From Casimicrobium sp. (GTDB lineage Bacteria > Pseudomonadota > Gammaproteobacteria > Burkholderiales > Casimicrobiaceae): 64,000 nt of DNA. Under the pieces are notes generated by a model that was given only the letters and a program-made list of their open reading frames with translations, was not told the DNA's origin and did not search any database. Each line of letters begins with the position of its first letter. Position 1 is the first letter of the stretch. The translations under genes and the position numbers were made by a program. The stretch is from positions 128,386-192,385 of the forward strand of contig JBEBJR010000001.1 of assembly GCA_040079845.1 (NCBI GenBank), in the 5' to 3' direction. Below are positions 1 through 64,000 of this stretch, one piece after another.

Positions 1-628
1 TTGCACCTCAGGAGTGCTGCAGCGCGTTTGGGACTTTCGTTCGCAAAGATTGCCGGAGCAGGCCGCGATTGATGCGCTAGTGCCGCTGATTGGCTGGAAA
101 TTCGTTCAATGGGATGGCGAGCGCATTGCGTTGTCGCGCCAAGGCATGGAACTAGATTTCGGCGGCTTCGGCAAGGAGTACGCCGTGGATCGTGCAGCGG
201 CCGCGCTGGCATCAGCGGGTGTTGAGCACGCGTTGGTGAATCTTGGTGGAGACGTGCGCGTACTCGGATCGCGCGCTGACGGCGAGCCATGGGAGATCGG
301 TATTCGCGACCCACGTCCACCTGAGAACGCTCCAGATCAATGCTTCGCAACGATACCGGTGCAGCACGGCGCGGTTGCCACAAGCGGCGATTACGAGCGT
401 TTTATTGAGATAGATGGCAAACGCTACTGCCACGTGCTCAACCCGCGTACCGGCTGGCCGGTGTCGGCGTGGCGCTCCGTGAGCGTCGTTGGCGGTTTGT
501 GTGTTCAGGCCGGCGCATTGTCGACGATTGCGATGCTCAAAGGCGAGGGGGCGCAAGCGTTTCTAGACGCGGAAGGTGTGAGCTACTTGCTGTGTGACGC
601 GCATGGCGAGGTATTCCGCAGCGGGTAG
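1..628 (+). CDS. apbE: ApbE-family FAD:protein FMN transferase, 5'-truncated by the window edge
   Basis: The frame is open from nt 2 with no credible start. Motifs GGFGKEYAVD and ATSGDYERF are typical of ApbE. Confidence 0.8.
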   Translation, partial: CTSGVLQRVWDFRSQRLPEQAAIDALVPLIGWKFVQWDGERIALSRQGMELDFGGFGKEYAVDRAAAALASAGVEHALVNLGGDVRVLGSRADGEPWEIGIRDPRPPENAPDQCFATIPVQHGAVATSGDYERFIEIDGKRYCHVLNPRTGWPVSAWRSVSVVGGLCVQAGALSTIAMLKGEGAQAFLDAEGVSYLLCDAHGEVFRSG

Positions 629-651
629 GGCGGAACGCTTGCGGTTCCGCC
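629..651. terminator. GC-rich hairpin between convergent genes (possible bidirectional terminator)
   Basis: ggcggaac-N7-gttccgcc gives an 8-bp stem. No clear U-tract on either strand. Confidence 0.3.
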
Positions 652-719
652 GGATGCGGTTGCATGTCAGACCCCACGATTCAACAGCCTCACGCCGCTA
701 AACGAAGCGGCGCGGCAAA

Positions 720-1655
720 TTAATCCGCGCCGATCAACACCTTAACGTGTTCGCCAACGCTACGAGCGAGCGCGTCAAGGTGATAACCACCTTCGAGCAG
801 CGACACAATTCGCCCTTGAGCATGCTTATCGGCGACCGCCGCGAGTTGTTGTGTGACCCAACGGTAGTCAGAGTCCACCCAACCGAGCGACGCTAGATCG
901 TCTTCACGATGCGCGTCGAATCCGGCCGAAATGACGATGAGCTGCGGCGAAAACGCTTCCAGCGCCGGTAGCCATTGCTCAGTGACGGCCGCGCGCATGG
1001 CGTCGCCCTTCGAGTAGGCTTTCAGCGGCACGTTCACCATGTTGTCCGCCATCGGGTTGTCGCCGGTGCCGGGGTAGAGATGATGCTGAAACGTGGACAC
1101 CATCAACACGCGACCGTTGTTGCATTCCTCAACCAGAATATCTTCCGAGCCATTGCCATGATGCACATCGAAATCAACCAGCGCGACGCGCTCCAATCCG
1201 TGCGCGTCAATCGCATGCAGCACCGCAATTGCCGCGTTGTTCAAAAAGCAAAATCCCATCGCACGCTCACGCTCGGCGTGATGTCCCGGCGGACGAATAT
1301 TGCAAAACGCGCGCGGGCTTTTGCCGCCGCAAACCAAATCAACCGCATGGACCGCCGCGCCCGCGGAATGCCTCACCGCTTGCAAGGTGAACGGATTCAT
1401 CGTCGTGTCACCGTCGATGCCCGCGTAGCCTTGCTCCGGCGCGATACGCTCCAAGCTCTGCAACAAATACTCGCTGTGCGCCCGCAAAATCACCTCGTCG
1501 GTAGCGGGCGCCGCTGTCTCCTCGCGCATAAAGTCCAGTAGGCCATGCGCCCGAAGATGGTCGTCAATGACGCGCACCCGATCCGGACATTCCGGGTGGT
1601 GCGACCCCATCTCGTGTTTTGTGGAAAACGGGTGCGTTAAATAAGCGACGATCAT
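720..1655 (-). CDS. Zn-dependent histone deacetylase-family amidohydrolase (AcuC/Aph-like)
   Basis: 311 aa with PPGHHA, DFDVHHGNG and EGGY motifs. Confidence 0.85.
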   Translation of the reverse strand: MIVAYLTHPFSTKHEMGSHHPECPDRVRVIDDHLRAHGLLDFMREETAAPATDEVILRAHSEYLLQSLERIAPEQGYAGIDGDTTMNPFTLQAVRHSAGAAVHAVDLVCGGKSPRAFCNIRPPGHHAERERAMGFCFLNNAAIAVLHAIDAHGLERVALVDFDVHHGNGSEDILVEECNNGRVLMVSTFQHHLYPGTGDNPMADNMVNVPLKAYSKGDAMRAAVTEQWLPALEAFSPQLIVISAGFDAHREDDLASLGWVDSDYRWVTQQLAAVADKHAQGRIVSLLEGGYHLDALARSVGEHVKVLIGAD

Positions 1656-1906
1656 CGAACTAATTCCTCCTCATTTAATTATCGCGCTTTGCGGACGGGT
1701 GGAGTTGGCCTGAGACAAGAACCTTAAAGTTTTGGCCGATTGCGGCGAAACCATTGGCAACGCACGCGGTGCGATCACGCTCAAATACGACGCCGACAAC
1801 GGTCGTGTGACGGAGACTGCAGATTGGCCTATTCGTTGTCGTGACAACCAAGCCGGCACAGCTTCGCAATGGACTCCGGCAGAAGTCTCGATTGCCAAAC
1901 GCATTC

Positions 1907-1937
1907 GGCGGGACCGCGAGCGTCCCGCCCTACGCGC
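1907..1937 (+). repeat. REP-type hairpin with (G)TAG tail: ggcgggac-N7-gtcccgcc-ctacgcgc
   Basis: Same tail (cccgccctacgcgc) as the unit at 8667-8690, with an 8-bp stem. Confidence 0.55.
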
Positions 1938-2098
1938 TGCCGCGTGCCTGGCCGTTAAGAATGGCTTAACGCATGAAGGGCATCCTTGCCCAAAGGGAGC
2001 AGCGACGCAATCTTGTGGGGTACCGCCGTTTCCGATAATGTTCAGACCGATATTGGTGCATGTCCTTGTGGCCGGGTGATACAGGAGGAGGGTGACAC

Positions 2099-2902
2099 GT
2101 GAGAGTTAGCGCAGTTTTGGTTGTCGTTGTGGCCTCGTTTGCCGCGAAGTGTTTGTATGCGGCCGACCCAGTCGCGCCGCCAGGTAGGGTGGCCTCTGCT
2201 GCCGCTGGGGCGACGGCGGCACCGACAAAATTTGGCGATTTGACCGCCGATTTGGTCTACACACCTGTCGCGCCTTGTCGCATCGCAGATACGCGCGCGA
2301 CAGCGGCCGGAGCAATTTCCGCAAATTCATTCCGCTCATTCGTTTCGACGAACTCCACAAGTTACACGAGCCAAGGCGGCTCAAACACAAATTGCGGAAC
2401 ACTTTTCCTGTCGCCGACAGTCGTGATGATCGTCGCGACGGCTGTGACGCCAACAGCCGCGGGCTCCGCGACCGTCTATTCGTTCGGAACGGCCCAACCC
2501 ACCGCGACAAGTTTGCAATTTGCCGCGGGAGCCATCGCCGTAAACACATTGGCCGTACAAATACCGAATCCGCTGTCGTCGTATGACTTTACGGTGTATG
2601 CCACTGCGCAGGCGCACTTCGTGTTCGACATTGTTGGCTACTTTGCGCCACCGATCGCGACCGCATTGCAGTGCGTTCCCACCGCTAATTCGGAATTAAG
2701 CGTTGCCTCTGGGGGGCTCGGTAACGTCACCGCTCCTGCGTGTCCGGCAGGCTACACGGAGACTGGCACCAACTGCGAGGCGACCAGTTGGTTCATGCCA
2801 ATCGTGTCTTCCAAAACTGGTAACTGTTCCGCAAGAAATGGTGACACAGTCTCAGCTACCCTGCGAGCCTCCAGAACCTGTTGCCGTGTGCCAGGTCGGT
2901 AG
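2099..2902 (+). CDS. Secreted hypothetical protein with a Cys-rich C-terminus
   Basis: N-terminal signal peptide. Motifs P-C-R-I-A-D-T-R and D-I-V-G-Y-F bracket a probable beta-sandwich domain. 6 Cys in the last ~78 aa. Confidence 0.6.
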   Translation: MRVSAVLVVVVASFAAKCLYAADPVAPPGRVASAAAGATAAPTKFGDLTADLVYTPVAPCRIADTRATAAGAISANSFRSFVSTNSTSYTSQGGSNTNCGTLFLSPTVVMIVATAVTPTAAGSATVYSFGTAQPTATSLQFAAGAIAVNTLAVQIPNPLSSYDFTVYATAQAHFVFDIVGYFAPPIATALQCVPTANSELSVASGGLGNVTAPACPAGYTETGTNCEATSWFMPIVSSKTGNCSARNGDTVSATLRASRTCCRVPGR

Positions 2903-2905
2903 GGC

Positions 2906-4306
2906 GTGGTCGGCGTTGTGACACCCTGCCAGATAACGTCGCTTACGCGTCGATGGCTATCTCGACTCATCGCCGTCATGGCGTACTTTCCACTTGCGAT
3001 TGGAGTCCACGCGGCTGCAATCGCGTACATCCCGAACCAAACCCGGTCGTCGGTCTCAGTCGTTGACGTCAGCACTGGAATGATCGTCGCTATCGTCCCC
3101 GTCGGCGCCGCGCCAATCGGCGTCGCGGTTGCGCCGGGCGGCGGGCTTGTTTACGTCGCGGAACACAACTCGAACTCCGTCGCCGTCATATCTACGAACA
3201 CCAACACGGTGTTAGCGCAGATTTCCGCCGGAACGAAGCCCATGGGGGTCGCCGTCTCGCCCGACGGCTCGCGTTTGTACGTCACCAACTTCCTGACCGC
3301 GACCGCCTCTGGTGGCGGCTCGGTCTGGGTCGACGGGACGCTTACCGTCGTGGACGCGTTTGCACGCACCGTGCTCACGACTGTCGCGGTCGGACCGAAC
3401 CCCTACGGTGTTGCCGTGTCGCCCGACGGTAGCCGGGTGTTCGTCGCGAACTCTGGAGCGGGAACTGTGAGCGTCGTCGACGCTGCGTCCAACACAGTGA
3501 CCTCGACCATTGCCGTTGGTGCAAATCCTGTCGGCGTGGCCGCGTCGCCGGACGGTCAGCGTGTTTACGTTGCTAACAGTGGCACCGGTTCCGTTTCGGT
3601 GATCGAAGTCGCGACGCTCACCGTCAGCTCGACGACTCCTGTCGGCGGCCACGCAATGGGCGTCGCCGTCACTGACGATTCGACGCGCGTGGTCGTGAGT
3701 AACTCGTTCGACGAAACCGTTTCGGTGATTAACGCAGCGACGCTCGCGGTCTTGGGCACGGCCAACGGCGGGGTCGGGCAGGGGCCCGCGGGTATCGCGT
3801 TAGTTCCCGGTGGCACCACGGCACTGGTCGCCAATTCACGCGCTGGCTCGGTGAGTTCGGTCAACGCATCCAACTCGGCGGCCAGCGTGCTTCCGGGCTC
3901 GTTCGGCTGGCCTGTGAGCCTCGGCAACTTCATCGCCAGTAAGCCAGCGTGCGCGCTCGACGTGAGCGGCGACACAACGATCTCCGCGGCGTCGGACGGC
4001 ATGTTGATCCTCCGCTACATGCTGGGTTTCCACGGCACAGCGCTCACGGCCGGCATCAGCGGAATCGCCGGCGGCCGCTCGCCAGCGCAGATCGAGCAAA
4101 ACATCGCTGCCCTGAATCTTGACGCCGACGGCGACGGTGCGGCGCATTCGACGACCGACGGTTTGCTGCTCGTTCGCGCGTTGCTGCATCTCACTGACAA
4201 CGCGCTCATCGCCAACGCACGGAACACGGGCTTTGTCGGCGTCCGCGACGCTGCGCAGGTGTTGCAGTGGATTTCCACTGCGCATGGGACGAGTTGCTTG
4301 CTGTAG
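2906..4306 (+). CDS. Secreted YVTN-type beta-propeller repeat protein with a C-terminal dockerin/EF-hand-like pair
   Basis: About 7 units of the form P-x-G-V-A-V-S-P-D-G-S-R-(L/V)-Y-V-(T/A)-N. The C-terminus has LDVSGDTTISAASDGMLILRYMLG and LDADGDGAAHSTTDGLLLVRALLH. The start (GTG 2906) is uncertain. Confidence 0.75.
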   Translation: MVGVVTPCQITSLTRRWLSRLIAVMAYFPLAIGVHAAAIAYIPNQTRSSVSVVDVSTGMIVAIVPVGAAPIGVAVAPGGGLVYVAEHNSNSVAVISTNTNTVLAQISAGTKPMGVAVSPDGSRLYVTNFLTATASGGGSVWVDGTLTVVDAFARTVLTTVAVGPNPYGVAVSPDGSRVFVANSGAGTVSVVDAASNTVTSTIAVGANPVGVAASPDGQRVYVANSGTGSVSVIEVATLTVSSTTPVGGHAMGVAVTDDSTRVVVSNSFDETVSVINAATLAVLGTANGGVGQGPAGIALVPGGTTALVANSRAGSVSSVNASNSAASVLPGSFGWPVSLGNFIASKPACALDVSGDTTISAASDGMLILRYMLGFHGTALTAGISGIAGGRSPAQIEQNIAALNLDADGDGAAHSTTDGLLLVRALLHLTDNALIANARNTGFVGVRDAAQVLQWISTAHGTSCLL

Positions 4307-4341
4307 GTGACCCAGGTGTGCGTGGTCGGTTGCGTGCCTAA

Positions 4342-4461
4342 CAGCTTTTAGGCGCGAACGACTGCTGTGCGGTCGTTTCGTCGCGTTTTGTCATCTTGTT
4401 GACTTCTGTCAGAACGAGTCTCTAACGACCGCAAACCAGTCGTTAGCGCTGTAAAGCTGTT
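4342..4461. repeat. ~119-nt palindromic intergenic element (MITE/ERIC-like), copy A
   Basis: Left end cAGCTTTTAGGCGCGAACGAC-N9-GTCGTT, right end CTAACGAC-N9-GTCGTTAGCGCTGTAAAGCTG. Lies between convergent genes. Confidence 0.8.
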
Positions 4462-4585
4462 ACGGGTGGGTTTGGGACAAGGTTTTTAAGAGCCTTGATG
4501 GTTCGATCCTTCGTCAAGCGCAAGACTCACCACAACGGCGAGCAGATGGCTCGCGTTTTGTGATGCGAGGGGGCGTCTGAGTTGG

Positions 4586-6493
4586 CTACTTGCGCACTCG
4601 CAGTATCCCCGCAAAGTACGCCGCCAGTTCGTCGCGTGCAGTCAGCGGCAGGATGTGCCCCACGTATTGATCTGGCCGAACGATAACGATGCATCCCGCC
4701 GCACGGTCGATGCCGCGCATCTCGAAAATGTCTTCGCCTCGCTTGTGGTCGGCGCAGAAAACTTTCTCGTAGTCGCACAGCCCGTAGCGCCCTATGGATG
4801 GGCGAAGGAGCGTGGGCATGGCCGTGAAGTCGAGCGCGTGCGACGCCTGTTGGAAAACCGCGCGGGTGTCGATCACGGCGTCGATGTCTTCGCCTGACGC
4901 GGTGTGGCGGCGCAGTGGGGAGGCTGCGTCCCGTTCGAGCCAATCGCATAGCGTTGCGACTGCGCCACCTGCGTGACCGGCATCGCTGGCGGGGGCGAAG
5001 ATGAAGAGGCGGAACCGAGCGTCGGCGTCGATGCAATGGCCGAGTTGCATGGGTTTGGCGTCGGCTAGGCGAACGACGGGGGCGGAATGCAGGCGTTTGC
5101 CAATATCGAAGCCGGTGGCGAGGTGTTGCCAATCCGACGCGCCGGTTAGTGCGCTGGGTTCGTACTGAATCGTAAGTCCACAGGTGAACGGGAGGTTGTT
5201 GACGAACTCGCGCGCGACGCGCGGCAAGCCGTCGGTGGCGTCGTCTTCGGCCCGAGCGCCGACGACGCGCGCCCATTTGTGGTCAAACTCCACGAGGCCT
5301 TTGGCTGCGGCGCGCCGCTCCCCGGAATAGCTGTGCAACAGGGCAGGGTCTGCACGTCCAGTGAGCACCGAGACTAGTTTCCAGCCGAGGTTAAAGGTGT
5401 CGCCCATCGAAACGTTCATGCCTTGGCCCGCCTTCGGGCTGTGCGTGTGGCAGGCGTCACCCGCGAGCATCACGCGCGGCGCACGAGTGGCGAGCTGATC
5501 GCTCGGCACATCGTCGAACTTGTCGGTCAGGCGATGGCCTATTTCATAGATGGACCACCAGACGACCTCTTTAACGTCGAGTTTAAACGGACTGAAAATG
5601 CGTTGCGCTTTGGCGATGATGTCCTCGGCACGCATCCCACGCTCTCCGACGCGCTCGTGTTCGCCAAGGTTGTCCATCTCCACATACAGGCGAACCAAGT
5701 GCCCACCCTCGCGCGGAAGCACCATCAAAATGCCGTCGGTCTGCGAGCGAACGAAGGACTTCATGCGCCAATCGGGAAAGTCTGTGACCGCGAGCAGGTC
5801 GATCACGCCCCAGGCCTGATGCGCCGCATCGCCATGCAGCGCGCCGCCGATGGCGCTACGCACATTCGAGCGCGCGCCATCACAGCCGATGACGTAGTTT
5901 GCCCGTACCGTCGAGCGCTGTCCTTCGCGGCCGGGTGCGGTGTGTTCGAGCGTGACCGTCACTGGATATTCAGTCGCGGTGCTGTCGATTTTTAAGTCGA
6001 GCACTTTCAGACCATAGTCCGGCTCCAACCGGGTCGGCGAGTTACGCATGATGTCGAGAAACATGTCGTGTACGCGCGCTTGATTGATGAGCACATGCGG
6101 CATTTCGGAGGTGCCATCGGGCACGTCTTGCACGCGCGCGACGCGACTAAGCGCAGCGTCGGTGCCGGGCGCCCAAAACGTTGTTTCGTTAATCCACACT
6201 GATTCGCGCATGAACTTTTCGGCAAAGCCGAACGCCTGAAACATCTCCATCGATCGCACACTGATGCCATCGGCTTGACCCTTTTCCATCGGTCCGAGCT
6301 TGGGTTCGACGACCAGCGTTCGGATGCTCGGTACGCGCGCCAGCTGCGCCGCGAGACACAGGCCAGCGGGCCCGGTGCCGGCGATCAGTACATCTACCGT
6401 TTCGGGAAGCGGGTCGCATGCGCGGCGATGCCCCGGAGCGGCCGGTTGAACATCAGGGTCGCCAGGATTAAATCCGTTGATGTGGTATTGCAT
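4586..6493 (-). CDS. FAD-dependent aromatic monooxygenase (phenol 2-monooxygenase / 3-hydroxybenzoate 4-monooxygenase type)
   Basis: Motifs DVLIAGTGPAGL (GxGxxG) and LAGDACHTHSPKAGQGMN, plus a long C-terminal thioredoxin-like region. Start moved to ATG 6491-6493 (AGGAGA 4 nt upstream), because the ORF-track extension to 6610 runs through a REP hairpin. Confidence 0.8.
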   Translation of the reverse strand: MQYHINGFNPGDPDVQPAAPGHRRACDPLPETVDVLIAGTGPAGLCLAAQLARVPSIRTLVVEPKLGPMEKGQADGISVRSMEMFQAFGFAEKFMRESVWINETTFWAPGTDAALSRVARVQDVPDGTSEMPHVLINQARVHDMFLDIMRNSPTRLEPDYGLKVLDLKIDSTATEYPVTVTLEHTAPGREGQRSTVRANYVIGCDGARSNVRSAIGGALHGDAAHQAWGVIDLLAVTDFPDWRMKSFVRSQTDGILMVLPREGGHLVRLYVEMDNLGEHERVGERGMRAEDIIAKAQRIFSPFKLDVKEVVWWSIYEIGHRLTDKFDDVPSDQLATRAPRVMLAGDACHTHSPKAGQGMNVSMGDTFNLGWKLVSVLTGRADPALLHSYSGERRAAAKGLVEFDHKWARVVGARAEDDATDGLPRVAREFVNNLPFTCGLTIQYEPSALTGASDWQHLATGFDIGKRLHSAPVVRLADAKPMQLGHCIDADARFRLFIFAPASDAGHAGGAVATLCDWLERDAASPLRRHTASGEDIDAVIDTRAVFQQASHALDFTAMPTLLRPSIGRYGLCDYEKVFCADHKRGEDIFEMRGIDRAAGCIVIVRPDQYVGHILPLTARDELAAYFAGILRVRK

Positions 6494-6577
6494 GCGCTCT
6501 CCTTCGCGCGGCTTGGAGGCCGCAAATTGACTGCGAAGAATGATATTGCATGAGGCTTTGCCGAGCCCACGCGTGTT

Positions 6578-6600
6578 GGTAGGCGACGACTTGGCGTCGC
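6578..6600 (+). repeat. REP hairpin ggTAGGcgacgac-ttgg-cgtcgc (family 3)
   Basis: 23 nt identical to 52938-52960. GTAG head followed by a 6-bp stem. Confidence 0.7.
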
Positions 6601-6669
6601 GTGTTGCCAACGGGCAGCGCGGCCAGGTCCGCCCCTACGGAACCCAAGGCCACTATGAGCGCACAATGG

Positions 6670-6699
6670 AAAACGGCTCCCGAAGGAGCCGTTTTTTTT
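6670..6699. terminator. Rho-independent terminator downstream of efp (bidirectional shape)
   Basis: acggctcc-cgaa-ggagccgt stem. T8 follows on the + strand and TTTTCC follows on the - strand. Confidence 0.75.
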
Positions 6700-6737
6700 C
6701 ACAAAGCGAAATCTCGCGAAGGCGCTTTGCGTGACGG

Positions 6738-7295
6738 TTACACGCGCTTCTTGAATTCGTCGGTGCGGGTGTCGATTTCGATGACGTCGCCGGTGTTTAC
6801 GAATGCAGGAACGGGGATCTCGAAACCGGTGCCTTTGAGGCGCGCTGGCTTCATCACCTTGCCGGAAGTGTCGCCACGAACGGCGGGCTCGGTGTATTCC
6901 ACTTCGCGCACGAGCGTGGTTGGGATTTCGAGACCAATGGCGCGGCCTTCGTAGAAGGTGACTTCGCAAGGCATTGCGTCTTCGAGGTACTTGAGCGCGT
7001 CGCCCATGCTGTCTTTTTCGATGTCGTACTGGTTGTACTCAGCGTCCATGAAGGCGTACATCGGGTCGTTGAAGTAGCTGTACGTCACTTCTTTCTTTTC
7101 GAGCATGACGACGTCGAATTTTTCGTCGGCTTTGAAGACGCTTTCGGTGCCGCCGTTGGACAGCAGGTTTTTCAGTTTGGCTTTGACCACGGCTGCGTTA
7201 CGGCCAGACTTCGACAGTTCAGCTTTTTGCACGACCATCGGTACGTCGTTAATCATGATGACGTTACCGGCGCGGAGTTCAGATGCGAGTTTCAT
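6738..7295 (-). CDS. efp: Elongation factor P, Arg32 (EarP-modified) type
   Basis: 185 aa beginning [11 protein letters not shown]. The loop SKSG-R32-NAA has Arg at the modified position. Start moved to ATG 7293-7295. Confidence 0.92.
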
Positions 7296-7453
7296 AGTTT
7301 GATGTGTGAGGTTGGCGCGCCTGACATGCGTGAAATGAGTGCGGCTGTGCTGTATTGACTCTGCGAAAAATTTTGCTTTTCGCGATTTCGCCGCCAATCA
7401 AAGCGGTTCAGAACGGGCCGGGCGCTGGGGTTTTCGTAGCAAAGCCTTTGATT

Positions 7454-8500
7454 TTAGCCAACTTTTTGCTTTTCTTTCAATGAAATGAAGGTGAGCAGGC
7501 GTGTGACGAGGTCGGGCTGTGCGCAAAGGTGCTCGCGCCAGCGTTTCGCGTGGGAAGCGATCACGGGCAAGTTTGCGGCGAAAGCGGCGTACGTATCGGG
7601 GCCGGACACGCCGCGGTTGAAGGCATGGTGCGCGCTACGAATGGCCGTCGCGACGCTTGCATCAAGGCTTGCGCAGTAATGATCCAGCCAGGCGTCGAGC
7701 TTCACCAGGTGAGCGTTGTCCGCTGTGGGGTAAATGTGCCAGAGCATCGGCGTTCCCGCGTATTGCGCGCGAACGAACGAATCTTCACCACGGACGATGA
7801 GTACGTCAAACCCGGCGAGCAGCGCGTCGAATTCGGGCTGAGGGACCGTCTCTGATTTGAGCCATGTTTTGTCGGTGTCGGTGAGCGGCGAGGCGTACGT
7901 CACTTGGGCGTCGAGTGCCGTCGCGACAGCTCGGACGGGGGCGTGCGGGTAGGTGAAGGCGAAGAGCGTTGTGGGTTCTCGCTTCGATCCATCGTCATGC
8001 TCAGGACTCAACACGAGCGGGAGCGACGATTGATCGACGCTTCGCTCGCGAATCAATCCGCCGCTTGCCGCGCTGAATCCGGGGCAGAAGAAATATTTGG
8101 TCAACGGCAGGCGTGGATGCGGCGACGGTAGGCCGTGCACACCGTCTACCCACGATTCGGCGCTCAGATATTCCAAGTTGATCCACGTTGGTTTACGCGG
8201 CATCGCAGCCATGGCGTTGACGTAAGTCTGTGGAGGATCGCAGGCGAAGGCTTCTATGACGATGCTCGCGGGTTGCAGCGTCGTCGATGCACCCCATTGA
8301 ACGATGGTGATGCGTGCAAGCGATTGCGTTTCGAGATCGACATTCACCTCCGGCGCGATGAATCGAAACGCACCTAGATCGTCGACGATTAGGCGAGCTG
8401 ACATCGCGTATTCGTCCGCGAATTGGCGCGCCAAACGCCAGCAGACGCCGATGTCGCCGTAGTTGTCGACCACGCGACAGAAAATGTCTACGCTCTTCAT
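7454..8500 (-). CDS. earP: EF-P arginine-32 rhamnosyltransferase EarP
   Basis: 348 aa. The N-terminus DIFCRVVDNYGDIGVCWRLARQ is the EarP (DUF2331) signature. Adjacent to an R32-type efp. Confidence 0.88.
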   Translation of the reverse strand: MKSVDIFCRVVDNYGDIGVCWRLARQFADEYAMSARLIVDDLGAFRFIAPEVNVDLETQSLARITIVQWGASTTLQPASIVIEAFACDPPQTYVNAMAAMPRKPTWINLEYLSAESWVDGVHGLPSPHPRLPLTKYFFCPGFSAASGGLIRERSVDQSSLPLVLSPEHDDGSKREPTTLFAFTYPHAPVRAVATALDAQVTYASPLTDTDKTWLKSETVPQPEFDALLAGFDVLIVRGEDSFVRAQYAGTPMLWHIYPTADNAHLVKLDAWLDHYCASLDASVATAIRSAHHAFNRGVSGPDTYAAFAANLPVIASHAKRWREHLCAQPDLVTRLLTFISLKEKQKVG

Positions 8501-8501
8501 T

Positions 8502-8619
8502 GGCTGTTGGCGGGTAACGACTGCCAGGCGGTCGTTTCAGGCGTAAAAATACGTTTATCGATAAGTGCAAAAAACGGCCTGAAAACGCCACTGGATAGTC
8601 GCCGGAGCACAAAAGCTGT
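8502..8619. repeat. ~119-nt palindromic intergenic element, copy C (right arm degenerate)
   Basis: GGCTGTTGGCGGGTAACGAC-N9-GTCGTT ... central TATCGATAAG ... GGAGCACAAAAGCTG. Begins 2 nt from the earP start codon. Confidence 0.7.
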
Positions 8620-8633
8620 ATCAACAATTATTC

Positions 8634-8687
8634 GTAGGGCGGGCACTGCCCGCCTTGTAAACGCCTGGCGGGCAGTGCCCGCCCTAC
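8634..8687. repeat. Inverted pair of GTAG-headed REP units (BIME-like); likely tal terminator
   Basis: gtagggcgggcactgcccgcc-N12-ggcgggcagtgcccgccctac. The two 21-nt arms are perfectly complementary. Confidence 0.8.
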
Positions 8688-8780
8688 GCGCAGCTCGAAG
8701 AAATTGCTGGCAACAGTGTTGCGCTACTCGACGCGTGGGCAACGAGTTGCCCAACCTACAAAGCCCGTTCACCGGCAGCA

Positions 8781-9713
8781 TTACGCCGCAGAAATCAACG
8801 CTTCAAGCTTCCCCGCATCTACGGCGAACGCACGAATGCCTTCGGCCAATTTCTCCGTGGCCATCGCGTCGTTGTTCAACGCGTAGCGGAACGCGGGTTC
8901 GGTGGTGTCGAGCCGAACGGGCGCAATCGCGGCTTTTTCGGCGGGGATGAGTTTGCGCACGACGGTGTCGTTCATGCCTTGCAAAAGGTTCAGCAAATCC
9001 GGCGAAATAGTCAGGAGATCGCAGCCCGCGAGCGCAAGAATTTCACCGATGTTTCGGAAGCTCGCGCCCATCACTTCGGTCTTGTAGCCAAAGTGTTTGT
9101 AGTAGCTGTAGATGTAGCGAACAGACTGCACGCCAGGATCTTCTTCCGCCGTGAATTCTTTGCCGTCGCGTTTCTTGTACCAATCGAGAATACGACCCAC
9201 GAATGGCGAAATCAGCGTGATGCCGCCCTCGGCGCAGGCAGCGGCTTGAATCGGGCTGAACAGCAGCGTGAGATTGCAGTGAATGCCATCCTTTTCGAGC
9301 ACGGTCGCAGCCTGTATGCCTTCCCATGTGGAAGCAATTTTGATGAGCACGCGCTTGCGGTCGATGCCTGCGGCTTCGTAAAGCGCGATGAGTTCACGCG
9401 CCTTCGCGATGGTCGCTTTGGTGTCGAACGAGAGACGCGCATCCACTTCGGTCGACACGCGACCCGGCACGATTTTGAGAATTTCGAGACCGAAGCGAAT
9501 CAACACACGATCCACGATGAAATCAACCGACTGTCCACGGTGCGCGGCAACGGTCTCGCTAAACAGCGGTTTGTACGCATCTTGCTGCACCGCTTTGAGG
9601 ATCAGCGACGGGTTGGTCGTGGCGTCGCGCGGAGCGTAGGCGCGCATGGAGTTGAAATCGCCGGTGTCGGCGACTACAACGGTAAATTGTTTGAGCTGGT
9701 CGAGGCTGTTCAT
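8781..9713 (-). CDS. tal: Transaldolase
   Basis: 310 aa. N-terminus [17 protein letters not shown] and the active-site region KIASTWEGI. Confidence 0.92.
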
Positions 9714-9761
9714 AGCGGAAATGGGTTCGATTGGTTTTTCGGCGTAGTTCGTATTGTCGTC

Positions 9762-9779
9762 ATGTAGTCTTGTTACTAC
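9762..9779. promoter_or_regulatory. Candidate HexR operator in the tal/zwf divergent region
   Basis: Perfect palindrome TGTAGT-N6-ACTACA. A weaker TTGT-N9-ACAA lies at 9783-9799. hexR is encoded just downstream of zwf. Confidence 0.45.
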
Positions 9780-9817
9780 AAGTTGTTGTTTTGCTACAAG
9801 CCTGTTATTGTTTGGGG

Positions 9818-11293
9818 ATGGACAGCAATTTTGATCTCGTAATTTTTGGTGGCACGGGTGACTTGGCCTTGCGCAAACTCTACCCGGCGCTGTTTTTGGC
9901 GGACTGCGACGGTCGCCTCAATCCCTCGGGGCGAATTATCGCTGCCGCGCGGCAGTCTCTTACCGACGCTGATTTTCGGGCCAAAGTGGCCGAAGCGTTG
10001 CAGCGGTTCGTGCCGAAAGTCACCAGCACCACGCCTGCGGTGCAGGCTTTACGTGACGAGTGTCTCAGTCGATTTTTGGCGCGCCTGACCTATTTCGCGC
10101 TTGATGTGAATAACCAATCGCAGTACGACGCGCTCAAGCGCTCGCTCGATGAACGCGAGAGCCAAACGGTGTTCTATCTTTCGGTTGGCCCGACCTTGTT
10201 TCCGGCCATTATCGGCGGACTCAAAGCAGCGGGATTGAACACACCGGACACTCGAATCGTGCTCGAAAAGCCGCTAGGCCGCGACCTGAAATCTTCGCGC
10301 GAAATTAACAGCGTCGTACTCGAAGCGTTCGAGGAGAAGCAGGTTTACCGAATCGATCACTACCTCGGCAAGGAGACGGTGCAAAACCTGCTCGCGCTGC
10401 GTTTTGGTAATACGCTCTTGGAGCCGCTGTGGAATCGTTCGTGGGTTCGCGATGTGCAGATCACGATTGCCGAAACGGTGGGCGTCGAAACGCGAGGTGA
10501 GTTTTATGACAGCACCGGCGCGTTTCGTGACATGGTGCAAAACCATCTGCTAAATTTGCTGTGCATCACGGCGATGGAGCCGCCGTCCAGTCTCGATCCG
10601 GACGCCGTGCGCGACGAAAAACTGCAAGTGCTACGCGCGCTCAAACCATGGACACAAGAGACATTGCGCGAGAACATCGTGCGTGGACAATATCGCGCGG
10701 GAACGATGGCCGGCACGCCCGTTGCTGGCTATGTCGCCGAGGACGGCGTGAATGAGAGTTCGCGCACCGAAACGTATGTTGCGTTGCGCGCTGAAATTTC
10801 GAATTGGCGCTGGGCGGGCGTCCCGTTTTACTTGCGCACCGGCAAGCGCATGTCTGAGCGGCGCGCAGAAGTGGTCATCAATTTCAAAGCGCCACCACAT
10901 TCGATTTTTGAGAGTCCGCTGACGCCTAACCGCCTTGTAATCACGTTGCAGCCCGAGGAGAGTGTGCGGCTCTACACGATGGCCAAAGCGCCGGGCGACG
11001 GAATGCATTTGCGCGAGGTTCATCTCAATCTCGATTTCAACGAAATTTTTCGCGAACGTCGCCAAGACGCTTACGAGCGTTTGCTCCTGGATGTTTTGCG
11101 CGGTAACGCAACGCTGTTTATGCGCCGCGACGAGGCCGACGCCGCGTGGCGTTGGGTGCAGCCGGTGCTGAATTTGTGGGCACAAGAGCCGACGCCGCCG
11201 ATTGGCTACGCGGCCGGAAGCTGGGGGCCGCCGGCGTCAAGCCGGCTCGCGGCGGTTGCCGGAACTGCGTGGCATGAAGAGCTAAACGTTTAG
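9818..11293 (+). CDS. zwf: Glucose-6-phosphate 1-dehydrogenase
   Basis: Motifs [22 protein letters not shown] and EKP..G. Start moved to ATG 9818. Confidence 0.93.
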
Positions 11294-11370
11294 CGGATTT
11301 TGTTACGACCCGAAGTTGTTTTGCAACCGCACTATTCGCAGAGACGAGCAGTGCACAAGGAGGACCCCCC

Positions 11371-12306
11371 ATGGCCGCAGCAGTAGTTGCAATCAAAGAC
11401 GAAGCCGCAGCATCCGATGCGCTTGTTTCACGCATTACGGCCGTGCGGCTGAGTCTTCGCCCCAGCGAGCAGCGCGTGGCGAGCTACGTGTTGGGGCAAC
11501 CCAATCGCGTAGCGCATATGGCGATCGCCGAACTGGCGGAGGCGGTGGGAGTCACTGACCCGACGATTGCGCGCTTTTGTCAGGCGCTGGGTTTTACCGG
11601 GTACAAAGCCTTCAAAGTGGCGCTCGCCAAGAGTCTCGCCACAGGCGTGCCGTACGTGCACACGGATGTGTCAGCTCAGGACTCATCGGCCGATGTAATC
11701 GCGAAAGTGTTCGACCGATCTATAGCGACGCTTATTGCGATGCGAAACCAAGTTGATCCCAAGGTATTAGAACGCGCGGCAGAAGCCGTCGCAGGTGCGC
11801 GGCGTGTGGAGTTTTACGGCGTAGGTAACTCCGGTGTGGTGGCGATGGATGCGCAGCACAAATTCTTTCTGCTTGGCATGCACACGGTGGCCTACAACGA
11901 TCCACATTGGCAAGTGCAATCCGCGGCGCTCCTCACCCCGGAAGACGTCGTAGTTGCAATCTCTCGTACCGGCCGTACGCGCGACATGATTCAAACCTGC
12001 GAACTCGCTCAGCGCGCAGGCGCAACCGTAATTGCAATTACCGAACGCGCGTCGCAACTGGCAAAGTTGGCCGACATCGCGCTGGCGGTAGATGTGGACG
12101 AAGACCCCGAGGTGTATTCGCCGATGGTGGGTCGCCTCGCGCAGTTGGCGCTGATTGATGCGCTCGCAGTCACCGTGGCGCTGAAGCGCGGCCCGGCGCT
12201 TGAAGCTACGCTTCGCAAAGCCAAAGAGACCTTGATCGCCAAGCGCGAGAAGGAGGGCGACATGCTGACGCCACTGACATTGGCGGCGCGCAGTCGCTGG
12301 TTTTAG
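11371..12306 (+). CDS. hexR: RpiR/HexR-family transcriptional regulator (HTH + SIS domain)
   Basis: 311 aa with an HTH (AELAEAVGVTDPTIARFCQALGF) and a SIS domain. Sits immediately after zwf. Confidence 0.8.
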   Translation: MAAAVVAIKDEAAASDALVSRITAVRLSLRPSEQRVASYVLGQPNRVAHMAIAELAEAVGVTDPTIARFCQALGFTGYKAFKVALAKSLATGVPYVHTDVSAQDSSADVIAKVFDRSIATLIAMRNQVDPKVLERAAEAVAGARRVEFYGVGNSGVVAMDAQHKFFLLGMHTVAYNDPHWQVQSAALLTPEDVVVAISRTGRTRDMIQTCELAQRAGATVIAITERASQLAKLADIALAVDVDEDPEVYSPMVGRLAQLALIDALAVTVALKRGPALEATLRKAKETLIAKREKEGDMLTPLTLAARSRWF

Positions 12307-12362
12307 AACGCGAACAGTGTGTCGTGAGTCGCGTCAACAATGGCCGCGCTACACTAGGCGCC

Positions 12363-13217
12363 ATGAAACTGACTCCTTCCGATCCTGCTCCGCTTGACGA
12401 TGCTGCGCCTGCCGTAAGCCAGGAATTGACTATGCGTGAGCGCCGTGCTGCACTGAAAAACCGAATTCGTCGGCGCGGAATGTTCGCACTCCCGAGTTTG
12501 TTTACTTTGGGCTGCCTGTTCTTCGGATTTTTTGGCATCGTTCAGGCGATGAATCTGCGTTTTGACTACGCCGCTATGTCAATTTTCGTTGCGATGGTCA
12601 TGGACAGCCTCGACGGTCGAGTCGCGCGCATGACCAACACGCAAACAGCGTTCGGCGCAGAGCTTGACTCCATCGCCGACATGGTTAGCTTCGGCGCCGC
12701 ACCGGCACTTATCGTCTATGAGTGGAGCCTTAAAGCGCTGCCGAGCCCCCGCATTGCATTGGCTGCGGCGTTTATCTACGCTGCGTGTGCTGCGCTTCGG
12801 CTGGCGCGGTTTAACGTGCAGATTGGAACCATCGATAAGCGCTTCTTTAACGGTCTGCCGAGCCCAGCCGCTGCTGCGGTCTTGGCGGGATTTGTGCTCC
12901 TGATTGATGACTTGGAGATCGACGGCGCATCGGTTGCGTGGTGGGCGTTTGCCGTGACACTCGTGGCCGGCATTTCTATGGTCACAACGGCGAAGTTTTT
13001 TAGTTTCAAATCAATGGGACGCCGTGCCATTTCGTTCACCGCGATTGCGATGCTGGCGGTTGGCTTCGGAGTACTGCTCATGCATCCGCCCACTGTGATT
13101 TTTGCCGTAGTGCTGGTCTATTTGGCATCTGGCTACGTGGTCTGGGTGTGGCAGGCGCTGCACAAGAAGCCCCGCGCCGGCGCCGGTGTAAATGACGCTG
13201 ATTCAGCGGCGACCTAG
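12363..13217 (+). CDS. pssA: CDP-diacylglycerol--serine O-phosphatidyltransferase (CDP-alcohol transferase type)
   Basis: Contains DSLDGRVAR...G...DSIAD, the D-x2-DG-x2-AR...G-x3-D-x3-D motif. Multi-pass membrane protein. The start is uncertain (12324, 12363 or later). Confidence 0.8.
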   Translation: MKLTPSDPAPLDDAAPAVSQELTMRERRAALKNRIRRRGMFALPSLFTLGCLFFGFFGIVQAMNLRFDYAAMSIFVAMVMDSLDGRVARMTNTQTAFGAELDSIADMVSFGAAPALIVYEWSLKALPSPRIALAAAFIYAACAALRLARFNVQIGTIDKRFFNGLPSPAAAAVLAGFVLLIDDLEIDGASVAWWAFAVTLVAGISMVTTAKFFSFKSMGRRAISFTAIAMLAVGFGVLLMHPPTVIFAVVLVYLASGYVVWVWQALHKKPRAGAGVNDADSAAT

Positions 13218-13298
13218 CGTCGCACAAGATTTATCGGCAGGTTCCACGTCTGCTGCGATTCACGAAGTAAGCCCCTTCATTCCGACCGAAAGTTTGTA

Positions 13299-14450
13299 AT
13301 GCAACGAACGGCATTTTTTTGTGGCACGCGCCTCCGCGCAACCGTTGCGAGTGCGCTGATGGGCGCGACGTTATGCACGACTTACGTGTCTGCGCAAGAC
13401 AATCCTGCGCTACCGGAAATCGCTGCCGCAACACCGGGCTCAACATTTGACACGACGGATGTGGCACCTGGTGTCGCCGCCTCTCACGGCCTCAGCTTCT
13501 CGGCACTCGCCGAGTCGAGCGCCGAGTCGCAGCCGTTTCGCGAATTTTTGGTTGCAGCGGCCAATGTACCCGTGGTTGCTCCGCAGGTCACCCAAGCGAC
13601 CATAGACAACGCCGCACGAGCAAAGCGTTGTCAAGAATTTTTCCGATTGCCTTTCGGCCCGATTGAGCAATGCCGTACCGCCATCGTTGGCAGCGCAATG
13701 GGAGCGGTTCTAACGACAGGCGCATTTCAGTGGTGGAAGCGCGGGTTCAACACGAAAATAACGCGCGTCCAAGAAGGCGGTTTTGGCCGCGAAACATACA
13801 CCGGTGGAGTAGATAAGCTCAGCCATGCTTACACTTTTTACATCGGTACGCGCTTGGTCAATGACGCGCTGTTGTGGGGAGGATACTCAAAAACGGAATC
13901 GGTCCTGACGTCTGCCGCTGCCAACGCAGCGACTGCGCTGTTGATTGAAATGTTTGATGGCTATTCCAAGAAGACCTACGGCTTCAGTCGTGAAGACTTG
14001 GTAGCAGATGCCGTCGGCATCATTATCGGCAGCGCCGTGGCGCTCCATCCAGACTTGGATCGCAAATTTTCCTACCGCATGCGCTACGTGCCCAAGGGCG
14101 CTGGCGGCAGCGCAAATTTCATTGACAGCTACGAGGGCCAGACCTATTTTCTAACCGCGCGTTTGGCGGGCTTTGCGGACATGTCGGCGAAAAATCCGCT
14201 GCGTTACTTGGAGTTGGTGTTTGGATACCGTGGCACCGGTTTTAAGCCGCGCATCGGTGTTCCTGGTATCGATTACGCGCGCCACGAGCGCCGAACGTAC
14301 TACGGCATCGGGCTCAATGTTGAAGAAATCCTTCGTGGAACGATTTTCAAAGACAACGCGAAACCGACGCGCGTACAGGCAATTACCGAAGGTGTGTTGA
14401 CGTACGTGCAGCTTCCGGGCACTGTATTCGCTAAGACACACGCGTTCTAA
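13299..14450 (+). CDS. Hypothetical secreted/envelope protein
   Basis: 383 aa with a signal peptide and no motif I can name confidently. There is a weak recollection of DUF2279-like periplasmic proteins. Confidence 0.55.
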   Translation: MQRTAFFCGTRLRATVASALMGATLCTTYVSAQDNPALPEIAAATPGSTFDTTDVAPGVAASHGLSFSALAESSAESQPFREFLVAAANVPVVAPQVTQATIDNAARAKRCQEFFRLPFGPIEQCRTAIVGSAMGAVLTTGAFQWWKRGFNTKITRVQEGGFGRETYTGGVDKLSHAYTFYIGTRLVNDALLWGGYSKTESVLTSAAANAATALLIEMFDGYSKKTYGFSREDLVADAVGIIIGSAVALHPDLDRKFSYRMRYVPKGAGGSANFIDSYEGQTYFLTARLAGFADMSAKNPLRYLELVFGYRGTGFKPRIGVPGIDYARHERRTYYGIGLNVEEILRGTIFKDNAKPTRVQAITEGVLTYVQLPGTVFAKTHAF

Positions 14451-14477
14451 TCTCCGCCGATTTGGCGGCGCGGCGAC

Positions 14478-14506
14478 TTGAAAGCCGCGCGCAACTGCGC
14501 TATAGT
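14478..14506 (+). promoter_or_regulatory. Sigma70-like promoter TTGAAA-17-TATAGT upstream of the leuA leader
   Basis: Near-consensus hexamers with a 17-nt spacer. The -10 ends 6 nt before the leader ATG. Confidence 0.45.
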
Positions 14507-14512
14507 CATAGA

Positions 14513-14629
14513 ATGCAATCGCATTTCCAGCAACCCGCCAATACAGCCTTCGCACGCTTGAGCATCATTTGCTCGCTGCTGCTGTCTTCGCTCGGCCTGC
14601 TGTCGCTGCTGCGCCCCCAGCGCAAATAA
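14513..14629 (+). CDS. Leu-rich leader peptide (38 codons) upstream of leuA
   Basis: Translates to [38 protein letters not shown]. 8 Leu fall within residues 22-33. Lies 106 nt upstream of leuA. Confidence 0.55.
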   Translation: MQSHFQQPANTAFARLSIICSLLLSSLGLLSLLRPQRK

Positions 14630-14735
14630 ATTTCCCCCACTCCCCTCCGTTGCGCCACGTCTAAACCCTGAAAACCGGGAGACGAGGCCGCATTTCCGTA
14701 TCCCCATTCCTTCGCTTACGATCTAGAGCCTCATC

Positions 14736-16448
14736 ATGCCAATGTTGAAACAACCCAGCCAAAAGTACGCCGCGTTCAAACCCGTCGCATTGCCCGACCG
14801 GACGTGGCCTAACAAAACCATCACCAAGCCGCCAGTGTGGCTTGCCACCGACTTGCGCGACGGCAATCAAGCGCTGATCGAGCCGATGGATGTTGAGCGC
14901 AAGAAGAAAATGTTTGCGCTGAACGTGAGCGTCGGCATCAAAGAAATCGAAGTCGGATTTCCGTCTGCATCACAGACGGACTTTGACTTTGTCCGTCACC
15001 TGATCGAAGACAAAAAGATTCCGGACGACGTTTGGATTCAGGTGCTCTCGCCCTCGCGGGAGCAATTCATCGAGCGCACGTTTGAGTCGCTCAAAGGCGC
15101 CAAGCGCGCGATTTTCCACTTGTACCACGCGGTCGCTCCGGTCATGCGCAATGTTGTCTTCGGCATGTCGCAAGATCAAATCGTGAACGAGCTCACGATT
15201 CCGCATGTGAAGCAGGTTCGCGAACTCATGAAGAAATACCCCGAAACCGAATGGCGTTTCGAGTTTTCGCCGGAAATGTTCTCCAATACCGAGCTTGAGT
15301 TCTCGAAGCGCGTTGTTGATACGGTAGTAGATGTCTTCGGCGCAACGCCGCAAAACAAAGTCATCATCAATTTGCCGACTACCGTTGAGAACGCGACGCC
15401 GAATTGCTACGCCGATCAAATCGAATGGATGCATCGAAACGTTGCCAAGCGCGACTGCATCTTGATCTCGCTCCATCCGCATAACGATCGCGGCACGGGA
15501 ACGGCCGCAGCGGAATTGGGTTTGATGGCTGGTGCAGATCGCGTTGAGGGCTGTTTGTTCGGCAGCGGCGAGCGCACGGGCAACGTCGACATCGTGAACC
15601 TCGCGCTCAACATGTACTCGCAGGGTGTGCCCCCAAATCTTGATTTCAGCGATATTGATGAAGTCAAAAAGACCGTTGAGTATTGCAACCAACTTCCTGT
15701 GCCCGCGCGCCATCCATACGCGGGTGATCTCGTCTACACGAGCTTTTCAGGCTCACATCAGGACGCCATTAAAAAGGCGTTCACCAGCCGTGAAGTCAAT
15801 AAGACGCAGTTGTGGGACATGCCTTATTTGCCGATTGATCCTATGGACGTTGGCCGTAGCTACGAAGCCATCATTCGCGTGAACTCGCAATCGGGCAAAG
15901 GCGGTATTAGCTATCTTCTGCAAAACGAGTACGGCGTAGATCTGCCGCGTCGCATGCAGATTGAGTTTTCGCAAGTCGTACAGGCCGTAATGGATACGAC
16001 CGGCAAAGAAATGTCAGCCGACGACATCTGGAATATTTTTGATTCTGAATACGTCAGCAAAGCCGCGCCGTACAAGTACGTCGCACACAAACTTGCCGAA
16101 GACTCATCGAAACCCGAAGCCGTGGAAGTGCAGGCTGAAGTGGTGATCGACGGGGAAACGCACAAAGCCACCGGCACCGGCAACGGCCCGATTGACGCGT
16201 TCGTCTCTGCTATCGCGAGCGAACTGCATGCGCCGGTGAAAGTCATGGATTATCACGAGCACGCGATCGGCCAAGGCGCCAACGCCACGGCCATCACCTA
16301 CATCGAAATGCGCGTCGGTGAAGGCCCGTCGCTGCACGGCGTAGGCATGGACAGCAACATCGTCACCGCCTCGTTCAAAGCGATCCTGAGCGGCCTCAAC
16401 CGCGACGCTAAGCGCGTTCGCGCGGCTGATTCGGTCGTCGCGAAGTAA
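14736..16448 (+). CDS. leuA: 2-isopropylmalate synthase (long, LeuA type 2)
   Basis: 570 aa. Contains [12 protein letters not shown] and HPHNDRGTG, plus a C-terminal regulatory domain. Confidence 0.93.
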
Positions 16449-16513
16449 CTCGCAACCGCCTTCGTTGCGGAGCATGGCGCGCTGGCGCTTTGCTTTGCAA
16501 CGGGACTTCATGC

Positions 16514-17047
16514 ATGAAAATTCTCTATCGTCGAGCCACGCTCGAAGATGCGTCTTCGGTTGCGCGCGTGCACTGTGCGAGTTGGCGTAGTACGTATCCA
16601 GGCCTCATCCCCGACCACGTGATTGACGCGTGGGCAGACGTTGAGCGACGCACCGACGGCTGGCGCAGAATCATCGCCGAGCGCCCCGAAACCCTTTGGC
16701 TCGCGACGCGCGACGGTGAGGTCATCGGTTTCGCCGATGGCGGCGTCGCGCGCGAACCCAACGATGGCGTAGCGGGGCAATTGTTTGGCATTTATCTGCT
16801 TGCCTCGGCGCAGCGCAACGGCGTTGGTCGCGAGCTTGTCTCGCACGTGTTTTCGGACTTGCATCGATGGGGTTTCGGAAGCGCTCGCGTAGAGGTACTC
16901 AAAGGCAACCTTCCGGCAATTCGCTTCTACGAAAAGCTCGGCGCGCGTTTCGTTCGCGAGGCACCGTTCGAGATGATGGGCGACGCCATGTTTGAACTCG
17001 TTTACGTGTGGGACGAATTGCCTGACTTGACCGGTTGGCCCGCGTAG
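16514..17047 (+). CDS. GNAT-family N-acetyltransferase
   Basis: 177 aa with the acetyl-CoA motif QRNGVGRELV. Start moved to ATG 16514. Confidence 0.75.
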   Translation: MKILYRRATLEDASSVARVHCASWRSTYPGLIPDHVIDAWADVERRTDGWRRIIAERPETLWLATRDGEVIGFADGGVAREPNDGVAGQLFGIYLLASAQRNGVGRELVSHVFSDLHRWGFGSARVEVLKGNLPAIRFYEKLGARFVREAPFEMMGDAMFELVYVWDELPDLTGWPA

Positions 17048-17099
17048 GCGCGCGCGCGCAAGGACACTAAGGTGATCGCTTGCCGACGCTGCGGTACAT

Positions 17100-17129
17100 T
17101 TGTAATAGTTCCTTAATCGTGCTTATAAT
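17100..17129 (+). promoter_or_regulatory. Possible promoter TTGTAA-18-TATAAT for the NLR-like gene
   Basis: Lies in an AT-rich patch between the GNAT stop and the AGGAG/ATG at 17183/17193. Confidence 0.3.
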
Positions 17130-17192
17130 TCCTGTAACGAGCAGGGCGTGCAGCCATTGCGCGTCCCGTCTACGCTCTACGCAGGAGTACAA

Positions 17193-20100
17193 ATGATCAC
17201 GCTTAAATCGCTCCCGGCCATCGCACAATTAGAGGCGGTGCTCACTAAAAACCTGCTCGCAGGCGACGATCCGGCGCGATGCAAAGCGCTAATCAAGGTG
17301 TTGAAAGCGTCAACGGATGGGCGGCTACGCTACGACGCAGTGCTCGCGGCAGTTTTCCCTGATGGTCACCAACCTGCAAATCCGGGCAACGTCTTCACCA
17401 AGTTTCGCCAACGAGTCGGAGCGGCTGCGCAAGAAGCCGGCATCGCCTTCGAGATGCAGGTAACAGGCAGCAAACGCTCTGGTGCCGCGAGCATGTGGCT
17501 TACTTTTCACGGCGACGATGCGGCAAACGGGCAATTGCCGATGGAGGCGAGTCCGACGCACGACCCCAAAGTTTATGCACCACAGATGGCTCGCCGCGAT
17601 GTCAAGCGCATTTTCCTTAGCAACGCCGACTTGGACGGCGAGTTGGTAGCGCAATTCTTGAAGTGTCTTCGAACATCAATGGCGAGCGATGGAGATTCGC
17701 GAATTCATGAATGGGCCAGTTCCATTTTTTGGCATCGCGTCGATTTGACAGACAACCAGCAGCAACAGGCGATTCATCGAGCCATCGACGATTGTGACGT
17801 CGGGTTAATTCTGTTCTCTCGAAATCTCATCGCTAGCAGTTTTGTGCGCGGGGAAGAGCTGCCGCGGTTCCAACCTAGCAAATGGTCTGACGGCGATCCG
17901 CGAGCAAGGCCCGCCATAGCTGTGCAATTGACGAATGAGCCAATCGACCGACTACACAGCGCTGTTGGACACAAAGAATTCACGTACAGAAACTGCGTTG
18001 ACGACCACTCGGAAAAGCGCTGTAGCTTTGAGCTCGGCAACAGCACACAACGTAACCGCCTCTGCGACCAAATTGTCGAGAAACTAAAGGAATACCTGCT
18101 ACCAAGCGACGACGGCGGCGACTCGGTGTCGCCTAGCCTTCGCAAGCGTCGGCAAAAAGTCAACACTCCGTCGGAGCACTTGCCGTTGCCGTGCGCGGAT
18201 GACCGCTACAACGAGGTGCAATACGATGCGACGGCCGTCGCGCGTGCTACAGCAATCCGCCGTGCGGGGGGGCACAACGTGGCGACAAGCGGTGAAGGCG
18301 CCCCAGACGCAAACACCGCCGTATCGAAATCGGCGTCCACTGACGTTCCCGCGCTTGAATATCTGTCGACCTGGGCGACCGAGGCGAACAGATCTCGCTG
18401 GTTTGCCGTTCTCGGCGAACTCGGAATGGGAAAGACGTTTCTATGCCGCATGCTCGCAAATCGCTTGCGCAATACTCCCGATGCGCCGCGACCAATTTAC
18501 GTGGATTTGCGCAGCAGCGCCACCGACGCAGCAAACGGCGCGCGACTCACGCTGGAACTTATTCTCCAGAATTCGCTGCGTGTTGACTACAGCTCTCCCA
18601 AGTCGTTTACGCCTGAAACGTTAATTGACGGAGTTCGAAAGCGCGGGGATGTGATCATCTTTGACGGGCTCGACGAGCTCTCCGTGCACTTGAAAGACGA
18701 GGGCACTCGCGCGCTCATCGCTGAACTGTTAAGCGTCTTGCCGCCGACGCTGGAAGCGTCGACAAATCGCTCAAGTGAAGAATCGCCGACGGCGGCCAAG
18801 CAGATCGACGGCAAGCGTCGTGCAAGCTCGTCGAAGGCCGAGAAACTGGGCAAGGTCGTAATTTCCTGCCGCACACACTACTTTCCGGACATCACAAGTC
18901 AGAACGCATTTCTCTTGCAAGCACATCGCGGAAAGGCCGACGGCGAAGATGTGGAAGCTTTCACGTTGCTGCCGTTTACAGAAGAAGCGATTCGTCGCTA
19001 TTTCCGCAACGCCCTCGGCACCGACAAGGCTGATAGCGCGTTCGAGTTGATTTCGGAAGTTCACAACCTCCGAGAGTTGGCCGAACGGCCATATCTACTG
19101 AGTCTCATCACCGGGCAAATCGGCAAGCTTGAAGTGATGCGTCAACGCGGCGAAACGGTCAATGCCGCAAGCCTGTACGGTTTGTTCGCTGACGACTGGT
19201 TGCAACGCGACACTGGCAAACACGAATTCGAGCTTGCGCACAAGCGGAGCGTCATGCAGGCGCTTGCTGCGGAGATGTGGCGTGAACGTGCACGGCAGTG
19301 GTCATGGGAGCGCATGGAGCGATGGCTCAACGAATTCATGTTGTCGGTGCCTGGATGGGTGTTTCGCTACGCGGCGAAGGCCGATGTTTTGGCGAAGGAT
19401 TTGCGCACAGCCACGTTTATCGTGCGCGTCGGTGAAGATAGTTTTCGCTTTGCGCACACGTCGCTGCAAGAATATTTCTTGTCCGGCTATTTGTTAGACG
19501 CGTTGACCGCGCGTGAACTTTCGAAGTGGGACAACCTTGTTCCTTCGGACGAAACGTTCGATTTCATGTGGCAGCGATGGCAACTCATGGCGAACGGCGT
19601 TCAACGCACTGTTGTCGACGGGCTGCACGATCTGCTCGCTCGCGCAAAGCCCGCGCGCGGTGCGGTCGCGCCGCTGATCGCGTGGCAACTCTACGTGTTG
19701 AGGCAAGCCGAGAATCCGGCGGCCATTGTGAATCTCGACGGTGCAGACGTACGCGGTTGGCGGTTGGCGGGTACCGCGGATAGGCCGATGCGGTTGCCTA
19801 ATCTGACGCTGCGTGATGCTGTCGCAAAAGCGCTCACCGTAAGCCATGTTGACGCCGTGGCTGTCGATGCAAGCCGCGCCCACCTTGTACAGGCTCGGTT
19901 TGGCGATTGCGATTTTCAGCGCGCCGATATCCGCGATGCGGACCTACGTGGATCGACGTGGCGAAATGTTGACCTTCGCGACGCTCGCGTTGACGGCGGC
20001 ATGCTGGCCGGGGCGCTGTTCGACCAATGTGATGTTTCGGGAATTTCGATCGACACTAGCCACCCATCGTCGGCTGGTACTTTCGTTTTGCTCAACCCGA

Positions 20101-22067
20101 AACACTCTCCACCCATAACGACGTTTGAACGGGTCGACGTTGCGTGCGACCGTCGAGCGGTTGTTGCCGCGGGCCACACCCATTCGGTCTCGTGCGTCGC
20201 GTTCAGCGCGGACGGTCAGACGCTGGCGAGTGGTTCGTGGGACACGACGGTGAAGCTCTGGGACGTAGCGACGGGGCGCGAAAAGTTCAGCTTGGCCGGG
20301 CACACCGATTGGGTTTTGTCCGTCGCGTTCAGCGCGGATGGCCAGACACTGGCGAGTGGATCGTGCGACAACACGGTGAAGCTCTGGGACGTCATGACGG
20401 GGCGCGAGAAGCTCAGTATGACCGGGCACTGGGATTGGGGTTCGTCCGTCGCGTTCAGCGCGGACGGTCAGACGCTGGCGAGCGGTTCGGGCGACCGCAC
20501 GGTCAAGCTGTGGGATGTGGCGACCGGGCGCGAAAAGCTCAGCTTGGCCGGGCACTCCGATTCGGTCTGGTCCGTCGCGTTCAGCGCGGACGGTCAGACG
20601 CTGTCGAGCGGTTCGGGCGACCGCACGATCAAGCTCTGGGACGTGGCGACGGGGCGCGAAAAGCTCAGCTTGGCCGGGCACACCGATTCGGTCAGGTCCG
20701 TCGCGTTCAGCGCGGACGGGCAGACGCTGGCGAGCGGTTCGGAGGACAACACAGTCAAGCTCTGGGACGTGGCGACGGGGCGGGAAAAGCTCAGCTTGGC
20801 CGAGCACACCGATTCGGTCAGGTCCGTCGCGTTCAGCGCGGACGGGCAGACGCTGGCGAGTGGTTCGGCGGACAAGACGGTTAAGCTCTGGGATGCGGCG
20901 ACGGGGCGCGAAAAGCTCAGCTTGGCGGGGCGCAGAAATTCGATCTCGTCCGTCGCGTTCAGCGCCGACCGTCGGACGCTGGCGTGCGGATCGTGGGACA
21001 ACACAGTGAAGGTCTGGGACTTGGCATCGGGACGCGAACTGCTCAGCTTGGTGGGGCACCAATCTTTTGTCTGGTCAATCGCGTTTAGCGTGGACGGTCA
21101 GACTCTGGCGAGCGGATCGTTGGACTCCACGGTGAAGCTCTGGGACGTAGCGACGGGGCGCGAAAAGCTCAGCTTGGCCGGGCACACCCATTCGGTCTCG
21201 TGCGTCGCGTTCAGCGCGGACGGTCAGACGCTGGCGAGTGGTTCGTGGGACACGACGGTGAAGCTCTGGGACGTAGCGACGGGGCGCGAAAAGTTCAGCT
21301 TGGCCGGGCACACCGATTGGGTTTTGTCCGTCGCGTTCAGCGCGGATGGCCAGACACTGGCGAGTGGATCGTGCGACAACACGGTGAAGCTCTGGGACGT
21401 CATGACGGGGCGCGAGAAGCTCAGTATGACCGGGCACTGGGATTGGGGTTCGTCCGTCGCGTTCAGCGCGGACGGTCAGACGCTGGCGAGCGGTTCGGAG
21501 GACAAGACGGTCAAGCTCTGGGACGTGGCGACTGGGCGCGTGAAGCGCGCCTTGGCGGGGCATACCAAATCGGTCTCGTGCGTCGCGTTCAGCGCGGACG
21601 GCCAGACACTGGCGAGCGGTTCTTCGGACATGACAGTGAAACTCTGGGATGTGGCGACGGGGCGCGAAAAGCTGCGCTTGGCAGGGCATCAGGATTTGGT
21701 CACGTCGGTCGCGTTCAGCGCGGACGGGCAGACGCTGGCTAGCGGTTCGACGGACAACTCGGTCAAACTCTGGGATGTGTCGACCGGGTGGGCTCGTCGT
21801 TCCTTTGTGTCCTTGCCGCGCGGCGAGTGGGTCACGCTGGATGAATCGGTGTCGGACGCGCGTGAACGCGGGCTGCCGGTGATCGCAGCGAGCAACCAAG
21901 CGCCACACTACTTGCGTCAGCAGTGGCGAAATCCCGCGACGGGAAAGCTCGCATGGATGCCGTGGGCACCTCCGGGGTCGGAGCTTTGGGTGAGCGTCGG
22001 AGGTGGAAATGACCCGAAGCACGCGTTGTTTGCTGCCGTAAATCTACACTCTGAACATGACCGATAA
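17193..22067 (+). CDS. STAND/NLR-like protein: unknown N-terminal domain - TIR-like - NACHT NTPase - pentapeptide repeats - 13 WD40 repeats
   Basis: 1,624 codons. AGGAG lies 5 nt upstream of ATG 17193; the ORF-track start 17148 is a GTG. Domain motifs are listed in the sub-features below. Confidence 0.88.
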   Translation: MITLKSLPAIAQLEAVLTKNLLAGDDPARCKALIKVLKASTDGRLRYDAVLAAVFPDGHQPANPGNVFTKFRQRVGAAAQEAGIAFEMQVTGSKRSGAASMWLTFHGDDAANGQLPMEASPTHDPKVYAPQMARRDVKRIFLSNADLDGELVAQFLKCLRTSMASDGDSRIHEWASSIFWHRVDLTDNQQQQAIHRAIDDCDVGLILFSRNLIASSFVRGEELPRFQPSKWSDGDPRARPAIAVQLTNEPIDRLHSAVGHKEFTYRNCVDDHSEKRCSFELGNSTQRNRLCDQIVEKLKEYLLPSDDGGDSVSPSLRKRRQKVNTPSEHLPLPCADDRYNEVQYDATAVARATAIRRAGGHNVATSGEGAPDANTAVSKSASTDVPALEYLSTWATEANRSRWFAVLGELGMGKTFLCRMLANRLRNTPDAPRPIYVDLRSSATDAANGARLTLELILQNSLRVDYSSPKSFTPETLIDGVRKRGDVIIFDGLDELSVHLKDEGTRALIAELLSVLPPTLEASTNRSSEESPTAAKQIDGKRRASSSKAEKLGKVVISCRTHYFPDITSQNAFLLQAHRGKADGEDVEAFTLLPFTEEAIRRYFRNALGTDKADSAFELISEVHNLRELAERPYLLSLITGQIGKLEVMRQRGETVNAASLYGLFADDWLQRDTGKHEFELAHKRSVMQALAAEMWRERARQWSWERMERWLNEFMLSVPGWVFRYAAKADVLAKDLRTATFIVRVGEDSFRFAHTSLQEYFLSGYLLDALTARELSKWDNLVPSDETFDFMWQRWQLMANGVQRTVVDGLHDLLARAKPARGAVAPLIAWQLYVLRQAENPAAIVNLDGADVRGWRLAGTADRPMRLPNLTLRDAVAKALTVSHVDAVAVDASRAHLVQARFGDCDFQRADIRDADLRGSTWRNVDLRDARVDGGMLAGALFDQCDVSGISIDTSHPSSAGTFVLLNPKHSPPITTFERVDVACDRRAVVAAGHTHSVSCVAFSADGQTLASGSWDTTVKLWDVATGREKFSLAGHTDWVLSVAFSADGQTLASGSCDNTVKLWDVMTGREKLSMTGHWDWGSSVAFSADGQTLASGSGDRTVKLWDVATGREKLSLAGHSDSVWSVAFSADGQTLSSGSGDRTIKLWDVATGREKLSLAGHTDSVRSVAFSADGQTLASGSEDNTVKLWDVATGREKLSLAEHTDSVRSVAFSADGQTLASGSADKTVKLWDAATGREKLSLAGRRNSISSVAFSADRRTLACGSWDNTVKVWDLASGRELLSLVGHQSFVWSIAFSVDGQTLASGSLDSTVKLWDVATGREKLSLAGHTHSVSCVAFSADGQTLASGSWDTTVKLWDVATGREKFSLAGHTDWVLSVAFSADGQTLASGSCDNTVKLWDVMTGREKLSMTGHWDWGSSVAFSADGQTLASGSEDKTVKLWDVATGRVKRALAGHTKSVSCVAFSADGQTLASGSSDMTVKLWDVATGREKLRLAGHQDLVTSVAFSADGQTLASGSTDNSVKLWDVSTGWARRSFVSLPRGEWVTLDESVSDARERGLPVIAASNQAPHYLRQQWRNPATGKLAWMPWAPPGSELWVSVGGGNDPKHALFAAVNLHSEHDR
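17601..18097 (+). other. TIR-like domain of the NLR-like protein
   Basis: Contains RIFLSNADLDGELVAQFL (beta-A strand pattern) and AIHRAIDDCDVGLILFSRNLIASSFVRGEELPRF (the hhhhhS.n..S....E segment with a candidate catalytic Glu). Confidence 0.55.
18350..19500 (+). other. NACHT/STAND NTPase module
   Basis: Walker A GELGMGKT at 18414-18437, Walker B VIIFDGLDEL at 18651-18680, and a winged-helix-like FAHTSLQEYF near 19450. Confidence 0.8.
19731..20054 (+). other. Pentapeptide-repeat segment (~20 pentads)
   Basis: ...AHLVQ ARFGD CDFQR ADIRD ADLRG STWRN VDLRD ARVDG GMLAG ALFDQ CDVSG... Confidence 0.8.
20175..20490 (+). repeat. 316-nt perfect direct repeat, copy 1 (WD units 1-3a)
   Basis: Base-for-base identical to 21183-21498. 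The offset is 1008 nt, i.e. 8 WD units. Confidence 0.95.
21183..21498 (+). repeat. 316-nt perfect direct repeat, copy 2 (WD units 9-11a)
   Basis: Identical to 20175-20490. Confidence 0.95.
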
Positions 22068-23151
22068 AACCATTCATCCCGATACGCTCCACCGCTGGGT
22101 GGCCGATTTATTTTTGGCGGCGGGTTCGTCGGCCAACGAGGCGACGCTCACGGCTGACCATTTGGTGCTCTCCAACTTGAGCGGGCACGATTCGCATGGC
22201 GTGGGTATGGTGCCTCGGTATGTGAGGTCCATCGCGGCGGGTGAGTTGGTGTTGAACACTGACGTTGAAGTGGTGACCGATACCGGCAGCTTGCTGGTGA
22301 TCGACGCGCATCGTGGCATTGGCCAGAGCGTTACGCATCAAGCGATGTCGATCGCGATCAAACGCGCGAAAGACACGGGCGTGTGTGTGATGGGGCTGCG
22401 CAATTCGCATCATCTCGGGCGCGTCGGGCATTGGGCGGAGCAGGCGGTCGAAGAGGGATTGATTTCGGTGCACTTTACCAACGCGGTGAGCCAGCATTGG
22501 GTCGCGCCGTACGGTGGCGCGGAAGCGCGATTCGTGACCAATCCTTTCACGGTGGGCATTCCGCGACCGGCATCAGACGGTGGCCCGATTTTGCTGGACT
22601 TCGCGACGAGTGCGATTGCGCAGGGCAAAGTGCGTGTCGCGTACAACGCGCAGAAGCACACGCCCGAAGGCGCGTTGATTGATCACGAAGGCTTCCCGAC
22701 GACCAATCCCGGTGTGTTGTTTGAGCCGGTGAACGGGCGCATCGGCGCGCTGACGACGATGGCCGCGCACAAGGGTTATGCGCTTGCGATGGTGTGTGAA
22801 CTCCTCGGCGCGGCGCTGACCGGCGGCTCGGTGACGATTCCGAAAAATCAACCAAAGGCCGGGGTGTGGAACAACATGCTGACCATCGTGTTCGACCCGG
22901 CGCGGTTCGGTACGCAGAACGCGTTTGAAGTGTCGACGCGTGAGTTTGTGGACTGGGTGAAGTCTGCGCGCCTTTCAGAGGGCCACGACGAAATCCTGAT
23001 GCCCGGCGACCCGGAGCGCAAGTCGCGCATCGCTCGTGCGAGCGCATTGCCGATTGACGCAGGCACGATTGCCGAGATGGATGTTGCGGCGGAAACGGTG
23101 AAAACACTTAGCGGAAAAGGGCCGGGAGCGTTGTCGGCGTTAATGCATTAG
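22057..23151 (+). CDS. Ldh_2-family (malate/L-lactate/ureidoglycolate-type) NAD(P)H oxidoreductase
   Basis: 364 aa with the family motif LSGHDSHGVGMVPRY. Its ATG overlaps the last 11 nt of the NLR-like gene. Confidence 0.8.
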   Translation: MTDKTIHPDTLHRWVADLFLAAGSSANEATLTADHLVLSNLSGHDSHGVGMVPRYVRSIAAGELVLNTDVEVVTDTGSLLVIDAHRGIGQSVTHQAMSIAIKRAKDTGVCVMGLRNSHHLGRVGHWAEQAVEEGLISVHFTNAVSQHWVAPYGGAEARFVTNPFTVGIPRPASDGGPILLDFATSAIAQGKVRVAYNAQKHTPEGALIDHEGFPTTNPGVLFEPVNGRIGALTTMAAHKGYALAMVCELLGAALTGGSVTIPKNQPKAGVWNNMLTIVFDPARFGTQNAFEVSTREFVDWVKSARLSEGHDEILMPGDPERKSRIARASALPIDAGTIAEMDVAAETVKTLSGKGPGALSALMH

Positions 23152-23175
23152 GTCGAGGCTCAATCGTTGTTTTTC

Positions 23176-23268
23176 GTAGGGCGGGCACTGCCCGCCTCGT
23201 GCCTCCCGCCAAAGGCAAGTTAGTCAAGCGCTTCGCGCGCGATTGGAGGCGGGCATTGCCCGCCGTAC
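23176..23268. repeat. Inverted pair of GTAG-headed REP units separated by 51 nt
   Basis: gtagggcgggcactgcccgcc at 23176-23196 and ggcgggcattgcccgccgtac at 23248-23268. Confidence 0.7.
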
Positions 23269-23277
23269 GATGACAAT

Positions 23278-23397
23278 CAGCTTTTTGGCGCTATCGACCG
23301 TCGGGCGGTCGTTCAGGGTGGTTTTTTCTTTATGTCGATAATGACGAATTCAGGTTGCTAACGACGGCCTGCTGGTCGTTAGCGCACAAAAGCTGTT
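23278..23397. repeat. ~119-nt palindromic intergenic element, copy B (best preserved)
   Basis: CAGCTTTTTGGCGCTATCGAC-N9-GTCGTT ... TGTCGATAATGAC ... GCTAACGAC-N9-GTCGTTAGCGCACAAAAGCTG. Confidence 0.85.
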
Positions 23398-23437
23398 GTT
23401 ATTTAGTGCGTTTGTGCGGCAATGCCCACTCCGCCAG

Positions 23438-24193
23438 TTACGGTTTAGCCGTGAGCGAAATATCGCCGAACCGGGCGCTGGTCTTGTCGCCGGTGTTGTC
23501 CGCGTCCACCATGATGGCGATCCCCGAAACGCGCGTGGGTTCTTCGCCGAATGCGCGCTTGTAGTCGTCGTACACGTCGCGCGTGAAGCGCTTCCATTGA
23601 CCCACGGACGCCGGATCAGCGTCGACCACGATCATGCGGGCGCGAGCGGTGTACGGGCTGGTAATGATGTCGCCGCGTGCGGCTTTGTGCGTGAAGACGT
23701 ACGTCAATGCGGCGTGCGGTGGGGTTTCTTTGTAGAGCGCTTGCGCGATTGCGTTTTCTGCACGTTCGCGAAAACTCTCCCGCGTCGGATCGCTGGCGAA
23801 GGTCACGTACACGCGTGCGGCGTAGTCGTCGCCGGATTTTTCTCGCGGGTTGCTGCGTTCGAGCAGATTGCCCACCTTCCAACTAAATGTCAGCACAGGT
23901 GTGGATCGGGCGTCGGCATCAAGTCGCTGTGCAAGCGCCGCAGCTGACGCACTCGCGGCACCTTCGATTACGACCGCGTTCGTCTGCTCGTCGCGAACCA
24001 GCGCATAAGTGCTTGCTTGTTTCACGCTGCGAAAAGTTTGCAATGTCCAACCTTTGATCGCAGTCCCCGCGCTCAGACTGGAAAACGGTGCCACACTGGT
24101 GTTCGCCACGTCCGCTGCGAGACTCGCCGGGATAGCGCAAAGGCAGGCCGCTGCGATGCTTGTGCCTAAAACGATCTGCGCAAGATTTGCCAT
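23438..24193 (-). CDS. DUF3047-family secreted protein
   Basis: 251 aa with a signal peptide (MANLAQIVLGTSIAAACLCAIPASLA) and the segment SGDDYAARVYVTF. Start moved to ATG 24193, which overlaps the upstream gene by 28 nt. Confidence 0.7.
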   Translation of the reverse strand: MANLAQIVLGTSIAAACLCAIPASLAADVANTSVAPFSSLSAGTAIKGWTLQTFRSVKQASTYALVRDEQTNAVVIEGAASASAAALAQRLDADARSTPVLTFSWKVGNLLERSNPREKSGDDYAARVYVTFASDPTRESFRERAENAIAQALYKETPPHAALTYVFTHKAARGDIITSPYTARARMIVVDADPASVGQWKRFTRDVYDDYKRAFGEEPTRVSGIAIMVDADNTGDKTSARFGDISLTAKP

Positions 24194-25488
24194 TTTGATT
24201 CGGTGATGGGGGCGGAACGCCCTGTGAAATCGAGATGCTGGCACACGTCGGCAAACCGCGCCAAAAGGTCGGGCGCGTCGCGGCCGCCCATGTGTACGAG
24301 CGCGTAACGGTAATTGCCGAGCCATTTGGTTTCGCGCGCGCGCGAAGTGGCGTGTTTCAGGTCAAGAAACAGGCGTGCATCAGGGTAAGTTTGCGTGAGC
24401 CAACGCTGCTGTGAGCGCGGTGGCGCAAATTTCACGGCGTCGCCAAATTCACGAAACACGAAGCTCGCCGCAGAACCAAACGCGCCCGCTTTGTGCGGCC
24501 ATACCGGCGTTTGGCCGAGCGCAAGTTCCAGCTCAAGCGCCCACAAACTTTTGCCGTCAACACGCTCGTACAAATCAGAAAATTGCCCCGCCATGCGCGG
24601 GTTGATTTCGATGATCGTGATGCGCTCGGTCTTCGGATCTAGAAACAGTTCAACGTTGAATAGACCGTGAGTAAAACCAATCGCCTCGACGGCTCGCTTC
24701 GCGACATCTTCCAGGCGCCGAACTCGATCTGCGGCGAGTTGCGACGGGTATTCAAATCGCATAAATGCGCTCGAGCCCGGATACATCACTGAATCGACGG
24801 TGCCGAGAATATGTACGTTGCCGTCTTGGGCGTAGCCGTCCACACAGACCTGAATCGCGCCGTCAATACAGCCTTCGGCGATGAAGCAATCAGCGTCGAT
24901 TTCACACGCGATGCGCTGTGCCGACACACGGCGAAACGGCCAGGTGAGTCGCTTGATAATGAATTTTTCCCAAGGCGCAAATTTGAGATGCGTTCGCAAC
25001 GCGGCTTCGTTTTTGCATCGTTTGGCTAGCACTGAAAACGCCGCCTTCACAGGCTTTACAAAAACGGGGTAATCAATCGTGACGGCAGTCCGCACGTCGG
25101 CGTCATAACGAAACCCACAGAACGGCGGCACGTTTTCCGGCATGGCTTGCGCGTGAATTTTTCGCGCGAGAAATTTGTGTTGCGCGGTCAGCAGCGACTG
25201 CAACGACGCTCCGGGGAGTCCTAGCTTTTCAGCCAGTAAACTGGACGCTAGCGCGCCAAATTGCTCGTGGGTCGACACGACGGCCGCGATTGTCCGGTTC
25301 CTGTATTTGCGGGTCAAGCGTTTAACAAAGCGCTCGACATCGAACCACAGCAGTCGTGCATTCGACGGGAAGGTGAAGAGATCAAAACCCTCGCGAACAA
25401 ATTCAAATTCTGAATTCGACGATTCAAGCGACGCGAGCGCCAGTTCGTCGTAGTCCTGCGCGAAGAGAATCAGTATCAGCGGTCTCAT
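24166..25488 (-). CDS. ATP-grasp-fold enzyme, substrate unknown
   Basis: 440 aa. The pre-ATP-grasp and ATP-grasp layout includes the IIEINPRMAG segment. Confidence 0.7.
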   Translation of the reverse strand: MRPLILILFAQDYDELALASLESSNSEFEFVREGFDLFTFPSNARLLWFDVERFVKRLTRKYRNRTIAAVVSTHEQFGALASSLLAEKLGLPGASLQSLLTAQHKFLARKIHAQAMPENVPPFCGFRYDADVRTAVTIDYPVFVKPVKAAFSVLAKRCKNEAALRTHLKFAPWEKFIIKRLTWPFRRVSAQRIACEIDADCFIAEGCIDGAIQVCVDGYAQDGNVHILGTVDSVMYPGSSAFMRFEYPSQLAADRVRRLEDVAKRAVEAIGFTHGLFNVELFLDPKTERITIIEINPRMAGQFSDLYERVDGKSLWALELELALGQTPVWPHKAGAFGSAASFVFREFGDAVKFAPPRSQQRWLTQTYPDARLFLDLKHATSRARETKWLGNYRYALVHMGGRDAPDLLARFADVCQHLDFTGRSAPITESKWQILRRSF

Positions 25489-26300
25489 CGTTTGTCGTTG
25501 AGATTCCAGTCGTAGTCGAGATACGAAATTGAGACCTTGCCAGCCTTAATTTCCGCTTGCGCGGCTACGTCGCTGGTGAGGCGATCTGCATATTTTCCGA
25601 GCGTGGCTTCGAGAGAAGCAAAGCCTTTGTAGCCTTTGGTGAAGTCCTTTTTGTACCAGTCGAAGATTTTGCTGATTTCGAGCTTTTTGCTTTCTGCGCT
25701 GTAGCGGTTACGTGATTTGTCGGAAAGGAATCGTTGCATGCCGTCTTCGAGTTGCGTATCAATTTTGTCTGCGGTGAACACTTCATTTCGGAGCATGGGG
25801 CAACCGATTGACGCGCACACAACAGCCACGTGAATTCGCGGATCGTTGAACACGCCCTCAGCTCGAATCATGTCGTGCTCGATGTTGTCGAGCGTAGTTT
25901 CTTTGCCGAACAGCTTGAAAAATTTCAGACCCCACGGTTTGCTAAACGTGCCGCCCAACTCACGAATGGATTTGAGGTTCGGGTACTTCGTGAGAATTAG
26001 CTCAATGGTGTACGCGTTGTACGCGTTAATCAAAAACGCTAATTGCTGATTTTTGTTCCATGATTTGTAGGTCGCTTCCGGCACGGCGGATACGGCGTCC
26101 AAGTAGCTCTTGAGCGCGGCACGATCGCGTGCGACGCCAGCGTAAGAAACCTGGGACGCGTTGCCGTTTGAAATGAGCGTGACGTGCTTCTTGAGGAGGT
26201 CATCAAAGGCCTTATGCGAATGGTCGAACGGAGCTTGCGCGAAAGCGGTTGCGGCGATCAATCCGAATACGGTTGCGATGAGTCGATGGAGGAAATTCAT
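25485..26300 (-). CDS. DUF547-family secreted protein
   Basis: 271 aa with a signal peptide and the motifs AFLINAYNAYTI and DPRIHVAVVCASIGCPML. Start moved to ATG 26300. A 4-nt ATGA overlap joins it to the next gene. Confidence 0.75.
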   Translation of the reverse strand: MNFLHRLIATVFGLIAATAFAQAPFDHSHKAFDDLLKKHVTLISNGNASQVSYAGVARDRAALKSYLDAVSAVPEATYKSWNKNQQLAFLINAYNAYTIELILTKYPNLKSIRELGGTFSKPWGLKFFKLFGKETTLDNIEHDMIRAEGVFNDPRIHVAVVCASIGCPMLRNEVFTADKIDTQLEDGMQRFLSDKSRNRYSAESKKLEISKIFDWYKKDFTKGYKGFASLEATLGKYADRLTSDVAAQAEIKAGKVSISYLDYDWNLNDKR

Positions 26301-26388
26301 GAGCGTGCTTTCTTGGGGCGGGCGCGGCCTGCCGGGTGGAACGAGACGGGCGGCACCCGCCCACAGCGTGATGGATATCGTTGCAGTT

Positions 26389-28542
26389 CTAGCCACGCTC
26401 CCAAGCGTGAAACTTTGCCACCCATTCGAGTAGCTTGGTCGGTTGATGGTTCCGCTTCCAGACCCCGGCGGCGTATTTATTCGCTTCGCCGAGTGTGGGA
26501 TACGTGTGGATAGTGCCGAGAATTTTGTTGAGTCCAAGGCCATGCTTCATCGCGCTCACGTATTCGACAAGAATGTCGCCGCTGTGGTCACCCACAATCG
26601 TTGCGCCAAGAATCGTGTCTTTCCCCGGCACCGTGATGACCTTCACAAAGCCATGCGCCTCGCTGTCGGCAATCGCGCGATCAAGATCGTCGAGGCCGTA
26701 CACCGTCACCTCGTGCGGAATATTTTTTTCTTTGGCTTCGCTCTCCGACAAACCCACACGCGCCACCTCTGGGTCCGTAAACGTCGCCCACGGAATCACG
26801 CGGTAGTCCGCCTTGAATTTCTTGAAGCGACCGAAGAGGGCGTTTACGGCGGCGTACCACGCCTGATGCGCGGCGGTGTGCGTGAACTGGAATGGACCCG
26901 CGACATCGCCGCACGCAAAAATGTTCGGGTAAAGCGTTTGTAGATATTCGTTGGTCTCGACGGTTTTGTTTGGACGCGTGGGAATACCCAATTCTTCAAG
27001 CCCAAATCCGGTCACGTTCGCAGTACGACCAACGGCCACCAAAATCTCATCGAACGGTATGCGCACCTCAGCGCCATTCTGCTCACACACGAGCACTTTC
27101 TCGCCGTTTTCGACCAGCACCTGTTTGGCTTTATGGCCCGTCAGTACCGATACGCCGTCCTTCTGCAAAGACTTCGTAACCAGAGCAGATACCTCTGGGT
27201 CTTCGCGAATAAGAATGCGAGGAAGCATTTCCACTTGCGATACGTTGGAGCCGAAACGCGCAAAACACTGCGTCAATTCCGAACCAATCGGCCCGCCGCC
27301 GAGCACGACTAAACGCTTCGGAAGTTCGCGCAAATTCCAGACGGTGTCGCTGGTCAAAAACCCCGCATCTGCCAAGCCGGGAATTGGCGGTACGAATGGG
27401 CGAGCACCGGTTGCGATGACGATGTTTTTCGCAGTCAACGTCTGCTTTGATCCGTCAGCGCTGGTCACCTCCACGGCCCACGGTGACACGATGCGTGCGC
27501 TACCGGTCAAGCACTCCACGCCAAGGCCGGTGTAGCGTTCAATCGAGTCGTGCGGTTCGACCTCATGCACCACACGCTGCACACGTTGCATCACGTCGGC
27601 GAAGTTCCACTGCGCGGAGGCGCTGGTTAATCCAAATTCTTCGGCGCGCTTCATATGCGACAACAATTTCGCGGTGCGAATGAGCGCTTTGGACGGCACG
27701 CAGCCGGTGTTCAGGCAATCGCCGCCCATTTTGTGTTTTTCGATGAGCGTCACTTTCGCTTTCACGGCGGCGGCAATGTAACTTGTAACCAAACCGGCAG
27801 AACCCGCGCCAATGACGATGACGTTTCGGTCGAAAGATTTAGGTTTTACGCTGGAGAAGCGGGCGTATACCTTGCGGCCATTCAACCAATCAAGCGCCTT
27901 TTTCGCGATGATCGGAAATATTCCAAGCAGCGCGAATGAACCCAGAATCGCTGGAGAGACAATTCCTTTGAGCGATGAAATTTGCGCGAGCTGCGTCCCG
28001 GCGTTAACGAACACAGCGGTGCCCGCGAGCATGCCCAATTGGCTGACCCAATAAAACGGCCAGGTTTTGAGGGTCGTAAGGCCCATCACTAGATTGACCA
28101 CAAAAAACGGAAATAACGGAACAAGCCTCAGTGCGAACAAATAAAACGGACCGTCCTTGGCCACACCGTCGTTTATCGGCTTTAAGCGATCGCCAAATTT
28201 GCTTTGTACCCAATCGCGCAGCAAAAAACGTGACGACAAAAACGCCAGCGTCGCACCGATACTCGACGCGAAAGACACAATGATCAGCCCCTTGCTGAAA
28301 CCGAATATCGCCCCACCCACCAGCGTCAATATTGCCGCGCCGGGCAACGACAGCGCCGCGACCGCAACATACACCGCGAAAAACGCAATCGCGCTCTGCC
28401 AAGGGTTCGAGGCCACGTACGCGCTTAGCGATGCTTGTTGCGCCTTAAAGCCGTCAAGCGTCAACAGCTTAGCGAGATCAAAGTAGAAAAACGCGCCAAT
28501 CGCCCCGGCAATCAGTATCAGCAATGCAATTTTTGATTTCAT
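26389..28542 (-). CDS. Fusion protein: DedA/TVP38 (SNARE-associated) membrane domain + class I pyridine-nucleotide disulfide oxidoreductase
   Basis: 717 aa. The first ~230 aa are multi-TM. These are followed by VIVIGAGSAGL, the redox-active GGDCLNTGCVPSK, and a C-terminal dimerisation domain (HTYPTLGE). Confidence 0.82.
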   Translation of the reverse strand: MKSKIALLILIAGAIGAFFYFDLAKLLTLDGFKAQQASLSAYVASNPWQSAIAFFAVYVAVAALSLPGAAILTLVGGAIFGFSKGLIIVSFASSIGATLAFLSSRFLLRDWVQSKFGDRLKPINDGVAKDGPFYLFALRLVPLFPFFVVNLVMGLTTLKTWPFYWVSQLGMLAGTAVFVNAGTQLAQISSLKGIVSPAILGSFALLGIFPIIAKKALDWLNGRKVYARFSSVKPKSFDRNVIVIGAGSAGLVTSYIAAAVKAKVTLIEKHKMGGDCLNTGCVPSKALIRTAKLLSHMKRAEEFGLTSASAQWNFADVMQRVQRVVHEVEPHDSIERYTGLGVECLTGSARIVSPWAVEVTSADGSKQTLTAKNIVIATGARPFVPPIPGLADAGFLTSDTVWNLRELPKRLVVLGGGPIGSELTQCFARFGSNVSQVEMLPRILIREDPEVSALVTKSLQKDGVSVLTGHKAKQVLVENGEKVLVCEQNGAEVRIPFDEILVAVGRTANVTGFGLEELGIPTRPNKTVETNEYLQTLYPNIFACGDVAGPFQFTHTAAHQAWYAAVNALFGRFKKFKADYRVIPWATFTDPEVARVGLSESEAKEKNIPHEVTVYGLDDLDRAIADSEAHGFVKVITVPGKDTILGATIVGDHSGDILVEYVSAMKHGLGLNKILGTIHTYPTLGEANKYAAGVWKRNHQPTKLLEWVAKFHAWERG

Positions 28543-28759
28543 ATGCGCTTTATTTTTTTGTTGCGACGCGGAAAATAGCCCATAGAGTTATTTACGCAAT
28601 ATCGAGAAATATGGTTTTAGCGCTTTGTCGCGCTCCGTGCGTTTGCCCTTACAACGGGCGCAGTCATCTGTCGGGATGTCGAATGCGATTGAAGCCCTGC
28701 GGGTCGGCGAATCCCTGTGCTACCCTCGCTTCATTAGATTCACTATTTTTTACTGCTAG

Positions 28760-30196
28760 ATGTCTGCCTCCCTCGCTACCGCCCAATCGCTTCTTCTCAC
28801 ACCCGCCAACCTCTCACTTGATCAACTGTCCAGTACGCTGGGCGGCCTGACCGCGCGCGGCGTTGAGTTTGCTGATTTGTACTTCGAGCACCACAAATCG
28901 GAGAGCTGGTCACTAGAAGAAAGCATCGTCAAAAGCGGTAGTTTCTCGATTTCGTCGGGCGTTGGCGTTCGCGCGATCAGCGGCGAGCAGACGGCATTTG
29001 CCTATTCGGGCGACATCGGTGCGCATTCCATCGCCGAAGCTGCCAACACGGTCGCTGCGATTGGACGGGCAGGGCAGAGCGCATCGATCGCGATTAAAGG
29101 CAATGCGCGAGCACCGTCGCTCTATACGGCTGCCGACCCGCTAGCGTCAATCAGTGACGACGCCAAAATTGCGCTGCTTCGTGAAACGGAACGCATCGCA
29201 CGCGCCCGCGACCCGCGCGTGACGCAAGTGATGGTTAATCTCGCGTGTGAACACGTGGTGATGCTCGTGATGCGTACTGATGGTGTCGTCGCCGCGGACG
29301 TTCGGCCATTGTGCCGATTGAATGTGACCGCGATCGTTGAGGCGAATGGCAAGCGTGAGCAGGGCCGCTCGGGCGGTGGTGGTCGGTACGGGTTCGAGAA
29401 ATTTGATGCGGCTTTCATTACGAAACGCGCCAATGAAGCGGTTGACATGGCGCTAGTGAACTTGGACGCACGTCCCGCACCTGCGGGCATCATGCCGGTC
29501 GTCTGCGGCCCCGGTTGGCCGGGCGTATTGCTGCACGAAGCGATTGGCCACGGCTTGGAAGGCGACTTCAATCGCAAAGGTTCGTCGGCGTTCACCGGGC
29601 GTATTGGCGAGCGCGTCGCCGCGAAAGGCGTGACGGTCCTGGATGACGGCACATTGAAGGATCGGCGAGGTTCGCTGACGGTAGATGATGAAGGCACGCC
29701 CACCAACGCCACCGTTCTGATCGAGGACGGAATCCTCAAGGGATACATGCAAGACACGATGAACGCCCGCCTAATGGGGGCCGCGCCCACGGGCAACGGT
29801 CGCCGCGAAAGCTATGCGCACTTGCCTATGCCGCGTATGACTAATACCTACATGCTCGGTGGCGACCGCGACCCGCAGGAAATTATCGCGAGTGTCGAAA
29901 ACGGTATTTACGCCGTGAATTTCGGCGGCGGTCAGGTAGACATCACCAACGGCAAATTCGTCTTCACCATGGACGAAGCGTGGAAGATCGAAAACGGCAA
30001 GCTGATGTATCCGGTGAAGGGCGCCACGCTCATCGGCAACGGACCGGACGCGCTTACCAAAGTCACCATGATCGGCAACGACATGGCGCTGGATGAAGGC
30101 ATCGGCGTGTGCGGCAAAGAGGGCCAGAGCGTGCCTGTGGGCATCGGCCAGCCAACGCTGAGGATTGAGGGGCTGACTGTGGGTGGCACGGCTTAG
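28760..30196 (+). CDS. tldD: Metalloprotease TldD
   Basis: 478 aa with HEAIGHGLEGD and a C-terminal GGTA tail typical of TldD. Confidence 0.9.
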   Translation: MSASLATAQSLLLTPANLSLDQLSSTLGGLTARGVEFADLYFEHHKSESWSLEESIVKSGSFSISSGVGVRAISGEQTAFAYSGDIGAHSIAEAANTVAAIGRAGQSASIAIKGNARAPSLYTAADPLASISDDAKIALLRETERIARARDPRVTQVMVNLACEHVVMLVMRTDGVVAADVRPLCRLNVTAIVEANGKREQGRSGGGGRYGFEKFDAAFITKRANEAVDMALVNLDARPAPAGIMPVVCGPGWPGVLLHEAIGHGLEGDFNRKGSSAFTGRIGERVAAKGVTVLDDGTLKDRRGSLTVDDEGTPTNATVLIEDGILKGYMQDTMNARLMGAAPTGNGRRESYAHLPMPRMTNTYMLGGDRDPQEIIASVENGIYAVNFGGGQVDITNGKFVFTMDEAWKIENGKLMYPVKGATLIGNGPDALTKVTMIGNDMALDEGIGVCGKEGQSVPVGIGQPTLRIEGLTVGGTA

Positions 30197-30398
30197 CTCA
30201 GTATCGAGTGCTGCCGATGGTACGCGCTGCGTGTGCGTGAAGAGGTTGCGACTGGATTAGAACTAGATACATTAGTTGATGCGCACCAGCGTTTATTGTT
30301 GCCAAAACTGGGGCAGAAATCTCATGCCGTAGCATGCGATGGGATAATTCTGGTGGAATTTCTGTTCCGCCATCTTTATCTTTCCCCAATTTCCACAC

Positions 30399-32432
30399 AT
30401 GCATTTTTACGCGGTCGTCGCGCTGTCGGCATTTCTTCTCTTTCTCGTTCAGCCGTTGATCGCCAAGCAAATCCTGCCGTGGTTTGGTGGCAGCTCGGCC
30501 GTGTGGACCACGTGCATGCTGTTCTTTCAGGGCGCGCTGCTGCTGGGCTACGCGTACTCTGACGTGACGCCACGATTCTTTGGGCCAAAGCGACAGCCGC
30601 GCGTTCACATTGTGTTGGGGCTGCTGGCACTGTTGACGTTGCCGATCATCGCGCCGGAGAGCTGGAAGCCTACGGGCGGCGAGGAGCCGGTGTCGCGGAT
30701 TTTGATGTTGCTGGCGGTGACGATCGGCTTGCCGTACGTGCTGATTTCCACGACGAGCCCGCTGATCCAGAGTTACTTCGCGCGACTCAATCCGGGGCGT
30801 GATCCTTATCGATTGTTTGCGCTATCGAACGCGGCGTCGCTCACGGCGTTGGTCGCGTATCCGTTGGTGATTGAGCCGTTCGTGGGTACGCGCGTGCAGG
30901 CGTACGGCTGGTCTGCGTTGTTCGCGGTGTTTGTGTTGCTGCTCGCGGCGTTGGCATGGCGCGTGAGCCGCACGGAGACGGTATCGGTCGATGTCGGCGA
31001 AGCCGCGCCGGCGGTGGAGGTTTCGGCGAGCCAACAATTACGTTGGATCGCGTGGTCGGCGGCGGGCTCGATGTTGCTGCTCGCGGTGTCGAATCACATC
31101 ACTCAGAACGTGGCGAGCGTGCCGCTCTTATGGGTGCTGCCGTTGACGCTTTACTTGTTGACGTTCATTCTCACGTTCGACGGCACGGGCTGGTATCGGC
31201 GTGGCCGCTACTTTGCGCCGTTTGTGATCGCCATCGGCTTGATGTGTTTCTTGTTGCTGAGTTCGCAGTTTCAGTTCGATCTCGTTGTGCAAACGAGTGT
31301 GTTCTGTGCGGGATTGTTCGTGGTGTGCATGGTGTGTCACGGCGAGCTCGTGCTCGCGAAGCCCGCGCCGGCGCAGCTCACGCGGTTTTATTTGTTGGTG
31401 TCGATTGGTGGTGCGTTGGGTGCGTTACTCGTTAGCGTGGTCGCGCCATTGGTATTTACGACGTATCTGGAGACCGCTGTTGCGCTGTTGTTCGCGGCGG
31501 TTCTGTATGTGCCCGTCGCGCGTGCGTTGCGGCCGTGGTTGCGTTGGCTGGCGGTGGCGCTCGCGCTGGGCGTGATCGGTACAGGCGCCTGGTCGGTGCG
31601 CGACGAACATAAAAACACGTTGGAACTTTCGCGCAATTTTTACGGCGTGTTGAAGGTCAAGGCGTATGACGAGCGTGATAGCGAAAATTACCTCGTGCGC
31701 CTCGTTCACGGCGCGATCTTGCATGGCGAGCAATATCCGCATGAGAAGTGGCGCAAAGAGCCGACGACCTACTACACGCCGACGTCGGGCTTTGGACGCG
31801 CGGTTAACCTGCAGCGCGAGCTTGCGCCGCGCAGCAACAACACGCAGCGTATCGGCATGATTGGGCTCGGAGTGGGCACAGTCGCGGCGTATTGCCGTGA
31901 AGGCGATATTTGTCGTATCTACGAAATCAACGTGGAAGTGGAGCGCTTGGCGCGCAAGTACTTCAGCTATCTATCGGATAGCCGGGCGAAGCTTGATGTC
32001 GTGATCGGGGATGCGCGTTTGTCGCTTGAGCGCGAGGCGAGCAACCAGTTCAATGTGCTCGCGGTGGATGCGTTTTCTGGGGACTCCATTCCGATGCACT
32101 TGATCACGCGCGAAGCGGTGGCGGCGTTCGTGAAGCAAGTGCAACGCGATGGCATCGTGGCGTTTCACGTTTCAAACCGGTTCCTTGAATTGCCACCTGT
32201 ACTTGCAGAAATCGCAGCGAAAGAGGGCCTAGCCGGAGTGGTCGTGGAAGACCCGTCACAATCGAACAACAGCCTGCATTCGGCGAGCACATGGGTGCTA
32301 CTGGCGCGTTCAGCCGACGTGTTCAAGTCGATGGACGCCGCAACGGCGAAACCGCTAGAGCGCACGCCCGGCGCGCCGCTGTGGACGGATGACTTCAATA
32401 ACTTGTTGTCTGTGGTGAAGTGGAAGCGCTAA
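30399..32432 (+). CDS. Fused polytopic membrane domain + spermidine synthase-like (class I MTase fold) protein
   Basis: 677 aa. The first ~400 aa are multi-TM. The C-terminus has IGLGVGT ... AVDAFSGDSIPMHL. Confidence 0.75.
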   Translation: MHFYAVVALSAFLLFLVQPLIAKQILPWFGGSSAVWTTCMLFFQGALLLGYAYSDVTPRFFGPKRQPRVHIVLGLLALLTLPIIAPESWKPTGGEEPVSRILMLLAVTIGLPYVLISTTSPLIQSYFARLNPGRDPYRLFALSNAASLTALVAYPLVIEPFVGTRVQAYGWSALFAVFVLLLAALAWRVSRTETVSVDVGEAAPAVEVSASQQLRWIAWSAAGSMLLLAVSNHITQNVASVPLLWVLPLTLYLLTFILTFDGTGWYRRGRYFAPFVIAIGLMCFLLLSSQFQFDLVVQTSVFCAGLFVVCMVCHGELVLAKPAPAQLTRFYLLVSIGGALGALLVSVVAPLVFTTYLETAVALLFAAVLYVPVARALRPWLRWLAVALALGVIGTGAWSVRDEHKNTLELSRNFYGVLKVKAYDERDSENYLVRLVHGAILHGEQYPHEKWRKEPTTYYTPTSGFGRAVNLQRELAPRSNNTQRIGMIGLGVGTVAAYCREGDICRIYEINVEVERLARKYFSYLSDSRAKLDVVIGDARLSLEREASNQFNVLAVDAFSGDSIPMHLITREAVAAFVKQVQRDGIVAFHVSNRFLELPPVLAEIAAKEGLAGVVVEDPSQSNNSLHSASTWVLLARSADVFKSMDAATAKPLERTPGAPLWTDDFNNLLSVVKWKR

Positions 32433-33151
32433 GACGGGTTCGCTGCCAAGCTCGCGTCCACAGCGCGGCGCTCGTCGAATACGAAGCAATCGCCGGTGTA
32501 GTGATCGCGGCCAATTTGCTCGAAGTAGCGCAAGATGCCGCCCTCGAGTTGGTACACGTTCTTAACGCCCAGCCCTTGTAAAAACGGCGCAGCTTTTTCG
32601 CAGCGAATGCCGCCGGTGCAAAAACTTACGACGGTTTTGTCACGCAAGTCGTCGAGCTTGTTGTGCGCCATTTCGCCAAACTCAGTGAAGTTGGTGTTGC
32701 CCCAGAAAAGCGCGTTGTTGAACGTGCCTTTGGCGACTTCGACATCGTTTCGCGTGTCAAGCAAAACGAGCTGCTCGCCCGCATCCAAACGGCGTTTTAG
32801 TTCCGCTGGCGTCATGAACGGGGCCGGTGCCTTCACGGGATCAACGTTGGCTTGCCGGAAAGTCACAATCTCGGGTTTAATTTTGATCTTCATGCGCTTA
32901 AACGGCACCGTCTCGCTCCAACTCTCTTTGATGTCGAGCCCCGCGAAACGTGGGTCGTCGTCAAGAATCGCCAGAAAGCTGCGCACGGTCGTCTCTGCGC
33001 CGGCGAGAAACATGTTGATGCCCTCGGGCGCGAGCAAAATCGTGCCCTTTACGCCCAAGGCTTGTGCCTGCGGCAGGATCGAGGCTTTCAGTGCAGCGGG
33101 GTCGTCGATTCCAACAAATCGGTAGGTGGCGATGTTCAATATTCCGTTCAT
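32429..33151 (-). CDS. trhO: Rhodanese-domain UPF0176/TrhO-family protein (tRNA U34 hydroxylase-like), short form
   Basis: 240 aa with ILLAPEGINMFLAG and the rhodanese loop CTGGIRCEKA. Confidence 0.75.
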   Translation of the reverse strand: MNGILNIATYRFVGIDDPAALKASILPQAQALGVKGTILLAPEGINMFLAGAETTVRSFLAILDDDPRFAGLDIKESWSETVPFKRMKIKIKPEIVTFRQANVDPVKAPAPFMTPAELKRRLDAGEQLVLLDTRNDVEVAKGTFNNALFWGNTNFTEFGEMAHNKLDDLRDKTVVSFCTGGIRCEKAAPFLQGLGVKNVYQLEGGILRYFEQIGRDHYTGDCFVFDERRAVDASLAANPS

Positions 33152-33237
33152 CCGCCAATTTTAATGCCGCGTTGTAGCACTGCGTTTGATTGTTCAGTGA
33201 GCGATAATTGTTCAGACAAGTCGGAAGGATGAAGGCC

Positions 33238-33936
33238 ATGAACGGACACTGGATCGATATTGAGGCGAGCGACGGCGCGACGTTTGGGGCGTATGTCTCA
33301 ACGCCACCCAAAGGCACGGGCTCAGGCATCATCCTGATCCAAGAAATTTGGGGCGTGAATCAACACATTCGCGACGTCGCGGATCAATACGCGATGGATG
33401 GTTTTACGGTCTTTGCGCCGGACGTTTTCTTCCGTCAACAACCGCGCGTGGACCTCGGCTACAACGACGTGGACAACCCCAAGGCGTTTGGCTTCATGGG
33501 CGCGTTGGATCGTCCGTTAGCCGTTAAAGATTTGACGTGCGCTGCGCAGGCGCTACGCGCGCATGCGGACGTGAGCGGCAAGATCGCCAGCGTAGGCTTT
33601 TGTATGGGCGGCGCGTTGTCGTACGGCCTTGCGGCTGCCGGTGCGGTGGATGCAGCGGTGTGTTACTACGGCGGCGGCATCCAGACCATGCTGGATCGTG
33701 CGCCGAACATCACAGTGCCGATTTTGTTCCACTACGCCGAAAACGACGGCCACATTCCGATGAGCGCCGTCGATTCGGTGAAGGCTGCGTTCGCCGGGCG
33801 CGAAAATGCACGCGTCGATGTGTACGGCGGCGTCGACCACGGATTTAATTGCTGGGGGCGCACGATGTACAACCAAAAGGCAGCGGCACTGGCACGCGGC
33901 CGTACGCTGTCGTTTTTGTCGAAAACGATTGCTTGA
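33238..33936 (+). CDS. Dienelactone hydrolase-family protein (cytoplasmic)
   Basis: GFCMGG nucleophile elbow and a DHGF motif. Start placed at ATG 33238 (GGAAGGA 8 nt upstream). Confidence 0.8.
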   Translation: MNGHWIDIEASDGATFGAYVSTPPKGTGSGIILIQEIWGVNQHIRDVADQYAMDGFTVFAPDVFFRQQPRVDLGYNDVDNPKAFGFMGALDRPLAVKDLTCAAQALRAHADVSGKIASVGFCMGGALSYGLAAAGAVDAAVCYYGGGIQTMLDRAPNITVPILFHYAENDGHIPMSAVDSVKAAFAGRENARVDVYGGVDHGFNCWGRTMYNQKAAALARGRTLSFLSKTIA

Positions 33937-34177
33937 TACCGCAGACACTAATGTGCAAAGGCGTTCGCAGTTCGCGCCTTCGAAAATTACTAAATTAAAC
34001 TAAGGGGCACTTCTAGAAATTCATTTTTCGGGACGAAATGCAAGGCGCACGGCGCACAGCAACCGGAATGTACGCCCTGGTACATGAGGATTGCGAGCAC
34101 CGGGCAACGCCGCAGTTCGCCCGAACAATGAATTTATGGGAGTGCCCAAACGAATCACTGCGACAGGGGAGACCACC

Positions 34178-35314
34178 ATGACCTACGCGGCCATTACCGG
34201 ATGGGGCAAATGCATGCCCCCCGCCGTGCTCACAAACGCCGATTTGGCAACGTTTCTAGAGACCGACGACGAGTGGATTACGTCGCGCACCGGCATGAAA
34301 GAGCGCCGCATTTCGCACGTGAACGCGGTCGAGCTCGCGTACGTGGCTTCCAAGCGTGCGCTCGCGTGTGCGGGGTTGTTGCCGTCGGACATCGACCTTA
34401 TCGTTTACGGCTCATGCAGCTTCGACGAAATGGTGCCGAACTCGGCCTCCGCGCTGCAATACAAGCTCGCTGCGGGCAACGCGGCGTCGATGGACGTGAA
34501 CACCGCGTGCACGAGTTTTTTGTATAGCTGGACTACGGCCAACGCCATGATCAGAAGCGGCGTCGTGAAGCGCGCGTTGGTGGTGGGCGTTGAGCTTATC
34601 TCGCGCTACATGGATTGGGAAAATCGCGGCGTGGCGGTGCTCTTTGGTGACGGCTGCGCCGCAATCGTGATCGAAGCGACAGAAGAAAAAACAGGCTTGC
34701 TGGCAGAGTCGCTCGGCTGCATCAGCGACGCGCGTGGGATTTTGCGTATCGGTGGTTACGGCGCGACGTACGCCAACCGTAACGTCTCCTTCGGTGACAT
34801 GTCGTGGACATTCGACGGACCACAGATTTTCAAGAAAGCCGTGCAAGGCATGACCGACGCGAGCGCCAAAGCGTTGGTGAAAGCGGGCGTGACGGCTGAG
34901 GAAATTGATCTTGTCGTGCCGCACCAAGCGAACTCACGCATCATCGAATCGGTCGCGAAATACGCGGGCATCCCGATGAGCAAGGTCCAGCTCACAGTGC
35001 AGAAATACGGCAACATGAGCGCCGCGACAGTGCCGGTTGCGCTCGTCGAAGCATTAGAAGAAAACCGCATCAAACCACAGGCGAAACTACTGATGCCCGC
35101 GTTTGGCGCAGGCCTCACTGTGTGTTCGCACTACGCCGAATGGGGCGACCGCATCACGCCCAAAGACGTCAGCGACGTTGAGCTAGCGCCCTGCGACAAA
35201 ACCGCATTGGAACTCGTGAACGAAATTCGCGTCGCGAAGGACATTCACGGGCGAAGCGCCGCGGGGCTTGCGGCTGCGTATTACGTGGACAAGCAGCCTT
35301 ACGGGTCGCAGTAG
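34178..35314 (+). CDS. KAS III (FabH-like) condensing enzyme paralog with a ~55-aa C-terminal extension
   Basis: 378 aa. The Cys-His-Asn triad context is present (NTACTSF, VPHQANSRI, YGNMSAATVP). It is separate from the canonical fabH at 62475. Confidence 0.82.
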   Translation: MTYAAITGWGKCMPPAVLTNADLATFLETDDEWITSRTGMKERRISHVNAVELAYVASKRALACAGLLPSDIDLIVYGSCSFDEMVPNSASALQYKLAAGNAASMDVNTACTSFLYSWTTANAMIRSGVVKRALVVGVELISRYMDWENRGVAVLFGDGCAAIVIEATEEKTGLLAESLGCISDARGILRIGGYGATYANRNVSFGDMSWTFDGPQIFKKAVQGMTDASAKALVKAGVTAEEIDLVVPHQANSRIIESVAKYAGIPMSKVQLTVQKYGNMSAATVPVALVEALEENRIKPQAKLLMPAFGAGLTVCSHYAEWGDRITPKDVSDVELAPCDKTALELVNEIRVAKDIHGRSAAGLAAAYYVDKQPYGSQ

Positions 35315-35596
35315 CGTCCGTCTTTGTGTCAGCAGGCGGCCTGACGTCGAAATTTGTGTCAGGCCAGCGCAGTGTTGCGCTGCGTAGTTTGCCGCGAGTG
35401 AGCAGGTGCCTTTGGCCGCATCGTCGTTGATTTCGTGCCGATGAATTCGATGGAACGAACTGAGGTTTCAATCGCGCTGGACTCGCAGCGACCGTTAGGC
35501 GCCGACATCATGTAGCAGACCGTCAAGGCCCACAACCGCGACCCGGCGACATTTGATCTGTTGAGATGTGTTTGCGAATGTTGTATGATATGCATC

Positions 35597-36187
35597 ATGC
35601 GAAATACAGTAAACGCACGCGCTACTGCCAAAGACGCCTCGCACGACCGGATCGTCGATGCTGCTGCGCGCGCTATTCGACGCAGTGGCTATGACGGTAC
35701 GGGCGTGGCCGACATCATGAAAGAAGCCGGGCTGACGCATGGCGCCTTTTACGCTCACTTTGCGTCCCGTGACGCGATGCTGGCCGAGGCCGCTGATCGC
35801 GCTGGCGCAGACGCGAACGAGTTGGCGACCAGCGTTGTCGCCAGTGTTCCGCCGGAGCAAGCACTGCAATCCTTAATTGCCGCGTACCTCTCAAAGGCGC
35901 ATGTTGAGAGCATCGAAACAGGCTGCCCGACGTCGGCACTCTGCTCGGAGATGCCACGGCAATCGCCCGAGGTTCGGCGTGTCGCTACGCGCCGCGTCAA
36001 AGAGATGATTGATCTTGTCGCCCGTCAGATGCCCGACTGGGGGCAGCCCAGCGCACATGAGCGCGCACTCGTAACGGTGGCGACGATGGTGGGCACGGTG
36101 ACGCTCGCCCGCGCTGTTAATGATGGCGCATTGTCCGACGCGCTCTGTGCTGCTACTTTGAAGAGTCTGTCACCAACAACCTCGTAA
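35597..36187 (+). CDS. TetR-family transcriptional regulator
   Basis: 196 aa with the HTH TGVADIMKEAGLTHGAFYAHF. Confidence 0.85.
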   Translation: MRNTVNARATAKDASHDRIVDAAARAIRRSGYDGTGVADIMKEAGLTHGAFYAHFASRDAMLAEAADRAGADANELATSVVASVPPEQALQSLIAAYLSKAHVESIETGCPTSALCSEMPRQSPEVRRVATRRVKEMIDLVARQMPDWGQPSAHERALVTVATMVGTVTLARAVNDGALSDALCAATLKSLSPTTS

Positions 36188-36213
36188 GTGCATCCCTTTT
36201 TTTAACTGTAAGT

Positions 36214-36227
36214 ATGATGACCGTCAT
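36214..36227. promoter_or_regulatory. Imperfect palindrome ATGATGAC-CGTCAT (possible TetR operator)
   Basis: Shares the half-site TATGATGA with the perfect palindrome at 37336-37353. Lies between the TetR gene and the MDR gene. Confidence 0.3.
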
Positions 36228-36293
36228 GCGACCATCCCTAGCAACCTATGCCTCCGCGTTCAAATCCACGTTTACTGAAAAGCGAAAACAGTC

Positions 36294-37295
36294 ATGAAAG
36301 CATTCATCGTTGATCGATATGGAAAAAAAGAGAGTTTGCGTCTGGCCGATGTGCCGGAACCTTCGCTGCGCGACGACGAAGTCTTGGTGCGGGTTCACGC
36401 TGCTGCGGTCAACCTGATCGACGCCAAACTTCGGAACGGGGAATTTAAGCTCCTCCTGCCGTACCAGCCGCCATTTGTGTTGGGGCATGACGTCGCTGGT
36501 GTCGTGGTTCGTGTCGGTGCGCGCGTGCAGAAATTCGAAGTGGGAGACGAGGTCTATTCGAGGGTTGACGATTTCCAGATCGGCACGTTCGCAGAGTTCA
36601 TCGCCATCAACGAGGACTCCGTGGCGATCAAGCCCCACAACCTCACGATGGAAGAGGCGGCCTCTATCCCGCTGGTAGGTTTGACGGCGTGGCAGGCATT
36701 GGTTGAAAACGCACAGCTAAAACTGGGTCAGAAAATCTTCATTCAGGCAGGCTCTGGCGGTGTCGGCACGTTTGCCATTCAGCTTGCCAAACACTTGGGT
36801 GCGACCGTAGCGACGACGACCAGCGCGGGAAATGTCGCCTTGGTGAAAAGTCTTGGTGCGGATGTCGTTGTTGATTACAAAACGCAGGACTTTGAGGACG
36901 TCTTGCGCGGCTATGACATCGTTCTTAACAGCCAAGATGGCAAGACACTTGAGAAGTCTTTAAATGTCCTGAAGTCTGGCGGAAATCTTATCTCCATCTC
37001 CGGTCCGCCTGATCCAGAGTTTGCCGAAGCGATCAAGGCGTCTTGGTTGGTGAAACAGGCCACGCGTGCGTTGAGTTTTGGCGCACGAAGAAAAGCAAAG
37101 CGACTCGGCGTTGACTATTCATTCCTATTCATGAAAGCCAGCGGAAGTCAGTTGCAGCAGATCACGCCACTGATCGAATCGGGGGTTATACGCCCGGTCG
37201 TAGATATGGTTTTCCCATTCGCTTCTACCAATGAGGCGCTGGCCTACGTCGAGAGTGGGCGCGCCAAGGGGAAGGTCGTCATTACCGTTCGATGA
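36294..37295 (+). CDS. Zinc-independent MDR-family NAD(P)H:quinone oxidoreductase-like protein
   Basis: 333 aa with GHDVAGVV and the AGSGGVGTFAIQLAK Rossmann motif. Confidence 0.8.
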   Translation: MKAFIVDRYGKKESLRLADVPEPSLRDDEVLVRVHAAAVNLIDAKLRNGEFKLLLPYQPPFVLGHDVAGVVVRVGARVQKFEVGDEVYSRVDDFQIGTFAEFIAINEDSVAIKPHNLTMEEAASIPLVGLTAWQALVENAQLKLGQKIFIQAGSGGVGTFAIQLAKHLGATVATTTSAGNVALVKSLGADVVVDYKTQDFEDVLRGYDIVLNSQDGKTLEKSLNVLKSGGNLISISGPPDPEFAEAIKASWLVKQATRALSFGARRKAKRLGVDYSFLFMKASGSQLQQITPLIESGVIRPVVDMVFPFASTNEALAYVESGRAKGKVVITVR

Positions 37296-37335
37296 ACCGC
37301 CTTCAAGGCGAGCCAACGTGTTTGCGCGTCCATTC

Positions 37336-37353
37336 ATATGATGATCATCATAT
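37336..37353. promoter_or_regulatory. Perfect 18-bp palindrome ATATGATGATCATCATAT (candidate TetR operator)
   Basis: Exactly self-complementary. Lies 30 nt upstream of the SDR gene start. Confidence 0.45.
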
Positions 37354-37383
37354 TTGCATCACTAACTTCCTTTGGAGTTCCCA

Positions 37384-38088
37384 ATGAAACTTGAAAATTC
37401 TGTCGTCCTCGTCACCGGTGCAAACCGCGGAATCGGACTGGCTTTTGCACGGGCGCTACTTGCTCGCGGCGTCCGCAAGGTTTACGCGGCTGCACGAAAC
37501 CCAGCAACAGTCACCCTTCGAGGCGTTCAGGCGTTGCAGCTTGACGTCACCAAGCCCGAAGAAGTCGCTGCGGCCGCCCAATATGCGGCGGACGTGACGT
37601 TGGTCATCAACAACGCTGGCATCGCCCAACCCGGCGGTTTTCTCGCGCCGGACAGCGAAACCGTCTCCCGTCGCATTTTTGAGACCAACGTCTTCGGCAT
37701 GTTGAGTATGAGCAAGACCTTCGCGCCTGTGCTCAAAGCCAACGGTGGAGGCGCACTCCTGAACGTGTTGTCGGTTGCGTCATGGGTCAACGGAGGCGAG
37801 TTGGCGGCCTACTCAGCCAGCAAATCCGCCGCGTGGTCGCTGACCAATGCACTGCGCCATGAGTTGGCAGCGCAAAAAACCCAAGTGTTGGGATTGCACA
37901 TGGCGTATGTGGACACCGCCCTGACGCGAGGCTTCGATGTGCAAAAGAGCAGCGCCGACGACATCGTCCAGCGCGCACTAGACAGGTTGGAGGCTGGCGC
38001 TGACGAGGTGCTAGCCGACGCGCTGACCCAGCAGATCAGGCATGGGCTAACGGCACTACGTCCGGTCTATTTGCCCCAAACCGCCTAA
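37384..38088 (+). CDS. Short-chain dehydrogenase/reductase
   Basis: TGANRGIG cofactor motif and YSASK catalytic motif. GGAG lies 6 nt upstream of the ATG. Confidence 0.85.
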   Translation: MKLENSVVLVTGANRGIGLAFARALLARGVRKVYAAARNPATVTLRGVQALQLDVTKPEEVAAAAQYAADVTLVINNAGIAQPGGFLAPDSETVSRRIFETNVFGMLSMSKTFAPVLKANGGGALLNVLSVASWVNGGELAAYSASKSAAWSLTNALRHELAAQKTQVLGLHMAYVDTALTRGFDVQKSSADDIVQRALDRLEAGADEVLADALTQQIRHGLTALRPVYLPQTA

Positions 38089-38122
38089 ACAAAACACCAA
38101 CACACCCATTCGAAAGACCACA

Positions 38123-39199
38123 ATGCTATTCACACCGCTTAATACATCGTCGTTGCACCTAAGCAATCGCGTCGTCATGTCGCCGCTTACCCGGAGCCGT
38201 GCTTCACAAGACAACATTCCGACAGCGCTGATGGCCGAGTACTATGGCCAACGTGCGACGGCGGGCTTGATCATCACCGAAGGTACTTCACCATCGCCCA
38301 ACGGGCTGGGATATGCGCGCATTCCCGGTCTTTTCAATGCCGCCCAAGTCGCGGGCTGGAAGCAGGTGACCGATGCCGTGCATTCAAAAGGCGGAAAGAT
38401 CGTCGTGCAACTCATGCATACCGGAAGGGTAACGCACGTTGCCAATCTACCGGCTGGGGCTGAGGTGCTGGGGCCCTCAGCAGATGTGTGCCCTGGGGAG
38501 ATGTACACGGATTCCGAAGGCATGCAGGCACATTCAACGCCCAGAGCGATGACGCGTGCGGACATTGCGGCCACTGTTGCTGAGTATGTGCAATCCGCCA
38601 AGCTGGCCATCGAGGCGGGCTTTGACGGCATTGAGTTGCATGCTGCGAATGGCTACCTGATAGAGCAGTTCTTGAATGCCAACGTCAACAAGCGGACGGA
38701 TGACTATGGCGGCAGCATTGAGGGGCGTAATCGCTTTGCACTAGAAGTTGCACGCGCAACTGTTGGCGCAATCGGCGCCGATAAGGTGGGAATTCGACTG
38801 TCCCCACACGGTGTTTTGGGGAGCACGGGCACATTCGCTGAAGTGGATGCGCAATACCTCGCACTGACGCAAGCTTTGTCGACACTTGGGCTGGCGTATC
38901 TCCACGTTCTGGATCATTCCGCCTTGGGTACACCCCCTGTGCCGGATGCCACCAAAAAAGCCTTGCGTGCCGCATTCAACGGCACCTTCATCCTTGCCGG
39001 TGGGTTTGACCGGGCGAGCGCCGAGGCTGCCCTCACTGAGGGGCGTGCGGACCTGATTGCATTTGGCCGACCGTTTATCGCCAATCCGGATTGGGTGAGC
39101 CGCATGCAGCGCGGCGCCACAGGCAACGCGCTGGACATGTCCACGTTCTACACGCCCGGAGCAAAGGGCTACACCGATTACCCAGCTTTAGGCGCTTGA
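38123..39199 (+). CDS. Old Yellow Enzyme-family NADH:flavin oxidoreductase (NemA-like alkene reductase)
   Basis: 358 aa with LSNRVVMSPLTR and HAANGYLIEQFL. Confidence 0.85.
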   Translation: MLFTPLNTSSLHLSNRVVMSPLTRSRASQDNIPTALMAEYYGQRATAGLIITEGTSPSPNGLGYARIPGLFNAAQVAGWKQVTDAVHSKGGKIVVQLMHTGRVTHVANLPAGAEVLGPSADVCPGEMYTDSEGMQAHSTPRAMTRADIAATVAEYVQSAKLAIEAGFDGIELHAANGYLIEQFLNANVNKRTDDYGGSIEGRNRFALEVARATVGAIGADKVGIRLSPHGVLGSTGTFAEVDAQYLALTQALSTLGLAYLHVLDHSALGTPPVPDATKKALRAAFNGTFILAGGFDRASAEAALTEGRADLIAFGRPFIANPDWVSRMQRGATGNALDMSTFYTPGAKGYTDYPALGA

Positions 39200-39201
39200 C
39201 C

Positions 39202-40185
39202 ATGGAATCTAGATCTTTGAAATATCTTTCTAAAGCTGCAGTGACCGGACTCGCATTTGCTTTTCCGTTCCTATCAACACTAGCGGGTGCAGCAGATGCG
39301 GTGCCCTCTGCGGTGGGCCATAACCTGCCAATGTCTAGCCAATCGTCTGGCGAGTCCTGGAAAACAGTGCCCACGCAAACCATCACCGGCGGTGACGTGA
39401 CGTTTGCATACCGAGAAATGGGAAAGAAAAATGGTGGAACGCCCGTAGTGTTTCTTGTGCATTTGGCCGCGGTGCTGGACAACTGGGATCCGCGTATCGT
39501 GGACGGCATCGCTGCCAAACATCACGTGATCGCGTTTGATAACCGCGGCATTGGCGCATCCAGCGGCTCGCCGTCAAATTCGATGGAGCAGATGGCCGAC
39601 GACGCCATCACTTTCATCAAGGCCAAGGGATTGAAGCAAGTTGACCTTTTGGGATTCTCCATGGGCGGCATGATCGCCCAAGAAATCGTGTTGAAGGAGC
39701 CTCAACTTGTTCGCAAAATGATCATCGCAGGAACAGGCCCCGCCGGTGGTGAAGGCATCAGCTCCGTTGCGGGTGTGACCTACTACGACATGCTGCGAGG
39801 TTTCTTGACGGGTCAGGATCCCAAGCAATTTCTCTTCTTCACGCGAACGCCGACAGGTATCGAAGCCGGGAAAGCGTTTCTGAAGCGCCTGAAGGAGCGG
39901 TCGGAACATCGCGACAAGGAAATCAGCATCAGCGCGCTTTTAGCGCAGTTAGAGGCGCTGAAGGCTTGGGGCAACAAAAAGCCCGCCGACCTTTCCGTGA
40001 TCAAGCAGCCAGTGCTCGTGGTCAACGGCGATGATGATCGGATGGTTCCAACCAAGAACACGCACGACTTGGCACGTCGACTTCCGAACAGCACCTTGAT
40101 CATTTACCCCGACGCAGGACATGGCGGCATCTTCCAGTATCACGCCACCTTTGTGCCCAGCGCTCTGGAGTTTCTCGCTAAGTAG
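39202..40185 (+). CDS. Secreted alpha/beta-fold hydrolase
   Basis: Signal peptide and a GFSMGG nucleophile elbow. Start moved to ATG 39202, because the ORF-track start lies inside the OYE gene. Confidence 0.8.
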   Translation: MESRSLKYLSKAAVTGLAFAFPFLSTLAGAADAVPSAVGHNLPMSSQSSGESWKTVPTQTITGGDVTFAYREMGKKNGGTPVVFLVHLAAVLDNWDPRIVDGIAAKHHVIAFDNRGIGASSGSPSNSMEQMADDAITFIKAKGLKQVDLLGFSMGGMIAQEIVLKEPQLVRKMIIAGTGPAGGEGISSVAGVTYYDMLRGFLTGQDPKQFLFFTRTPTGIEAGKAFLKRLKERSEHRDKEISISALLAQLEALKAWGNKKPADLSVIKQPVLVVNGDDDRMVPTKNTHDLARRLPNSTLIIYPDAGHGGIFQYHATFVPSALEFLAK

Positions 40186-40192
40186 GCTTCGC

Positions 40193-40472
40193 TAATCTTC
40201 AAGGAAGCCGTGCAAGGCATGGCCGACGTCAGCGCCAAGGCGCTCGCGAAGGCTGGCGTCAGCGTCGAAGGCACTGATTGTGTTTGGATTACGCCGAATG
40301 GGGCGACCGAATCACGTCCATAGACGTCAGTGACGTTGAGCTAGCGCCCTGCGACAAAACCGCGTTGGAAATCGTGAACGAAATTCGCGTAGCGAGGGAT
40401 ATTCACGGGCGAAGTTCCGCTGGGCTTGCCGCCGCGTACTACGTGGACAAAAAGCCGTACGGGGCGAAGTAG
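40193..40472 (+). pseudogene. Decayed 3' remnant of a second fabH-like gene (with an internal deletion)
   Basis: 40195-40272 aligns to 34826-34893 and 40273-40472 aligns to ~35118-35314 of the intact gene. Identity is roughly 85-90% by eye, and about 225 nt between the two segments is missing. Confidence 0.8.
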
Positions 40473-40478
40473 AGTCGC

Positions 40479-41996
40479 CTAGTAGATCGCCGCGCACGCG
40501 GACGCCTCGACGATTTTGAAGCGTTGAACTGACGTAGCGGCAGCGTTCGTGTCGACGACGCAGGGTAGCAACGCTGAGACACGCACCTTTATAGGTTTCC
40601 CGAGTTGGATGATGCGATCTACGTCTCCCGTCGGATCGGCGACGCCGAACCGCTTTGCCATCGCTTCGATCAGGGCACGATTCAGTCTTGTGCCTGGATT
40701 CTTGCGTTGATCTGCAAGCAGCCAACGCAGAGCGTCATCGAGAGATTGTTCGCCTTTTGTCGCGGCGCGAATGTCGTTGTCCCAACTCGCTGCAAGCAGT
40801 AGGCCGCGCTGATACGCGATTTGGCCAATATTTGGATCAGCGTGAAAGCCTGCGGCTACGGCGTCGTTGCTCAGGCCTGAGTGTTTCGATGTAGATACCT
40901 TGAGCAGTTTTGAGTTCACTTCTTCTACAAACTCGCTCAAGCTGCGTTGGCGCGCGCGGAGCATCAGAATGTGCGTGTAGTAATCAGTGAAACCCTCGCT
41001 AAACCAATATAGTTTTGCTTGTGGTTCTTCCAATCCGCCGAAGGCTCTCGCTATCCATTGGTGGAGCGATTCGTGTACCCACACGTACTCAATGTCCTCG
41101 GGCGTGTTGTTTTGAGTTACGAGCGAGGTGAAACTGTTCAAGAGCGCAGTGCCGTTCATTGAGCTTCCGCGATCCTTCTCAATCGGCAGCAGCGTCACCA
41201 GATAGTCGCGTTTTTCCGCGTCACGCCAAAAATCTCTTTGGCTGGCGACGATCTCGGCGAGCCGCTGTGCAAACGTTTCATCGTCGCGCGACCACGACCC
41301 GCGGATCGCAAAGGATACTTTGTTCTTACTCTCGCCGATTTTCTTCTCGACGATTCGGAAGTCCCCGGCTACGACGAGTGATTGCGCGAAGGTGTTGGGG
41401 TTCCAGTTGAAAGCTAAATCACGGCCATTACCGAAACTCGTCGCTATTTTCCATTCTGGAGCGAAGTTTTCGAATACCAGCTTTGCCTTTTTGGCGCTTG
41501 CGCTCCACGGTACCACCCAAGTGGTGTAGCCAATCCAGTGCAGGTACGAGGGCTGCAGAATCGGTAGGTACTGGGTGCTCGCGGAAGCACGCGGTGGGGC
41601 AGGGTCAATTGCCACCAGATCGTAGCTGAGTTTGACCAGCGCTCCAGGCGGGTGTTCGACCATCTTTGAGAGTGCTGCGTGGTCGTTCGCTATAAGTTTG
41701 GATTGAGCGCTCAGTGTGGTGAGGTTGCCAATTCCCTTGTCTGCGCCCTTTGCGCTTGCCCATTCACGCGGAATGTATAGCGGCGTTTTGCCGGAGGGTG
41801 AGCCTGGGAAGCTCACGGTAATACGATAGGCGGTGAATGCGCCGTCTAAGCGTCGCACTTGGTACAGCACTTCCTGCTCGCGTAATGACTCGGCATCTTC
41901 GGCCACGGGTGCGCTAGCGCAGCCCAACAATACAAGCGCCACAGTTGATGCGGCGGCAACGACTCCAGCGCGCGATAAGGCGTTAAGACGGCGCAT
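40479..41996 (-). CDS. Lipoprotein zinc metallopeptidase, M61/gluzincin-like
   Basis: Lipobox VLLGC, HESLH (HExxH) and a downstream EGFTDYY. Start moved to ATG 41996. Confidence 0.55.
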   Translation of the reverse strand: MRRLNALSRAGVVAAASTVALVLLGCASAPVAEDAESLREQEVLYQVRRLDGAFTAYRITVSFPGSPSGKTPLYIPREWASAKGADKGIGNLTTLSAQSKLIANDHAALSKMVEHPPGALVKLSYDLVAIDPAPPRASASTQYLPILQPSYLHWIGYTTWVVPWSASAKKAKLVFENFAPEWKIATSFGNGRDLAFNWNPNTFAQSLVVAGDFRIVEKKIGESKNKVSFAIRGSWSRDDETFAQRLAEIVASQRDFWRDAEKRDYLVTLLPIEKDRGSSMNGTALLNSFTSLVTQNNTPEDIEYVWVHESLHQWIARAFGGLEEPQAKLYWFSEGFTDYYTHILMLRARQRSLSEFVEEVNSKLLKVSTSKHSGLSNDAVAAGFHADPNIGQIAYQRGLLLAASWDNDIRAATKGEQSLDDALRWLLADQRKNPGTRLNRALIEAMAKRFGVADPTGDVDRIIQLGKPIKVRVSALLPCVVDTNAAATSVQRFKIVEASACAAIY

Positions 41997-42016
41997 GCGT
42001 GTGCTTGTTGGGCGCG

Positions 42017-42907
42017 CTAGTGCCGCTCGTAATGCGGCACAGCTTCGCCTTCGCCGCAAAACTTGCGCAAGTAGGTGAGCCGACCTTCAGTGGCTTTGCC
42101 CGCGTTAATCAGGTCGCGCAGCGCGCAGTTGGGCTCGTGTAGGTGTTTGCAGTCGCGGAAGCGGCAGTTGCCAATCGCGTCTCTAAATTCGGGGAAGGCT
42201 TGCTGAATTTGCAGGCGCGAGTAGTGCGCCAAACCAAAGACTTGCATACCCGGCGAATCGATGACCCAGGTTTGGTTGTCCTCGCCAAGCGTGAAGAGGC
42301 GCGTGAACGTGGTGGTGTGTTTGCCCGAGCCTAGCGCCATCGAGATTTCATTGGTGCGCTGTGCTTCGGAGCCCACGAGCGCATTGAGCAATTTGCTTTT
42401 ACCCATGCCAGATTGACCGATCAGCACCGAGCGCTCGCCCATCAAGCGTTCGCGCATGGGAGTGTCATTGAATTTTGCTGAGAATGGGATGACTTCGTAG
42501 CCCATGTCCTTGTAGCGCGCGAGTGCGTTGGCCGTGGCGGCGGCTTCTACGAGATCGACTTTGTTTAATCCGATGATGGCTTTGACGTTGCTCGCTTCAG
42601 CGCAGACGAGCCATCGATTGAGCAGCTCGTCGGCGTAGACCGGAAGCGGCGCAACGATGCAGGCCACCTGCGTGACGTTCGCGGCGACCAATTTTTCTTT
42701 GAACGAATCGGCGCGGTAGAAGAGAGACGTGCGCTCACCCACGGATTCGATGATGCCTTCTTTGTCGCTTGACGTTGAAAGGCTTACCTGATCGCCGCAC
42801 GCCAGCTGAATACCGCGCCCTTTGCTGATGCAGGTAATGCGCGAACCATCCGGGAGTTGCACCACCGAGTGGCGGCGCTGCGTTTCGATCACTAGGCCTT
42901 GCTGCAT
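42017..42907 (-). CDS. rsgA: Ribosome small-subunit-dependent GTPase A
   Basis: Circularly permuted G-domain (NKVDL ... GQSGMGKS) and a C-terminal Zn knuckle (CRFRDCKHLHEPNC). Confidence 0.9.
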   Translation of the reverse strand: MQQGLVIETQRRHSVVQLPDGSRITCISKGRGIQLACGDQVSLSTSSDKEGIIESVGERTSLFYRADSFKEKLVAANVTQVACIVAPLPVYADELLNRWLVCAEASNVKAIIGLNKVDLVEAAATANALARYKDMGYEVIPFSAKFNDTPMRERLMGERSVLIGQSGMGKSKLLNALVGSEAQRTNEISMALGSGKHTTTFTRLFTLGEDNQTWVIDSPGMQVFGLAHYSRLQIQQAFPEFRDAIGNCRFRDCKHLHEPNCALRDLINAGKATEGRLTYLRKFCGEGEAVPHYERH

Positions 42908-42928
42908 GCGGGTATCCGGTTTACGAGT

Positions 42929-43282
42929 TCAGGTGAGAGAACGAGCGACTTCGATGCGAGCGGCACAGATGAAATCGTTTAACGAAATGCCGCCTTTGCC
43001 GTGTTCAACGTCGTGCGTGTTGAACGCAATGTCAATGTGCCCATAGCGCACAGCAAGGTCGGGGTGATGGTCGGTCGCGTGTGCGATGGCGGCGACGACG
43101 TTCACAAACGCCATCGTCTCGTAGTAATTTTTGAATGTGAATCGTTTGCTGATTTGCGCATCGGCGAATCGCCAGCCGGGCAGTGCGCGCAGGTGCGATT
43201 CAATTTGCTCCGGCGTGAATGCCGCGTTGCCGTGTTGTGGTTCGGCGGGCAATTGGGAGAGGGCTTGCAGATTGACCAACAT
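42929..43282 (-). CDS. phhB: Pterin-4a-carbinolamine dehydratase
   Basis: 117 aa with the core HATDHHPDL...FNTHD. Start moved to ATG 43282. Confidence 0.8.
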   Translation of the reverse strand: MLVNLQALSQLPAEPQHGNAAFTPEQIESHLRALPGWRFADAQISKRFTFKNYYETMAFVNVVAAIAHATDHHPDLAVRYGHIDIAFNTHDVEHGKGGISLNDFICAARIEVARSLT

Positions 43283-43284
43283 CG

Positions 43285-44568
43285 CTATTGCGCCTGTAAA
43301 TGCGCGATGCGAATCATCGCCGGCGGATGCGAGTGGTGGTACGCGGAGTAAATCGGGTCCGGCGTGAGTGTGTTGGCGTTGTCTTTGTAGAGCTTTGTCA
43401 GCGCCGTCACCAGATCGTCGCGGCTCGCGACGCTTGCTGCGTATGCATCGGCTTCGAATTCGTGTTTGCGTGAATACGCCGACGCAATGGGAGTGAGCCA
43501 AAACAAGAGCGACGGCAGCACAATTGCAAAGAGTACCAGCGCCACACCGGGTGAATTTTTGCCTGTGTCGCCCGCGAAGCTAAACGCGGTGTAGAACCAC
43601 GGTTGCGGCAATACCCACGCCACCGCGCCCAAAAACGCAAGGCTCGCGATGGCCATGAAAACTATGCGCTTAACGATGTGCTTGCGCTTGAAGTGGCCCA
43701 GCTCATGCGCGAGCACGGCGACGATTTCGTTGTTGGTTAATCGCTCCAACAGCGTGTCGAAAAAGACGATGCGCTTTGCCTTACCGAAGCCCGTGAAGTA
43801 CGCGTTTCCGTGGGCGGAGCGCTTTGAGCCGTCCATCACGAATAACCCGTTGCTCGCGAAATCAGTGCGCGCGAGCAGGCCTTCGATGGCCGTTTTTGTC
43901 TCGCCTTCCTGCAACGGCGTGAACTTGTTGAAGAGCGGCGCGATGAATGTGGGGTAGAGCGCGAGCATCAGCAGTTGAAATCCGATGAACACCAGCCACG
44001 CGTACACCCACCACAGCGGCCCAGCCGAGCGCATAAGCCAGAACACCAGCGCGGCGAGCGGGAGCATTAGCGCGGCGGAGAGTAGCGTGCCTTTCACTAG
44101 ATCCGCCCAGAACGTCGCTCGGGTGGTCTTGTTGAAACCGAACTTCTCTTCGATATTGAAGGTGCTGAAGTAGCTAAACGGAATCGAAATGATGCCAGTG
44201 ACAACGGAGAGCAGGGCGACGAGTGCGACTTCGCGCAGCACGGGCATCTCGGCCAGTAGAGCGGTGAAGTTCCACATCCGACTGAGCCCGCCAAACAAAA
44301 TTAGCGCCGAGACGATAAGCCCAACCGCTGCCTCGACCTTGCCGAGCTTACCTTTCGCAAGCGTGTAATCAGCGGCGCGCTGGTGGTCCGCAAGCTCGAT
44401 GCGCTCGGCGAACGGCGCGGGCACTTCGTCTCGCCATGAGGCGACGCAGTCAAGATGACGGTTCAGCAGCCAACGTTCAACGAAATAGTGCAGCAGCATC
44501 ACCGCCATCATGATCGTGGCGAAGGTGGTGGCGAACGAGGAGGGATTGACGACGGTCTCGGTAGGCAT
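43285..44568 (-). CDS. M48-family (Ste24/HtpX-like) membrane zinc metalloprotease
   Basis: 427 aa. Multi-TM N-terminus and the [10 protein letters not shown] motif. Confidence 0.85.
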
Positions 44569-44674
44569 GCGCTGTGGGAAAATCAGATTAGCTCAATTGT
44601 TGACGATTTTGACCAAATCGCGGCGGTTACTGCTCACCGTTCGCTGTTCACTGCTCACCTTCACCCAAAAAAAG

Positions 44675-45244
44675 ATGTCTCAAAATCAAAATCACCTCGT
44701 TTGGCTCGATATGGAAATGTCCGGGCTCGACCCTGAGGTTTGTCGGGTGTTGGAAGTGGCCATTGTCATTACCGACAAAGACCTGAACACTGTTGCCGAA
44801 GGCCCGGTGTTGGTCGTGCACCAGAGCGACGCGGTGCTTGACGCGATGGACGATTGGAACAAAAACACCCACGGTCGCTCGGGTTTGATCGAAAAGGTCA
44901 AAGCCTCGACGATGACTGAAGACGAAGCGTCCGAGCAAATGATTGAGTTTCTCGCGCACCATGTGCCCAAAGGCGTGAGCCCGTTGTGCGGCAATAGCGT
45001 GCATCAAGATCGCCGTTTTATGGTGCGCTACATGCCGAAATTTGAGGCGTATTTTCACTATCGAAATCTCGACGTGAGCACGCTCAAAGAGCTGGCCGCG
45101 CGCTGGGCACCTGCGGTGAAGAAGAGCTTTCAGAAGAAAACGCGGCACACGGCTTTAGCCGATGTGTACGAAAGCATCGATGAGCTTAAGCATTACCGCG
45201 ATCATTTCATCAAACTGCCCACTAACGACGAGGGGGCGGTTTGA
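44675..45244 (+). CDS. orn: Oligoribonuclease
   Basis: [12 protein letters not shown] (DEDDh exo I) and [11 protein letters not shown]. Start moved to ATG 44675. Confidence 0.9.
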
Positions 45245-45771
45245 AGTTTTGTTCCACCTGCGGCAGCGCGGACATAGCGCTGCGGACGCCCGAGGGCGAC
45301 CATCGCGAGCGCTTTGTGTGTGGGGCTTGCGGCGCGGTTCACTATAAAAATCCGCTGATTGTGTGCGGTGTGATTCCGGTGTACGGCGACAAGATCATGC
45401 TCTGCCGTCGCGGGATTGAACCTCGCTTCGGCAAATGGACGCTGCCGGCCGGTTTCATGGAAAACAACGAGACGGTTGAAGAGGGCGCGCAACGCGAACT
45501 CCTCGAAGAATCGCTGGCGACGGTGACGCTCGGGCCGCTCTTGACGGTGCTTTCAGTTCCCTACATTTCGCAAGTCCACATGATGTACGTCGGCACGATG
45601 GCGGAACCGAAGTTTGGCGTGACGCCAGAGAGCACGGAGATTGCACTTTTTGACGAAACAGACATTCCGTGGAAAGAACTGGCGTTTCGTACGGTGTCTA
45701 CGTCACTTGAGCACTTCTTTGCATGTCGGCGCACGGGTGCGTTCACGCTTCTGAATGCGAAGATCGGATAA
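45241..45771 (+). CDS. Nudix hydrolase with an N-terminal C4 zinc ribbon
   Basis: CSTCG...CGAC zinc ribbon and the Nudix box [24 protein letters not shown] start overlaps the orn stop. Confidence 0.8.
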
Positions 45772-45772
45772 T

Positions 45773-45891
45773 AGCTTTTTAGCGCTAACGACAGCCAGGC
45801 GGTCGTTACAAGCGATTTAATACAATAGTCGATTAACGGAGAAAACGGTATGAAACTCAAGCTAGTCAGTCGTTGGAGCCATAAAGCTGTA
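45773..45891. repeat. ~119-nt palindromic element, copy E; its right arm lies inside the next CDS
   Basis: AGCTTTTTAGCGCTAACGAC-N9-GTCGTT ... ATAGTCGATTA ... GTCGTTGGAGCCATAAAGCTG. The GGAG and ATG 45850 of the downstream gene are inside the element. Confidence 0.7.
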
Positions 45892-46380
45892 TCGCTTCTG
45901 GCGGTCATGCTCACCGTCGTTGTCGGTTCGTCGCACGTCGCTGCGCAGGACGCGACGTTTTCCGTCAAATCGTTGACGCCCGAGGTGGCGCTCACGGCCG
46001 CCAAAGCGGCGTTGGAGCAATGCCGCAAGGACGGCTACCAAGTTGCGGTCGCCGTGGTGGATCGCGCGGGGCACGTTCAGGTATTGCTGCGCGACCGATT
46101 TGCTGGCGCGCACACGCTCGACCTCGCACCGAACAAAGCGTGGACGGCGGCGAGTTTTCGTATTCCAACCACCGCTCTCGCCATTGAAACGCAGGCCGGG
46201 AAACCCATGAGCGCGATTCGCGGACATCCAAAGGTGGCCGCGCTCGGTGGTGGGCTCGTCATCGAAGCGGGCGGGTCGGTGTTGGGCGCCATCGGCGTGT
46301 CCGGTGCGCCGGGCGGCGAGGCGGACGATGCCTGTGCGAAGGCCGGCATCAAGGCAATTGCGGACGCGATTGAGTTTTAA
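45850..46380 (+). CDS. Secreted GlcG/HbpS-like (DUF336) heme-binding protein
   Basis: Signal peptide, then VAVVDRAGH ... GGLVI ... GAIGVSGAPGGEADDACA. Confidence 0.8.
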   Translation: MKLKLVSRWSHKAVSLLAVMLTVVVGSSHVAAQDATFSVKSLTPEVALTAAKAALEQCRKDGYQVAVAVVDRAGHVQVLLRDRFAGAHTLDLAPNKAWTAASFRIPTTALAIETQAGKPMSAIRGHPKVAALGGGLVIEAGGSVLGAIGVSGAPGGEADDACAKAGIKAIADAIEF

Positions 46381-46395
46381 GCGAGTCGGTGACCG

Positions 46396-47271
46396 ATGAA
46401 AAAAATTGCCCACATTTTTAAGAGCGCCGCGCCGCATTGGGTTGGCAACGGTTTTCATGTGAACAATTTGTTCATTTATGAGCAGGCCGCGCAGGCGCTG
46501 AGCCCGTTTCTGATGCTTGATTACGGCGCGCCGAATACGTTCGCGCCTTCGACGGAAAAGCGCGGCGTTGGCCAGCATCCGCATCGCGGTTTCGAGACGG
46601 TGACGGTGGCCTACCAAGGCGAAATTGAGCACTACGATTCAGAAGGTAATCGTGGCGTGATTGGGCCGGGCGATGTGCAGTGGATGACGGCGGCTTCCGG
46701 CATCGTGCATGAAGAGTGGCTGAGTTCCGCGTTTGGTGCGCGCGGCGGCGTGCTCGAGATGGCGCAGCTTTGGGTGAACTTGCCCAAGCGCGACAAGATG
46801 GCCGCTCCACGCTATCAAGAAATTGTGAACGCGCGAATTCCGTCCGTCACGGCAGCTGGCGGTGCGACGGTGCGCGTGATCGCAGGCGAATTTTCCGCAG
46901 CGAGTGGCCCAGCGAAAACGTTCTCACCGATCAACGTGTGGGATGTTCAGCTGCGCGCAGCGCAGAGTTTGAACATGTCCGTAAAGGCAGGTCACACGAC
47001 GTTGTTTGCGGTGCTTAAAGGTAGCGTTCGGGTGAACAGTGCGACCGATGTGGCCGCGCCTGCGCTCGTGATGTTGGATCGTGACGGCACCGATGCGACG
47101 CTTGCCCTCAGCGATGGCTGCGACAGCGCGAGCGTGCTTGTACTAAACGGCGAACCACTCGATGAGCCCGTGGTGGGCTATGGGCCGTTCGTGATGAACA
47201 GCCGCGAGGAAATCATGCAAGCCGTGCGCGATTTTCAGAGCGGAAAATTCGTGCGCCGCGCGGCTGCGTGA
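46396..47271 (+). CDS. Pirin-family protein
   Basis: 291 aa with the HPHRGFETVT cupin metal site. Confidence 0.88.
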   Translation: MKKIAHIFKSAAPHWVGNGFHVNNLFIYEQAAQALSPFLMLDYGAPNTFAPSTEKRGVGQHPHRGFETVTVAYQGEIEHYDSEGNRGVIGPGDVQWMTAASGIVHEEWLSSAFGARGGVLEMAQLWVNLPKRDKMAAPRYQEIVNARIPSVTAAGGATVRVIAGEFSAASGPAKTFSPINVWDVQLRAAQSLNMSVKAGHTTLFAVLKGSVRVNSATDVAAPALVMLDRDGTDATLALSDGCDSASVLVLNGEPLDEPVVGYGPFVMNSREEIMQAVRDFQSGKFVRRAAA

Positions 47272-47277
47272 GAAGTG

Positions 47278-48087
47278 ATGCCTCTATTTCACATCGCGTT
47301 TTATAAGTTCGTTGCGCTGCCCGATCCGGAGGCGGTTGCGACTACGCTGCGCGAACTAGCCAGCGATTTGACCGGCAGTATTTTGCTCGCGCCCGAGGGC
47401 ATCAACGGGGTGGCGGCGGGCTCATCTGCTGCGCTTGATACGTTCGAACACGCGTTGTTGCGCGACGTACGGTTCGGCGGCGCGTTTGCGGGCATGGTGT
47501 TTAAGCGCAGCGAGTGCAAGAGCGTGCCGTTTGCGCGCATGAAAGTGCATTGCAAGAAAGAGATCGTGGCGTTCGGTGTGGACGGCGTGCATCCGATCAA
47601 CGACGGTGGCGTGAGCGCGAGTCCCACCGAGTGGCGCGAGCTTATTGCGCGCGACGATGTAGTCGTGATCGACAACCGAAATAGTTTTGAGTATCGCCTC
47701 GGAAAATTCAAAAACGCGATTGATCCGCTGGTGCCGCATTTCCGCGATTTCCCGAAATACGTCGAGGCGAACGCGCCTGAATGGAAGGCGTCCGGCAAGA
47801 CGATCGCGATGTATTGCACCGGCGGCATTCGTTGCGAAAAATCAAGCGCGTGGATGCACGAAATGGGCCTCAATGTCGTACAGCTCGAAGGCGGAATCCT
47901 GAATTATTTTCAGACGATGCCAGATGCGGCGCTGGATTGGGAGGGCGAATGTTTTGTGTTCGACAACCGCATTGCGCTCGACACGAAATTGCAAGAAACC
48001 GCGACTACGTTAGAGCAAGTTTACGAAGGCGAACCCGATGGCGAATGGCGCATCGCGCGGGCTCGGCGTCTCGATTCAGCGGTCTAA
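47278..48087 (+). CDS. trhO: Second UPF0176/TrhO-family rhodanese protein
   Basis: ILLAPEGINGVAAG and YCTGGIRCEKSS. A paralog of the gene at 32429-33151. Confidence 0.75.
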   Translation: MPLFHIAFYKFVALPDPEAVATTLRELASDLTGSILLAPEGINGVAAGSSAALDTFEHALLRDVRFGGAFAGMVFKRSECKSVPFARMKVHCKKEIVAFGVDGVHPINDGGVSASPTEWRELIARDDVVVIDNRNSFEYRLGKFKNAIDPLVPHFRDFPKYVEANAPEWKASGKTIAMYCTGGIRCEKSSAWMHEMGLNVVQLEGGILNYFQTMPDAALDWEGECFVFDNRIALDTKLQETATTLEQVYEGEPDGEWRIARARRLDSAV

Positions 48088-48093
48088 GTTTTC

Positions 48094-48993
48094 GTGACGG
48101 ATATTCGGCCGAGCAAGCATGGTGTGCGCCCCAGCTTCGTGGCGCTTCCGGCGGGTTCATGGCGAACAATTCTTGAATTTTTGCAGGCGCGATTCCCCGC
48201 GGTCTCTCCCGAGCAGTGGTGCGCGCGAATCGCTAGCGACGAGGTCACTTTTGAGAACGGCATGCCTGTCACCGCCGAGTCTCCCTACGCTCCACAGCAA
48301 AAAATTTATTACTACCGAAGCGTTGAAAACGAACCGCGCGTTCCGTTCGAGGCGCGCGTGTTGTTTCGCGACGAATTCATCGTCGTCGCCGACAAGCCGC
48401 ATTTCCTGCCCGTCGTTCCCGGCGGTCGGTTCGTGCGAGAAACGCTGCTCGCGCGGCTCACGGAATCGCTGGGCATCGAAACGCTCGCGCCGATGCACCG
48501 CATTGACCGAGACACCGCTGGGCTTGTTCTGTTCACCGTCCAACCGCACACGCGTGACGCGTATCAACGCCTATTTCGTGAGCGAAGCGTCGAGAAACAC
48601 TACGAAGCTATCGCGCCGTATCGCACGGACTTGGCGCTGCCGTTAACGCGAAAGAGTAGGCTCGTTGAAAGTGCAGCGTTCATGCAAATGCATGAAATTG
48701 AGGGCGAGCCGAACGCAGAAACTTATGTTGAACTCGTTGAACAACGCTCGAACATGGCTCGCTACGCACTGTCGCCGCTGACCGGGCAGAAGCACCAACT
48801 TCGCGCCCACATGAGCGCGCTCGGAATTCCGATATGCAACGACCTGATTTATCCTACGCTGCGGCCAGCCGCACCGCTGGACGATTGGAGCAGGCCGCTC
48901 AAACTGCTGGCGAAGCAGATCGCGTTTACCGATCCGCTCACCGGCGAGAGCCGCGTTTACGAGTCCACACAGTCTCTTAATTGGGACGTATAG
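48094..48993 (+). CDS. RluA-family pseudouridine synthase
   Basis: 299 aa with the catalytic HRIDRDTAGLVLF. GTG start. Confidence 0.82.
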   Translation: MTDIRPSKHGVRPSFVALPAGSWRTILEFLQARFPAVSPEQWCARIASDEVTFENGMPVTAESPYAPQQKIYYYRSVENEPRVPFEARVLFRDEFIVVADKPHFLPVVPGGRFVRETLLARLTESLGIETLAPMHRIDRDTAGLVLFTVQPHTRDAYQRLFRERSVEKHYEAIAPYRTDLALPLTRKSRLVESAAFMQMHEIEGEPNAETYVELVEQRSNMARYALSPLTGQKHQLRAHMSALGIPICNDLIYPTLRPAAPLDDWSRPLKLLAKQIAFTDPLTGESRVYESTQSLNWDV

Positions 48994-49109
48994 CTTTTTG
49001 CGCTGAACGACAGCTGGGTGGTCGTTGCAGCGCAATTTGGTTATTAGTCGACAATTACTAAATATGCGATGAAACCACCGCTGGGCTGTCGTTATACGCG
49101 TAAAGGTGT
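48992..49109. repeat. ~119-nt palindromic element, copy D (right arm degenerate)
   Basis: AGCTTTTTGCGCTGAACGAC-N9-GTCGTT ... TTAGTCGACAATTA ... GAAACCAC-N9-GTCGTTATACGCGTAAAGGTG. Overlaps the TAG stop of the upstream gene. Confidence 0.7.
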
Positions 49110-49191
49110 ATGCACAAATTGATGTTGCCCCCCTAGCACTTGCGTCACTTAACCGCTAAATTGATGACTCCATTTTCATCGGAAATTTGCT

Positions 49192-50088
49192 ATGAACCCG
49201 CAACCCGTCACGCAGTTACAAATCGATCAGCGCGTTTACGATTTGTATGACGAATATTGTCACGGCAAGATTGATCGGCGCGAATATTTGAAGCGCGCTT
49301 CCGCGCTCACCATCCTCGGCGTTTCCGCGCTGACCATGGCCACCTCGTTGCTGCCGCAATACGCCAAAGCGCAAACAATTTCGTTCACCGACTCGCGGAT
49401 TAAGGCCTCGTACGTGACCTACCCGTCACCCGGTGGCAATGGGGAAACTATGCGTGGCTACCTCGTGCAACCCACCGGCCCTGGCCCGTTTCCGGCGGTG
49501 TTGGTGATGCATGAAAATCGCGGTTTGAACCCGTACATCGAAGACGTTGCGCGGCGTGCTGCTGCGGCGGGATATCTCGCGCTCGCACCCGATGGGCTCG
49601 CGCCACTGGGCGGTTATCCCGGCAACGACGACGACGGTCGTGCGCTACAAGCCAAGCTCGACCAATCGAAATTACGCACCGACATGCTCAACGGCGCACG
49701 TTGGTTAAAGGCGCACAAACTGTCCACGGGCAAATTGGGTGTGACCGGTTTTTGCTGGGGCGGTGGCACCAGTAATTTCTTGGCCACCGCGCTCGGCGGT
49801 GATTTGCAGGCTGCTGTGCCGTACTACGGTGCGGCAGCCGACACGGCGAGCGTCAGCAAAATCAAAGCGCCGTTGTTGATTCATTACGCGGGCACCGATG
49901 CCAATATCAACGGCATGTGGCCAGCGTATGAAGCCGCACTCAAAGCCGCGGGCGTGAAGCACGAAGCGCACTTCTACGACGGTACACAGCACGGGTTTCA
50001 CAACAATTCCACGCCGCGTTACAACGAAGCCGCCGCGAAGTTGTCGTGGGATCGTACCTTGGAGCATTTCAAGAAGCACTTGAGCTAG
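49192..50088 (+). CDS. Exported dienelactone hydrolase-family protein (Tat-like signal)
   Basis: DRREYLKRAS followed by a hydrophobic stretch, the GFCWGGG elbow, and QHGF. Confidence 0.82.
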   Translation: MNPQPVTQLQIDQRVYDLYDEYCHGKIDRREYLKRASALTILGVSALTMATSLLPQYAKAQTISFTDSRIKASYVTYPSPGGNGETMRGYLVQPTGPGPFPAVLVMHENRGLNPYIEDVARRAAAAGYLALAPDGLAPLGGYPGNDDDGRALQAKLDQSKLRTDMLNGARWLKAHKLSTGKLGVTGFCWGGGTSNFLATALGGDLQAAVPYYGAAADTASVSKIKAPLLIHYAGTDANINGMWPAYEAALKAAGVKHEAHFYDGTQHGFHNNSTPRYNEAAAKLSWDRTLEHFKKHLS

Positions 50089-50254
50089 GTAACTCGTAGC
50101 CTTGATGTGGCGTTGCGAAGTCGGCGGGGCGCGTACGCGACCCTCCTCGATTCCGCTGTGTTGCATCGAGGCTACGCAAACACGTCGCGCACGCTTACAC
50201 AGCGCATCCGGATACAACGTAGATCGATGTTTCATTCGCCATTAAACTTGGTGA

Positions 50255-50947
50255 ATGAAACCAATGCAAAAGACGCAATCACAGTTCTCGCCGCCGCAAC
50301 CAAGGGAGGACGAGCGTGGCGTGACGTTGAACGATGTCCGAGCGAGCTACCGCCGCTATGCCCCTTACTACGACCGAATTTTTGGCTCCGTACTGGAAGA
50401 CGGCCGCCGCAAATTGCTAGACGAGGTGATTCATCTGCAACCCGCGCGGATTCTAGAGATTGGGGTTGGGACCGGTTTGTTGTTGCCCGGCTACCCAGCC
50501 TCTGCGCAGGTCGTCGGTGTGGATGTTTCAGACGATATGTTGAACTTCGCACGGCAACAAATTGCCGCGCATTCGCTCGGCAACACACGCGTTGAGCGCG
50601 CTGATGGCGAGCGGTTGAACTGGCCAGAAGCCTCGTTTGATTGCGTGGTGCTTCCGTACGTGCTGTCCGTGACGCCGAACCCCGAGGCGCTGGTGGCCGA
50701 GGCGATCCGGCTGTGCGCGCCGACGGGGCACATCATCGTGCTCAATCACTTTAGCGGCTCAAAGTTTTGGCGCGCGCTGGAAGTACTTGTTGCGCCACTC
50801 GTGAAGAAGATCGGTTTTCGTTCGAGCTTTAGCTATGAAGACAACGTTCTAGCCCATCCGTGGCAAGTAATAAAGGCTTCGAAAGCGAACTGGATGGGGC
50901 TCACGCAGCTTGTGGTGCTGCGTCCGCGTAAGACGAGCGTCGTCTGA
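50255..50947 (+). CDS. Class I SAM-dependent methyltransferase (resembles Rhodobacter-type phospholipid N-methyltransferase PmtA)
   Basis: YAPYYDRIFG...ILEIGVGTG...FDCVVLPYVLSV. The PmtA similarity is from memory only. Confidence 0.6.
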   Translation: MKPMQKTQSQFSPPQPREDERGVTLNDVRASYRRYAPYYDRIFGSVLEDGRRKLLDEVIHLQPARILEIGVGTGLLLPGYPASAQVVGVDVSDDMLNFARQQIAAHSLGNTRVERADGERLNWPEASFDCVVLPYVLSVTPNPEALVAEAIRLCAPTGHIIVLNHFSGSKFWRALEVLVAPLVKKIGFRSSFSYEDNVLAHPWQVIKASKANWMGLTQLVVLRPRKTSVV

Positions 50948-50952
50948 GCGTC

Positions 50953-52890
50953 GTGTCGGGTTTGAGCGCGCCTCGCAACCGAAAACGCCCAGCTTGGCTG
51001 CGTCCACTGTTCGGTGTGTGGGCCATTTGGATGCTCCCGGCCATCGTGTTTACGGTGGTCTACACATTGCATTTTCGCGCAAGCGCTGCCGCCGGTTTGG
51101 CGCATCTTTCGTTGATCGCAACCACGGCGTTCGCGCTGCTGAGCGTGGTCTGTTGCGCATTATTTTTTTCCAATTCCACGCGCGAGCGCTTTGTACGTAG
51201 CGTCGCCCGCGCACTGTCTTGTCTCTGGCTCGTTTTTTGGTGTTGGGTGAACGCCGCGTTTGTAATCGGTTTACTGGCGTGGGGGCGTGTGCCTACTGTG
51301 TCGCTGCTAGGCGCGTATGCCGATCAGATTCCATCGCTACTTCGGGTGTTAGGGGTATCGGTTGGCGTAGCGGTTGCGGCGGCAGCTGTTGCATTGCTGC
51401 TGCCCGCTGTCGGTGGCCATTTTTTGTTAGGCACGCGGTGGATAACGCTAGCGGCCGCGCTGCGAACGGTGTGCGCTGAATCGCACGCATCTAGCCCGTC
51501 AAAATTTTGGGCCGTTCTTTTAATAGCGACTCTCGGGGTTGCCGGCCAGCGCTGGTACGCCGTCGCACTACATCCAGCATCGGCAAACAGTGATGAACCG
51601 ATTTACCTTGCATTGGAGCCGGACTCGCCGCACACCGCGCAGTCGCTAATCATGGATCGCGTGGGTGACGCGCGCCGCGATCAACGGGAGGAGCAGGCGC
51701 GCGCTGCGTATTCCACGCAAATGGATGATCGCTCGCGCAAAACTAACGCTTCGCTACGCCTTCGCAATGTCGTTTTGATTACTGTTGACGCACTTCGGCC
51801 AGATCATTTGGGTGTGTATGGCTACCCGCGCGACACCACGCCCAATTTGTCCGCGTTGCAGCGGCAAGGTCGGTTATGGGCGGCTCCCGAAGCGCGTTCA
51901 GCCTGCGCGGAGTCCTCGTGCGGATTGCTTAGTTTGATGACAGGCAAGCAGCCGCATGAACTGCTAACGCGAAATTTTGGAGTAACCGATGTGTTGGCGC
52001 GGTACGGTTATCAGCGGACTTTGCTGCTTTCAGGCGACCACACAAATTTCTACAAACTTCGAGAGAGCTACGGAAGCGTCGACACCTATATCGATGGCAC
52101 CGCGTTTGCAAAAGGCGCGATGAACGATGACTACGCGCTGCTTGAACAGTTGCGTCGCTTGCCGCAGCACCGAAGCGACCGGCCGCAGTTCATGTTTTTT
52201 CATCTGATGTCGGTTCACGGTTTGGGCGTCAAGCATGCCGAACACCGATTGTGGCATCCCTCACGAACGCTGTACGGCACATTTTCCGCAGCGCTGACGC
52301 CGGAAGTCATCGAGGCTGGAAAAAACTCATACGACAACGGCGTGCGGCAAGCCGATTGGGTGATTTCCGAAATCATTACTGAGCTAACCCAGCGTGGAAT
52401 TTTGAACGCCAACTCGATCCTGCTGGTCACCGCCGACCATGCGGAATCTTTGGGTGAGCACGGTATTAAAACGCACGCGGACTCCGTATACGAGTCGGTC
52501 ATACGAATTCCGTGGATATGGGTCGGGAACGCGCCGCCGTACGCTTCGCTGTCAACACCTGCAATCCAAGCCGACTTTGCGCCGACCGTGCTCAACGCGC
52601 TTGAGCTTCCGATTCCGGAGCATTGGTCTGGGGTTCCATTGCAAGCTGCGCCACCGCTGCGCAGAACTTTTCATGCGCAACTCCCGGCCGTGGCCGTGCT
52701 CGATTACGACGGTCAACAGCGGACAAAATTTGTGCGCGACTTTAACGCGCGAACTACTCAGGTTTTTGATTTGACCGCCGATCCACGCGAGCAATCGCCG
52801 CGAACAGTAACCAATGCCTCCGATTCGGCGAAAGACGCCGATGCGATGGATGCACTTATACGGCGCGGCTACGGAAGTGCTCGCCGATAG
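50953..52890 (+). CDS. Membrane-anchored sulfatase/alkaline-phosphatase-superfamily transferase
   Basis: The first ~200 aa are multi-TM, followed by VVLITVDALRPDHLGVYGY. No C/S-x-P-x-R sulfatase motif was seen. GTG start. Confidence 0.75.
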   Translation: MSGLSAPRNRKRPAWLRPLFGVWAIWMLPAIVFTVVYTLHFRASAAAGLAHLSLIATTAFALLSVVCCALFFSNSTRERFVRSVARALSCLWLVFWCWVNAAFVIGLLAWGRVPTVSLLGAYADQIPSLLRVLGVSVGVAVAAAAVALLLPAVGGHFLLGTRWITLAAALRTVCAESHASSPSKFWAVLLIATLGVAGQRWYAVALHPASANSDEPIYLALEPDSPHTAQSLIMDRVGDARRDQREEQARAAYSTQMDDRSRKTNASLRLRNVVLITVDALRPDHLGVYGYPRDTTPNLSALQRQGRLWAAPEARSACAESSCGLLSLMTGKQPHELLTRNFGVTDVLARYGYQRTLLLSGDHTNFYKLRESYGSVDTYIDGTAFAKGAMNDDYALLEQLRRLPQHRSDRPQFMFFHLMSVHGLGVKHAEHRLWHPSRTLYGTFSAALTPEVIEAGKNSYDNGVRQADWVISEIITELTQRGILNANSILLVTADHAESLGEHGIKTHADSVYESVIRIPWIWVGNAPPYASLSTPAIQADFAPTVLNALELPIPEHWSGVPLQAAPPLRRTFHAQLPAVAVLDYDGQQRTKFVRDFNARTTQVFDLTADPREQSPRTVTNASDSAKDADAMDALIRRGYGSARR

Positions 52891-52937
52891 TGAGACGCCA
52901 ACAAAAACCCTCAAGCACCACTACTATTCGCTTTTCG

Positions 52938-52960
52938 GGTAGGCGACGACTTGGCGTCGC
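52938..52960 (+). repeat. REP hairpin ggTAGGcgacgac-ttgg-cgtcgc (family 3)
   Basis: Identical to 6578-6600. Confidence 0.7.
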
Positions 52961-53132
52961 TCGGTACGGCGGGGACGAACGGTCGTGTCCGCGCCTACAA
53001 ATTGGTTAACTGAACAGCATTGCCTCAGGCGCAGATTTTTCCGATAGCATGGTGTGCAATTTATCGCGCAGCTGTGCTCACTGAGCTGCGCATGAACCTT
53101 AGTTTAGCGCTTCATTTTCAGGGGATATTCAC

Positions 53133-53645
53133 ATGCGAAACACAAAATTTTTAGCGTCTGCTGCCGCACTTCTGCCGATAGTTGTGAGCGCACAACAAAT
53201 GGTCATTACGTTTGACTATCTCGATCAGTCCGTGCCAGTGGGGCCGTGGGTGCCGATCTTGTGCGCAGTCGCATTGGCAGCGGTGGCGATCTTTTTACAC
53301 AAGCGAAAAGGCTTCGCCATGCGCAACATCGCGCTTGCTGGTGTGGCGGCCATGGTCGCTGCGTTTGCCATCCAACATCAGGATGCGAAGGCTGGCAGTT
53401 CGAATTACGCCATCACGTTAAGCAGTAGCCCCAGCCAAACTACGATCACAGACAACGTCGGGGTCGCGACTAACGCGACAGGTCGCCTCATCAAAATTAC
53501 TGATGTGTCGGTCAATCAAACCCAAATTTCTTCATCGAGCGGTAGCTGCCCGCTGACGATTATTCCGGCCAATACGACCTGTAACGTCGGAACTACTTTG
53601 ACGGCGGGCGCCACGTGTCAGGTTGAGGTGGCGTGCCCGTTCTGA
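53133..53645 (+). CDS. Small exported protein with an internal sorting-signal-like TM module
   Basis: 170 aa. Order: signal peptide, 11 aa, VPVGPWVPILCAVALAAVAIFLHKRKG, a second signal-like MRNIALAGVAAMVAAFA, then a Ser/Thr-rich beta domain ending LTAGATCQVEVACPF. Confidence 0.6.
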   Translation: MRNTKFLASAAALLPIVVSAQQMVITFDYLDQSVPVGPWVPILCAVALAAVAIFLHKRKGFAMRNIALAGVAAMVAAFAIQHQDAKAGSSNYAITLSSSPSQTTITDNVGVATNATGRLIKITDVSVNQTQISSSSGSCPLTIIPANTTCNVGTTLTAGATCQVEVACPF

Positions 53646-53728
53646 TCTTGGCATGCTCTAGCGGCGCAGGTTCTCGGATGTTTCGCGCATGCGTCCGAGA
53701 GCCCGCTCCGGCGAGCAGGCGATGCGCG

Positions 53729-54733
53729 CTAAATCTTGAACGCTTCCAACGACTCCGGCGCGAACAATTCGTCTAGCGCCAATTGTCGCTTCGACAATCC
53801 TTGCTCGAAGTGGTAGCGCGTGAACGTCTCTAGCGCCTTGCGATTTCGCTCTAGTCCGTAGGGCCACCAATCATCGCCCATCTCTCGGCGCGCGTCTTCG
53901 ACGTGCGCTACCAACCACGGCAGCATCGATTTCAGCGCGGCGGTTTCGGCGAGATCTTCATAGCTCCGGCGTTGTGACTCGTAGAACGCTTTAGTCAGCG
54001 ATTGCGCGATCCAGCGATTGGCTTCGTACACTTCGCGCCGCATCACAATCGTGTGCATGATCGGGAAGATGCTGGTGTCACGCCAATATGCGCGTTCTAC
54101 CTCTGCGTAGTCTTCAAATAAGCGTTTCACTCGCCCGTCGCCGCTCCTTGCCGAATCGCGAAACGAAGAGGGCATGCGCGCCGTGTACAACGCATCAATG
54201 TCACCGTCGCGCAGCATGTTGGACAAGGTTTGCGTCGGCCCAATCGGATGCAGCTTGATGTTGGGCGGCAACTCAAGCTTGAGTTTTTCGATGCGCCCAG
54301 GCTCTTCCTCGCCGCCGAAAAAATACGGTTGTGCGTCCACAGGCACGTCGTAATGATCTTGCAGAATTCCGCGAATCCACACCGGTGCGGTCATCTGATA
54401 CTCAGGGCTCGCGATGCGCTTGCCAATCAAATCTTTGGGCTCGCGGATGCCAGAGGCAGCATTCACATAAATGCAGGAATGCCGAAAGAAGCGTGATGGA
54501 AAAATCGGCAGCGCAACAAATGGGCGCTCGGGTCGATTGAGCGAAACGCAATATGACGACAACGACATTTCCGCAACGTCAAACTCGCGGTGCCGTGCCA
54601 TACGAAAAAATGTTTCTTCTACAGGCAAACACAGGTAGTTGAGATCAATGCCGTCGGGCTGTACCGAACCGTCCATCAGCGCGCGTGTACGGTCGTAGTT
54701 CCAGCAGGCGAAGCTCAGTTTTAGTTTTGACAT
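53729..54733 (-). CDS. 4,5-dihydroxyphthalate decarboxylase-like protein (periplasmic-binding-protein fold family)
   Basis: 334 aa beginning MSKLKLSFACWNYDRTRAL. Start moved to ATG 54733. The assignment rests on the family recollection plus gene context. Confidence 0.6.
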   Translation of the reverse strand: MSKLKLSFACWNYDRTRALMDGSVQPDGIDLNYLCLPVEETFFRMARHREFDVAEMSLSSYCVSLNRPERPFVALPIFPSRFFRHSCIYVNAASGIREPKDLIGKRIASPEYQMTAPVWIRGILQDHYDVPVDAQPYFFGGEEEPGRIEKLKLELPPNIKLHPIGPTQTLSNMLRDGDIDALYTARMPSSFRDSARSGDGRVKRLFEDYAEVERAYWRDTSIFPIMHTIVMRREVYEANRWIAQSLTKAFYESQRRSYEDLAETAALKSMLPWLVAHVEDARREMGDDWWPYGLERNRKALETFTRYHFEQGLSKRQLALDELFAPESLEAFKI

Positions 54734-54746
54734 GGGTTTCTTTCGC

Positions 54747-56069
54747 CTACGCGTTGACCGAATAAGAGGGCTCGGGAGCGTCGGTTTCGCCCTCCCAAAC
54801 GGGGCGAGCGGCGTAGGTGCGCCAGTCGGTGGATTTGGGCACAATCGCTTGAAACGCGCACACGTCCTTGGGGATTGCAGACGCACCAGAGCCAATCGCG
54901 GCTTCTCCCGCTTGAAAGGCGCGAACCGCATCAAGCATGCGCGTGCGAAATTCCACAATCGCTAGGTCACTTGCGCCAAGTCGTTCGTGGGTGCGGTCAG
55001 CGATCGGTCCCATCGTCACCCACATCGCGACGTCCTGATTCGGGAAGCCCGTTATTCCAGTGAAATTGCCTGCTTTCATCGCTTCCCGGTCTTGCCAAAA
55101 TTTGTTTTCAACCGTGCGCAGCGGTCGGTAGTTTGCGTCGAGGTCAACCCCCACCGTCTGCCCGAGAAATTTGCGCCAGGTGGCGGTGTCCGGCGTCTGA
55201 GACGGATGGCCCCACGCGATGAAATAAAACGCCGTACTCGTGTCATCCATGGGCACGTTGATGTTCGCCACGTTATACAAATTGTTGGGCGGAATCAGCG
55301 CGGTCGCAGGCGCCACAAAAACACTGGAGCGTATGTAGTCGTTCGCCGCAGCGTTGGTAATCGGGCGGCGAATCGCTGCGTAGCGAAAGCCATATGGCGT
55401 GCGCTCGACTTGTAGCCTTGGCGCTTTGTCCGTAGACGGGCGCAGCCACTGATTTTCCGTGGCCTTTGCGCCGTCCACGCGCGCGGGCACCATGTCGGAC
55501 GAATGCAAACTTGAGCTGTGCGCCGAGTCAATCGCGCCTTCCAGAATCTGCGCCCAATTACAGGGGATCAGCACCTTCGCGACAGTCACGCGTGCGTCCG
55601 CGGTGGGGGCCCATGCAGGCGGCGTGAATGCTGGCATCGTCGCCGTGCCGTGATCTGCGCCCATGTATGCCCAAACAAAACCACCCCATTCCTGCACCGG
55701 GTAAGCCTTGTGCTTTACCTTTTGCGTCAACACAACGGCGGCAGGTTCAGACACCATCTCCACGACATTGCCGCTCACGTCCATCTTCCAACCGTGATAC
55801 AGGCAACGCAGGCCGCAGTCTTCGTTACGCCCAAACACGAGCGACGCGCGGCGATGCGGACAGTATTCGTCCATCACGCCCACCGCGCCATTGGTGTCGC
55901 GAAAGACCACCAAATCTTCACCGAAAACGCGCGCTTTCACCGGTGCGCCATCCGGCTCGCTGACTTCCTCTATCAAGCAAACCGGCGTCCAATGCCGCCG
56001 CATCATCGTACCCATCGGCGCATCGCCTTCAACGCGGCAGAGCAATTGGTTTTCTTCGTGTGTGAGCAT
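54747..56069 (-). CDS. Rieske non-heme iron oxygenase, phthalate 4,5-dioxygenase-like (single-subunit class IA)
   Basis: 440 aa with the Rieske CPHR...CLYHGW motif. No beta-subunit gene is present. Confidence 0.75.
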   Translation of the reverse strand: MLTHEENQLLCRVEGDAPMGTMMRRHWTPVCLIEEVSEPDGAPVKARVFGEDLVVFRDTNGAVGVMDEYCPHRRASLVFGRNEDCGLRCLYHGWKMDVSGNVVEMVSEPAAVVLTQKVKHKAYPVQEWGGFVWAYMGADHGTATMPAFTPPAWAPTADARVTVAKVLIPCNWAQILEGAIDSAHSSSLHSSDMVPARVDGAKATENQWLRPSTDKAPRLQVERTPYGFRYAAIRRPITNAAANDYIRSSVFVAPATALIPPNNLYNVANINVPMDDTSTAFYFIAWGHPSQTPDTATWRKFLGQTVGVDLDANYRPLRTVENKFWQDREAMKAGNFTGITGFPNQDVAMWVTMGPIADRTHERLGASDLAIVEFRTRMLDAVRAFQAGEAAIGSGASAIPKDVCAFQAIVPKSTDWRTYAARPVWEGETDAPEPSYSVNA

Positions 56070-56211
56070 GTTTCTCGGGATATGCGGGTAAGTTGCAAGG
56101 CGGCAAAGCTGTCGCGATTATAGTTAGTGAGCTAAGAAATTTTCGGATATTTCACCATTCTCCTTTAGCATCTCTGGGTACGATCAACACTTCGCCTAGG
56201 AACACTGCCGC

Positions 56212-57207
56212 GTGACCACCGCCAAACAAACTAGCGTCGCCATGCAGGACGAGTTGTTCCTCCAAGTCAGCGTAGCAGCCAAACGCGAAATCGCGACCAA
56301 CACGTTTCTTTTTGAGCTTGTCGCAACCGGTCGCGACGGTCCGCAATCCCTGCCAACCTTCACTGCGGGCTCGCACCTGACGGTGGTTACCCCGAGTGGC
56401 GTTCGCCGAAACTACTCGCTCTGTGGAGACCCAGCCGACACAAAGCGCTACTGCATTGCGGTGAAACGCGACGCCAACGGACGCGGCGGTTCTATCAGCA
56501 TGGCCGACGATGTGTTGACGGGAAGCACGTTGCAGATCAGCGCACCGCGCAACAATTTCGCACTCGCGCCACGTGGGAAGAAGTTTCTGTTCATCGCGGG
56601 CGGCATTGGCATCACGCCAATTCTGTCGATGATGCGCCACCTTAAACACGGTGACCTTGCAGATTCCTTTTCGCTCATCTATTGCACACGCAATGCAGAA
56701 AATACTGCATTCGCTGCCGAGTTAGCGTCAGAATTTTCGGGCAAAGTAATGCTTCACCACGACCACGGCGATGTGAATCAGGCGTTCGATTTTTGGCCCG
56801 TGTTGGAGCGCCCGAGCGGCGCACATATTTACTGCTGCGGCCCCAAGGCGCTGATGGATGCCGTTGCCGATATGTCGGGCCATTGGCCGACGGGCAGCGT
56901 TCATTTTGAGAGCTTTGGTGTGGATGCGACGGCCTTCGCGCATAACATAGCGTTTGACGTCTTGCTACAAAAATCGGCGCAAACGCTGCACGTTAGCGCC
57001 GATCAAACACTGCTAGAAGCGCTGCGTGCGAACGGTTGCGCCGTGCGAAGCTCGTGCGAAAGTGGCACCTGCGGCTCGTGCAAAACAGGACTCATTTCTG
57101 GCGATGTTGAACACCGCGACATGGTGCTGCTCGACGAGGAACGCGAAAGTCACATCATGGTCTGTGTATCGCGCGCACGCTCGGGCCAATTGGTGTTGGA
57201 TCTGTGA
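56212..57207 (+). CDS. Phthalate dioxygenase reductase-like flavin/[2Fe-2S] reductase
   Basis: RRNYSL flavin motif, an NAD domain, and a C-terminal CESGTCGSC...C ferredoxin. The start is either GTG 56212 or ATG 56242. Confidence 0.78.
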   Translation: MTTAKQTSVAMQDELFLQVSVAAKREIATNTFLFELVATGRDGPQSLPTFTAGSHLTVVTPSGVRRNYSLCGDPADTKRYCIAVKRDANGRGGSISMADDVLTGSTLQISAPRNNFALAPRGKKFLFIAGGIGITPILSMMRHLKHGDLADSFSLIYCTRNAENTAFAAELASEFSGKVMLHHDHGDVNQAFDFWPVLERPSGAHIYCCGPKALMDAVADMSGHWPTGSVHFESFGVDATAFAHNIAFDVLLQKSAQTLHVSADQTLLEALRANGCAVRSSCESGTCGSCKTGLISGDVEHRDMVLLDEERESHIMVCVSRARSGQLVLDL

Positions 57208-58421
57208 ACACCTACAACGAACAGAACACCACGGCACAAGCGTTGCCGCCGATTCGTGTAGGCGTGTTGGGCCTTGGGCGCGCATTCACGCTCATGCTGC
57301 CGACGTTGTCGCGTGACCCGCGCGTGAAACTCGTGGCGGCGTACGATCCCGAACACAGCGCCTGCTCGAAGTTCGCGAAAGATTTCGACGGTCGCGTACA
57401 CGTGTTGCCCGAAGCGCTGTTTGCGGATAACGAAGTAGAGCTCGTCTACATCGCCACGCCTCACCAAATGCATGCTGCGCACGTTGCGTTCGCCGCCGCC
57501 GCGGGCAACCATGTGCTCCTCGAAAAACCAATGGCAATCACGATGGATGATTGCGATTCCATGATCGCAGCGATGCGAGCGGCCGAACGCCATTTGATCG
57601 TAGGCCCAAGCCATAGTTTTGATGCGCCGGTGCTAAAGGCGCGCGCGATTATTGAATCGGGCGAGTTGGGCCGGGTGCGCATGATTACCGCGCTCAATTT
57701 CACCGATTTTTTGTATCGCCCGCGCCGTCCGGAAGAGCTACAAACAGAGCAGGGCGGCGGCGTGGTTCACAGCCAAGCGGCGCACCAGTTGGATGTCGTT
57801 CGCCTGCTCGGTGGCGGCCTCGTGACGAGCGTTCGCGCGCACGTTGGGCGTTGGGACAGCGCACGACCGACAGAAGGCGCGTATGCCGCAATGCTCGCCT
57901 TCGCCGACGGTACGTTTGCCAGCCTCACTTACAGTGGCTATGCGCACTTCGATAGCGACGAATGGATGGGCTGGCAGGGCGAACTCGGCGCAACGAAAAA
58001 TTCGGACGACTACGGCGTAGCGCGCCGACGGCTTGCGGCAATCTCCAACGCAGACGACGAAGCCCGCGCCAAGGCCGGTCGAAACTACGGCGGCCCCAGT
58101 TACGTCGCGCCGCCATCGCCCGCCACGCACGAGCATTTCGGCCCCGTCATTGTTAGCTGCGAGCGCGGCGACCTGCGGCTCGTGCCGGATGGCGTGTGGG
58201 TGTACGGCAACGAATCGCGCCGATTCGAACCCACGCCGATGGCGGACGTTCCGCGCCGTGAAGTGATCGACGAGCTGTGGGCCGTTTTGCGAGCGGGCCG
58301 CCCGCCGCAGCACGACGGTGCATGGGCGCGTGCCACCACGGAGGCGAGCCTTGCGATTCTCGAATCTGCGAAACGCAATTGCGAAGTGCAACTGCATCAA
58401 CAAGTGGCATGGCAGCGATAA
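57204..58421 (+). CDS. Gfo/Idh/MocA-family dehydrogenase (candidate phthalate cis-dihydrodiol dehydrogenase)
   Basis: 405 aa with the N-terminal Rossmann RVGVLGLGRAF. A GTGA overlap joins it to the reductase gene. Confidence 0.65.
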   Translation: MNTYNEQNTTAQALPPIRVGVLGLGRAFTLMLPTLSRDPRVKLVAAYDPEHSACSKFAKDFDGRVHVLPEALFADNEVELVYIATPHQMHAAHVAFAAAAGNHVLLEKPMAITMDDCDSMIAAMRAAERHLIVGPSHSFDAPVLKARAIIESGELGRVRMITALNFTDFLYRPRRPEELQTEQGGGVVHSQAAHQLDVVRLLGGGLVTSVRAHVGRWDSARPTEGAYAAMLAFADGTFASLTYSGYAHFDSDEWMGWQGELGATKNSDDYGVARRRLAAISNADDEARAKAGRNYGGPSYVAPPSPATHEHFGPVIVSCERGDLRLVPDGVWVYGNESRRFEPTPMADVPRREVIDELWAVLRAGRPPQHDGAWARATTEASLAILESAKRNCEVQLHQQVAWQR

Positions 58422-58428
58422 TTCGGCC

Positions 58429-58977
58429 ATGACCTCCACGCCCACGCCAACATCCACGCTACCCCGCAAATCAGCCAAAAAAACGCCAAAAAAGTCGTGC
58501 GAACCGCAAGCCATCTTGCGCCACTGGCAGCAGGCCGTTCCCGATGATCGATTCGCGCACTTGGTGAAAGACGCCACGCGCTCGTTTCAACGCTCGCTAC
58601 AAATGCGTTTGGTGCAACACGGCGTGCCGTTTGGGCACTGGACTTTTTTGCGCGCACTATGGGAGCGCGACGGCATCACACAAAAGCAGCTCTCCGACGA
58701 AGCCGGCGTGATGGAGCCCACCACGCTCATGGCTGTGCGCGCAATGGAAACCAAAGGCTGGGTAGAGCGCCGTCAACACGCGGACAATCGCAAAAACGTA
58801 CACATCTATCTCACCGAATCCGGGCACGCGCTAAAGGCCGTGCTCGTGCCGCTAGCGGAAACGGTAAACGGCTTAGGGCTCGGCGACTTGCCAGACGACG
58901 ACATCGCCGTAGCACGCAAAGTTTTACTAGCGATCATCACCAATCTGGCGCGGGATGTCACCGGCGAGGGGCAGTAA
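58429..58977 (+). CDS. MarR-family transcriptional regulator
   Basis: Winged helix QKQLSDEAGVMEPTTLMAVRAMETKGWVERR. Start moved to ATG 58429. Confidence 0.8.
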   Translation: MTSTPTPTSTLPRKSAKKTPKKSCEPQAILRHWQQAVPDDRFAHLVKDATRSFQRSLQMRLVQHGVPFGHWTFLRALWERDGITQKQLSDEAGVMEPTTLMAVRAMETKGWVERRQHADNRKNVHIYLTESGHALKAVLVPLAETVNGLGLGDLPDDDIAVARKVLLAIITNLARDVTGEGQ

Positions 58978-58988
58978 GCTACTTGGTG

Positions 58989-59082
58989 TGGTGCCCGGGA
59001 CGGGAATCGAACCCGTACGCCCGCTATTCACGAAAGCGGCGGATTTTAAGTCCGCTGTGTCTACCAATTCCACCACCCGGGC
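58989..59082 (-). tRNA. tRNA-Leu (anticodon UAA), class II with a long variable arm and encoded CCA
   Basis: Reverse complement reads GCCCGGG-UG-GUGGAAUUGGUAGACAC-A-GCGGA-CU-UAA-AA-UCCGC-(22-nt variable region)-ACGGGUUCGAUUCCCGU-CCCGGGC-ACCA. Total 94 nt. Confidence 0.85.
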
Positions 59083-59117
59083 ACGAGTGCGTTGTTCGAC
59101 TTTTTAGATTCTAGCCG

Positions 59118-59840
59118 CTAGCTGCGTGCGCCCTGGGTAACCCCGAGTAGAAACAGTGTCGGGGATTTTGTGGCGAAGTGCGCTTGGTCTGCTGCTGTCC
59201 ACGCGTTCACAGGTTTGGAGATGATGAGTTCGTTTTCGCTCGCTAGATTTTGGGCGACGCAGAGCGCAATGTTGCCGTTTAGGGTTTGCGTGATCGCCTG
59301 AAGCATCGGCGTGTTGCGATACGGTGTTTCGATGAAAATTTGCGTGCTGCGTGTGGATTGAATACTGCGCTCAAGTTGCTTCAATGCGGCGTCGCGTTCG
59401 ACGGGTTTGGCGGGCAGATAGCCGTGAAACGAAAAGTGTTGGCCGTCGAAACCACTGGCCATCAAGCCGAGGAGCACGGAAGATGGCCCAACGAGCGGCA
59501 CAACCAGCGCGCCAACCCGATGTGCGACACCAGCGAATGCAGCACCGGGGTCCGCCATTCCGGGACAACCCGCATCGGAAATCACACCCACATCTATGCC
59601 CGCTTGCAGCCACGCTTTGCATTGCGCTTGCGCCTCGTCGTTGGGCTCACACGCGACCATGTGAATGTCTGCGATGACGCGCTCGGGAGATAGCGTTTTT
59701 AGGAACGCACGCGCGACTTTCGGCGTTTCCACGATGAAATGTGTCAGGCGTTGTGCGATGGCGATGGTTCGCGCCGGGAGCACGTCGCTAGGAGCCGAGA
59801 CACCGAGCAGATTGGGGACTAGGTACAGCGTGCCGCTCAT
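59118..59840 (-). CDS. Tetrapyrrole-methylase-fold SAM-dependent methyltransferase (RsmI/YraL-like)
   Basis: 240 aa with GTLYLVPNLLG and ISDAGCPGMADPG. Confidence 0.75.
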   Translation of the reverse strand: MSGTLYLVPNLLGVSAPSDVLPARTIAIAQRLTHFIVETPKVARAFLKTLSPERVIADIHMVACEPNDEAQAQCKAWLQAGIDVGVISDAGCPGMADPGAAFAGVAHRVGALVVPLVGPSSVLLGLMASGFDGQHFSFHGYLPAKPVERDAALKQLERSIQSTRSTQIFIETPYRNTPMLQAITQTLNGNIALCVAQNLASENELIISKPVNAWTAADQAHFATKSPTLFLLGVTQGARS

Positions 59841-60409
59841 AGCACACCTATTTCACGTAGAAAGTCGGTCAAGCGAATGAGCGGGAGACCGATGATGGCG
59901 GTTGGGTCGTCGCTGCGGATGGCCGAGAGCAGGGCGATGCCTGACGTTTCTACTTTTACGGCTCCAGCTGCGTCGAACGGCCTTTCGCGCTCAAGGTAGG
60001 CGATGAGTACGTCGTCCTGCAGATTTCGGTAGGCGATTTTTGTGGCTACAACGTCCACTAGCGGTGCGCGGCCGGGCGCGGCGACGCACAGCGCCGTGTA
60101 GCACTGGAGTGTTTTGCCCTGGCAGCGCTTGAGCTGAGCCAGCGCGTTGGCGAAATCGCCGGGTTTGGAAAGCGCTTCGCCGTCGAGATCGAGCACTTGA
60201 TCGGAGCCGATCACGATGGCGTTGGGGTGCATTTCGGCCACGGCGGCGGCTTTATCTGTGGCGAGGCGTGTGCAGTTGGCGAGCGGTGACTCGTTGATTA
60301 GCTGAATTTCTTCTACTAGCGGCGATTCAACGGAAAACGGGAGGCCGAGGCGCTCGAGCAGTTCGCGGCGGTAGCGGGAGGTGGAGGCGAGGATGAGCGG
60401 AGAGGACAT
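59837..60409 (-). CDS. maf: Maf-family nucleoside-triphosphate pyrophosphatase (YceF-like)
   Basis: LILASTSRYRRELL...GSDQV. Start moved to ATG 60409. A 4-nt overlap joins it to the downstream gene. Confidence 0.85.
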   Translation of the reverse strand: MSSPLILASTSRYRRELLERLGLPFSVESPLVEEIQLINESPLANCTRLATDKAAAVAEMHPNAIVIGSDQVLDLDGEALSKPGDFANALAQLKRCQGKTLQCYTALCVAAPGRAPLVDVVATKIAYRNLQDDVLIAYLERERPFDAAGAVKVETSGIALLSAIRSDDPTAIIGLPLIRLTDFLREIGVL

Positions 60410-60575
60410 TGGGGAAATGTAGGTGAAAAGCGCGTCAGCGACGCGGGTATAGCGCAACGCTACGAATATAGTTATAATCGTGGGCTTTCGTCTTTGGGCT
60501 AACTATTTGACTTCCAAGGCCTTTTCCGCATTTTGGTGGGGCTCGAAAAAGTTGTGGTCAGCATAAGTTTTACCG

Positions 60576-61073
60576 ATGGTGGCCAAAATAGCTCAAGACG
60601 GCGTGCAGGCAGCGGACGCAGACTGGAAATTTCGCCAGAACGCAACGAATTTTGCCCGTCAAGGCTACGCGATTCACGGATTGCTGAATTCAGCGCTGTT
60701 GACGCGGGCTGCTGACGACGACACGACCGTAAAAGAGATTTGTGGATCGGTGCAGGCGCTAGCGAAAGCGGTGTCTGAGCGATCGGGATTTGTGGTTGCG
60801 GCGGCAGGGCGGATAGGCTTGACCTGTCAGTCTTGTGGCGATGCGTTTGAGTTGCGAGTGGATTCACAATCGGTGATTCATGTCGCGCGCGACGCAGCGG
60901 AGCTTGCGAGTTGGGAAGATGAAGCGTTCGAGAGTATTGGCGGAGACGAAAAAACCTCTGCACTCGAATTGGTAGAAGATGAATTGTTGCTCGCGATACC
61001 TTACGTACCGCGGTGCGAAAAATGTGATGTGGCAGGCGACGATGATGCGCCGCTATCACGCGAATTTAGTTAG
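60576..61073 (+). CDS. yceD: YceD/DUF177 family protein
   Basis: 165 aa. Conserved position upstream of rpmF-plsX. Two C-x-x-C pairs (CQSCGD, CEKCD). Confidence 0.8.
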   Translation: MVAKIAQDGVQAADADWKFRQNATNFARQGYAIHGLLNSALLTRAADDDTTVKEICGSVQALAKAVSERSGFVVAAAGRIGLTCQSCGDAFELRVDSQSVIHVARDAAELASWEDEAFESIGGDEKTSALELVEDELLLAIPYVPRCEKCDVAGDDDAPLSREFS

Positions 61074-61108
61074 TTTTATTTCAGGTTACGAAGTTTTAGG
61101 AGACCCTC

Positions 61109-61291
61109 ATGGCTGTTCAGCAGAATAAAAAATCCCCATCGAAACGCGGCATGCATCGCGCTCACGATTTCCTTACCGCACCACACTTGGCTATCGAGCC
61201 AGTGACGGGCGAAGTGCATCGTCGTCACCACATCAGCCCGAACGGTTTCTACCGTGGTCAAAAGGTCGTTCAGACCAAAGCTGACGAGTAA
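61109..61291 (+). CDS. rpmF: 50S ribosomal protein L32
   Basis: Begins [20 protein letters not shown]. Confidence 0.95.
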
Positions 61292-61329
61292 ATCACTCCT
61301 TGTCGTCCAACGTTAACGAGGCGCACCCC

Positions 61330-62385
61330 ATGCGCATCGCGATTGACGTCGACGGCGGCGATCACGGCGCGGCAGTAACGCTGCCCGCCGTCGCCAGTTT
61401 TCTTTCGACTCGCCCCGAAGCACAGGTTGTGCTGGTCGGGCTTGAGTCGTCACTTGCGTTAGCAGATAAGTATCTTCCAGCCTCGGTAGCGAGCCGCGTT
61501 TCGCGCGTTGTCGCCACCGAAGTCGTGGGCATGGATGAGTCGCCCGCGCTAGCGCTCAAGAACAAGAAGCAGTCCACGCTTCGCTTGGCCTTAGACGCCG
61601 TGAAAAAAGGCGAGGCCGACGCCTGCGTGAGTGCAGGCAACACCGGCGCGCTGATGGCTACCGCGCGTTTCGTGCTCAAAACCTTGCCCGGCATTGATCG
61701 CCCGGCGATCGCGTCGGTCATGCCTTCCCCTGAGGGCAACGGCATCCATTCCGACGGCGGCTCGATCATGTTGGATTTGGGCGCGAACGTGGATTGCACG
61801 GCCGAGCACTTGCGCCAGTTCGCTGTCATGGGCGCTGCGCTTTGTTCTGTTTTGACCGGCAACGCGCGCCCGACGGTGGGCCTTCTGAACATCGGTGAAG
61901 AAGACATCAAGGGCAATGAGACGGTCAAGGCTGCGGCTGAGTTGATTCGCGCGACTGATTTGAATTTCATCGGGAACGTCGAAGGCACGGATGTCTACAC
62001 TGGCCGCGTTGATGTGATCGTTTGCGACGGTTTCGTTGGCAACGTCGCGCTGAAATCGTCCGAAGGGATTGCGCGTTTGATGACGCAAATGCTGCGCGAA
62101 GAATTCACACGAACCATGTTGTCAAAACTGAGCGCAGTAGCCGCCAATGGTGTGCTTCAGCGCTTCAAGGCAAGGCTCGATCCGTCGACGCATAACGGTG
62201 CGACGCTACTGGGTTTGCGTGGCATCGTGGTGAAGAGCCACGGTGGTGCGGAAGCCGCAGGATTTGCCATTGCGATTGACCGCGCCTACAACGAAGCCAC
62301 GCACAATCTGATTGCTGGGCTGACTGAGCGCCTCACTGCGCAACACGCGCAATCGGCAAAAGCAACATACAGCACAGACAACTAA
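61330..62385 (+). CDS. plsX: Phosphate:acyl-ACP acyltransferase PlsX
   Basis: MRIAIDVDGGDHG...SAGNTGALMA. Start moved to ATG 61330. Confidence 0.92.
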   Translation: MRIAIDVDGGDHGAAVTLPAVASFLSTRPEAQVVLVGLESSLALADKYLPASVASRVSRVVATEVVGMDESPALALKNKKQSTLRLALDAVKKGEADACVSAGNTGALMATARFVLKTLPGIDRPAIASVMPSPEGNGIHSDGGSIMLDLGANVDCTAEHLRQFAVMGAALCSVLTGNARPTVGLLNIGEEDIKGNETVKAAAELIRATDLNFIGNVEGTDVYTGRVDVIVCDGFVGNVALKSSEGIARLMTQMLREEFTRTMLSKLSAVAANGVLQRFKARLDPSTHNGATLLGLRGIVVKSHGGAEAAGFAIAIDRAYNEATHNLIAGLTERLTAQHAQSAKATYSTDN

Positions 62386-62474
62386 CCGCTTTTGCTGTGA
62401 TTTAGCCTCCGTTGAGGCTCGCTTGCGCTGCGTTTCCGCATTGCCGCAAATGCTGATTAAATCGATGTTTCCAG

Positions 62475-63467
62475 ATGCTGCCAAATGCGTTGAAAGCGAC
62501 GCCGAGCCCCGTGTTCACTAAGATCATCTCCACTGGAAGCTATCTTCCAGAAAAAATTCTCACGAACGACGATTTGTCGAAATTCGTTGATACTTCCGAT
62601 GAGTGGATTCGCTCGCGCTCAGGCATCCAGTCTCGTCATATTGCCGCTGACGGCGAAGAGACGAGCGACCTTGCCGTGATGGCCGCTAAGCGCGCGCTCG
62701 AAGGCGCTGGCCTTGCCGCGACCGACGTCGATTTGATCGTGGTGGCAACGACCACGCCGGATGTCGTGTTCCCGAGCACGGCGTGCATCGTACAAGACAA
62801 ACTGGGCGCGAAAAACGCGGCAGCATTTGACATTCAGGCTGTATGTTCTGGCTTTGTCTACTCGCTTGCTGTCGTCGACAAAATGGTGGCTAGCGGCGCT
62901 TACAAAAACGTGCTGGTGATCGGCGCTGAGGTGTATTCGCGCATCGTCAATTGGAAAGATCGCGGTACGTGCGTGCTGTTTGGCGACGGCGCCGGCGCGG
63001 TGGTGCTCACACAGTCGTCTCAGCCCGGAATTCTCGCGACAAAGCTTCATGCTGACGGTAGTCGTCGCTCGATTTTGAACGTGCCGGGCCATGTACGCAA
63101 CGGCGTGGTTTATGGCGATCCGTACGTGCAAATGGACGGCCCCGCGGTGTTCAAAATGGCGGTGCAAGTCATGGCCGATGTGTGTAACGAAACGCTGGCG
63201 ATGGCAAACTTGACCGCGAGCGATATTGACTGGCTGGTGCCGCATCAGGCCAACGTGCGCATCATCGACGCCACGGGCAAGCGCCTTGGCATATCGCCCG
63301 ACAAAACGATTGTGACGGTGCAAGGGCAGGGCAACACCTCCGCTGCGTCGATTCCGTTGGCGCTGGACACCGCTGCGCGCGATGGCCGTATCAAACCAGG
63401 CCAGCTCGTACAAACGGTGGGCGTGGGCGGCGGATTTACGTGGGGCAGTGCGTTGATTCGTTGGTAA
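62475..63467 (+). CDS. fabH: 3-oxoacyl-ACP synthase III (canonical FabH)
   Basis: 330 aa with AVCSGF (Cys), VPHQANVRI (His) and GNTSAASIP (Asn). Sits in the plsX-fabH-fabD order. Confidence 0.92.
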
Positions 63468-63477
63468 CCGTGCCGAA

Positions 63478-63502
63478 CGTAGGGTGCAATCTCATTGCAC
63501 CC
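63478..63502. repeat. GTAG-headed hairpin cGTAGGgtgcaat-ctc-attgcaccc (REP-like; possible fabH terminator)
   Basis: 9-bp perfect stem. Same cGTAGGG head as the units at 8634 and 23176. No U-tract. Confidence 0.45.
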
Positions 63503-63537
63503 AGTGGTTGGTCCAGGAATGCGTCGGGCAAGGATAT

Positions 63538-63655
63538 GGCTTTATGGCTCTAGCGACTGGCCGACGGTCGTTCCAGCGAGAAAAGCACGTTAGTCGACTA
63601 TTTAGAAAATTTAGCTGAAACGACCGCCTGTCGGTCGCTAGCGCAAGAAAGCTGA
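63538..63655. repeat. ~119-nt palindromic intergenic element, copy F
   Basis: GGCTTTATGGCTCTAGCGAC-N9-GTCGTT ... TTAGTCGACTATT ... CTGAAACGAC-N9-GTCGCTAGCGCAAGAAAGCTG. Ends 1-2 nt before the fabD ATG. Confidence 0.8.
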
Positions 63656-63656
63656 T

Positions 63657-64000
63657 ATGAAAATCGCATTTGTTTTTCCGGGGCAAGGTTCGCAGTCTGT
63701 GGGCATGATGGCGGGCTATGTTGGCCTTGCGCAAATTGACGAAACGATGGCTGCTTCGGACGCGGCGCTTGGCTCGCCACTCACGGCACTTATCGCCAAC
63801 GGACCCACGGAAGAATTGGCCGTAACCACCACGACTCAGCCGGCAATGCTCGCCGCTGACGTTGCGGTGTGGAATGCGTGGGTCGCTGCGGGCGGGCCGA
63901 TGCCGTCGATGGTCGCGGGGCACAGCCTGGGCGAATACGCAGCCTTGGTTGCCGCTGGCGTGTTGAATTTTGATGCGGCAATGAAGCTCGTGAAAGCGCG
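63657..64000 (+). CDS. fabD: Malonyl-CoA:ACP transacylase, 3'-truncated by the window edge
   Basis: MKIAFVFPGQGSQ...VAGHSLGEY. The frame is open to the end of the window. Confidence 0.92.
   Translation, partial: MKIAFVFPGQGSQSVGMMAGYVGLAQIDETMAASDAALGSPLTALIANGPTEELAVTTTTQPAMLAADVAVWNAWVAAGGPMPSMVAGHSLGEYAALVAAGVLNFDAAMKLVKA

Follow-up and report, generated by a model that had tools for sequence, protein, structure and literature searches.

The 64,000-nucleotide stretch of Casimicrobium sp. DNA analyzed here (the window) carries, between housekeeping-type genes, one long gene with the layout of an NLR receptor, which raises the question of whether it encodes an immune or conflict sensor and how such a sensor might work. 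The initial annotation had proposed a single-gene system of that kind, with WD40 propellers as the trigger-binding part and a TIR-like domain as the effector. The open reading frame at 17193–22067, on the forward strand like all features of the gene given below, is a single stop-free frame of 1,624 codons, as initially annotated, and its 1,624-aa product is identical to a protein already deposited at NCBI (MEQ1593577.1) from a metagenome-assembled genome. Its start ATG at 17193 matches the N-termini of the orthologs in the alignment, and no paralog was found within the 64-kb window. A whole-protein Pfam scan was swamped by WD40 families, so the domains were called by a segment-wise Pfam rescan, and the order of the modules was NNH6-TIR-NACHT-pentapeptide-WD40, followed by a C-terminal tail. 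The NLR architecture of effector, NACHT and repeat sensor was thus borne out by the domain and fold searches, and the gene is genuine and intact; its product is a bacterial protein of the NLR type (NACHT), in which a TIR serves as the effector and WD40 repeats as the sensor.

The central NACHT NTPase module spans 18348–19592 (aa 386–800) and has NBD, helical and winged-helix parts. It contains, as had been read initially, a Walker A motif, GELGMGKT (18414–18437, aa 408–415), which fits the P-loop pattern GxxxxGK[ST], and a Walker B motif, VIIFDGLDEL (18651–18680, aa 487–496), with D-G-L-D-E at aa 491–495. The latter fits D[GAS]hDE, the Walker B signature that defines NACHT (Kibby et al. preprint 10.1101/2022.07.19.500537), and these columns are invariant in alignment A2. 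The Pfam NACHT model PF05729 passed marginally (27.2 bits vs a cut-off of 26.7), and homologs carry precomputed PF05729 matches. When the NACHT region alone was searched against the PDB as a single sequence, only noise came back, and a PDB search with the A2 profile was flooded by WD40 and pentapeptide matches, so that the domain was confirmed by a fold search. When the AlphaFold2 model (pLDDT 80.5, pTM 0.77) was submitted to Foldseek, it matched NLRP9, NLRC4, NOD2, NLRP3 and NAIP5 with E-values of 1e-11 to 1e-7, and Avs4 with an E-value of 3e-5. The module is thus assigned as a NACHT NTPase by a Pfam score above the cut-off and by the matches to NLR folds, and it is predicted to have the NBD-helical-winged-helix fold of the solved NLRs.

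The segment that had been described as TIR-like (17598–18107, aa 136–305) was a divergent TIR domain by family profile and by Foldseek. The direct Pfam TIR_2 (PF13676) match was below the threshold (13.8 bits vs 28, E 0.085); among the homologs, PF13676 is present in P0002, for example. Searched against the PDB, the family profile matched the solved TIRs 3h16, 7uxr, 4lzp and AbTIR with E-values from 3.6e-9 to 3e-7, and the top Foldseek matches of the AlphaFold2 model of this region were the TIRs of TLR1, AbTir, RUN1 and BtTir, with a probability of about 1 (target-normalized TM 0.68 for AbTir). Profile and structure searches therefore both returned TIRs. A glutamate, E222 (codon 17856–17858; motif SSFVRGE-E-LPRF), lies at the position of the TIR catalytic Glu; in the profile alignments it aligns with the Glu of PdTIR (QKELDGL) and of BtTir (7uxr; EYELNGM), and a Glu is kept at this position in 122 of 147 family TIRs. 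Because the family profile, the Foldseek matches and the conserved E222 all agree, the TIR fold of the modeled segment was confidently assigned despite the weak Pfam score. Downstream of it, a linker at 18108–18347 (aa 306–385) is poorly conserved and of low confidence, with an ortholog identity of 18–32% and a pLDDT below 50 over aa 307–384.

The N-terminal region of about 135 aa, in which no motif had been recognized, turned out to contain a known Pfam domain. NNH6 (17193–17543, aa 1–117) was matched by PF22737 over aa 19–117 in the segment-wise Pfam search (E 1e-17; 64.8 bits vs 27). In the AlphaFold2 model, this region (pLDDT 80–93) consists of the elements H26–38, E44–46, H47–54, H64–81, E86–91 and E102–107, that is, the predicted order a1-b1-a2-a3-b2-b3, which looks like that of a winged helix. 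Two relatives, P0092 and P0145, have NNH6 followed by NACHT after only ~31–34 aa. Of the 182 relatives, 12 carry a nucleoside phosphorylase domain (PNP_UDP_1) at the position of the TIR, and one more carries both. The effector slot is thus swappable between TIR and PNPase.

These features bear on whether the TIR is an enzyme at all. Three of its traits are unusual: TIR_2 is sub-threshold, the beta-A motif is FLSNAD instead of the FVSYA of the family, and in F217-V218-R219-G220-E221-E222 the residue at minus four from the Glu is Val, against Trp in PdTIR and BtpA (the family TIRs have, instead of Trp at minus four, a Tyr or Phe at minus five from the catalytic-position Glu). Because of these traits, catalytic competence is not assured. 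The TIR might then be catalytically dead and act only as a scaffold or oligomerization module, while the output would pass through NNH6 as an adaptor or as a winged-helix-like binder of nucleic acid or protein; the predicted element order of NNH6 would suit this, as would its constancy as the N-terminal module in front of an effector that is TIR, PNP or, in P0092 and P0145, absent. We consider such a dead TIR unlikely, since both Ser209 and the Glu at the catalytic position are kept in this protein and in 83–93% of the family, the fold is confidently that of a TIR, and the slot can also be taken by PNPase, which is likewise an enzyme that targets nucleotides; this replacement argues for an enzymatic output.

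Between NACHT and WD40 lies a pentapeptide-repeat beta-solenoid (19731–20072, aa ~847–960) of ~21 pentads in ~5 coils, close to the count of about 20 repeats in the initial annotation. Three Pfam models scored above their cut-offs (PF13599, 49.1 bits vs 38; PF00805, 37.5 vs 20.2; and PF13576), the predicted model showed regularly spaced short strands, and PDB pentapeptide proteins were matched both in the profile search, with E-values of 1e-29 to 1e-9, and in the Foldseek search. The initial annotation could not match this spacer to any characterized system. It is nevertheless found throughout the family, which has ~1,300 members and comprises at least 666 clusters at 50% identity (E<=1e-30), and 113 of the 182 relatives have the identical NNH6-TIR-NACHT-pentapeptide-WD40 order. 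In 166 relatives, the module has a median length of 105 aa, its length is constant and its net charge is about -2. A role as a DNA mimic or integrated decoy of the Qnr or MfpA type was considered and rejected, as the near-neutral charge and the constant length argue against it; a rigid spacer or lever fits better. Further, pentapeptide, beta-propeller, NNH, TIR and PNPase all belong to the published domain vocabulary of bacterial NACHT proteins (Kibby et al. preprint 10.1101/2022.07.19.500537), in which TIR and PNPase count as effectors that target NAD+, and repeats of the beta-propeller and pentapeptide types are grouped with sensors of the antigen-receptor type. The layout therefore lost its claim to novelty: since the five-part arrangement is common to more than 100 catalogued relatives, the gene is a good candidate immune sensor but not a new category of system. 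A reported phenotype for a five-module family member was sought in the literature, and none was found.

The WD40 array (20169–21806, aa 993–1538) consists, as initially counted, of 13 uninterrupted 42-aa units. Pfam WD40 matched 13 stretches with an E-value of 5e-148; at the DNA level, a period of 126 bp with 12.8 copies and an 82% match was returned by Tandem Repeats Finder. The mean pairwise identity of the units is 0.76 at the amino acid level and 82% at the DNA level, so that the array falls among those with near-identical units (~70% or more), a published threshold that was set with a different similarity coefficient. Variation among the units is concentrated at unit positions 4, 5, 6, 8, 24 and 26, where the variable pairs flank one conserved Val and one conserved Asp. 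The between-unit dN/dS was ~3 at these six codons vs 0.22 at the other 36, a contrast that is inflated because the positions were picked for their variability. In Podospora NWD genes, the positively selected WD40 codons are 7, 9, 25 and 27 (PMC1805685; Paoletti 2007), and the units described here appear to vary in the same pattern. The best PDB sequence match to the start of the array was 2YMU, a highly repetitive cyanobacterial WD40 propeller whose repeats, 14-fold in its case, are likewise near-identical but which is a propeller fragment only, silent on the NLR context.

Within the array, an internal duplication links units 1 to ~2.5 (20169–20490) with units 9 to ~11.5 (21177–21498, 1,008 bp downstream); the two copies differ by only two mismatches in 322 bp. 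The two orthologs have 5 units each, against 13 here, although all of these come from short-read metagenome assemblies in which repeat counts may be mis-assembled. The unit consensus differs from one ortholog to the next, as concerted evolution would predict. Close alleles that might show repeat polymorphism were sought in a JGI metagenome scan, and none was found. Behind the array follow 86 aa, in line with the ~85 aa noted before, of which the first part (21807–21998, aa 1539–1602) is a tail conserved in the family. When 123 such tails were aligned, the consensus was hLP.g..A..d....ril.aspeAWRwLgW...G..rrlPaE.fGplP, from which the present tail diverges; no Pfam model matched it, either here or in two canonical homolog tails. 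The last ~22 aa (21999–22067) form a read-through extension that the orthologs do not have; these end in ...LWVKYQ* and ...LWVKYRN*, while the stop codon of the NLR-like gene lies 11 nt inside the coding sequence of the downstream Ldh_2 gene, which starts at 22057.

Such features could also mean that the gene is decaying or in part an assembly artifact, with the array length, the 322-bp duplication and the C-terminal read-through produced by mis-assembly or recent damage and a non-functional protein as the result. The origin from a metagenome-assembled genome, the near-identity of units 1–2.5 and 9–11.5, the difference between 13 and 5 units and the stop codon shifted into Ldh_2 are all compatible with this. 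Yet the 4.9-kb frame is unbroken, the catalytic motifs are all intact, and 13 or 14 units are common across the family, with a mode of 14; moreover, the units differ at synonymous sites (dS ~0.47), whereas dN is low except at the variable positions, which shows purifying selection on the array. We regard damage or mis-assembly as a very improbable account of this gene.

The gene lies between leuA and a GNAT gene upstream and an Ldh_2 gene downstream, in agreement with the initial annotation. Comparison with related genomes showed that it is part of an accessory segment (16450–22043; GNAT and the NLR-like gene), which extends from the leuA stop codon to a point 13 nt short of the Ldh_2 start. 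Against the nearest relative (L002), homology at the DNA level ends at 16449 and restarts at 22044; in that genome, only ~94–112 bp separate leuA from an Ldh_2 that is 98% identical. The leuA...Ldh_2 locus is common to ~20 related genomes, of which four (L002, L008, L013 and L017) have the two genes adjacent, others hold different cargo, and only three, namely the window, L001 and L009, carry the NLR. The ortholog identity is 34–71% depending on the domain, as compared with ~88% for the flanking genes. The NLR-like gene is thus accessory rather than a uniformly syntenic core gene, and it is evolving faster than its flanking genes. The outcomes that the initial annotation had named as refuting it, a segment lacking TIR-fold support and uniformly syntenic orthologs, thus did not come about. 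The GNAT gene was examined as a possible partner and rejected, as it occurs without the NLR in L003, L005, L016, L020 and L026, and the NLR of L009 occurs without it; the view of the NLR-like gene as a stand-alone single gene held.

Inspection of the insertion boundaries revealed no integrase, tRNA or obvious direct repeats, and no compositional signal of horizontal transfer was observed (GC 0.55–0.60; 0.62–0.68 in the WD40 array). By tblastn, no relatives were found in plasmid and phage collections, and a search of IMG/VR viral contigs with the family profile gave only one NACHT-like match of 23% identity and pentapeptide-only matches. No bNACHT or Avs model of PADLOC-DB v2 was matched; apart from P-loop noise, the sole hit was to HEAT-ARM_XIII and was driven by the WD40 repeats. 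Nor was a defense-island context seen for the gene and the two relatives examined, all of which lie among metabolic genes.

This setting leads to the question of what the array reads. Like the present protein, the fungal HNWD/NWD NLRs (HET-E, HET-D and HET-R of Podospora) have a NACHT module together with 42-aa WD40 units that are highly conserved among themselves, and in both the variable pairs lie on either side of a conserved residue, once in the d-a loop and once in the b-c turn. The unstable repeat number and gene-specific unit consensus of the fungal genes may also have their parallel here, to judge from short-read assemblies, and PNP_UDP and TIR heads are also present in fungal NLR repertoires. 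In contrast, the head is NNH6 plus TIR here and a HET domain there, and the pentapeptide beta-helix, the conserved tail and a bacterial host without known cell fusion set the present case apart. By this likeness, the protein could be an NLR for self/non-self or kin recognition, or for other non-antiviral signaling, whose WD40 array reads a polymorphic protein of the host or of a neighboring cell, as HET-E and HET-D read HET-C. The highly conserved units with variable pairs, as in the Podospora NWD genes (PMC1805685), the NLRs reported outside fungi that combine repeats of high internal conservation with an NNH6, TIR or PNP head (PMC13449251), and the location outside defense islands would agree with such a role. 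However, this lineage is not known to undergo cell fusion, the locus has no linked gene that would be a candidate for a polymorphic partner, and every bacterial NACHT protein tested was scored on phage defense (Kibby et al. preprint 10.1101/2022.07.19.500537); a recognition role of this kind therefore seems improbable to us.

Our preferred reading is that the protein is a stand-alone conflict sensor of the bNACHT type, with an NNH6 head, a swappable effector that targets NAD+ or nucleotides, a NACHT switch, a beta-helix, a WD40 array and a tail, and we consider this reading probable, though well short of certain. With the bNACHT proteins it shares the single-gene, effector-NACHT-sensor layout and a central NACHT with Walker A and D[GAS]hDE, but it matches no PADLOC bNACHT model. 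Bacterial NACHT proteins are anti-phage and require the Walker A Lys (Kibby et al. preprint 10.1101/2022.07.19.500537); the set tested there, as given in the legend of Figure S3, includes LRR, HEAT, REase, TIR, TM, NNH1 and NCH1, and that legend names no pentapeptide or beta-propeller sensor. By analogy, the most likely role is that of a ligand-triggered, NACHT-oligomerizing, NAD+-consuming sensor. We infer its function, and with it the ligand, the oligomerization, the NADase activity and the anti-phage phenotype, from the mechanisms of Apaf-1, animal NLRs, plant TIR-NLR resistosomes and bacterial Avs/bNACHT proteins. At rest, the WD40 and beta-helix region would keep the NACHT module ADP-bound and monomeric. 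A ligand, probably either a protein from an invader such as a phage or a host protein that has been perturbed, would bind the top face of the WD40 propeller, where the hypervariable residues are expected to lie. Binding would lift the autoinhibition and permit nucleotide exchange and NACHT oligomerization, by which the TIRs would be brought together and active NADase sites built around E222. The resulting NAD+ depletion, or a nucleotide made by the TIR, might then cause growth arrest or death before the invader spreads.

The systems on which this scheme is modeled resemble the protein in different parts. The plant TIR-NLR resistosomes RPP1 and ROQ1, together with AbTir, share a TIR with a Glu at the catalytic position; as here, the plant proteins combine it with a repeat sensor and an NTPase of the STAND class, and structures of plant TIR-NLRs and of TIR NADases were among the sequence and fold matches of the TIR region. 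An NADase switched on by oligomerization would be a further common trait under the working model. They differ in having NB-ARC instead of NACHT, LRR instead of WD40 and no NNH6 before the TIR, and several bacterial TIRs differ in the Trp that is Val here. With the Apaf-1 apoptosome and Avs, the protein shares a STAND ATPase and, presumably, a C-terminal sensor that releases autoinhibition upon ligand binding. Tandem WD40 propellers are common to it and Apaf-1, which is, however, an AP-ATPase with a CARD adaptor, whereas the characterized Avs sensors are mainly TPR-like and the PADLOC Avs models found no match here.

The gene thus offers a clean, natural single-gene bacterial NLR with all the hallmarks of eukaryotic immune receptors, namely an accessory locus, effector swapping and a fast-evolving sensor of near-identical repeats. 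A single construct could address whether WD40-sensor bNACHTs defend against phage and whether their TIR uses NAD+, as well as the roles of the beta-helix, the NNH6 head and the C-terminal tail and the retuning by repeat shuffling that has been proposed in fungi. More tentatively, and with some doubt on our part, the family may form a very large bNACHT clade in which a constant frame (NNH6 head, ~105-aa beta-helix and AWRWLGW…PAExFGxLP tail) is combined with two fast-changing parts, a WD40 array under concerted evolution and a swappable effector, TIR or PNPase. If so, NLR activation might be regulated in a new way by the beta-helix and the tail, and if the array makes new specificities by unequal recombination between units, bacteria would have in it their own counterpart of the repeat shuffling of fungal HET-E/NWD genes.

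Putative expression signals were also present upstream of the gene. A Shine-Dalgarno-like AGGAG, read from the sequence, lies at 17183–17187, 5 nt before the ATG, and the promoter-like TTGTAA-18-TATAAT mentioned in the initial annotation was located at 17100–17129, where it agrees with the sigma-70 consensus at 10 of 12 positions; this is a consensus match only, with 0.3 sites of such quality expected in shuffled sequences.

The modular organization of the NLR protein, NNH6-TIR-NACHT-pentapeptide-WD40 followed by a tail, was examined across its relatives. An exhaustive HMMER search with residues 1-850 yielded 2,442 cluster representatives at E<=1e-3 (1,334 at E<=1e-10 and 666 at E<=1e-30), with named sources including Thiothrix, Planctomycetota, Pseudonocardia, Bifidobacteriaceae and Pseudenhygromyxa. 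When 182 retrieved proteins were scored with HMMs made from this family, the same five modules in the same order were detected in 113, and a PNP_UDP_1 nucleoside phosphorylase took the place of the TIR in 12; precomputed Pfam domains of homologs agreed. Because this order prevails, the pentapeptide spacer between NACHT and WD40 and the extra N-terminal domain, both left unmatched in the initial annotation, are a rule of the family and no oddity. The architecture is common, the protein is already in GenBank (MEQ1593577.1, on a 458-kb contig) and the domain vocabulary and logic are published: NNH, TIR, PNPase, pentapeptide and beta-propeller all appear as bacterial NACHT domains in a preprint, whose Figure S3 legend places no pentapeptide or beta-propeller bNACHT (bacterial NACHT NLR-related protein) in the tested set (Kibby et al., preprint 10.1101/2022.07.19.500537).

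The 1,624-codon gene is real, a single open reading frame without interruption at window 17193-22067 (+), and all coordinates of the initial annotation were confirmed. A longer ORF from a GTG at 17148 (+) is present in the sequence, but the ATG at 17193 is favoured because AGGAG lies 5 nt 5' of it and the resulting N-terminus matches the first residues of the orthologs. The promoter-like site TTGTAA-18-TATAAT (17100-17129) matched at 10 of 12 positions, versus 0.3 sites expected by chance, and the flanking genes had been assigned correctly: leuA and the gene for a GNAT acetyltransferase lie upstream, and one for an Ldh_2 oxidoreductase lies downstream. At the other end, the last ~22 aa (21999-22067) have no counterpart in the orthologs, which terminate ...LWVKYQ*, and the stop codon lies 11 nt within Ldh_2. 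The ancestral region upstream of Ldh_2 has shrunk to 13 nt, and Ldh_2 may therefore now need read-through transcription or a promoter internal to the NLR gene.

The NACHT NTPase was supported by motifs, profile and fold. Both proposed motifs, Walker A GELGMGKT (18414-18437) and Walker B VIIFDGLDEL (18651-18680), were present, the latter containing, as DGLDE, the D[GAS]hDE signature that defines NACHT in the same preprint (Kibby et al., preprint 10.1101/2022.07.19.500537). Pfam PF05729 was barely over its cut-off (27.2 vs 26.7 bits). A second AlphaFold2 model, covering residues 383-1000 (pLDDT 80.5, pTM 0.77), matched the solved NLRs NLRP9, NLRC4, NOD2, NLRP3 and NAIP5 in Foldseek (E 1e-11 to 1e-7), with plant NLRs, Avs4 and Cdc6/ORC ranked lower. 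The pentapeptide region, estimated earlier at ~20 units, holds about 21 (residues ~847-960), exceeds three Pfam cut-offs and is modelled as a regular solenoid, to which solved pentapeptide proteins also match. Throughout the family the spacer is near-constant in length (median 105 aa) and near-neutral in charge, which fits a DNA mimic less well than a putative rigid structural element.

The TIR-like assignment stood through the family profile, the fold and the aligned catalytic position, although the direct Pfam TIR_2 match stayed under the cut-off of 28 (13.8 bits, E 0.085). A profile of the region from 13 family members matched solved bacterial TIRs, best PdTIR (3h16, E 3.6e-9), then 7uxr, BtpA (4lzp) and AbTIR (7uwg/8g83, ~2e-7), followed by plant and animal TIRs. 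Foldseek with the 13-sequence AlphaFold2 model placed TLR1, AbTir, RUN1 and BtTir on top, each with a probability of about 1 (target-normalised TM 0.68 for AbTir). The catalytic-Glu position corresponds to E222, the second Glu of VRGEE. The rival explanation, a catalytically dead TIR with output via NNH6, may draw on the beta-A motif, FLSNAD here versus FVSYA in the family, and on the residue four ahead of E222, Val here versus Trp in PdTIR and BtpA; on the other side, Glu occupies the E222 position in 122 of 147 family TIRs.

The N-terminal NNH6 domain (Pfam PF22737, residues 19-117) was modelled from 13 sequences by AlphaFold2 at pLDDT 80-93, with the predicted order helix-strand-helix-helix-strand-strand, which, from secondary structure, reads like a winged helix. 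In a few relatives NNH6 is followed directly by NACHT; in two such homologs, P0092 and P0145, the gap is only ~31-34 aa and no effector domain lies between, a layout hinting that NNH6 may itself be an output or adaptor module. Another homolog, P0004, has an additional ~520-aa region ahead of NNH6 (residues 1-527), where the precomputed Pfam list is empty; it may stem from gene fusion or from an incorrectly called start.

The 13 tandem 42-aa WD40 units reported initially were recovered, starting at residue 993 (nt 20169), as 13 Pfam WD40 stretches, and Tandem Repeats Finder gave a period of 126 bp with 12.8 copies and 82% match. Mean pairwise amino-acid identity between units is 76%, and the variable positions (4, 5, 6, 8 and 24, 26) flank invariant Val7 and Asp25. 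Between-unit dN/dS was about 3 at these six codons versus 0.22 at the remaining 36 (dS about 0.3-0.5), a contrast inflated by picking the codons after data inspection. The same variable-around-conserved pattern is seen in Podospora HET-E/NWD repeats, in which positive selection acts on codons 7, 9, 25 and 27, to either side of the conserved codons 8 and 26, at the top face of the propeller (PMC1805685). A 2026 study describes NLRs with repeats of high internal conservation outside fungi, and its figure legend has NNH6, TIR-2 and PNP-UDP heads (PMC13449251). The three orthologs carry 13 (here), 5 and 5 units, each with its own consensus, and units 1-2.5 and 9-11.5 here differ at 2 positions in 322 nt; this combination points to concerted evolution accompanied by recent unequal recombination, short-read assembly error being a possible alternative. 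The near-identical blocks and the unmatched C-terminal residues could also be read as a damaged or mis-assembled gene, against which the uninterrupted frame would count. Antisense ORFs within the array, at 19944-21062 (-) (372 aa) and 21075-22022 (-) (315 aa), have long parallels in the ortholog on contig L009 and look like by-products of GC-rich repeats rather than genes.

The tail after the array, put earlier at ~85 aa, measures 86 aa and had no Pfam match. Alignment with 123 relatives revealed a conserved motif of ~60 aa, hLP.g..A..d....ril.aspeAWRwLgW...G..rrlPaE.fGplP (homologs P0008, P0013 and P0014 are examples), which lacks a Pfam model and of which 21807-21998 (+) is a divergent copy. 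The tail may be a degenerate 14th blade; 14 is the commonest detectable WD40 unit number among family members.

By analogy with Apaf-1, animal NLRs, plant TIR-NLR resistosomes and bacterial Avs/bNACHT proteins, the best-supported reading would be a single-protein NLR-type switch. A ligand would bind the WD40 propellers on their variable top face and lift autoinhibition of the NACHT module, nucleotide-dependent oligomerisation would cluster the TIR domains, and the clustered TIRs would cleave NAD+ around E222, leading to growth arrest or death. These steps draw also on the Walker A-dependent protection against phage by diverse bNACHT proteins demonstrated in the preprint (Kibby et al., preprint 10.1101/2022.07.19.500537); the observations here concern the anatomy, conservation and evolutionary pattern of the protein.

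The host is a Casimicrobium-like member of Burkholderiales, judging from its Ldh_2 (98% identity to a Burkholderiales MAG and 97% to a Casimicrobium MAG). Across about 20 related contigs the leuA...Ldh_2 interval (window 16449-22057) is variable: the two genes adjoin, with a gap of 70-110 bp, in L008, L013, L017 and the nearest relative, L002; only GNAT lies between them in L026; and elsewhere the cargo is an 863-aa RCC1-repeat protein (L003), a 4.6-kb block of small secreted-looking ORFs (L005), PIN-domain genes (L009 and L010, in L010 one paired with a Phd/YefM antitoxin), a flavin monooxygenase-like ORF (L020) or a GST. In Casimicrobium-like genomes this interval is a flexible hot spot, empty in some. 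Orthologs of the NLR gene were found only in L009 and L001, and homology to L002 stops at 16449 and restarts at 22044. The accessory distribution, named initially as a test, was borne out by this patchiness, and divergence was faster than that of the flanks, with three-ortholog identities of 66-71% (NACHT), 50% (TIR), 46-61% (NNH6) and 34-45% (pentapeptide) versus about 88% for leuA and Ldh_2.

A recognition role other than antiviral is a further rival to the switch in phage defence. No defence island was found around the gene, the remaining window consisting of metabolic and housekeeping genes; two relatives on long contigs likewise lie among metabolic genes, searches of plasmids and phages gave no relatives, and viral contigs held essentially none. 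On the antiviral side stands the bNACHT precedent. The sole viral-contig match to the NACHT part, L030 (IMG/VR UViG_2855110455_000001, 5001-6440; 23% identity, profile positions 172-579), may represent a distant STAND gene carried by a provirus. Elsewhere in the window, a 677-aa ORF at 30399-32432 (+) had no Pfam match at E<=1e-5, and the only tRNA, tRNA-Leu(UAA) at 58989-59082 (-), lies a long way from the NLR gene and has no relation to its insertion.

What the first reader, a model, noticed from the sequence alone, without database searches (positions are those of the whole stretch)
20172..21809. Highly internally conserved WD40 array with a perfect 316-nt intragenic duplication and column-restricted variation
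Seen in sequence: all 13 WD40 units are exactly 126 nt, with no indels. Most columns are invariant (..V..VAFSADGQTLASGS.D.TVKLWDVATGREKLSLA). Differences concentrate at unit positions 3, 4, 5, 7, 8, 23 and 25, for example THS/SC, TDW/LS, WDW/SS, SDS/WS and TDS/RS. In addition, nt 20175-20490 and 21183-21498 are identical base for base, offset by exactly 8 units.

Established knowledge: this pattern of very high internal repeat conservation with hypervariable columns on the propeller surface is the hallmark of rapidly diversifying NLR sensor repeats in filamentous fungi and some multicellular bacteria. There it is maintained by unequal recombination and repeat shuffling.

Inference: the sensor domain here is evolving by cassette shuffling or gene conversion, and repeat number may be polymorphic between strains. 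The 316-nt exact repeat is also a potential short-read assembly hazard.
Basis: partly seen in the sequence, partly recalled or inferred. Interest (0 to 1): 0.7.

Follow-up and report, generated by a model that had tools for sequence, protein, structure and literature searches.

The report
Repetitive WD40 sensor of bacterial NLR
The repeats form the sensor propeller of a bacterial immune-receptor-like protein (TIR-NACHT-WD40); it varies on its predicted binding face and was recently reshuffled internally, a pattern already described in fungi and other bacteria.

Summary
Window 20172-21809 holds 13 in-frame WD40 units of exactly 126 nt with no indels. Bases 20175-20490 and 21183-21498 are identical (316 nt, offset 8 units). 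The next-longest exact in-register repeat is 57 nt.

The array is the C-terminal sensor of a 1,624-aa protein (17193-22067, Casimicrobium sp. MAG, MEQ1593577.1). Its architecture is NNH6, divergent TIR, NACHT, pentapeptide repeats, 13 WD40 units and a conserved tail.

The variable columns are the same ones under diversifying selection in fungal HET-D/E repeats (cols 5, 7, 23, 25, then 3, 4). They lie in the two loops that form the top face. They recur in three independent arrays, with omega of 0.8-4.2 against about 0.25 elsewhere.

Relatives carry 14, 5 and 5 units, and the array shows recombination signals.

Units differ by dS of about 0.47, so purifying selection preserves the scaffold and homogenisation is occasional.

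Highly repetitive WD40 sensors on bacterial STAND/NLR proteins are already described. The closest solved structure is 2YMU, a highly repetitive propeller. This is a new member of a known kind. Reads were not available, so the repeat count is unverified.

The parts
17193..22067 (+). NLR-like STAND gene (1,624 aa from ATG 17193; the mechanical ORF starts at GTG 17148). It equals NCBI MEQ1593577.1, 'MAG: pentapeptide repeat-containing protein [Casimicrobium sp.]'.
   Evidence: ORF list; P0001 is 100% identical; orthologs start at the same MITLKSLP.
17100..17129 (+). Promoter-like site (TTGTAA, 18-nt spacer, TATAAT), 64 nt upstream of ATG 17193.
   Evidence: 10 of 12 matches, but the count in the region is no higher than in shuffles, so this is weak.
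17247..17543 (+). NNH6 (NACHT N-terminal helical domain 6).
   Evidence: Pfam PF22737, E 2e-16, 60.5 bits against a cutoff of 27.
17568..18182 (+). Divergent TIR-like effector domain. The conserved Glu lies in RGEELPRF (17847-17870).
   Evidence: The family profile hits TIR chains almost exclusively in the PDB (17 of 18). Five of 6 family members hit Pfam TIR_2, best E 2.3e-12, but the window protein itself reaches only E 0.054. The AF2 model (pLDDT 70.6) has Foldseek top hits that are nearly all TIR domains. The Glu is invariant in the alignment.
18366..19772 (+). NACHT NTPase module: Walker A GELGMGKT at 18414-18437 and Walker B IIFDGLDE at 18654-18677.
   Evidence: Pfam NACHT E 2.1e-5 (24.8 bits, just under the 26.7 cutoff) and AAA_22 above its cutoff. 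The D[GAS]hDE NACHT signature is read directly from the sequence (definition). The outer limits of the module are approximate.
19800..20057 (+). Pentapeptide-repeat linker between NACHT and the propellers.
   Evidence: Pfam Pentapeptide E 3.2e-8, and Pentapeptide_3.
20172..21809 (+). Thirteen WD40 units of 126 nt, the sensor propellers. Units 6 and 7 (20928-21179) are the most divergent and sit at the likely junction of two propellers.
   Evidence: In the AF2 model the blades mostly have pLDDT 85-95, with dips at units 6/7. Foldseek top hit is 2YMU, E 3.6e-55.
20175..20490 (+). Copy 1 of the exact 316-nt tract (units 0, 1 and the first 67 nt of unit 2). Probably the donor.
   Evidence: Unit 0 shares hypervariable residues with the ortholog's unit 0, and unit 1 groups with the ortholog's unit 1. 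The direction is a weak inference.
21183..21498 (+). Copy 2 of the exact 316-nt tract (units 8, 9 and the first 67 nt of unit 10). The tract ends at the hypervariable codon of column 23.
21810..22067 (+). C-terminal tail. About 62 aa are conserved in all relatives (SLPxGEWVT...LPVIAAS...YLRQ.W.NP.TG..W.PW.PG.ELWV). It may form a cryptic blade. The stop overlaps the start of the downstream Ldh_2 gene by 11 nt.
   Evidence: No Pfam or NCBIfam hit. AF2 pLDDT is below 50, so its fold is unresolved.

Best explanation
The repeats encode the ligand-sensing tandem beta-propeller of a single-gene bacterial NLR-like receptor. The architecture is NNH6, TIR-like effector, NACHT NTPase, pentapeptide linker, 13 WD40 blades and a conserved tail.

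Shown:
- The architecture.
- The blades are canonical WD40 and closest to the solved highly repetitive propeller 2YMU.
- Variation is concentrated in the D-A loop and the start of strand A (cols 3-5, 7) and in the B-C turn (cols 23, 25). These are the elements that form the top face of a WD40 propeller and the same positions that are hypervariable in fungal HET-D/E.
- The rest of each blade is under purifying selection (omega about 0.2-0.3).
- A discrete 316-nt stretch has been copied between positions 8 units apart.
- Relatives carry 14, 5 and 5 units.

Inferred:
- The array evolves by slow point divergence of a constrained scaffold, free or diversifying change at the binding face, and occasional RecA-type intragenic gene conversion or unequal exchange that copies blocks of blades and changes their number.
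- Functionally, a protein ligand, most plausibly from a phage or other non-self source, would bind the top face. That would release NACHT oligomerisation and bring the TIR domains together, giving NAD+ cleavage and growth arrest or death of the cell, as in other TIR-bearing STAND/NLR receptors.
For: - Architecture.
- Propeller: AF2 and Foldseek 2YMU at 52% identity, TM 0.82 on the target. Apaf-1 is also among the hits.
- Column placement: DSSP strands put A at cols 6-11, B at 17-22, C at 26-31 and D at 37-42. The variable columns therefore lie in the D-A loop, the start of strand A and the B-C turn. The bottom loops (cols 12-16, 32-36) have omega of about 0.2.
- Pre-defined fungal columns: Paoletti 2007 codons 7, 9, 25, 27 map to our cols 5, 7, 23, 25. 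The later positions 10, 11, 12, 14, 30, 32, 39 map to cols 3, 4, 5, 7, 23, 25, 32.
- Omega at these sites is 4.2 (W), 1.1 (A) and 0.84 (B), against 0.26-0.28 for the rest. Randomisation gives 13, 3 and 10 of 20,000.
- Entropy profiles correlate between independent arrays, rho 0.82 and 0.73.
- Recombination: the 316-nt tract; PHI-like p=0.008; W-W dS 0.47 against W-A 0.62-0.67.
- Unit numbers are 13, 14, 5 and 5.
- Known class.
Against: - There is no experimental or genomic-context evidence for defence. The neighbours are housekeeping genes and PADLOC gives no NLR or Avs hit.
- The window protein's own TIR and NACHT Pfam scores are below the curated cutoffs.
- Omega of about 1 in two of the three arrays fits relaxed constraint as well as positive selection.
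- dS between units is high, so concerted evolution is weak.
- The W and A consensus units differ at only one signature position and the units intermix in the tree.
- The top-face assignment rests on secondary structure plus textbook topology. No coordinates or solvent accessibility were available.
- The array comes from a MAG and the reads were not examined.
Confidence: 0.7

Rival explanations
1. Amplification and differentiation without diversifying selection. The array is simply a moderately young propeller amplified from one blade, as in the Lupas-lab model for WRAP-like propellers. The 'hypervariable' columns are then the least constrained surface positions drifting neutrally. The 316-nt tract is one more duplication step, not part of a diversification mechanism.
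For: Highly repetitive WD40 propellers are widespread, including in Proteobacteria, with peaks at 7 and 14 blades and a continuum between them. Omega is about 1.1 and 0.84 in arrays A and B. The unit tree is star-like and the W and A consensus units are 93.7% identical. dS between units is 0.47-0.68.
Against: Omega at the four pre-defined sites in W is 4.2, or 2.0 against array-wide dS. pN of about 0.5 is close to saturation, which depresses omega in the older arrays. Bottom-face loops are equally exposed yet conserved, with omega of about 0.2, so exposure alone does not explain the pattern. The same columns are the experimentally relevant specificity sites in fungal HET-D/E.
Confidence: 0.2
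2. Assembly artefact. The unit count or order is wrong because a 316-nt exact repeat inside a 126-nt periodic array was resolved incorrectly in a metagenome assembly. Arrays of 5, 13 or 21 units share the same k-mer graph, and two strain haplotypes could also have been merged.
For: The source is a MAG. All four relatives lie on 4.5-7.8 kb contigs, and one ends inside the gene. Short-read assemblies of 126-bp HIC WD40 arrays are documented as unreliable. Skipping the 8-unit loop gives 5 units, the number seen in L002 and L003.
Against: The contig is 458 kb and runs straight through the array. The tract has two different left contexts and two different right contexts, so at least one genome must carry it twice (inference from the sequence). 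The reading frame and all 13 blades are intact. The two 5-unit arrays come from independent samples and their longest exact internal repeat where measured (118 nt in L002) is shorter than the k of 141 in its contig name.
Confidence: 0.12
3. Not an immune receptor. It would be a housekeeping or regulatory STAND signalling protein whose propellers scaffold a conserved cellular partner.
For: The neighbourhood is housekeeping and is syntenic with the ortholog: GNAT upstream and Ldh_2 downstream. No defence island is present and PADLOC gives no hit to known NLR-type systems.
Against: It carries a TIR effector with the conserved Glu. The TIR and sensor segments are extremely divergent between close orthologs while the NACHT core is nearly identical, which is typical of conflict genes. 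The binding face is variable and unit number changes. The family is rare and patchy, with four relatives found. Bacterial NACHT proteins of this type have been shown to defend against phage.
Confidence: 0.15
4. Targeted hypermutation by a diversity-generating retroelement (DGR) produces the column-restricted variation.
For: DGRs diversify putative antigen sensors of conflict systems in some bacteria (abstract listed).
Against: No reverse transcriptase or template repeat lies among the ORFs scanned within about 15 kb on either side. The hypervariable codons vary at all three positions rather than in an adenine-templated NNY pattern. The same columns vary in all 13 units and in orthologs.
Confidence: 0.01

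Closest known systems
Fungal HNWD / HET-D, HET-E NACHT-WD40 receptors (Podospora anserina), the 'high internal conservation' (HIC) NLR repeats
   Same: A NACHT NTPase is followed by 42-aa (126-nt) WD40 units. The hypervariable positions are identical once the numbering is aligned (cols 5, 7, 23, 25, then 3, 4), and they flank the conserved V and D. Both show length variation of the array and a double propeller with a possible cryptic blade or blades.
   Different: Units here are less alike: about 75% aa identity and dS of about 0.47, against about 85% aa and up to 100% nt in the fungal repeats. No paralog family exchanging repeats was found. The effector is TIR rather than HET. A pentapeptide linker and a conserved C-tail are present. 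Homogenisation is occasional rather than pervasive. The host is a bacterium.
WRAP / highly repetitive WD40 propellers on prokaryotic STAND ATPases (PDB 2YMU; described for Nostoc punctiforme Npun_R6612)
   Same: It is the best structural match: E 3.6e-55, 52% identity, 551 aligned columns. Both are bacterial STAND proteins with a C-terminal array of about 14 blades folding as two propellers. Both have a proposed innate-immunity role with rapid turnover, and an association with TIR.
   Different: Npun_R6612 has almost identical blades with no synonymous differences, indicating very recent amplification. Here the blades are long diverged apart from one 316-nt tract. In Nostoc the TIR sits on a separate, co-transcribed STAND protein, whereas here it is fused. 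This array has 13 canonical blades rather than 14.
Bacterial NACHT (bNACHT) antiphage proteins, 'antigen receptor-type' class (Kibby et al.)
   Same: The D[GAS]hDE Walker B signature, an NNH-type N-terminal helical domain, an N-terminal TIR-type effector, and a C-terminal tandem-repeat sensor with pentapeptide and beta-propeller modules, all listed among their architectures.
   Different: This protein was not tested, and its clade was not determined here. It has no PADLOC hit. The experimentally studied bNACHTs mostly have short C-terminal, LRR, HEAT or TPR sensors.
Apaf-1 and Apaf1-like WD40 STAND sensors
   Same: A STAND NTPase followed by two WD40 propellers that bind the activating ligand. 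Apaf-1 chains are among the Foldseek hits, and Apaf1-like WD40 sensors are noted in prokaryotic defence STANDs.
   Different: Apaf-1 has an NB-ARC (AP-ATPase) module, a CARD effector, 7+8 highly divergent blades and a conserved ligand (cytochrome c).

Membership tests
WD40 beta-propeller repeat | Repeats of about 40 aa matching the WD40 profile, with GH and WD dipeptides and the D-H-S/T-W tetrad residues | tested here: met
   Pfam WD40 E 5e-148 with 13 stretches. GH at cols 1-2, WD at cols 30-31, and D24 and W30 invariant, with H2 in 12 of 13 units.
WD40 beta-propeller repeat | Four-stranded blades assembling into closed propellers | tested here: met
   AF2 gives four strands per unit, with pLDDT mostly 85-95. 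Foldseek matches 2YMU at TM 0.82 on the target and many double propellers. Closure and the 7+6 split, with or without a cryptic blade, are not resolved.
NACHT clade of STAND NTPases | Walker A GxxxxGK[ST] and a Walker B with the D[GAS]hDE signature | tested here: met
   GELGMGKT at 18414-18437 and IIFDGLDE at 18654-18677. The signature definition is quoted.
NACHT clade of STAND NTPases | Match to the NACHT profile above the curated threshold | tested here: inconclusive
   PF05729 E 2.1e-5, 24.8 bits against a cutoff of 26.7. The NACHT-associated NNH6 domain is well above its cutoff at 60.5 against 27 bits. Relatives P0004-P0006 carry a precomputed PF05729 hit.
TIR domain (NADase-type effector) | TIR (flavodoxin-like) fold | tested here: met
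   The family profile hits TIR chains almost exclusively in the PDB, 17 of 18. Five of 6 members hit Pfam TIR_2, best E 2.3e-12. Foldseek on the AF2 model gives top hits that are nearly all TIR domains, E 2e-3 to 5e-2, TM up to 0.65. The window protein alone is sub-threshold at E 0.054.
TIR domain (NADase-type effector) | Catalytic glutamate and NAD+ cleavage activity | not testable with these tools
   A Glu is invariant in the family (RGEELPRF) and aligns with the Glu of the plant '...SSSWCLDE' motif. That this is the catalytic residue is my own knowledge. Enzymatic activity is untested.
HIC (high internal conservation) NLR repeats sensu Dyrka 2014 / HR WD40 sensu Hu 2017 | Internal repeat identity of at least 0.7 (Hu), or above 85% over at least 100 aa (Dyrka) | tested here: met
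   Mean pairwise aa identity is 75%, which meets Hu's 0.7. Dyrka's 85% criterion is met only locally: the 105-aa duplicate at 100% and units 2-5 at 81-90%. As a whole the array is below the typical fungal HIC level.
HIC NLR repeats, concerted evolution with diversifying selection (fungal HNWD model) | Repeats cluster by array or species rather than by position (concerted evolution) | tested here: inconclusive
   Every W unit's best match is another W unit, and W-W dS (0.47) is below W-A dS (0.62-0.67). Array B forms its own clade. However, W and A units intermix in the NJ tree, only one signature site separates them, and array A shows no homogenisation (longest exact repeat 32 nt; PHI p=0.13).
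HIC NLR repeats, concerted evolution with diversifying selection (fungal HNWD model) | dN/dS above 1 at the top-face positions (Paoletti codons 7, 9, 25, 27) | tested here: inconclusive
   Omega is 4.2 in W, 1.1 in A and 0.84 in B at the pre-defined columns, with pN near saturation. The estimate is pooled pairwise Nei-Gojobori, with no site model and no correction for recombination.
HIC NLR repeats, concerted evolution with diversifying selection (fungal HNWD model) | Repeat-number polymorphism between alleles or strains | tested here: inconclusive
   Counts are 13, 14, 5 and 5 units in homologous genes of different lineages. No second strain of the same species was available, and the short-read origin of the relatives limits confidence.
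Anti-phage defence system (PADLOC-catalogued) | Match to a catalogued defence protein model, or location in a defence island | tested here: not met
   The only PADLOC hits are a WD40-driven HEAT-ARM_XIII match and marginal P-loop hits at E of about 0.008. The neighbours are housekeeping genes.

The most novel reading that the evidence does not exclude
The two exact 316-nt direct repeats could act as a built-in recombination switch. RecA-mediated exchange between them would delete exactly 8 blades in frame, turning the 13-blade double propeller into a 5-blade array, the number found in two distant relatives. Unequal exchange would add 8 instead. The receptor could then toggle between single- and double-propeller sensors within a population. 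The ancient, allele-like divergence of the TIR and sensor segments around a nearly identical NACHT core would further suggest balanced, modular allele shuffling of a bacterial NLR in a unicellular proteobacterium.
Probability: 0.07. Interest if true: 0.65.

Novelty: new member of a known kind. Interest (0 to 1): 0.3.

Why it matters
This is a clean bacterial example, from a betaproteobacterial MAG, of an evolutionary pattern worked out in fungal allorecognition NLRs. The scaffold of each blade is constrained, the same four to six top-face positions vary, blocks of blades are copied, and blade number changes. It supports the view that repeat-based sensor diversification is shared between bacterial and eukaryotic NLR-like receptors. 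It also gives a concrete case in which gene conversion can be dated against the much older divergence of the blades. It does not open a new question, because the class (HR/HIC WD40 on bacterial STAND proteins) is already described and function was not tested. On the practical side, the 316-nt exact repeat inside a 126-nt periodic array means the blade count of this and similar MAG-derived genes should not be trusted without long reads.

Tried and rejected
- Exact-protein look-ups of the window ORF and of P0001 in the contig collection found nothing, so no second assembly of the same allele exists to check the duplication.
- The genome scan gave only two more relatives.
- A search with the WD array for paralogs sharing the repeat family returned only arrays of 64% identity or less, in unrelated architectures. 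It was capped at 8,000 candidates and did not even list the known orthologs, so it is uninformative about exchange between genes.
- A DGR was rejected: no RT gene nearby and the wrong codon pattern.
- Alternative-frame and antisense ORFs across the array (up to 372 aa) have no Pfam match and are by-products of a stop-free periodic sequence.
- No Rfam family lies in 16.4-23.4 kb.
- I first read 'no positional orthology between W and A units' as proof of shuffling. I withdrew that after the sliding-window dS showed the entire sensor segment to be an old, divergent allele.
- Model coordinates are not exposed, so solvent accessibility of the variable columns could not be computed. DSSP plus textbook topology was used instead.
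- The C-terminal tail could not be modelled with confidence (pLDDT below 50), so the idea that 13 blades plus one cryptic blade make 2x7 remains open.


Full report
**1. The observation**

The window has one long ORF across the finding, 17148-22067 on the + strand. Tandem Repeats Finder reports a single array at 20170-21788 with period 126, 12.8 copies, 82% matches and 0% indels. Cutting 20172-21809 into 126-nt pieces gives 13 in-frame units that all read as canonical WD40 repeats of the form GH..V.SVAFSADGQTLASGS.D.TVKLWDVATGREKLSLA.

Bases 20175-20490 and 21183-21498 are identical. The match cannot be extended on either side, and the offset is 1008 nt, exactly 8 units. Background in-register identity is 81%. 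About 7e-27 exact runs of 316 nt or more are expected, and the next-longest exact in-register repeat is 57 nt. Identity falls straight back to 80% in the 300 nt after the tract. The left end lies 3 nt inside the first unit, at the edge of the array. The right end falls at the codon of hypervariable column 23 in units 2 and 10.

Thirteen of 42 amino-acid columns are strictly invariant and 13 more deviate in one unit only. The highest-entropy columns are 23, 25, 7, 3, 4 and 5.

**2. What the gene is**

The protein is 100% identical to NCBI MEQ1593577.1, 'MAG: pentapeptide repeat-containing protein [Casimicrobium sp.]'. That record is called from ATG 17193 (1,624 aa) on a 458-kb contig. The orthologs start at the same methionine.

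The Pfam, NCBIfam and sequence evidence gives this architecture:
- **NNH6**, the NACHT N-terminal helical domain 6: E 2e-16.
- **A divergent TIR domain.**
- **A NACHT NTPase**: Walker A GELGMGKT, and Walker B IIFDGLDE, which carries the D[GAS]hDE signature that separates NACHT from other STAND NTPases.
- **Pentapeptide repeats**.
- **The 13 WD40 units**.
- **An 85-aa tail** with no family match, of which about 62 aa are conserved in every relative.

The TIR assignment rests on three results. A profile of the region from six family members hits TIR chains almost exclusively in the PDB: 17 of 18, including RPP1, ADR2, RUN1, Roq1, AbTIR and TcpB. Five of the six members hit Pfam TIR_2, best E 2.3e-12, although the window protein alone reaches only E 0.054. 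An AF2 model with pLDDT 70.6 retrieves TIR domains as nearly all of its top Foldseek hits. A Glu aligned with the plant 'WCLDE' Glu is invariant.

The neighbours are housekeeping genes: EF-P/EarP, transaldolase, G6PD, RpiR, leuA and GNAT upstream, and Ldh_2, DUF3047 and ATP-grasp downstream. There is no reverse transcriptase, no mobile element and no defence island. PADLOC gives no meaningful hit. ORFs in other frames and on the antisense strand over the array have no Pfam match, and no Rfam family is present.

**3. Structure and placement of the variable columns**

AF2 on residues 974-1639 models the units as four-stranded blades with pLDDT mostly 85-95. Dips occur at units 6/7, which are the most divergent units and the likely junction of two propellers. 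The tail is not modelled. The best PDB match is 2YMU, 'Structure of a highly repetitive propeller structure', with E 3.6e-55, 52% identity, 551 aligned columns and TM 0.82 on the target. Apaf-1 chains also appear among the hits.

DSSP places strand A at cols 6-11, B at 17-22, C at 26-31 and D at 37-42. Cols 3-5 are therefore in the D-A loop, col 7 is at the start of strand A, and cols 23 and 25 flank the invariant Asp of the B-C turn. By standard WD40 topology these elements make the top, ligand-binding face. The A-B and C-D loops on the bottom face (cols 12-16, 32-36) are conserved.

**4. Selection, tested on columns defined in advance**

Paoletti et al. 2007 found codons 7, 9, 25 and 27 of the fungal HNWD repeat under positive selection, flanking the conserved codons 8 and 26. 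Anchoring codon 26 on the invariant Asp makes these our cols 5, 7, 23 and 25. The later numbering (10, 11, 12, 14, 30, 32, 39) maps with an offset of 7 to cols 3, 4, 5, 7, 23, 25 and 32.

Pooled Nei-Gojobori estimates:

| Array | Omega at the four sites | Omega elsewhere |
|---|---|---|
| W, this window (11 non-redundant units) | 4.2 (2.0 against array-wide dS) | 0.28 |
| A, ortholog (14 units) | 1.1 | 0.26 |
| B, more distant relative (5 units) | 0.84 | 0.26 |

Random sets of four columns reach the observed pN in 13, 3 and 10 of 20,000 draws for W, A and B. Per-column entropy profiles correlate between arrays, with rho 0.82 and 0.73. pN of about 0.5 is near saturation.

The binding-face sites evolve at least as fast as silent sites. 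Positive selection is suggested in this array but is not demonstrated in general.

**5. Recombination, homogenisation and unit number**

Mean identity between units is 81% at the nucleotide level and 75% at the amino-acid level. Silent divergence between units outside the hypervariable codons is dS 0.47 here and 0.68 in the ortholog. The blades are therefore old, and purifying selection keeps them alike. Apart from the 316-nt tract, the closest pairs are units 2-5, at 83-92% nucleotide identity.

A PHI-like test on the 11 non-redundant units gives p=0.008, against 0.13 for array A. More than half of informative site pairs are incompatible.

Four relatives were found:
- **P0002/L001** is 87% identical over the N-terminal 993 aa and syntenic, with Ldh_2 downstream. 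It has 14 units.
- **P0003/L002** is 52% identical and has 5 units.
- **L003**, an independent Burkholderiales MAG, has 5 units.
- **L004** is cut inside the gene.

Each W unit's nearest neighbour is another W unit, and W-W dS (0.47) is lower than W-A dS (0.62-0.67). This indicates some homogenisation in this lineage. However, W and A units intermix in a star-like tree, their consensus units are 93.7% identical, and only one signature site separates them.

No diagonal of the W-by-A unit matrix reaches the 87-88% identity of the flanks. I do not count this as proof of shuffling, because the gene is a mosaic. Between W and A, dS is 0.02-0.10 across the NACHT core (aa 361-560). It is 1.2 or more across the TIR domain (aa 161-320), and it climbs to about 1.2 in the pentapeptide region just before the array. 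The effector and sensor segments are anciently diverged alleles around a recently shared NACHT core.

**6. What the 316-nt tract is**

A simple unequal crossover at an offset of 8 units would leave 8 identical units, not 2.5. The sharp 100%-to-80% boundary fits a discrete non-reciprocal transfer (gene conversion or template switching) of about 316-319 nt, ending at the edge of homology on the left.

Unit 0 shares its hypervariable residues with the ortholog's unit 0, and unit 1 groups with the ortholog's unit 1. The 5' copy is therefore probably the donor, but this evidence is weak.

As a direct repeat, the tract would allow an in-frame deletion of exactly 8 units, leaving 5. This is the count seen in L002 and L003. 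I record this as speculation.

The same geometry means that arrays of 5, 13 and 21 units share one k-mer graph. The count therefore needs long reads, and short-read assemblies of such 126-bp arrays are known to be unreliable. Because the tract has two different left contexts and two different right contexts, at least one genome must carry it twice. I put about 12% on the count or order being wrong.

**7. Comparison with what is known**

- Fungal HNWD/HET-D/E receptors share the unit length, the hypervariable positions, length polymorphism and a double propeller with cryptic blades. They are much more strongly homogenised and exchange repeats among paralogs.
- Prokaryotic highly repetitive WD40 proteins have been catalogued, with diverse 'hotspot' sites noted.
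- Highly repetitive propellers on STAND ATPases, with a proposed immune role, an association with TIR and rapid turnover, are described for cyanobacteria. They are reported as widespread, including in Proteobacteria, with peaks at 7 and 14 blades.
- Dyrka et al. state explicitly that bacterial NLRs share high internal repeat conservation with fungal ones.
- Bacterial NACHT proteins with NNH, TIR, pentapeptide and beta-propeller modules are listed among the 'antigen receptor-type' architectures, and members of the family defend against phage. WD40 sensors also occur in defence-associated STAND clades.

**8. Verdict**

The thing is the sensor of a TIR-NACHT-WD40 bacterial NLR-like receptor. It has a conserved scaffold, a variable binding face, one recent internal gene-conversion event, and unit-number differences among relatives. 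The class and the evolutionary pattern are already described, so this is a new member of a known kind with moderate-to-low interest.

The most useful by-products are three:
- a quantitative result that purifying selection, not continuous homogenisation, maintains the repeats here;
- the modular mosaic divergence of the TIR and sensor segments around a nearly identical NACHT core;
- the practical warning about the blade count.

Noticed in passing
window 17193-20171, compared with L001 283-3261: Divergence between the window gene and its syntenic ortholog is strongly mosaic. dS is 0.02-0.10 across the NACHT core (aa 361-560). It is 1.2 or more (saturated) across the TIR domain (aa 161-320) and rises to about 1.2 in the pentapeptide region. 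The flanking Ldh_2 gene has dS 0.35. This suggests recombination between anciently diverged effector and sensor alleles around a recently shared NACHT core.
   Followed up: partly
window 21810-22067; L001, L002 and L003 C-termini: A C-terminal segment of about 62 aa after the last WD40 unit is conserved in all relatives (SLPxGEWVT...LPVIAAS..AP.YLRQ.W.NP.TG..W.PW.PG.ELWV). It has no Pfam or NCBIfam match, and AF2 does not model it (pLDDT below 50). It may be a cryptic blade that brings 13 blades to 14. More distant relatives P0005 and P0006 end with a loosely similar W-rich segment.
   Followed up: partly
window 22057-22067: The stop codon of the NLR-like gene overlaps the ATG of the downstream Ldh_2 gene by 11 nt. 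In the ortholog the gene ends earlier (...GGGNDPKRE) and 30 nt separate the two genes. The window allele therefore has a 13-aa C-terminal extension.
   Followed up: no
L001 (6.9 kb), L002 (5.7 kb), L003 (7.8 kb), L004 (4.5 kb): All four relatives of this gene sit on very short contigs, and L004 ends inside the N-terminal part of the gene. Assemblies appear to break at or near these loci.
   Followed up: no
window 20172-21809 compared with 17193-20171: The array has 65% G+C and a strong positive GC skew (+0.16 in the 20-22 kb bin). The rest of the gene has 57% G+C and the window overall 55-62%. This is probably an effect of the repeated Gly/Ala/Ser/Asp/Trp-rich codon set.
   Followed up: no
window 2906-4303 (+): A second, unrelated beta-propeller protein (YNCE-, NHL- or lactonase-like, 466 aa) lies 13 kb upstream. 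It shares no repeat similarity with the WD40 array: blastn and tblastn found no copies outside 20118-21830.
   Followed up: partly
window 30399-32429 (+): A 677-aa ORF with no Pfam hit at E<=1e-4 lies in a bin with a marked AT skew (-0.22). The translation looks like a polytopic membrane domain fused to a C-terminal spermidine-synthase-like methyltransferase fold. That reading is by eye only.
   Followed up: no
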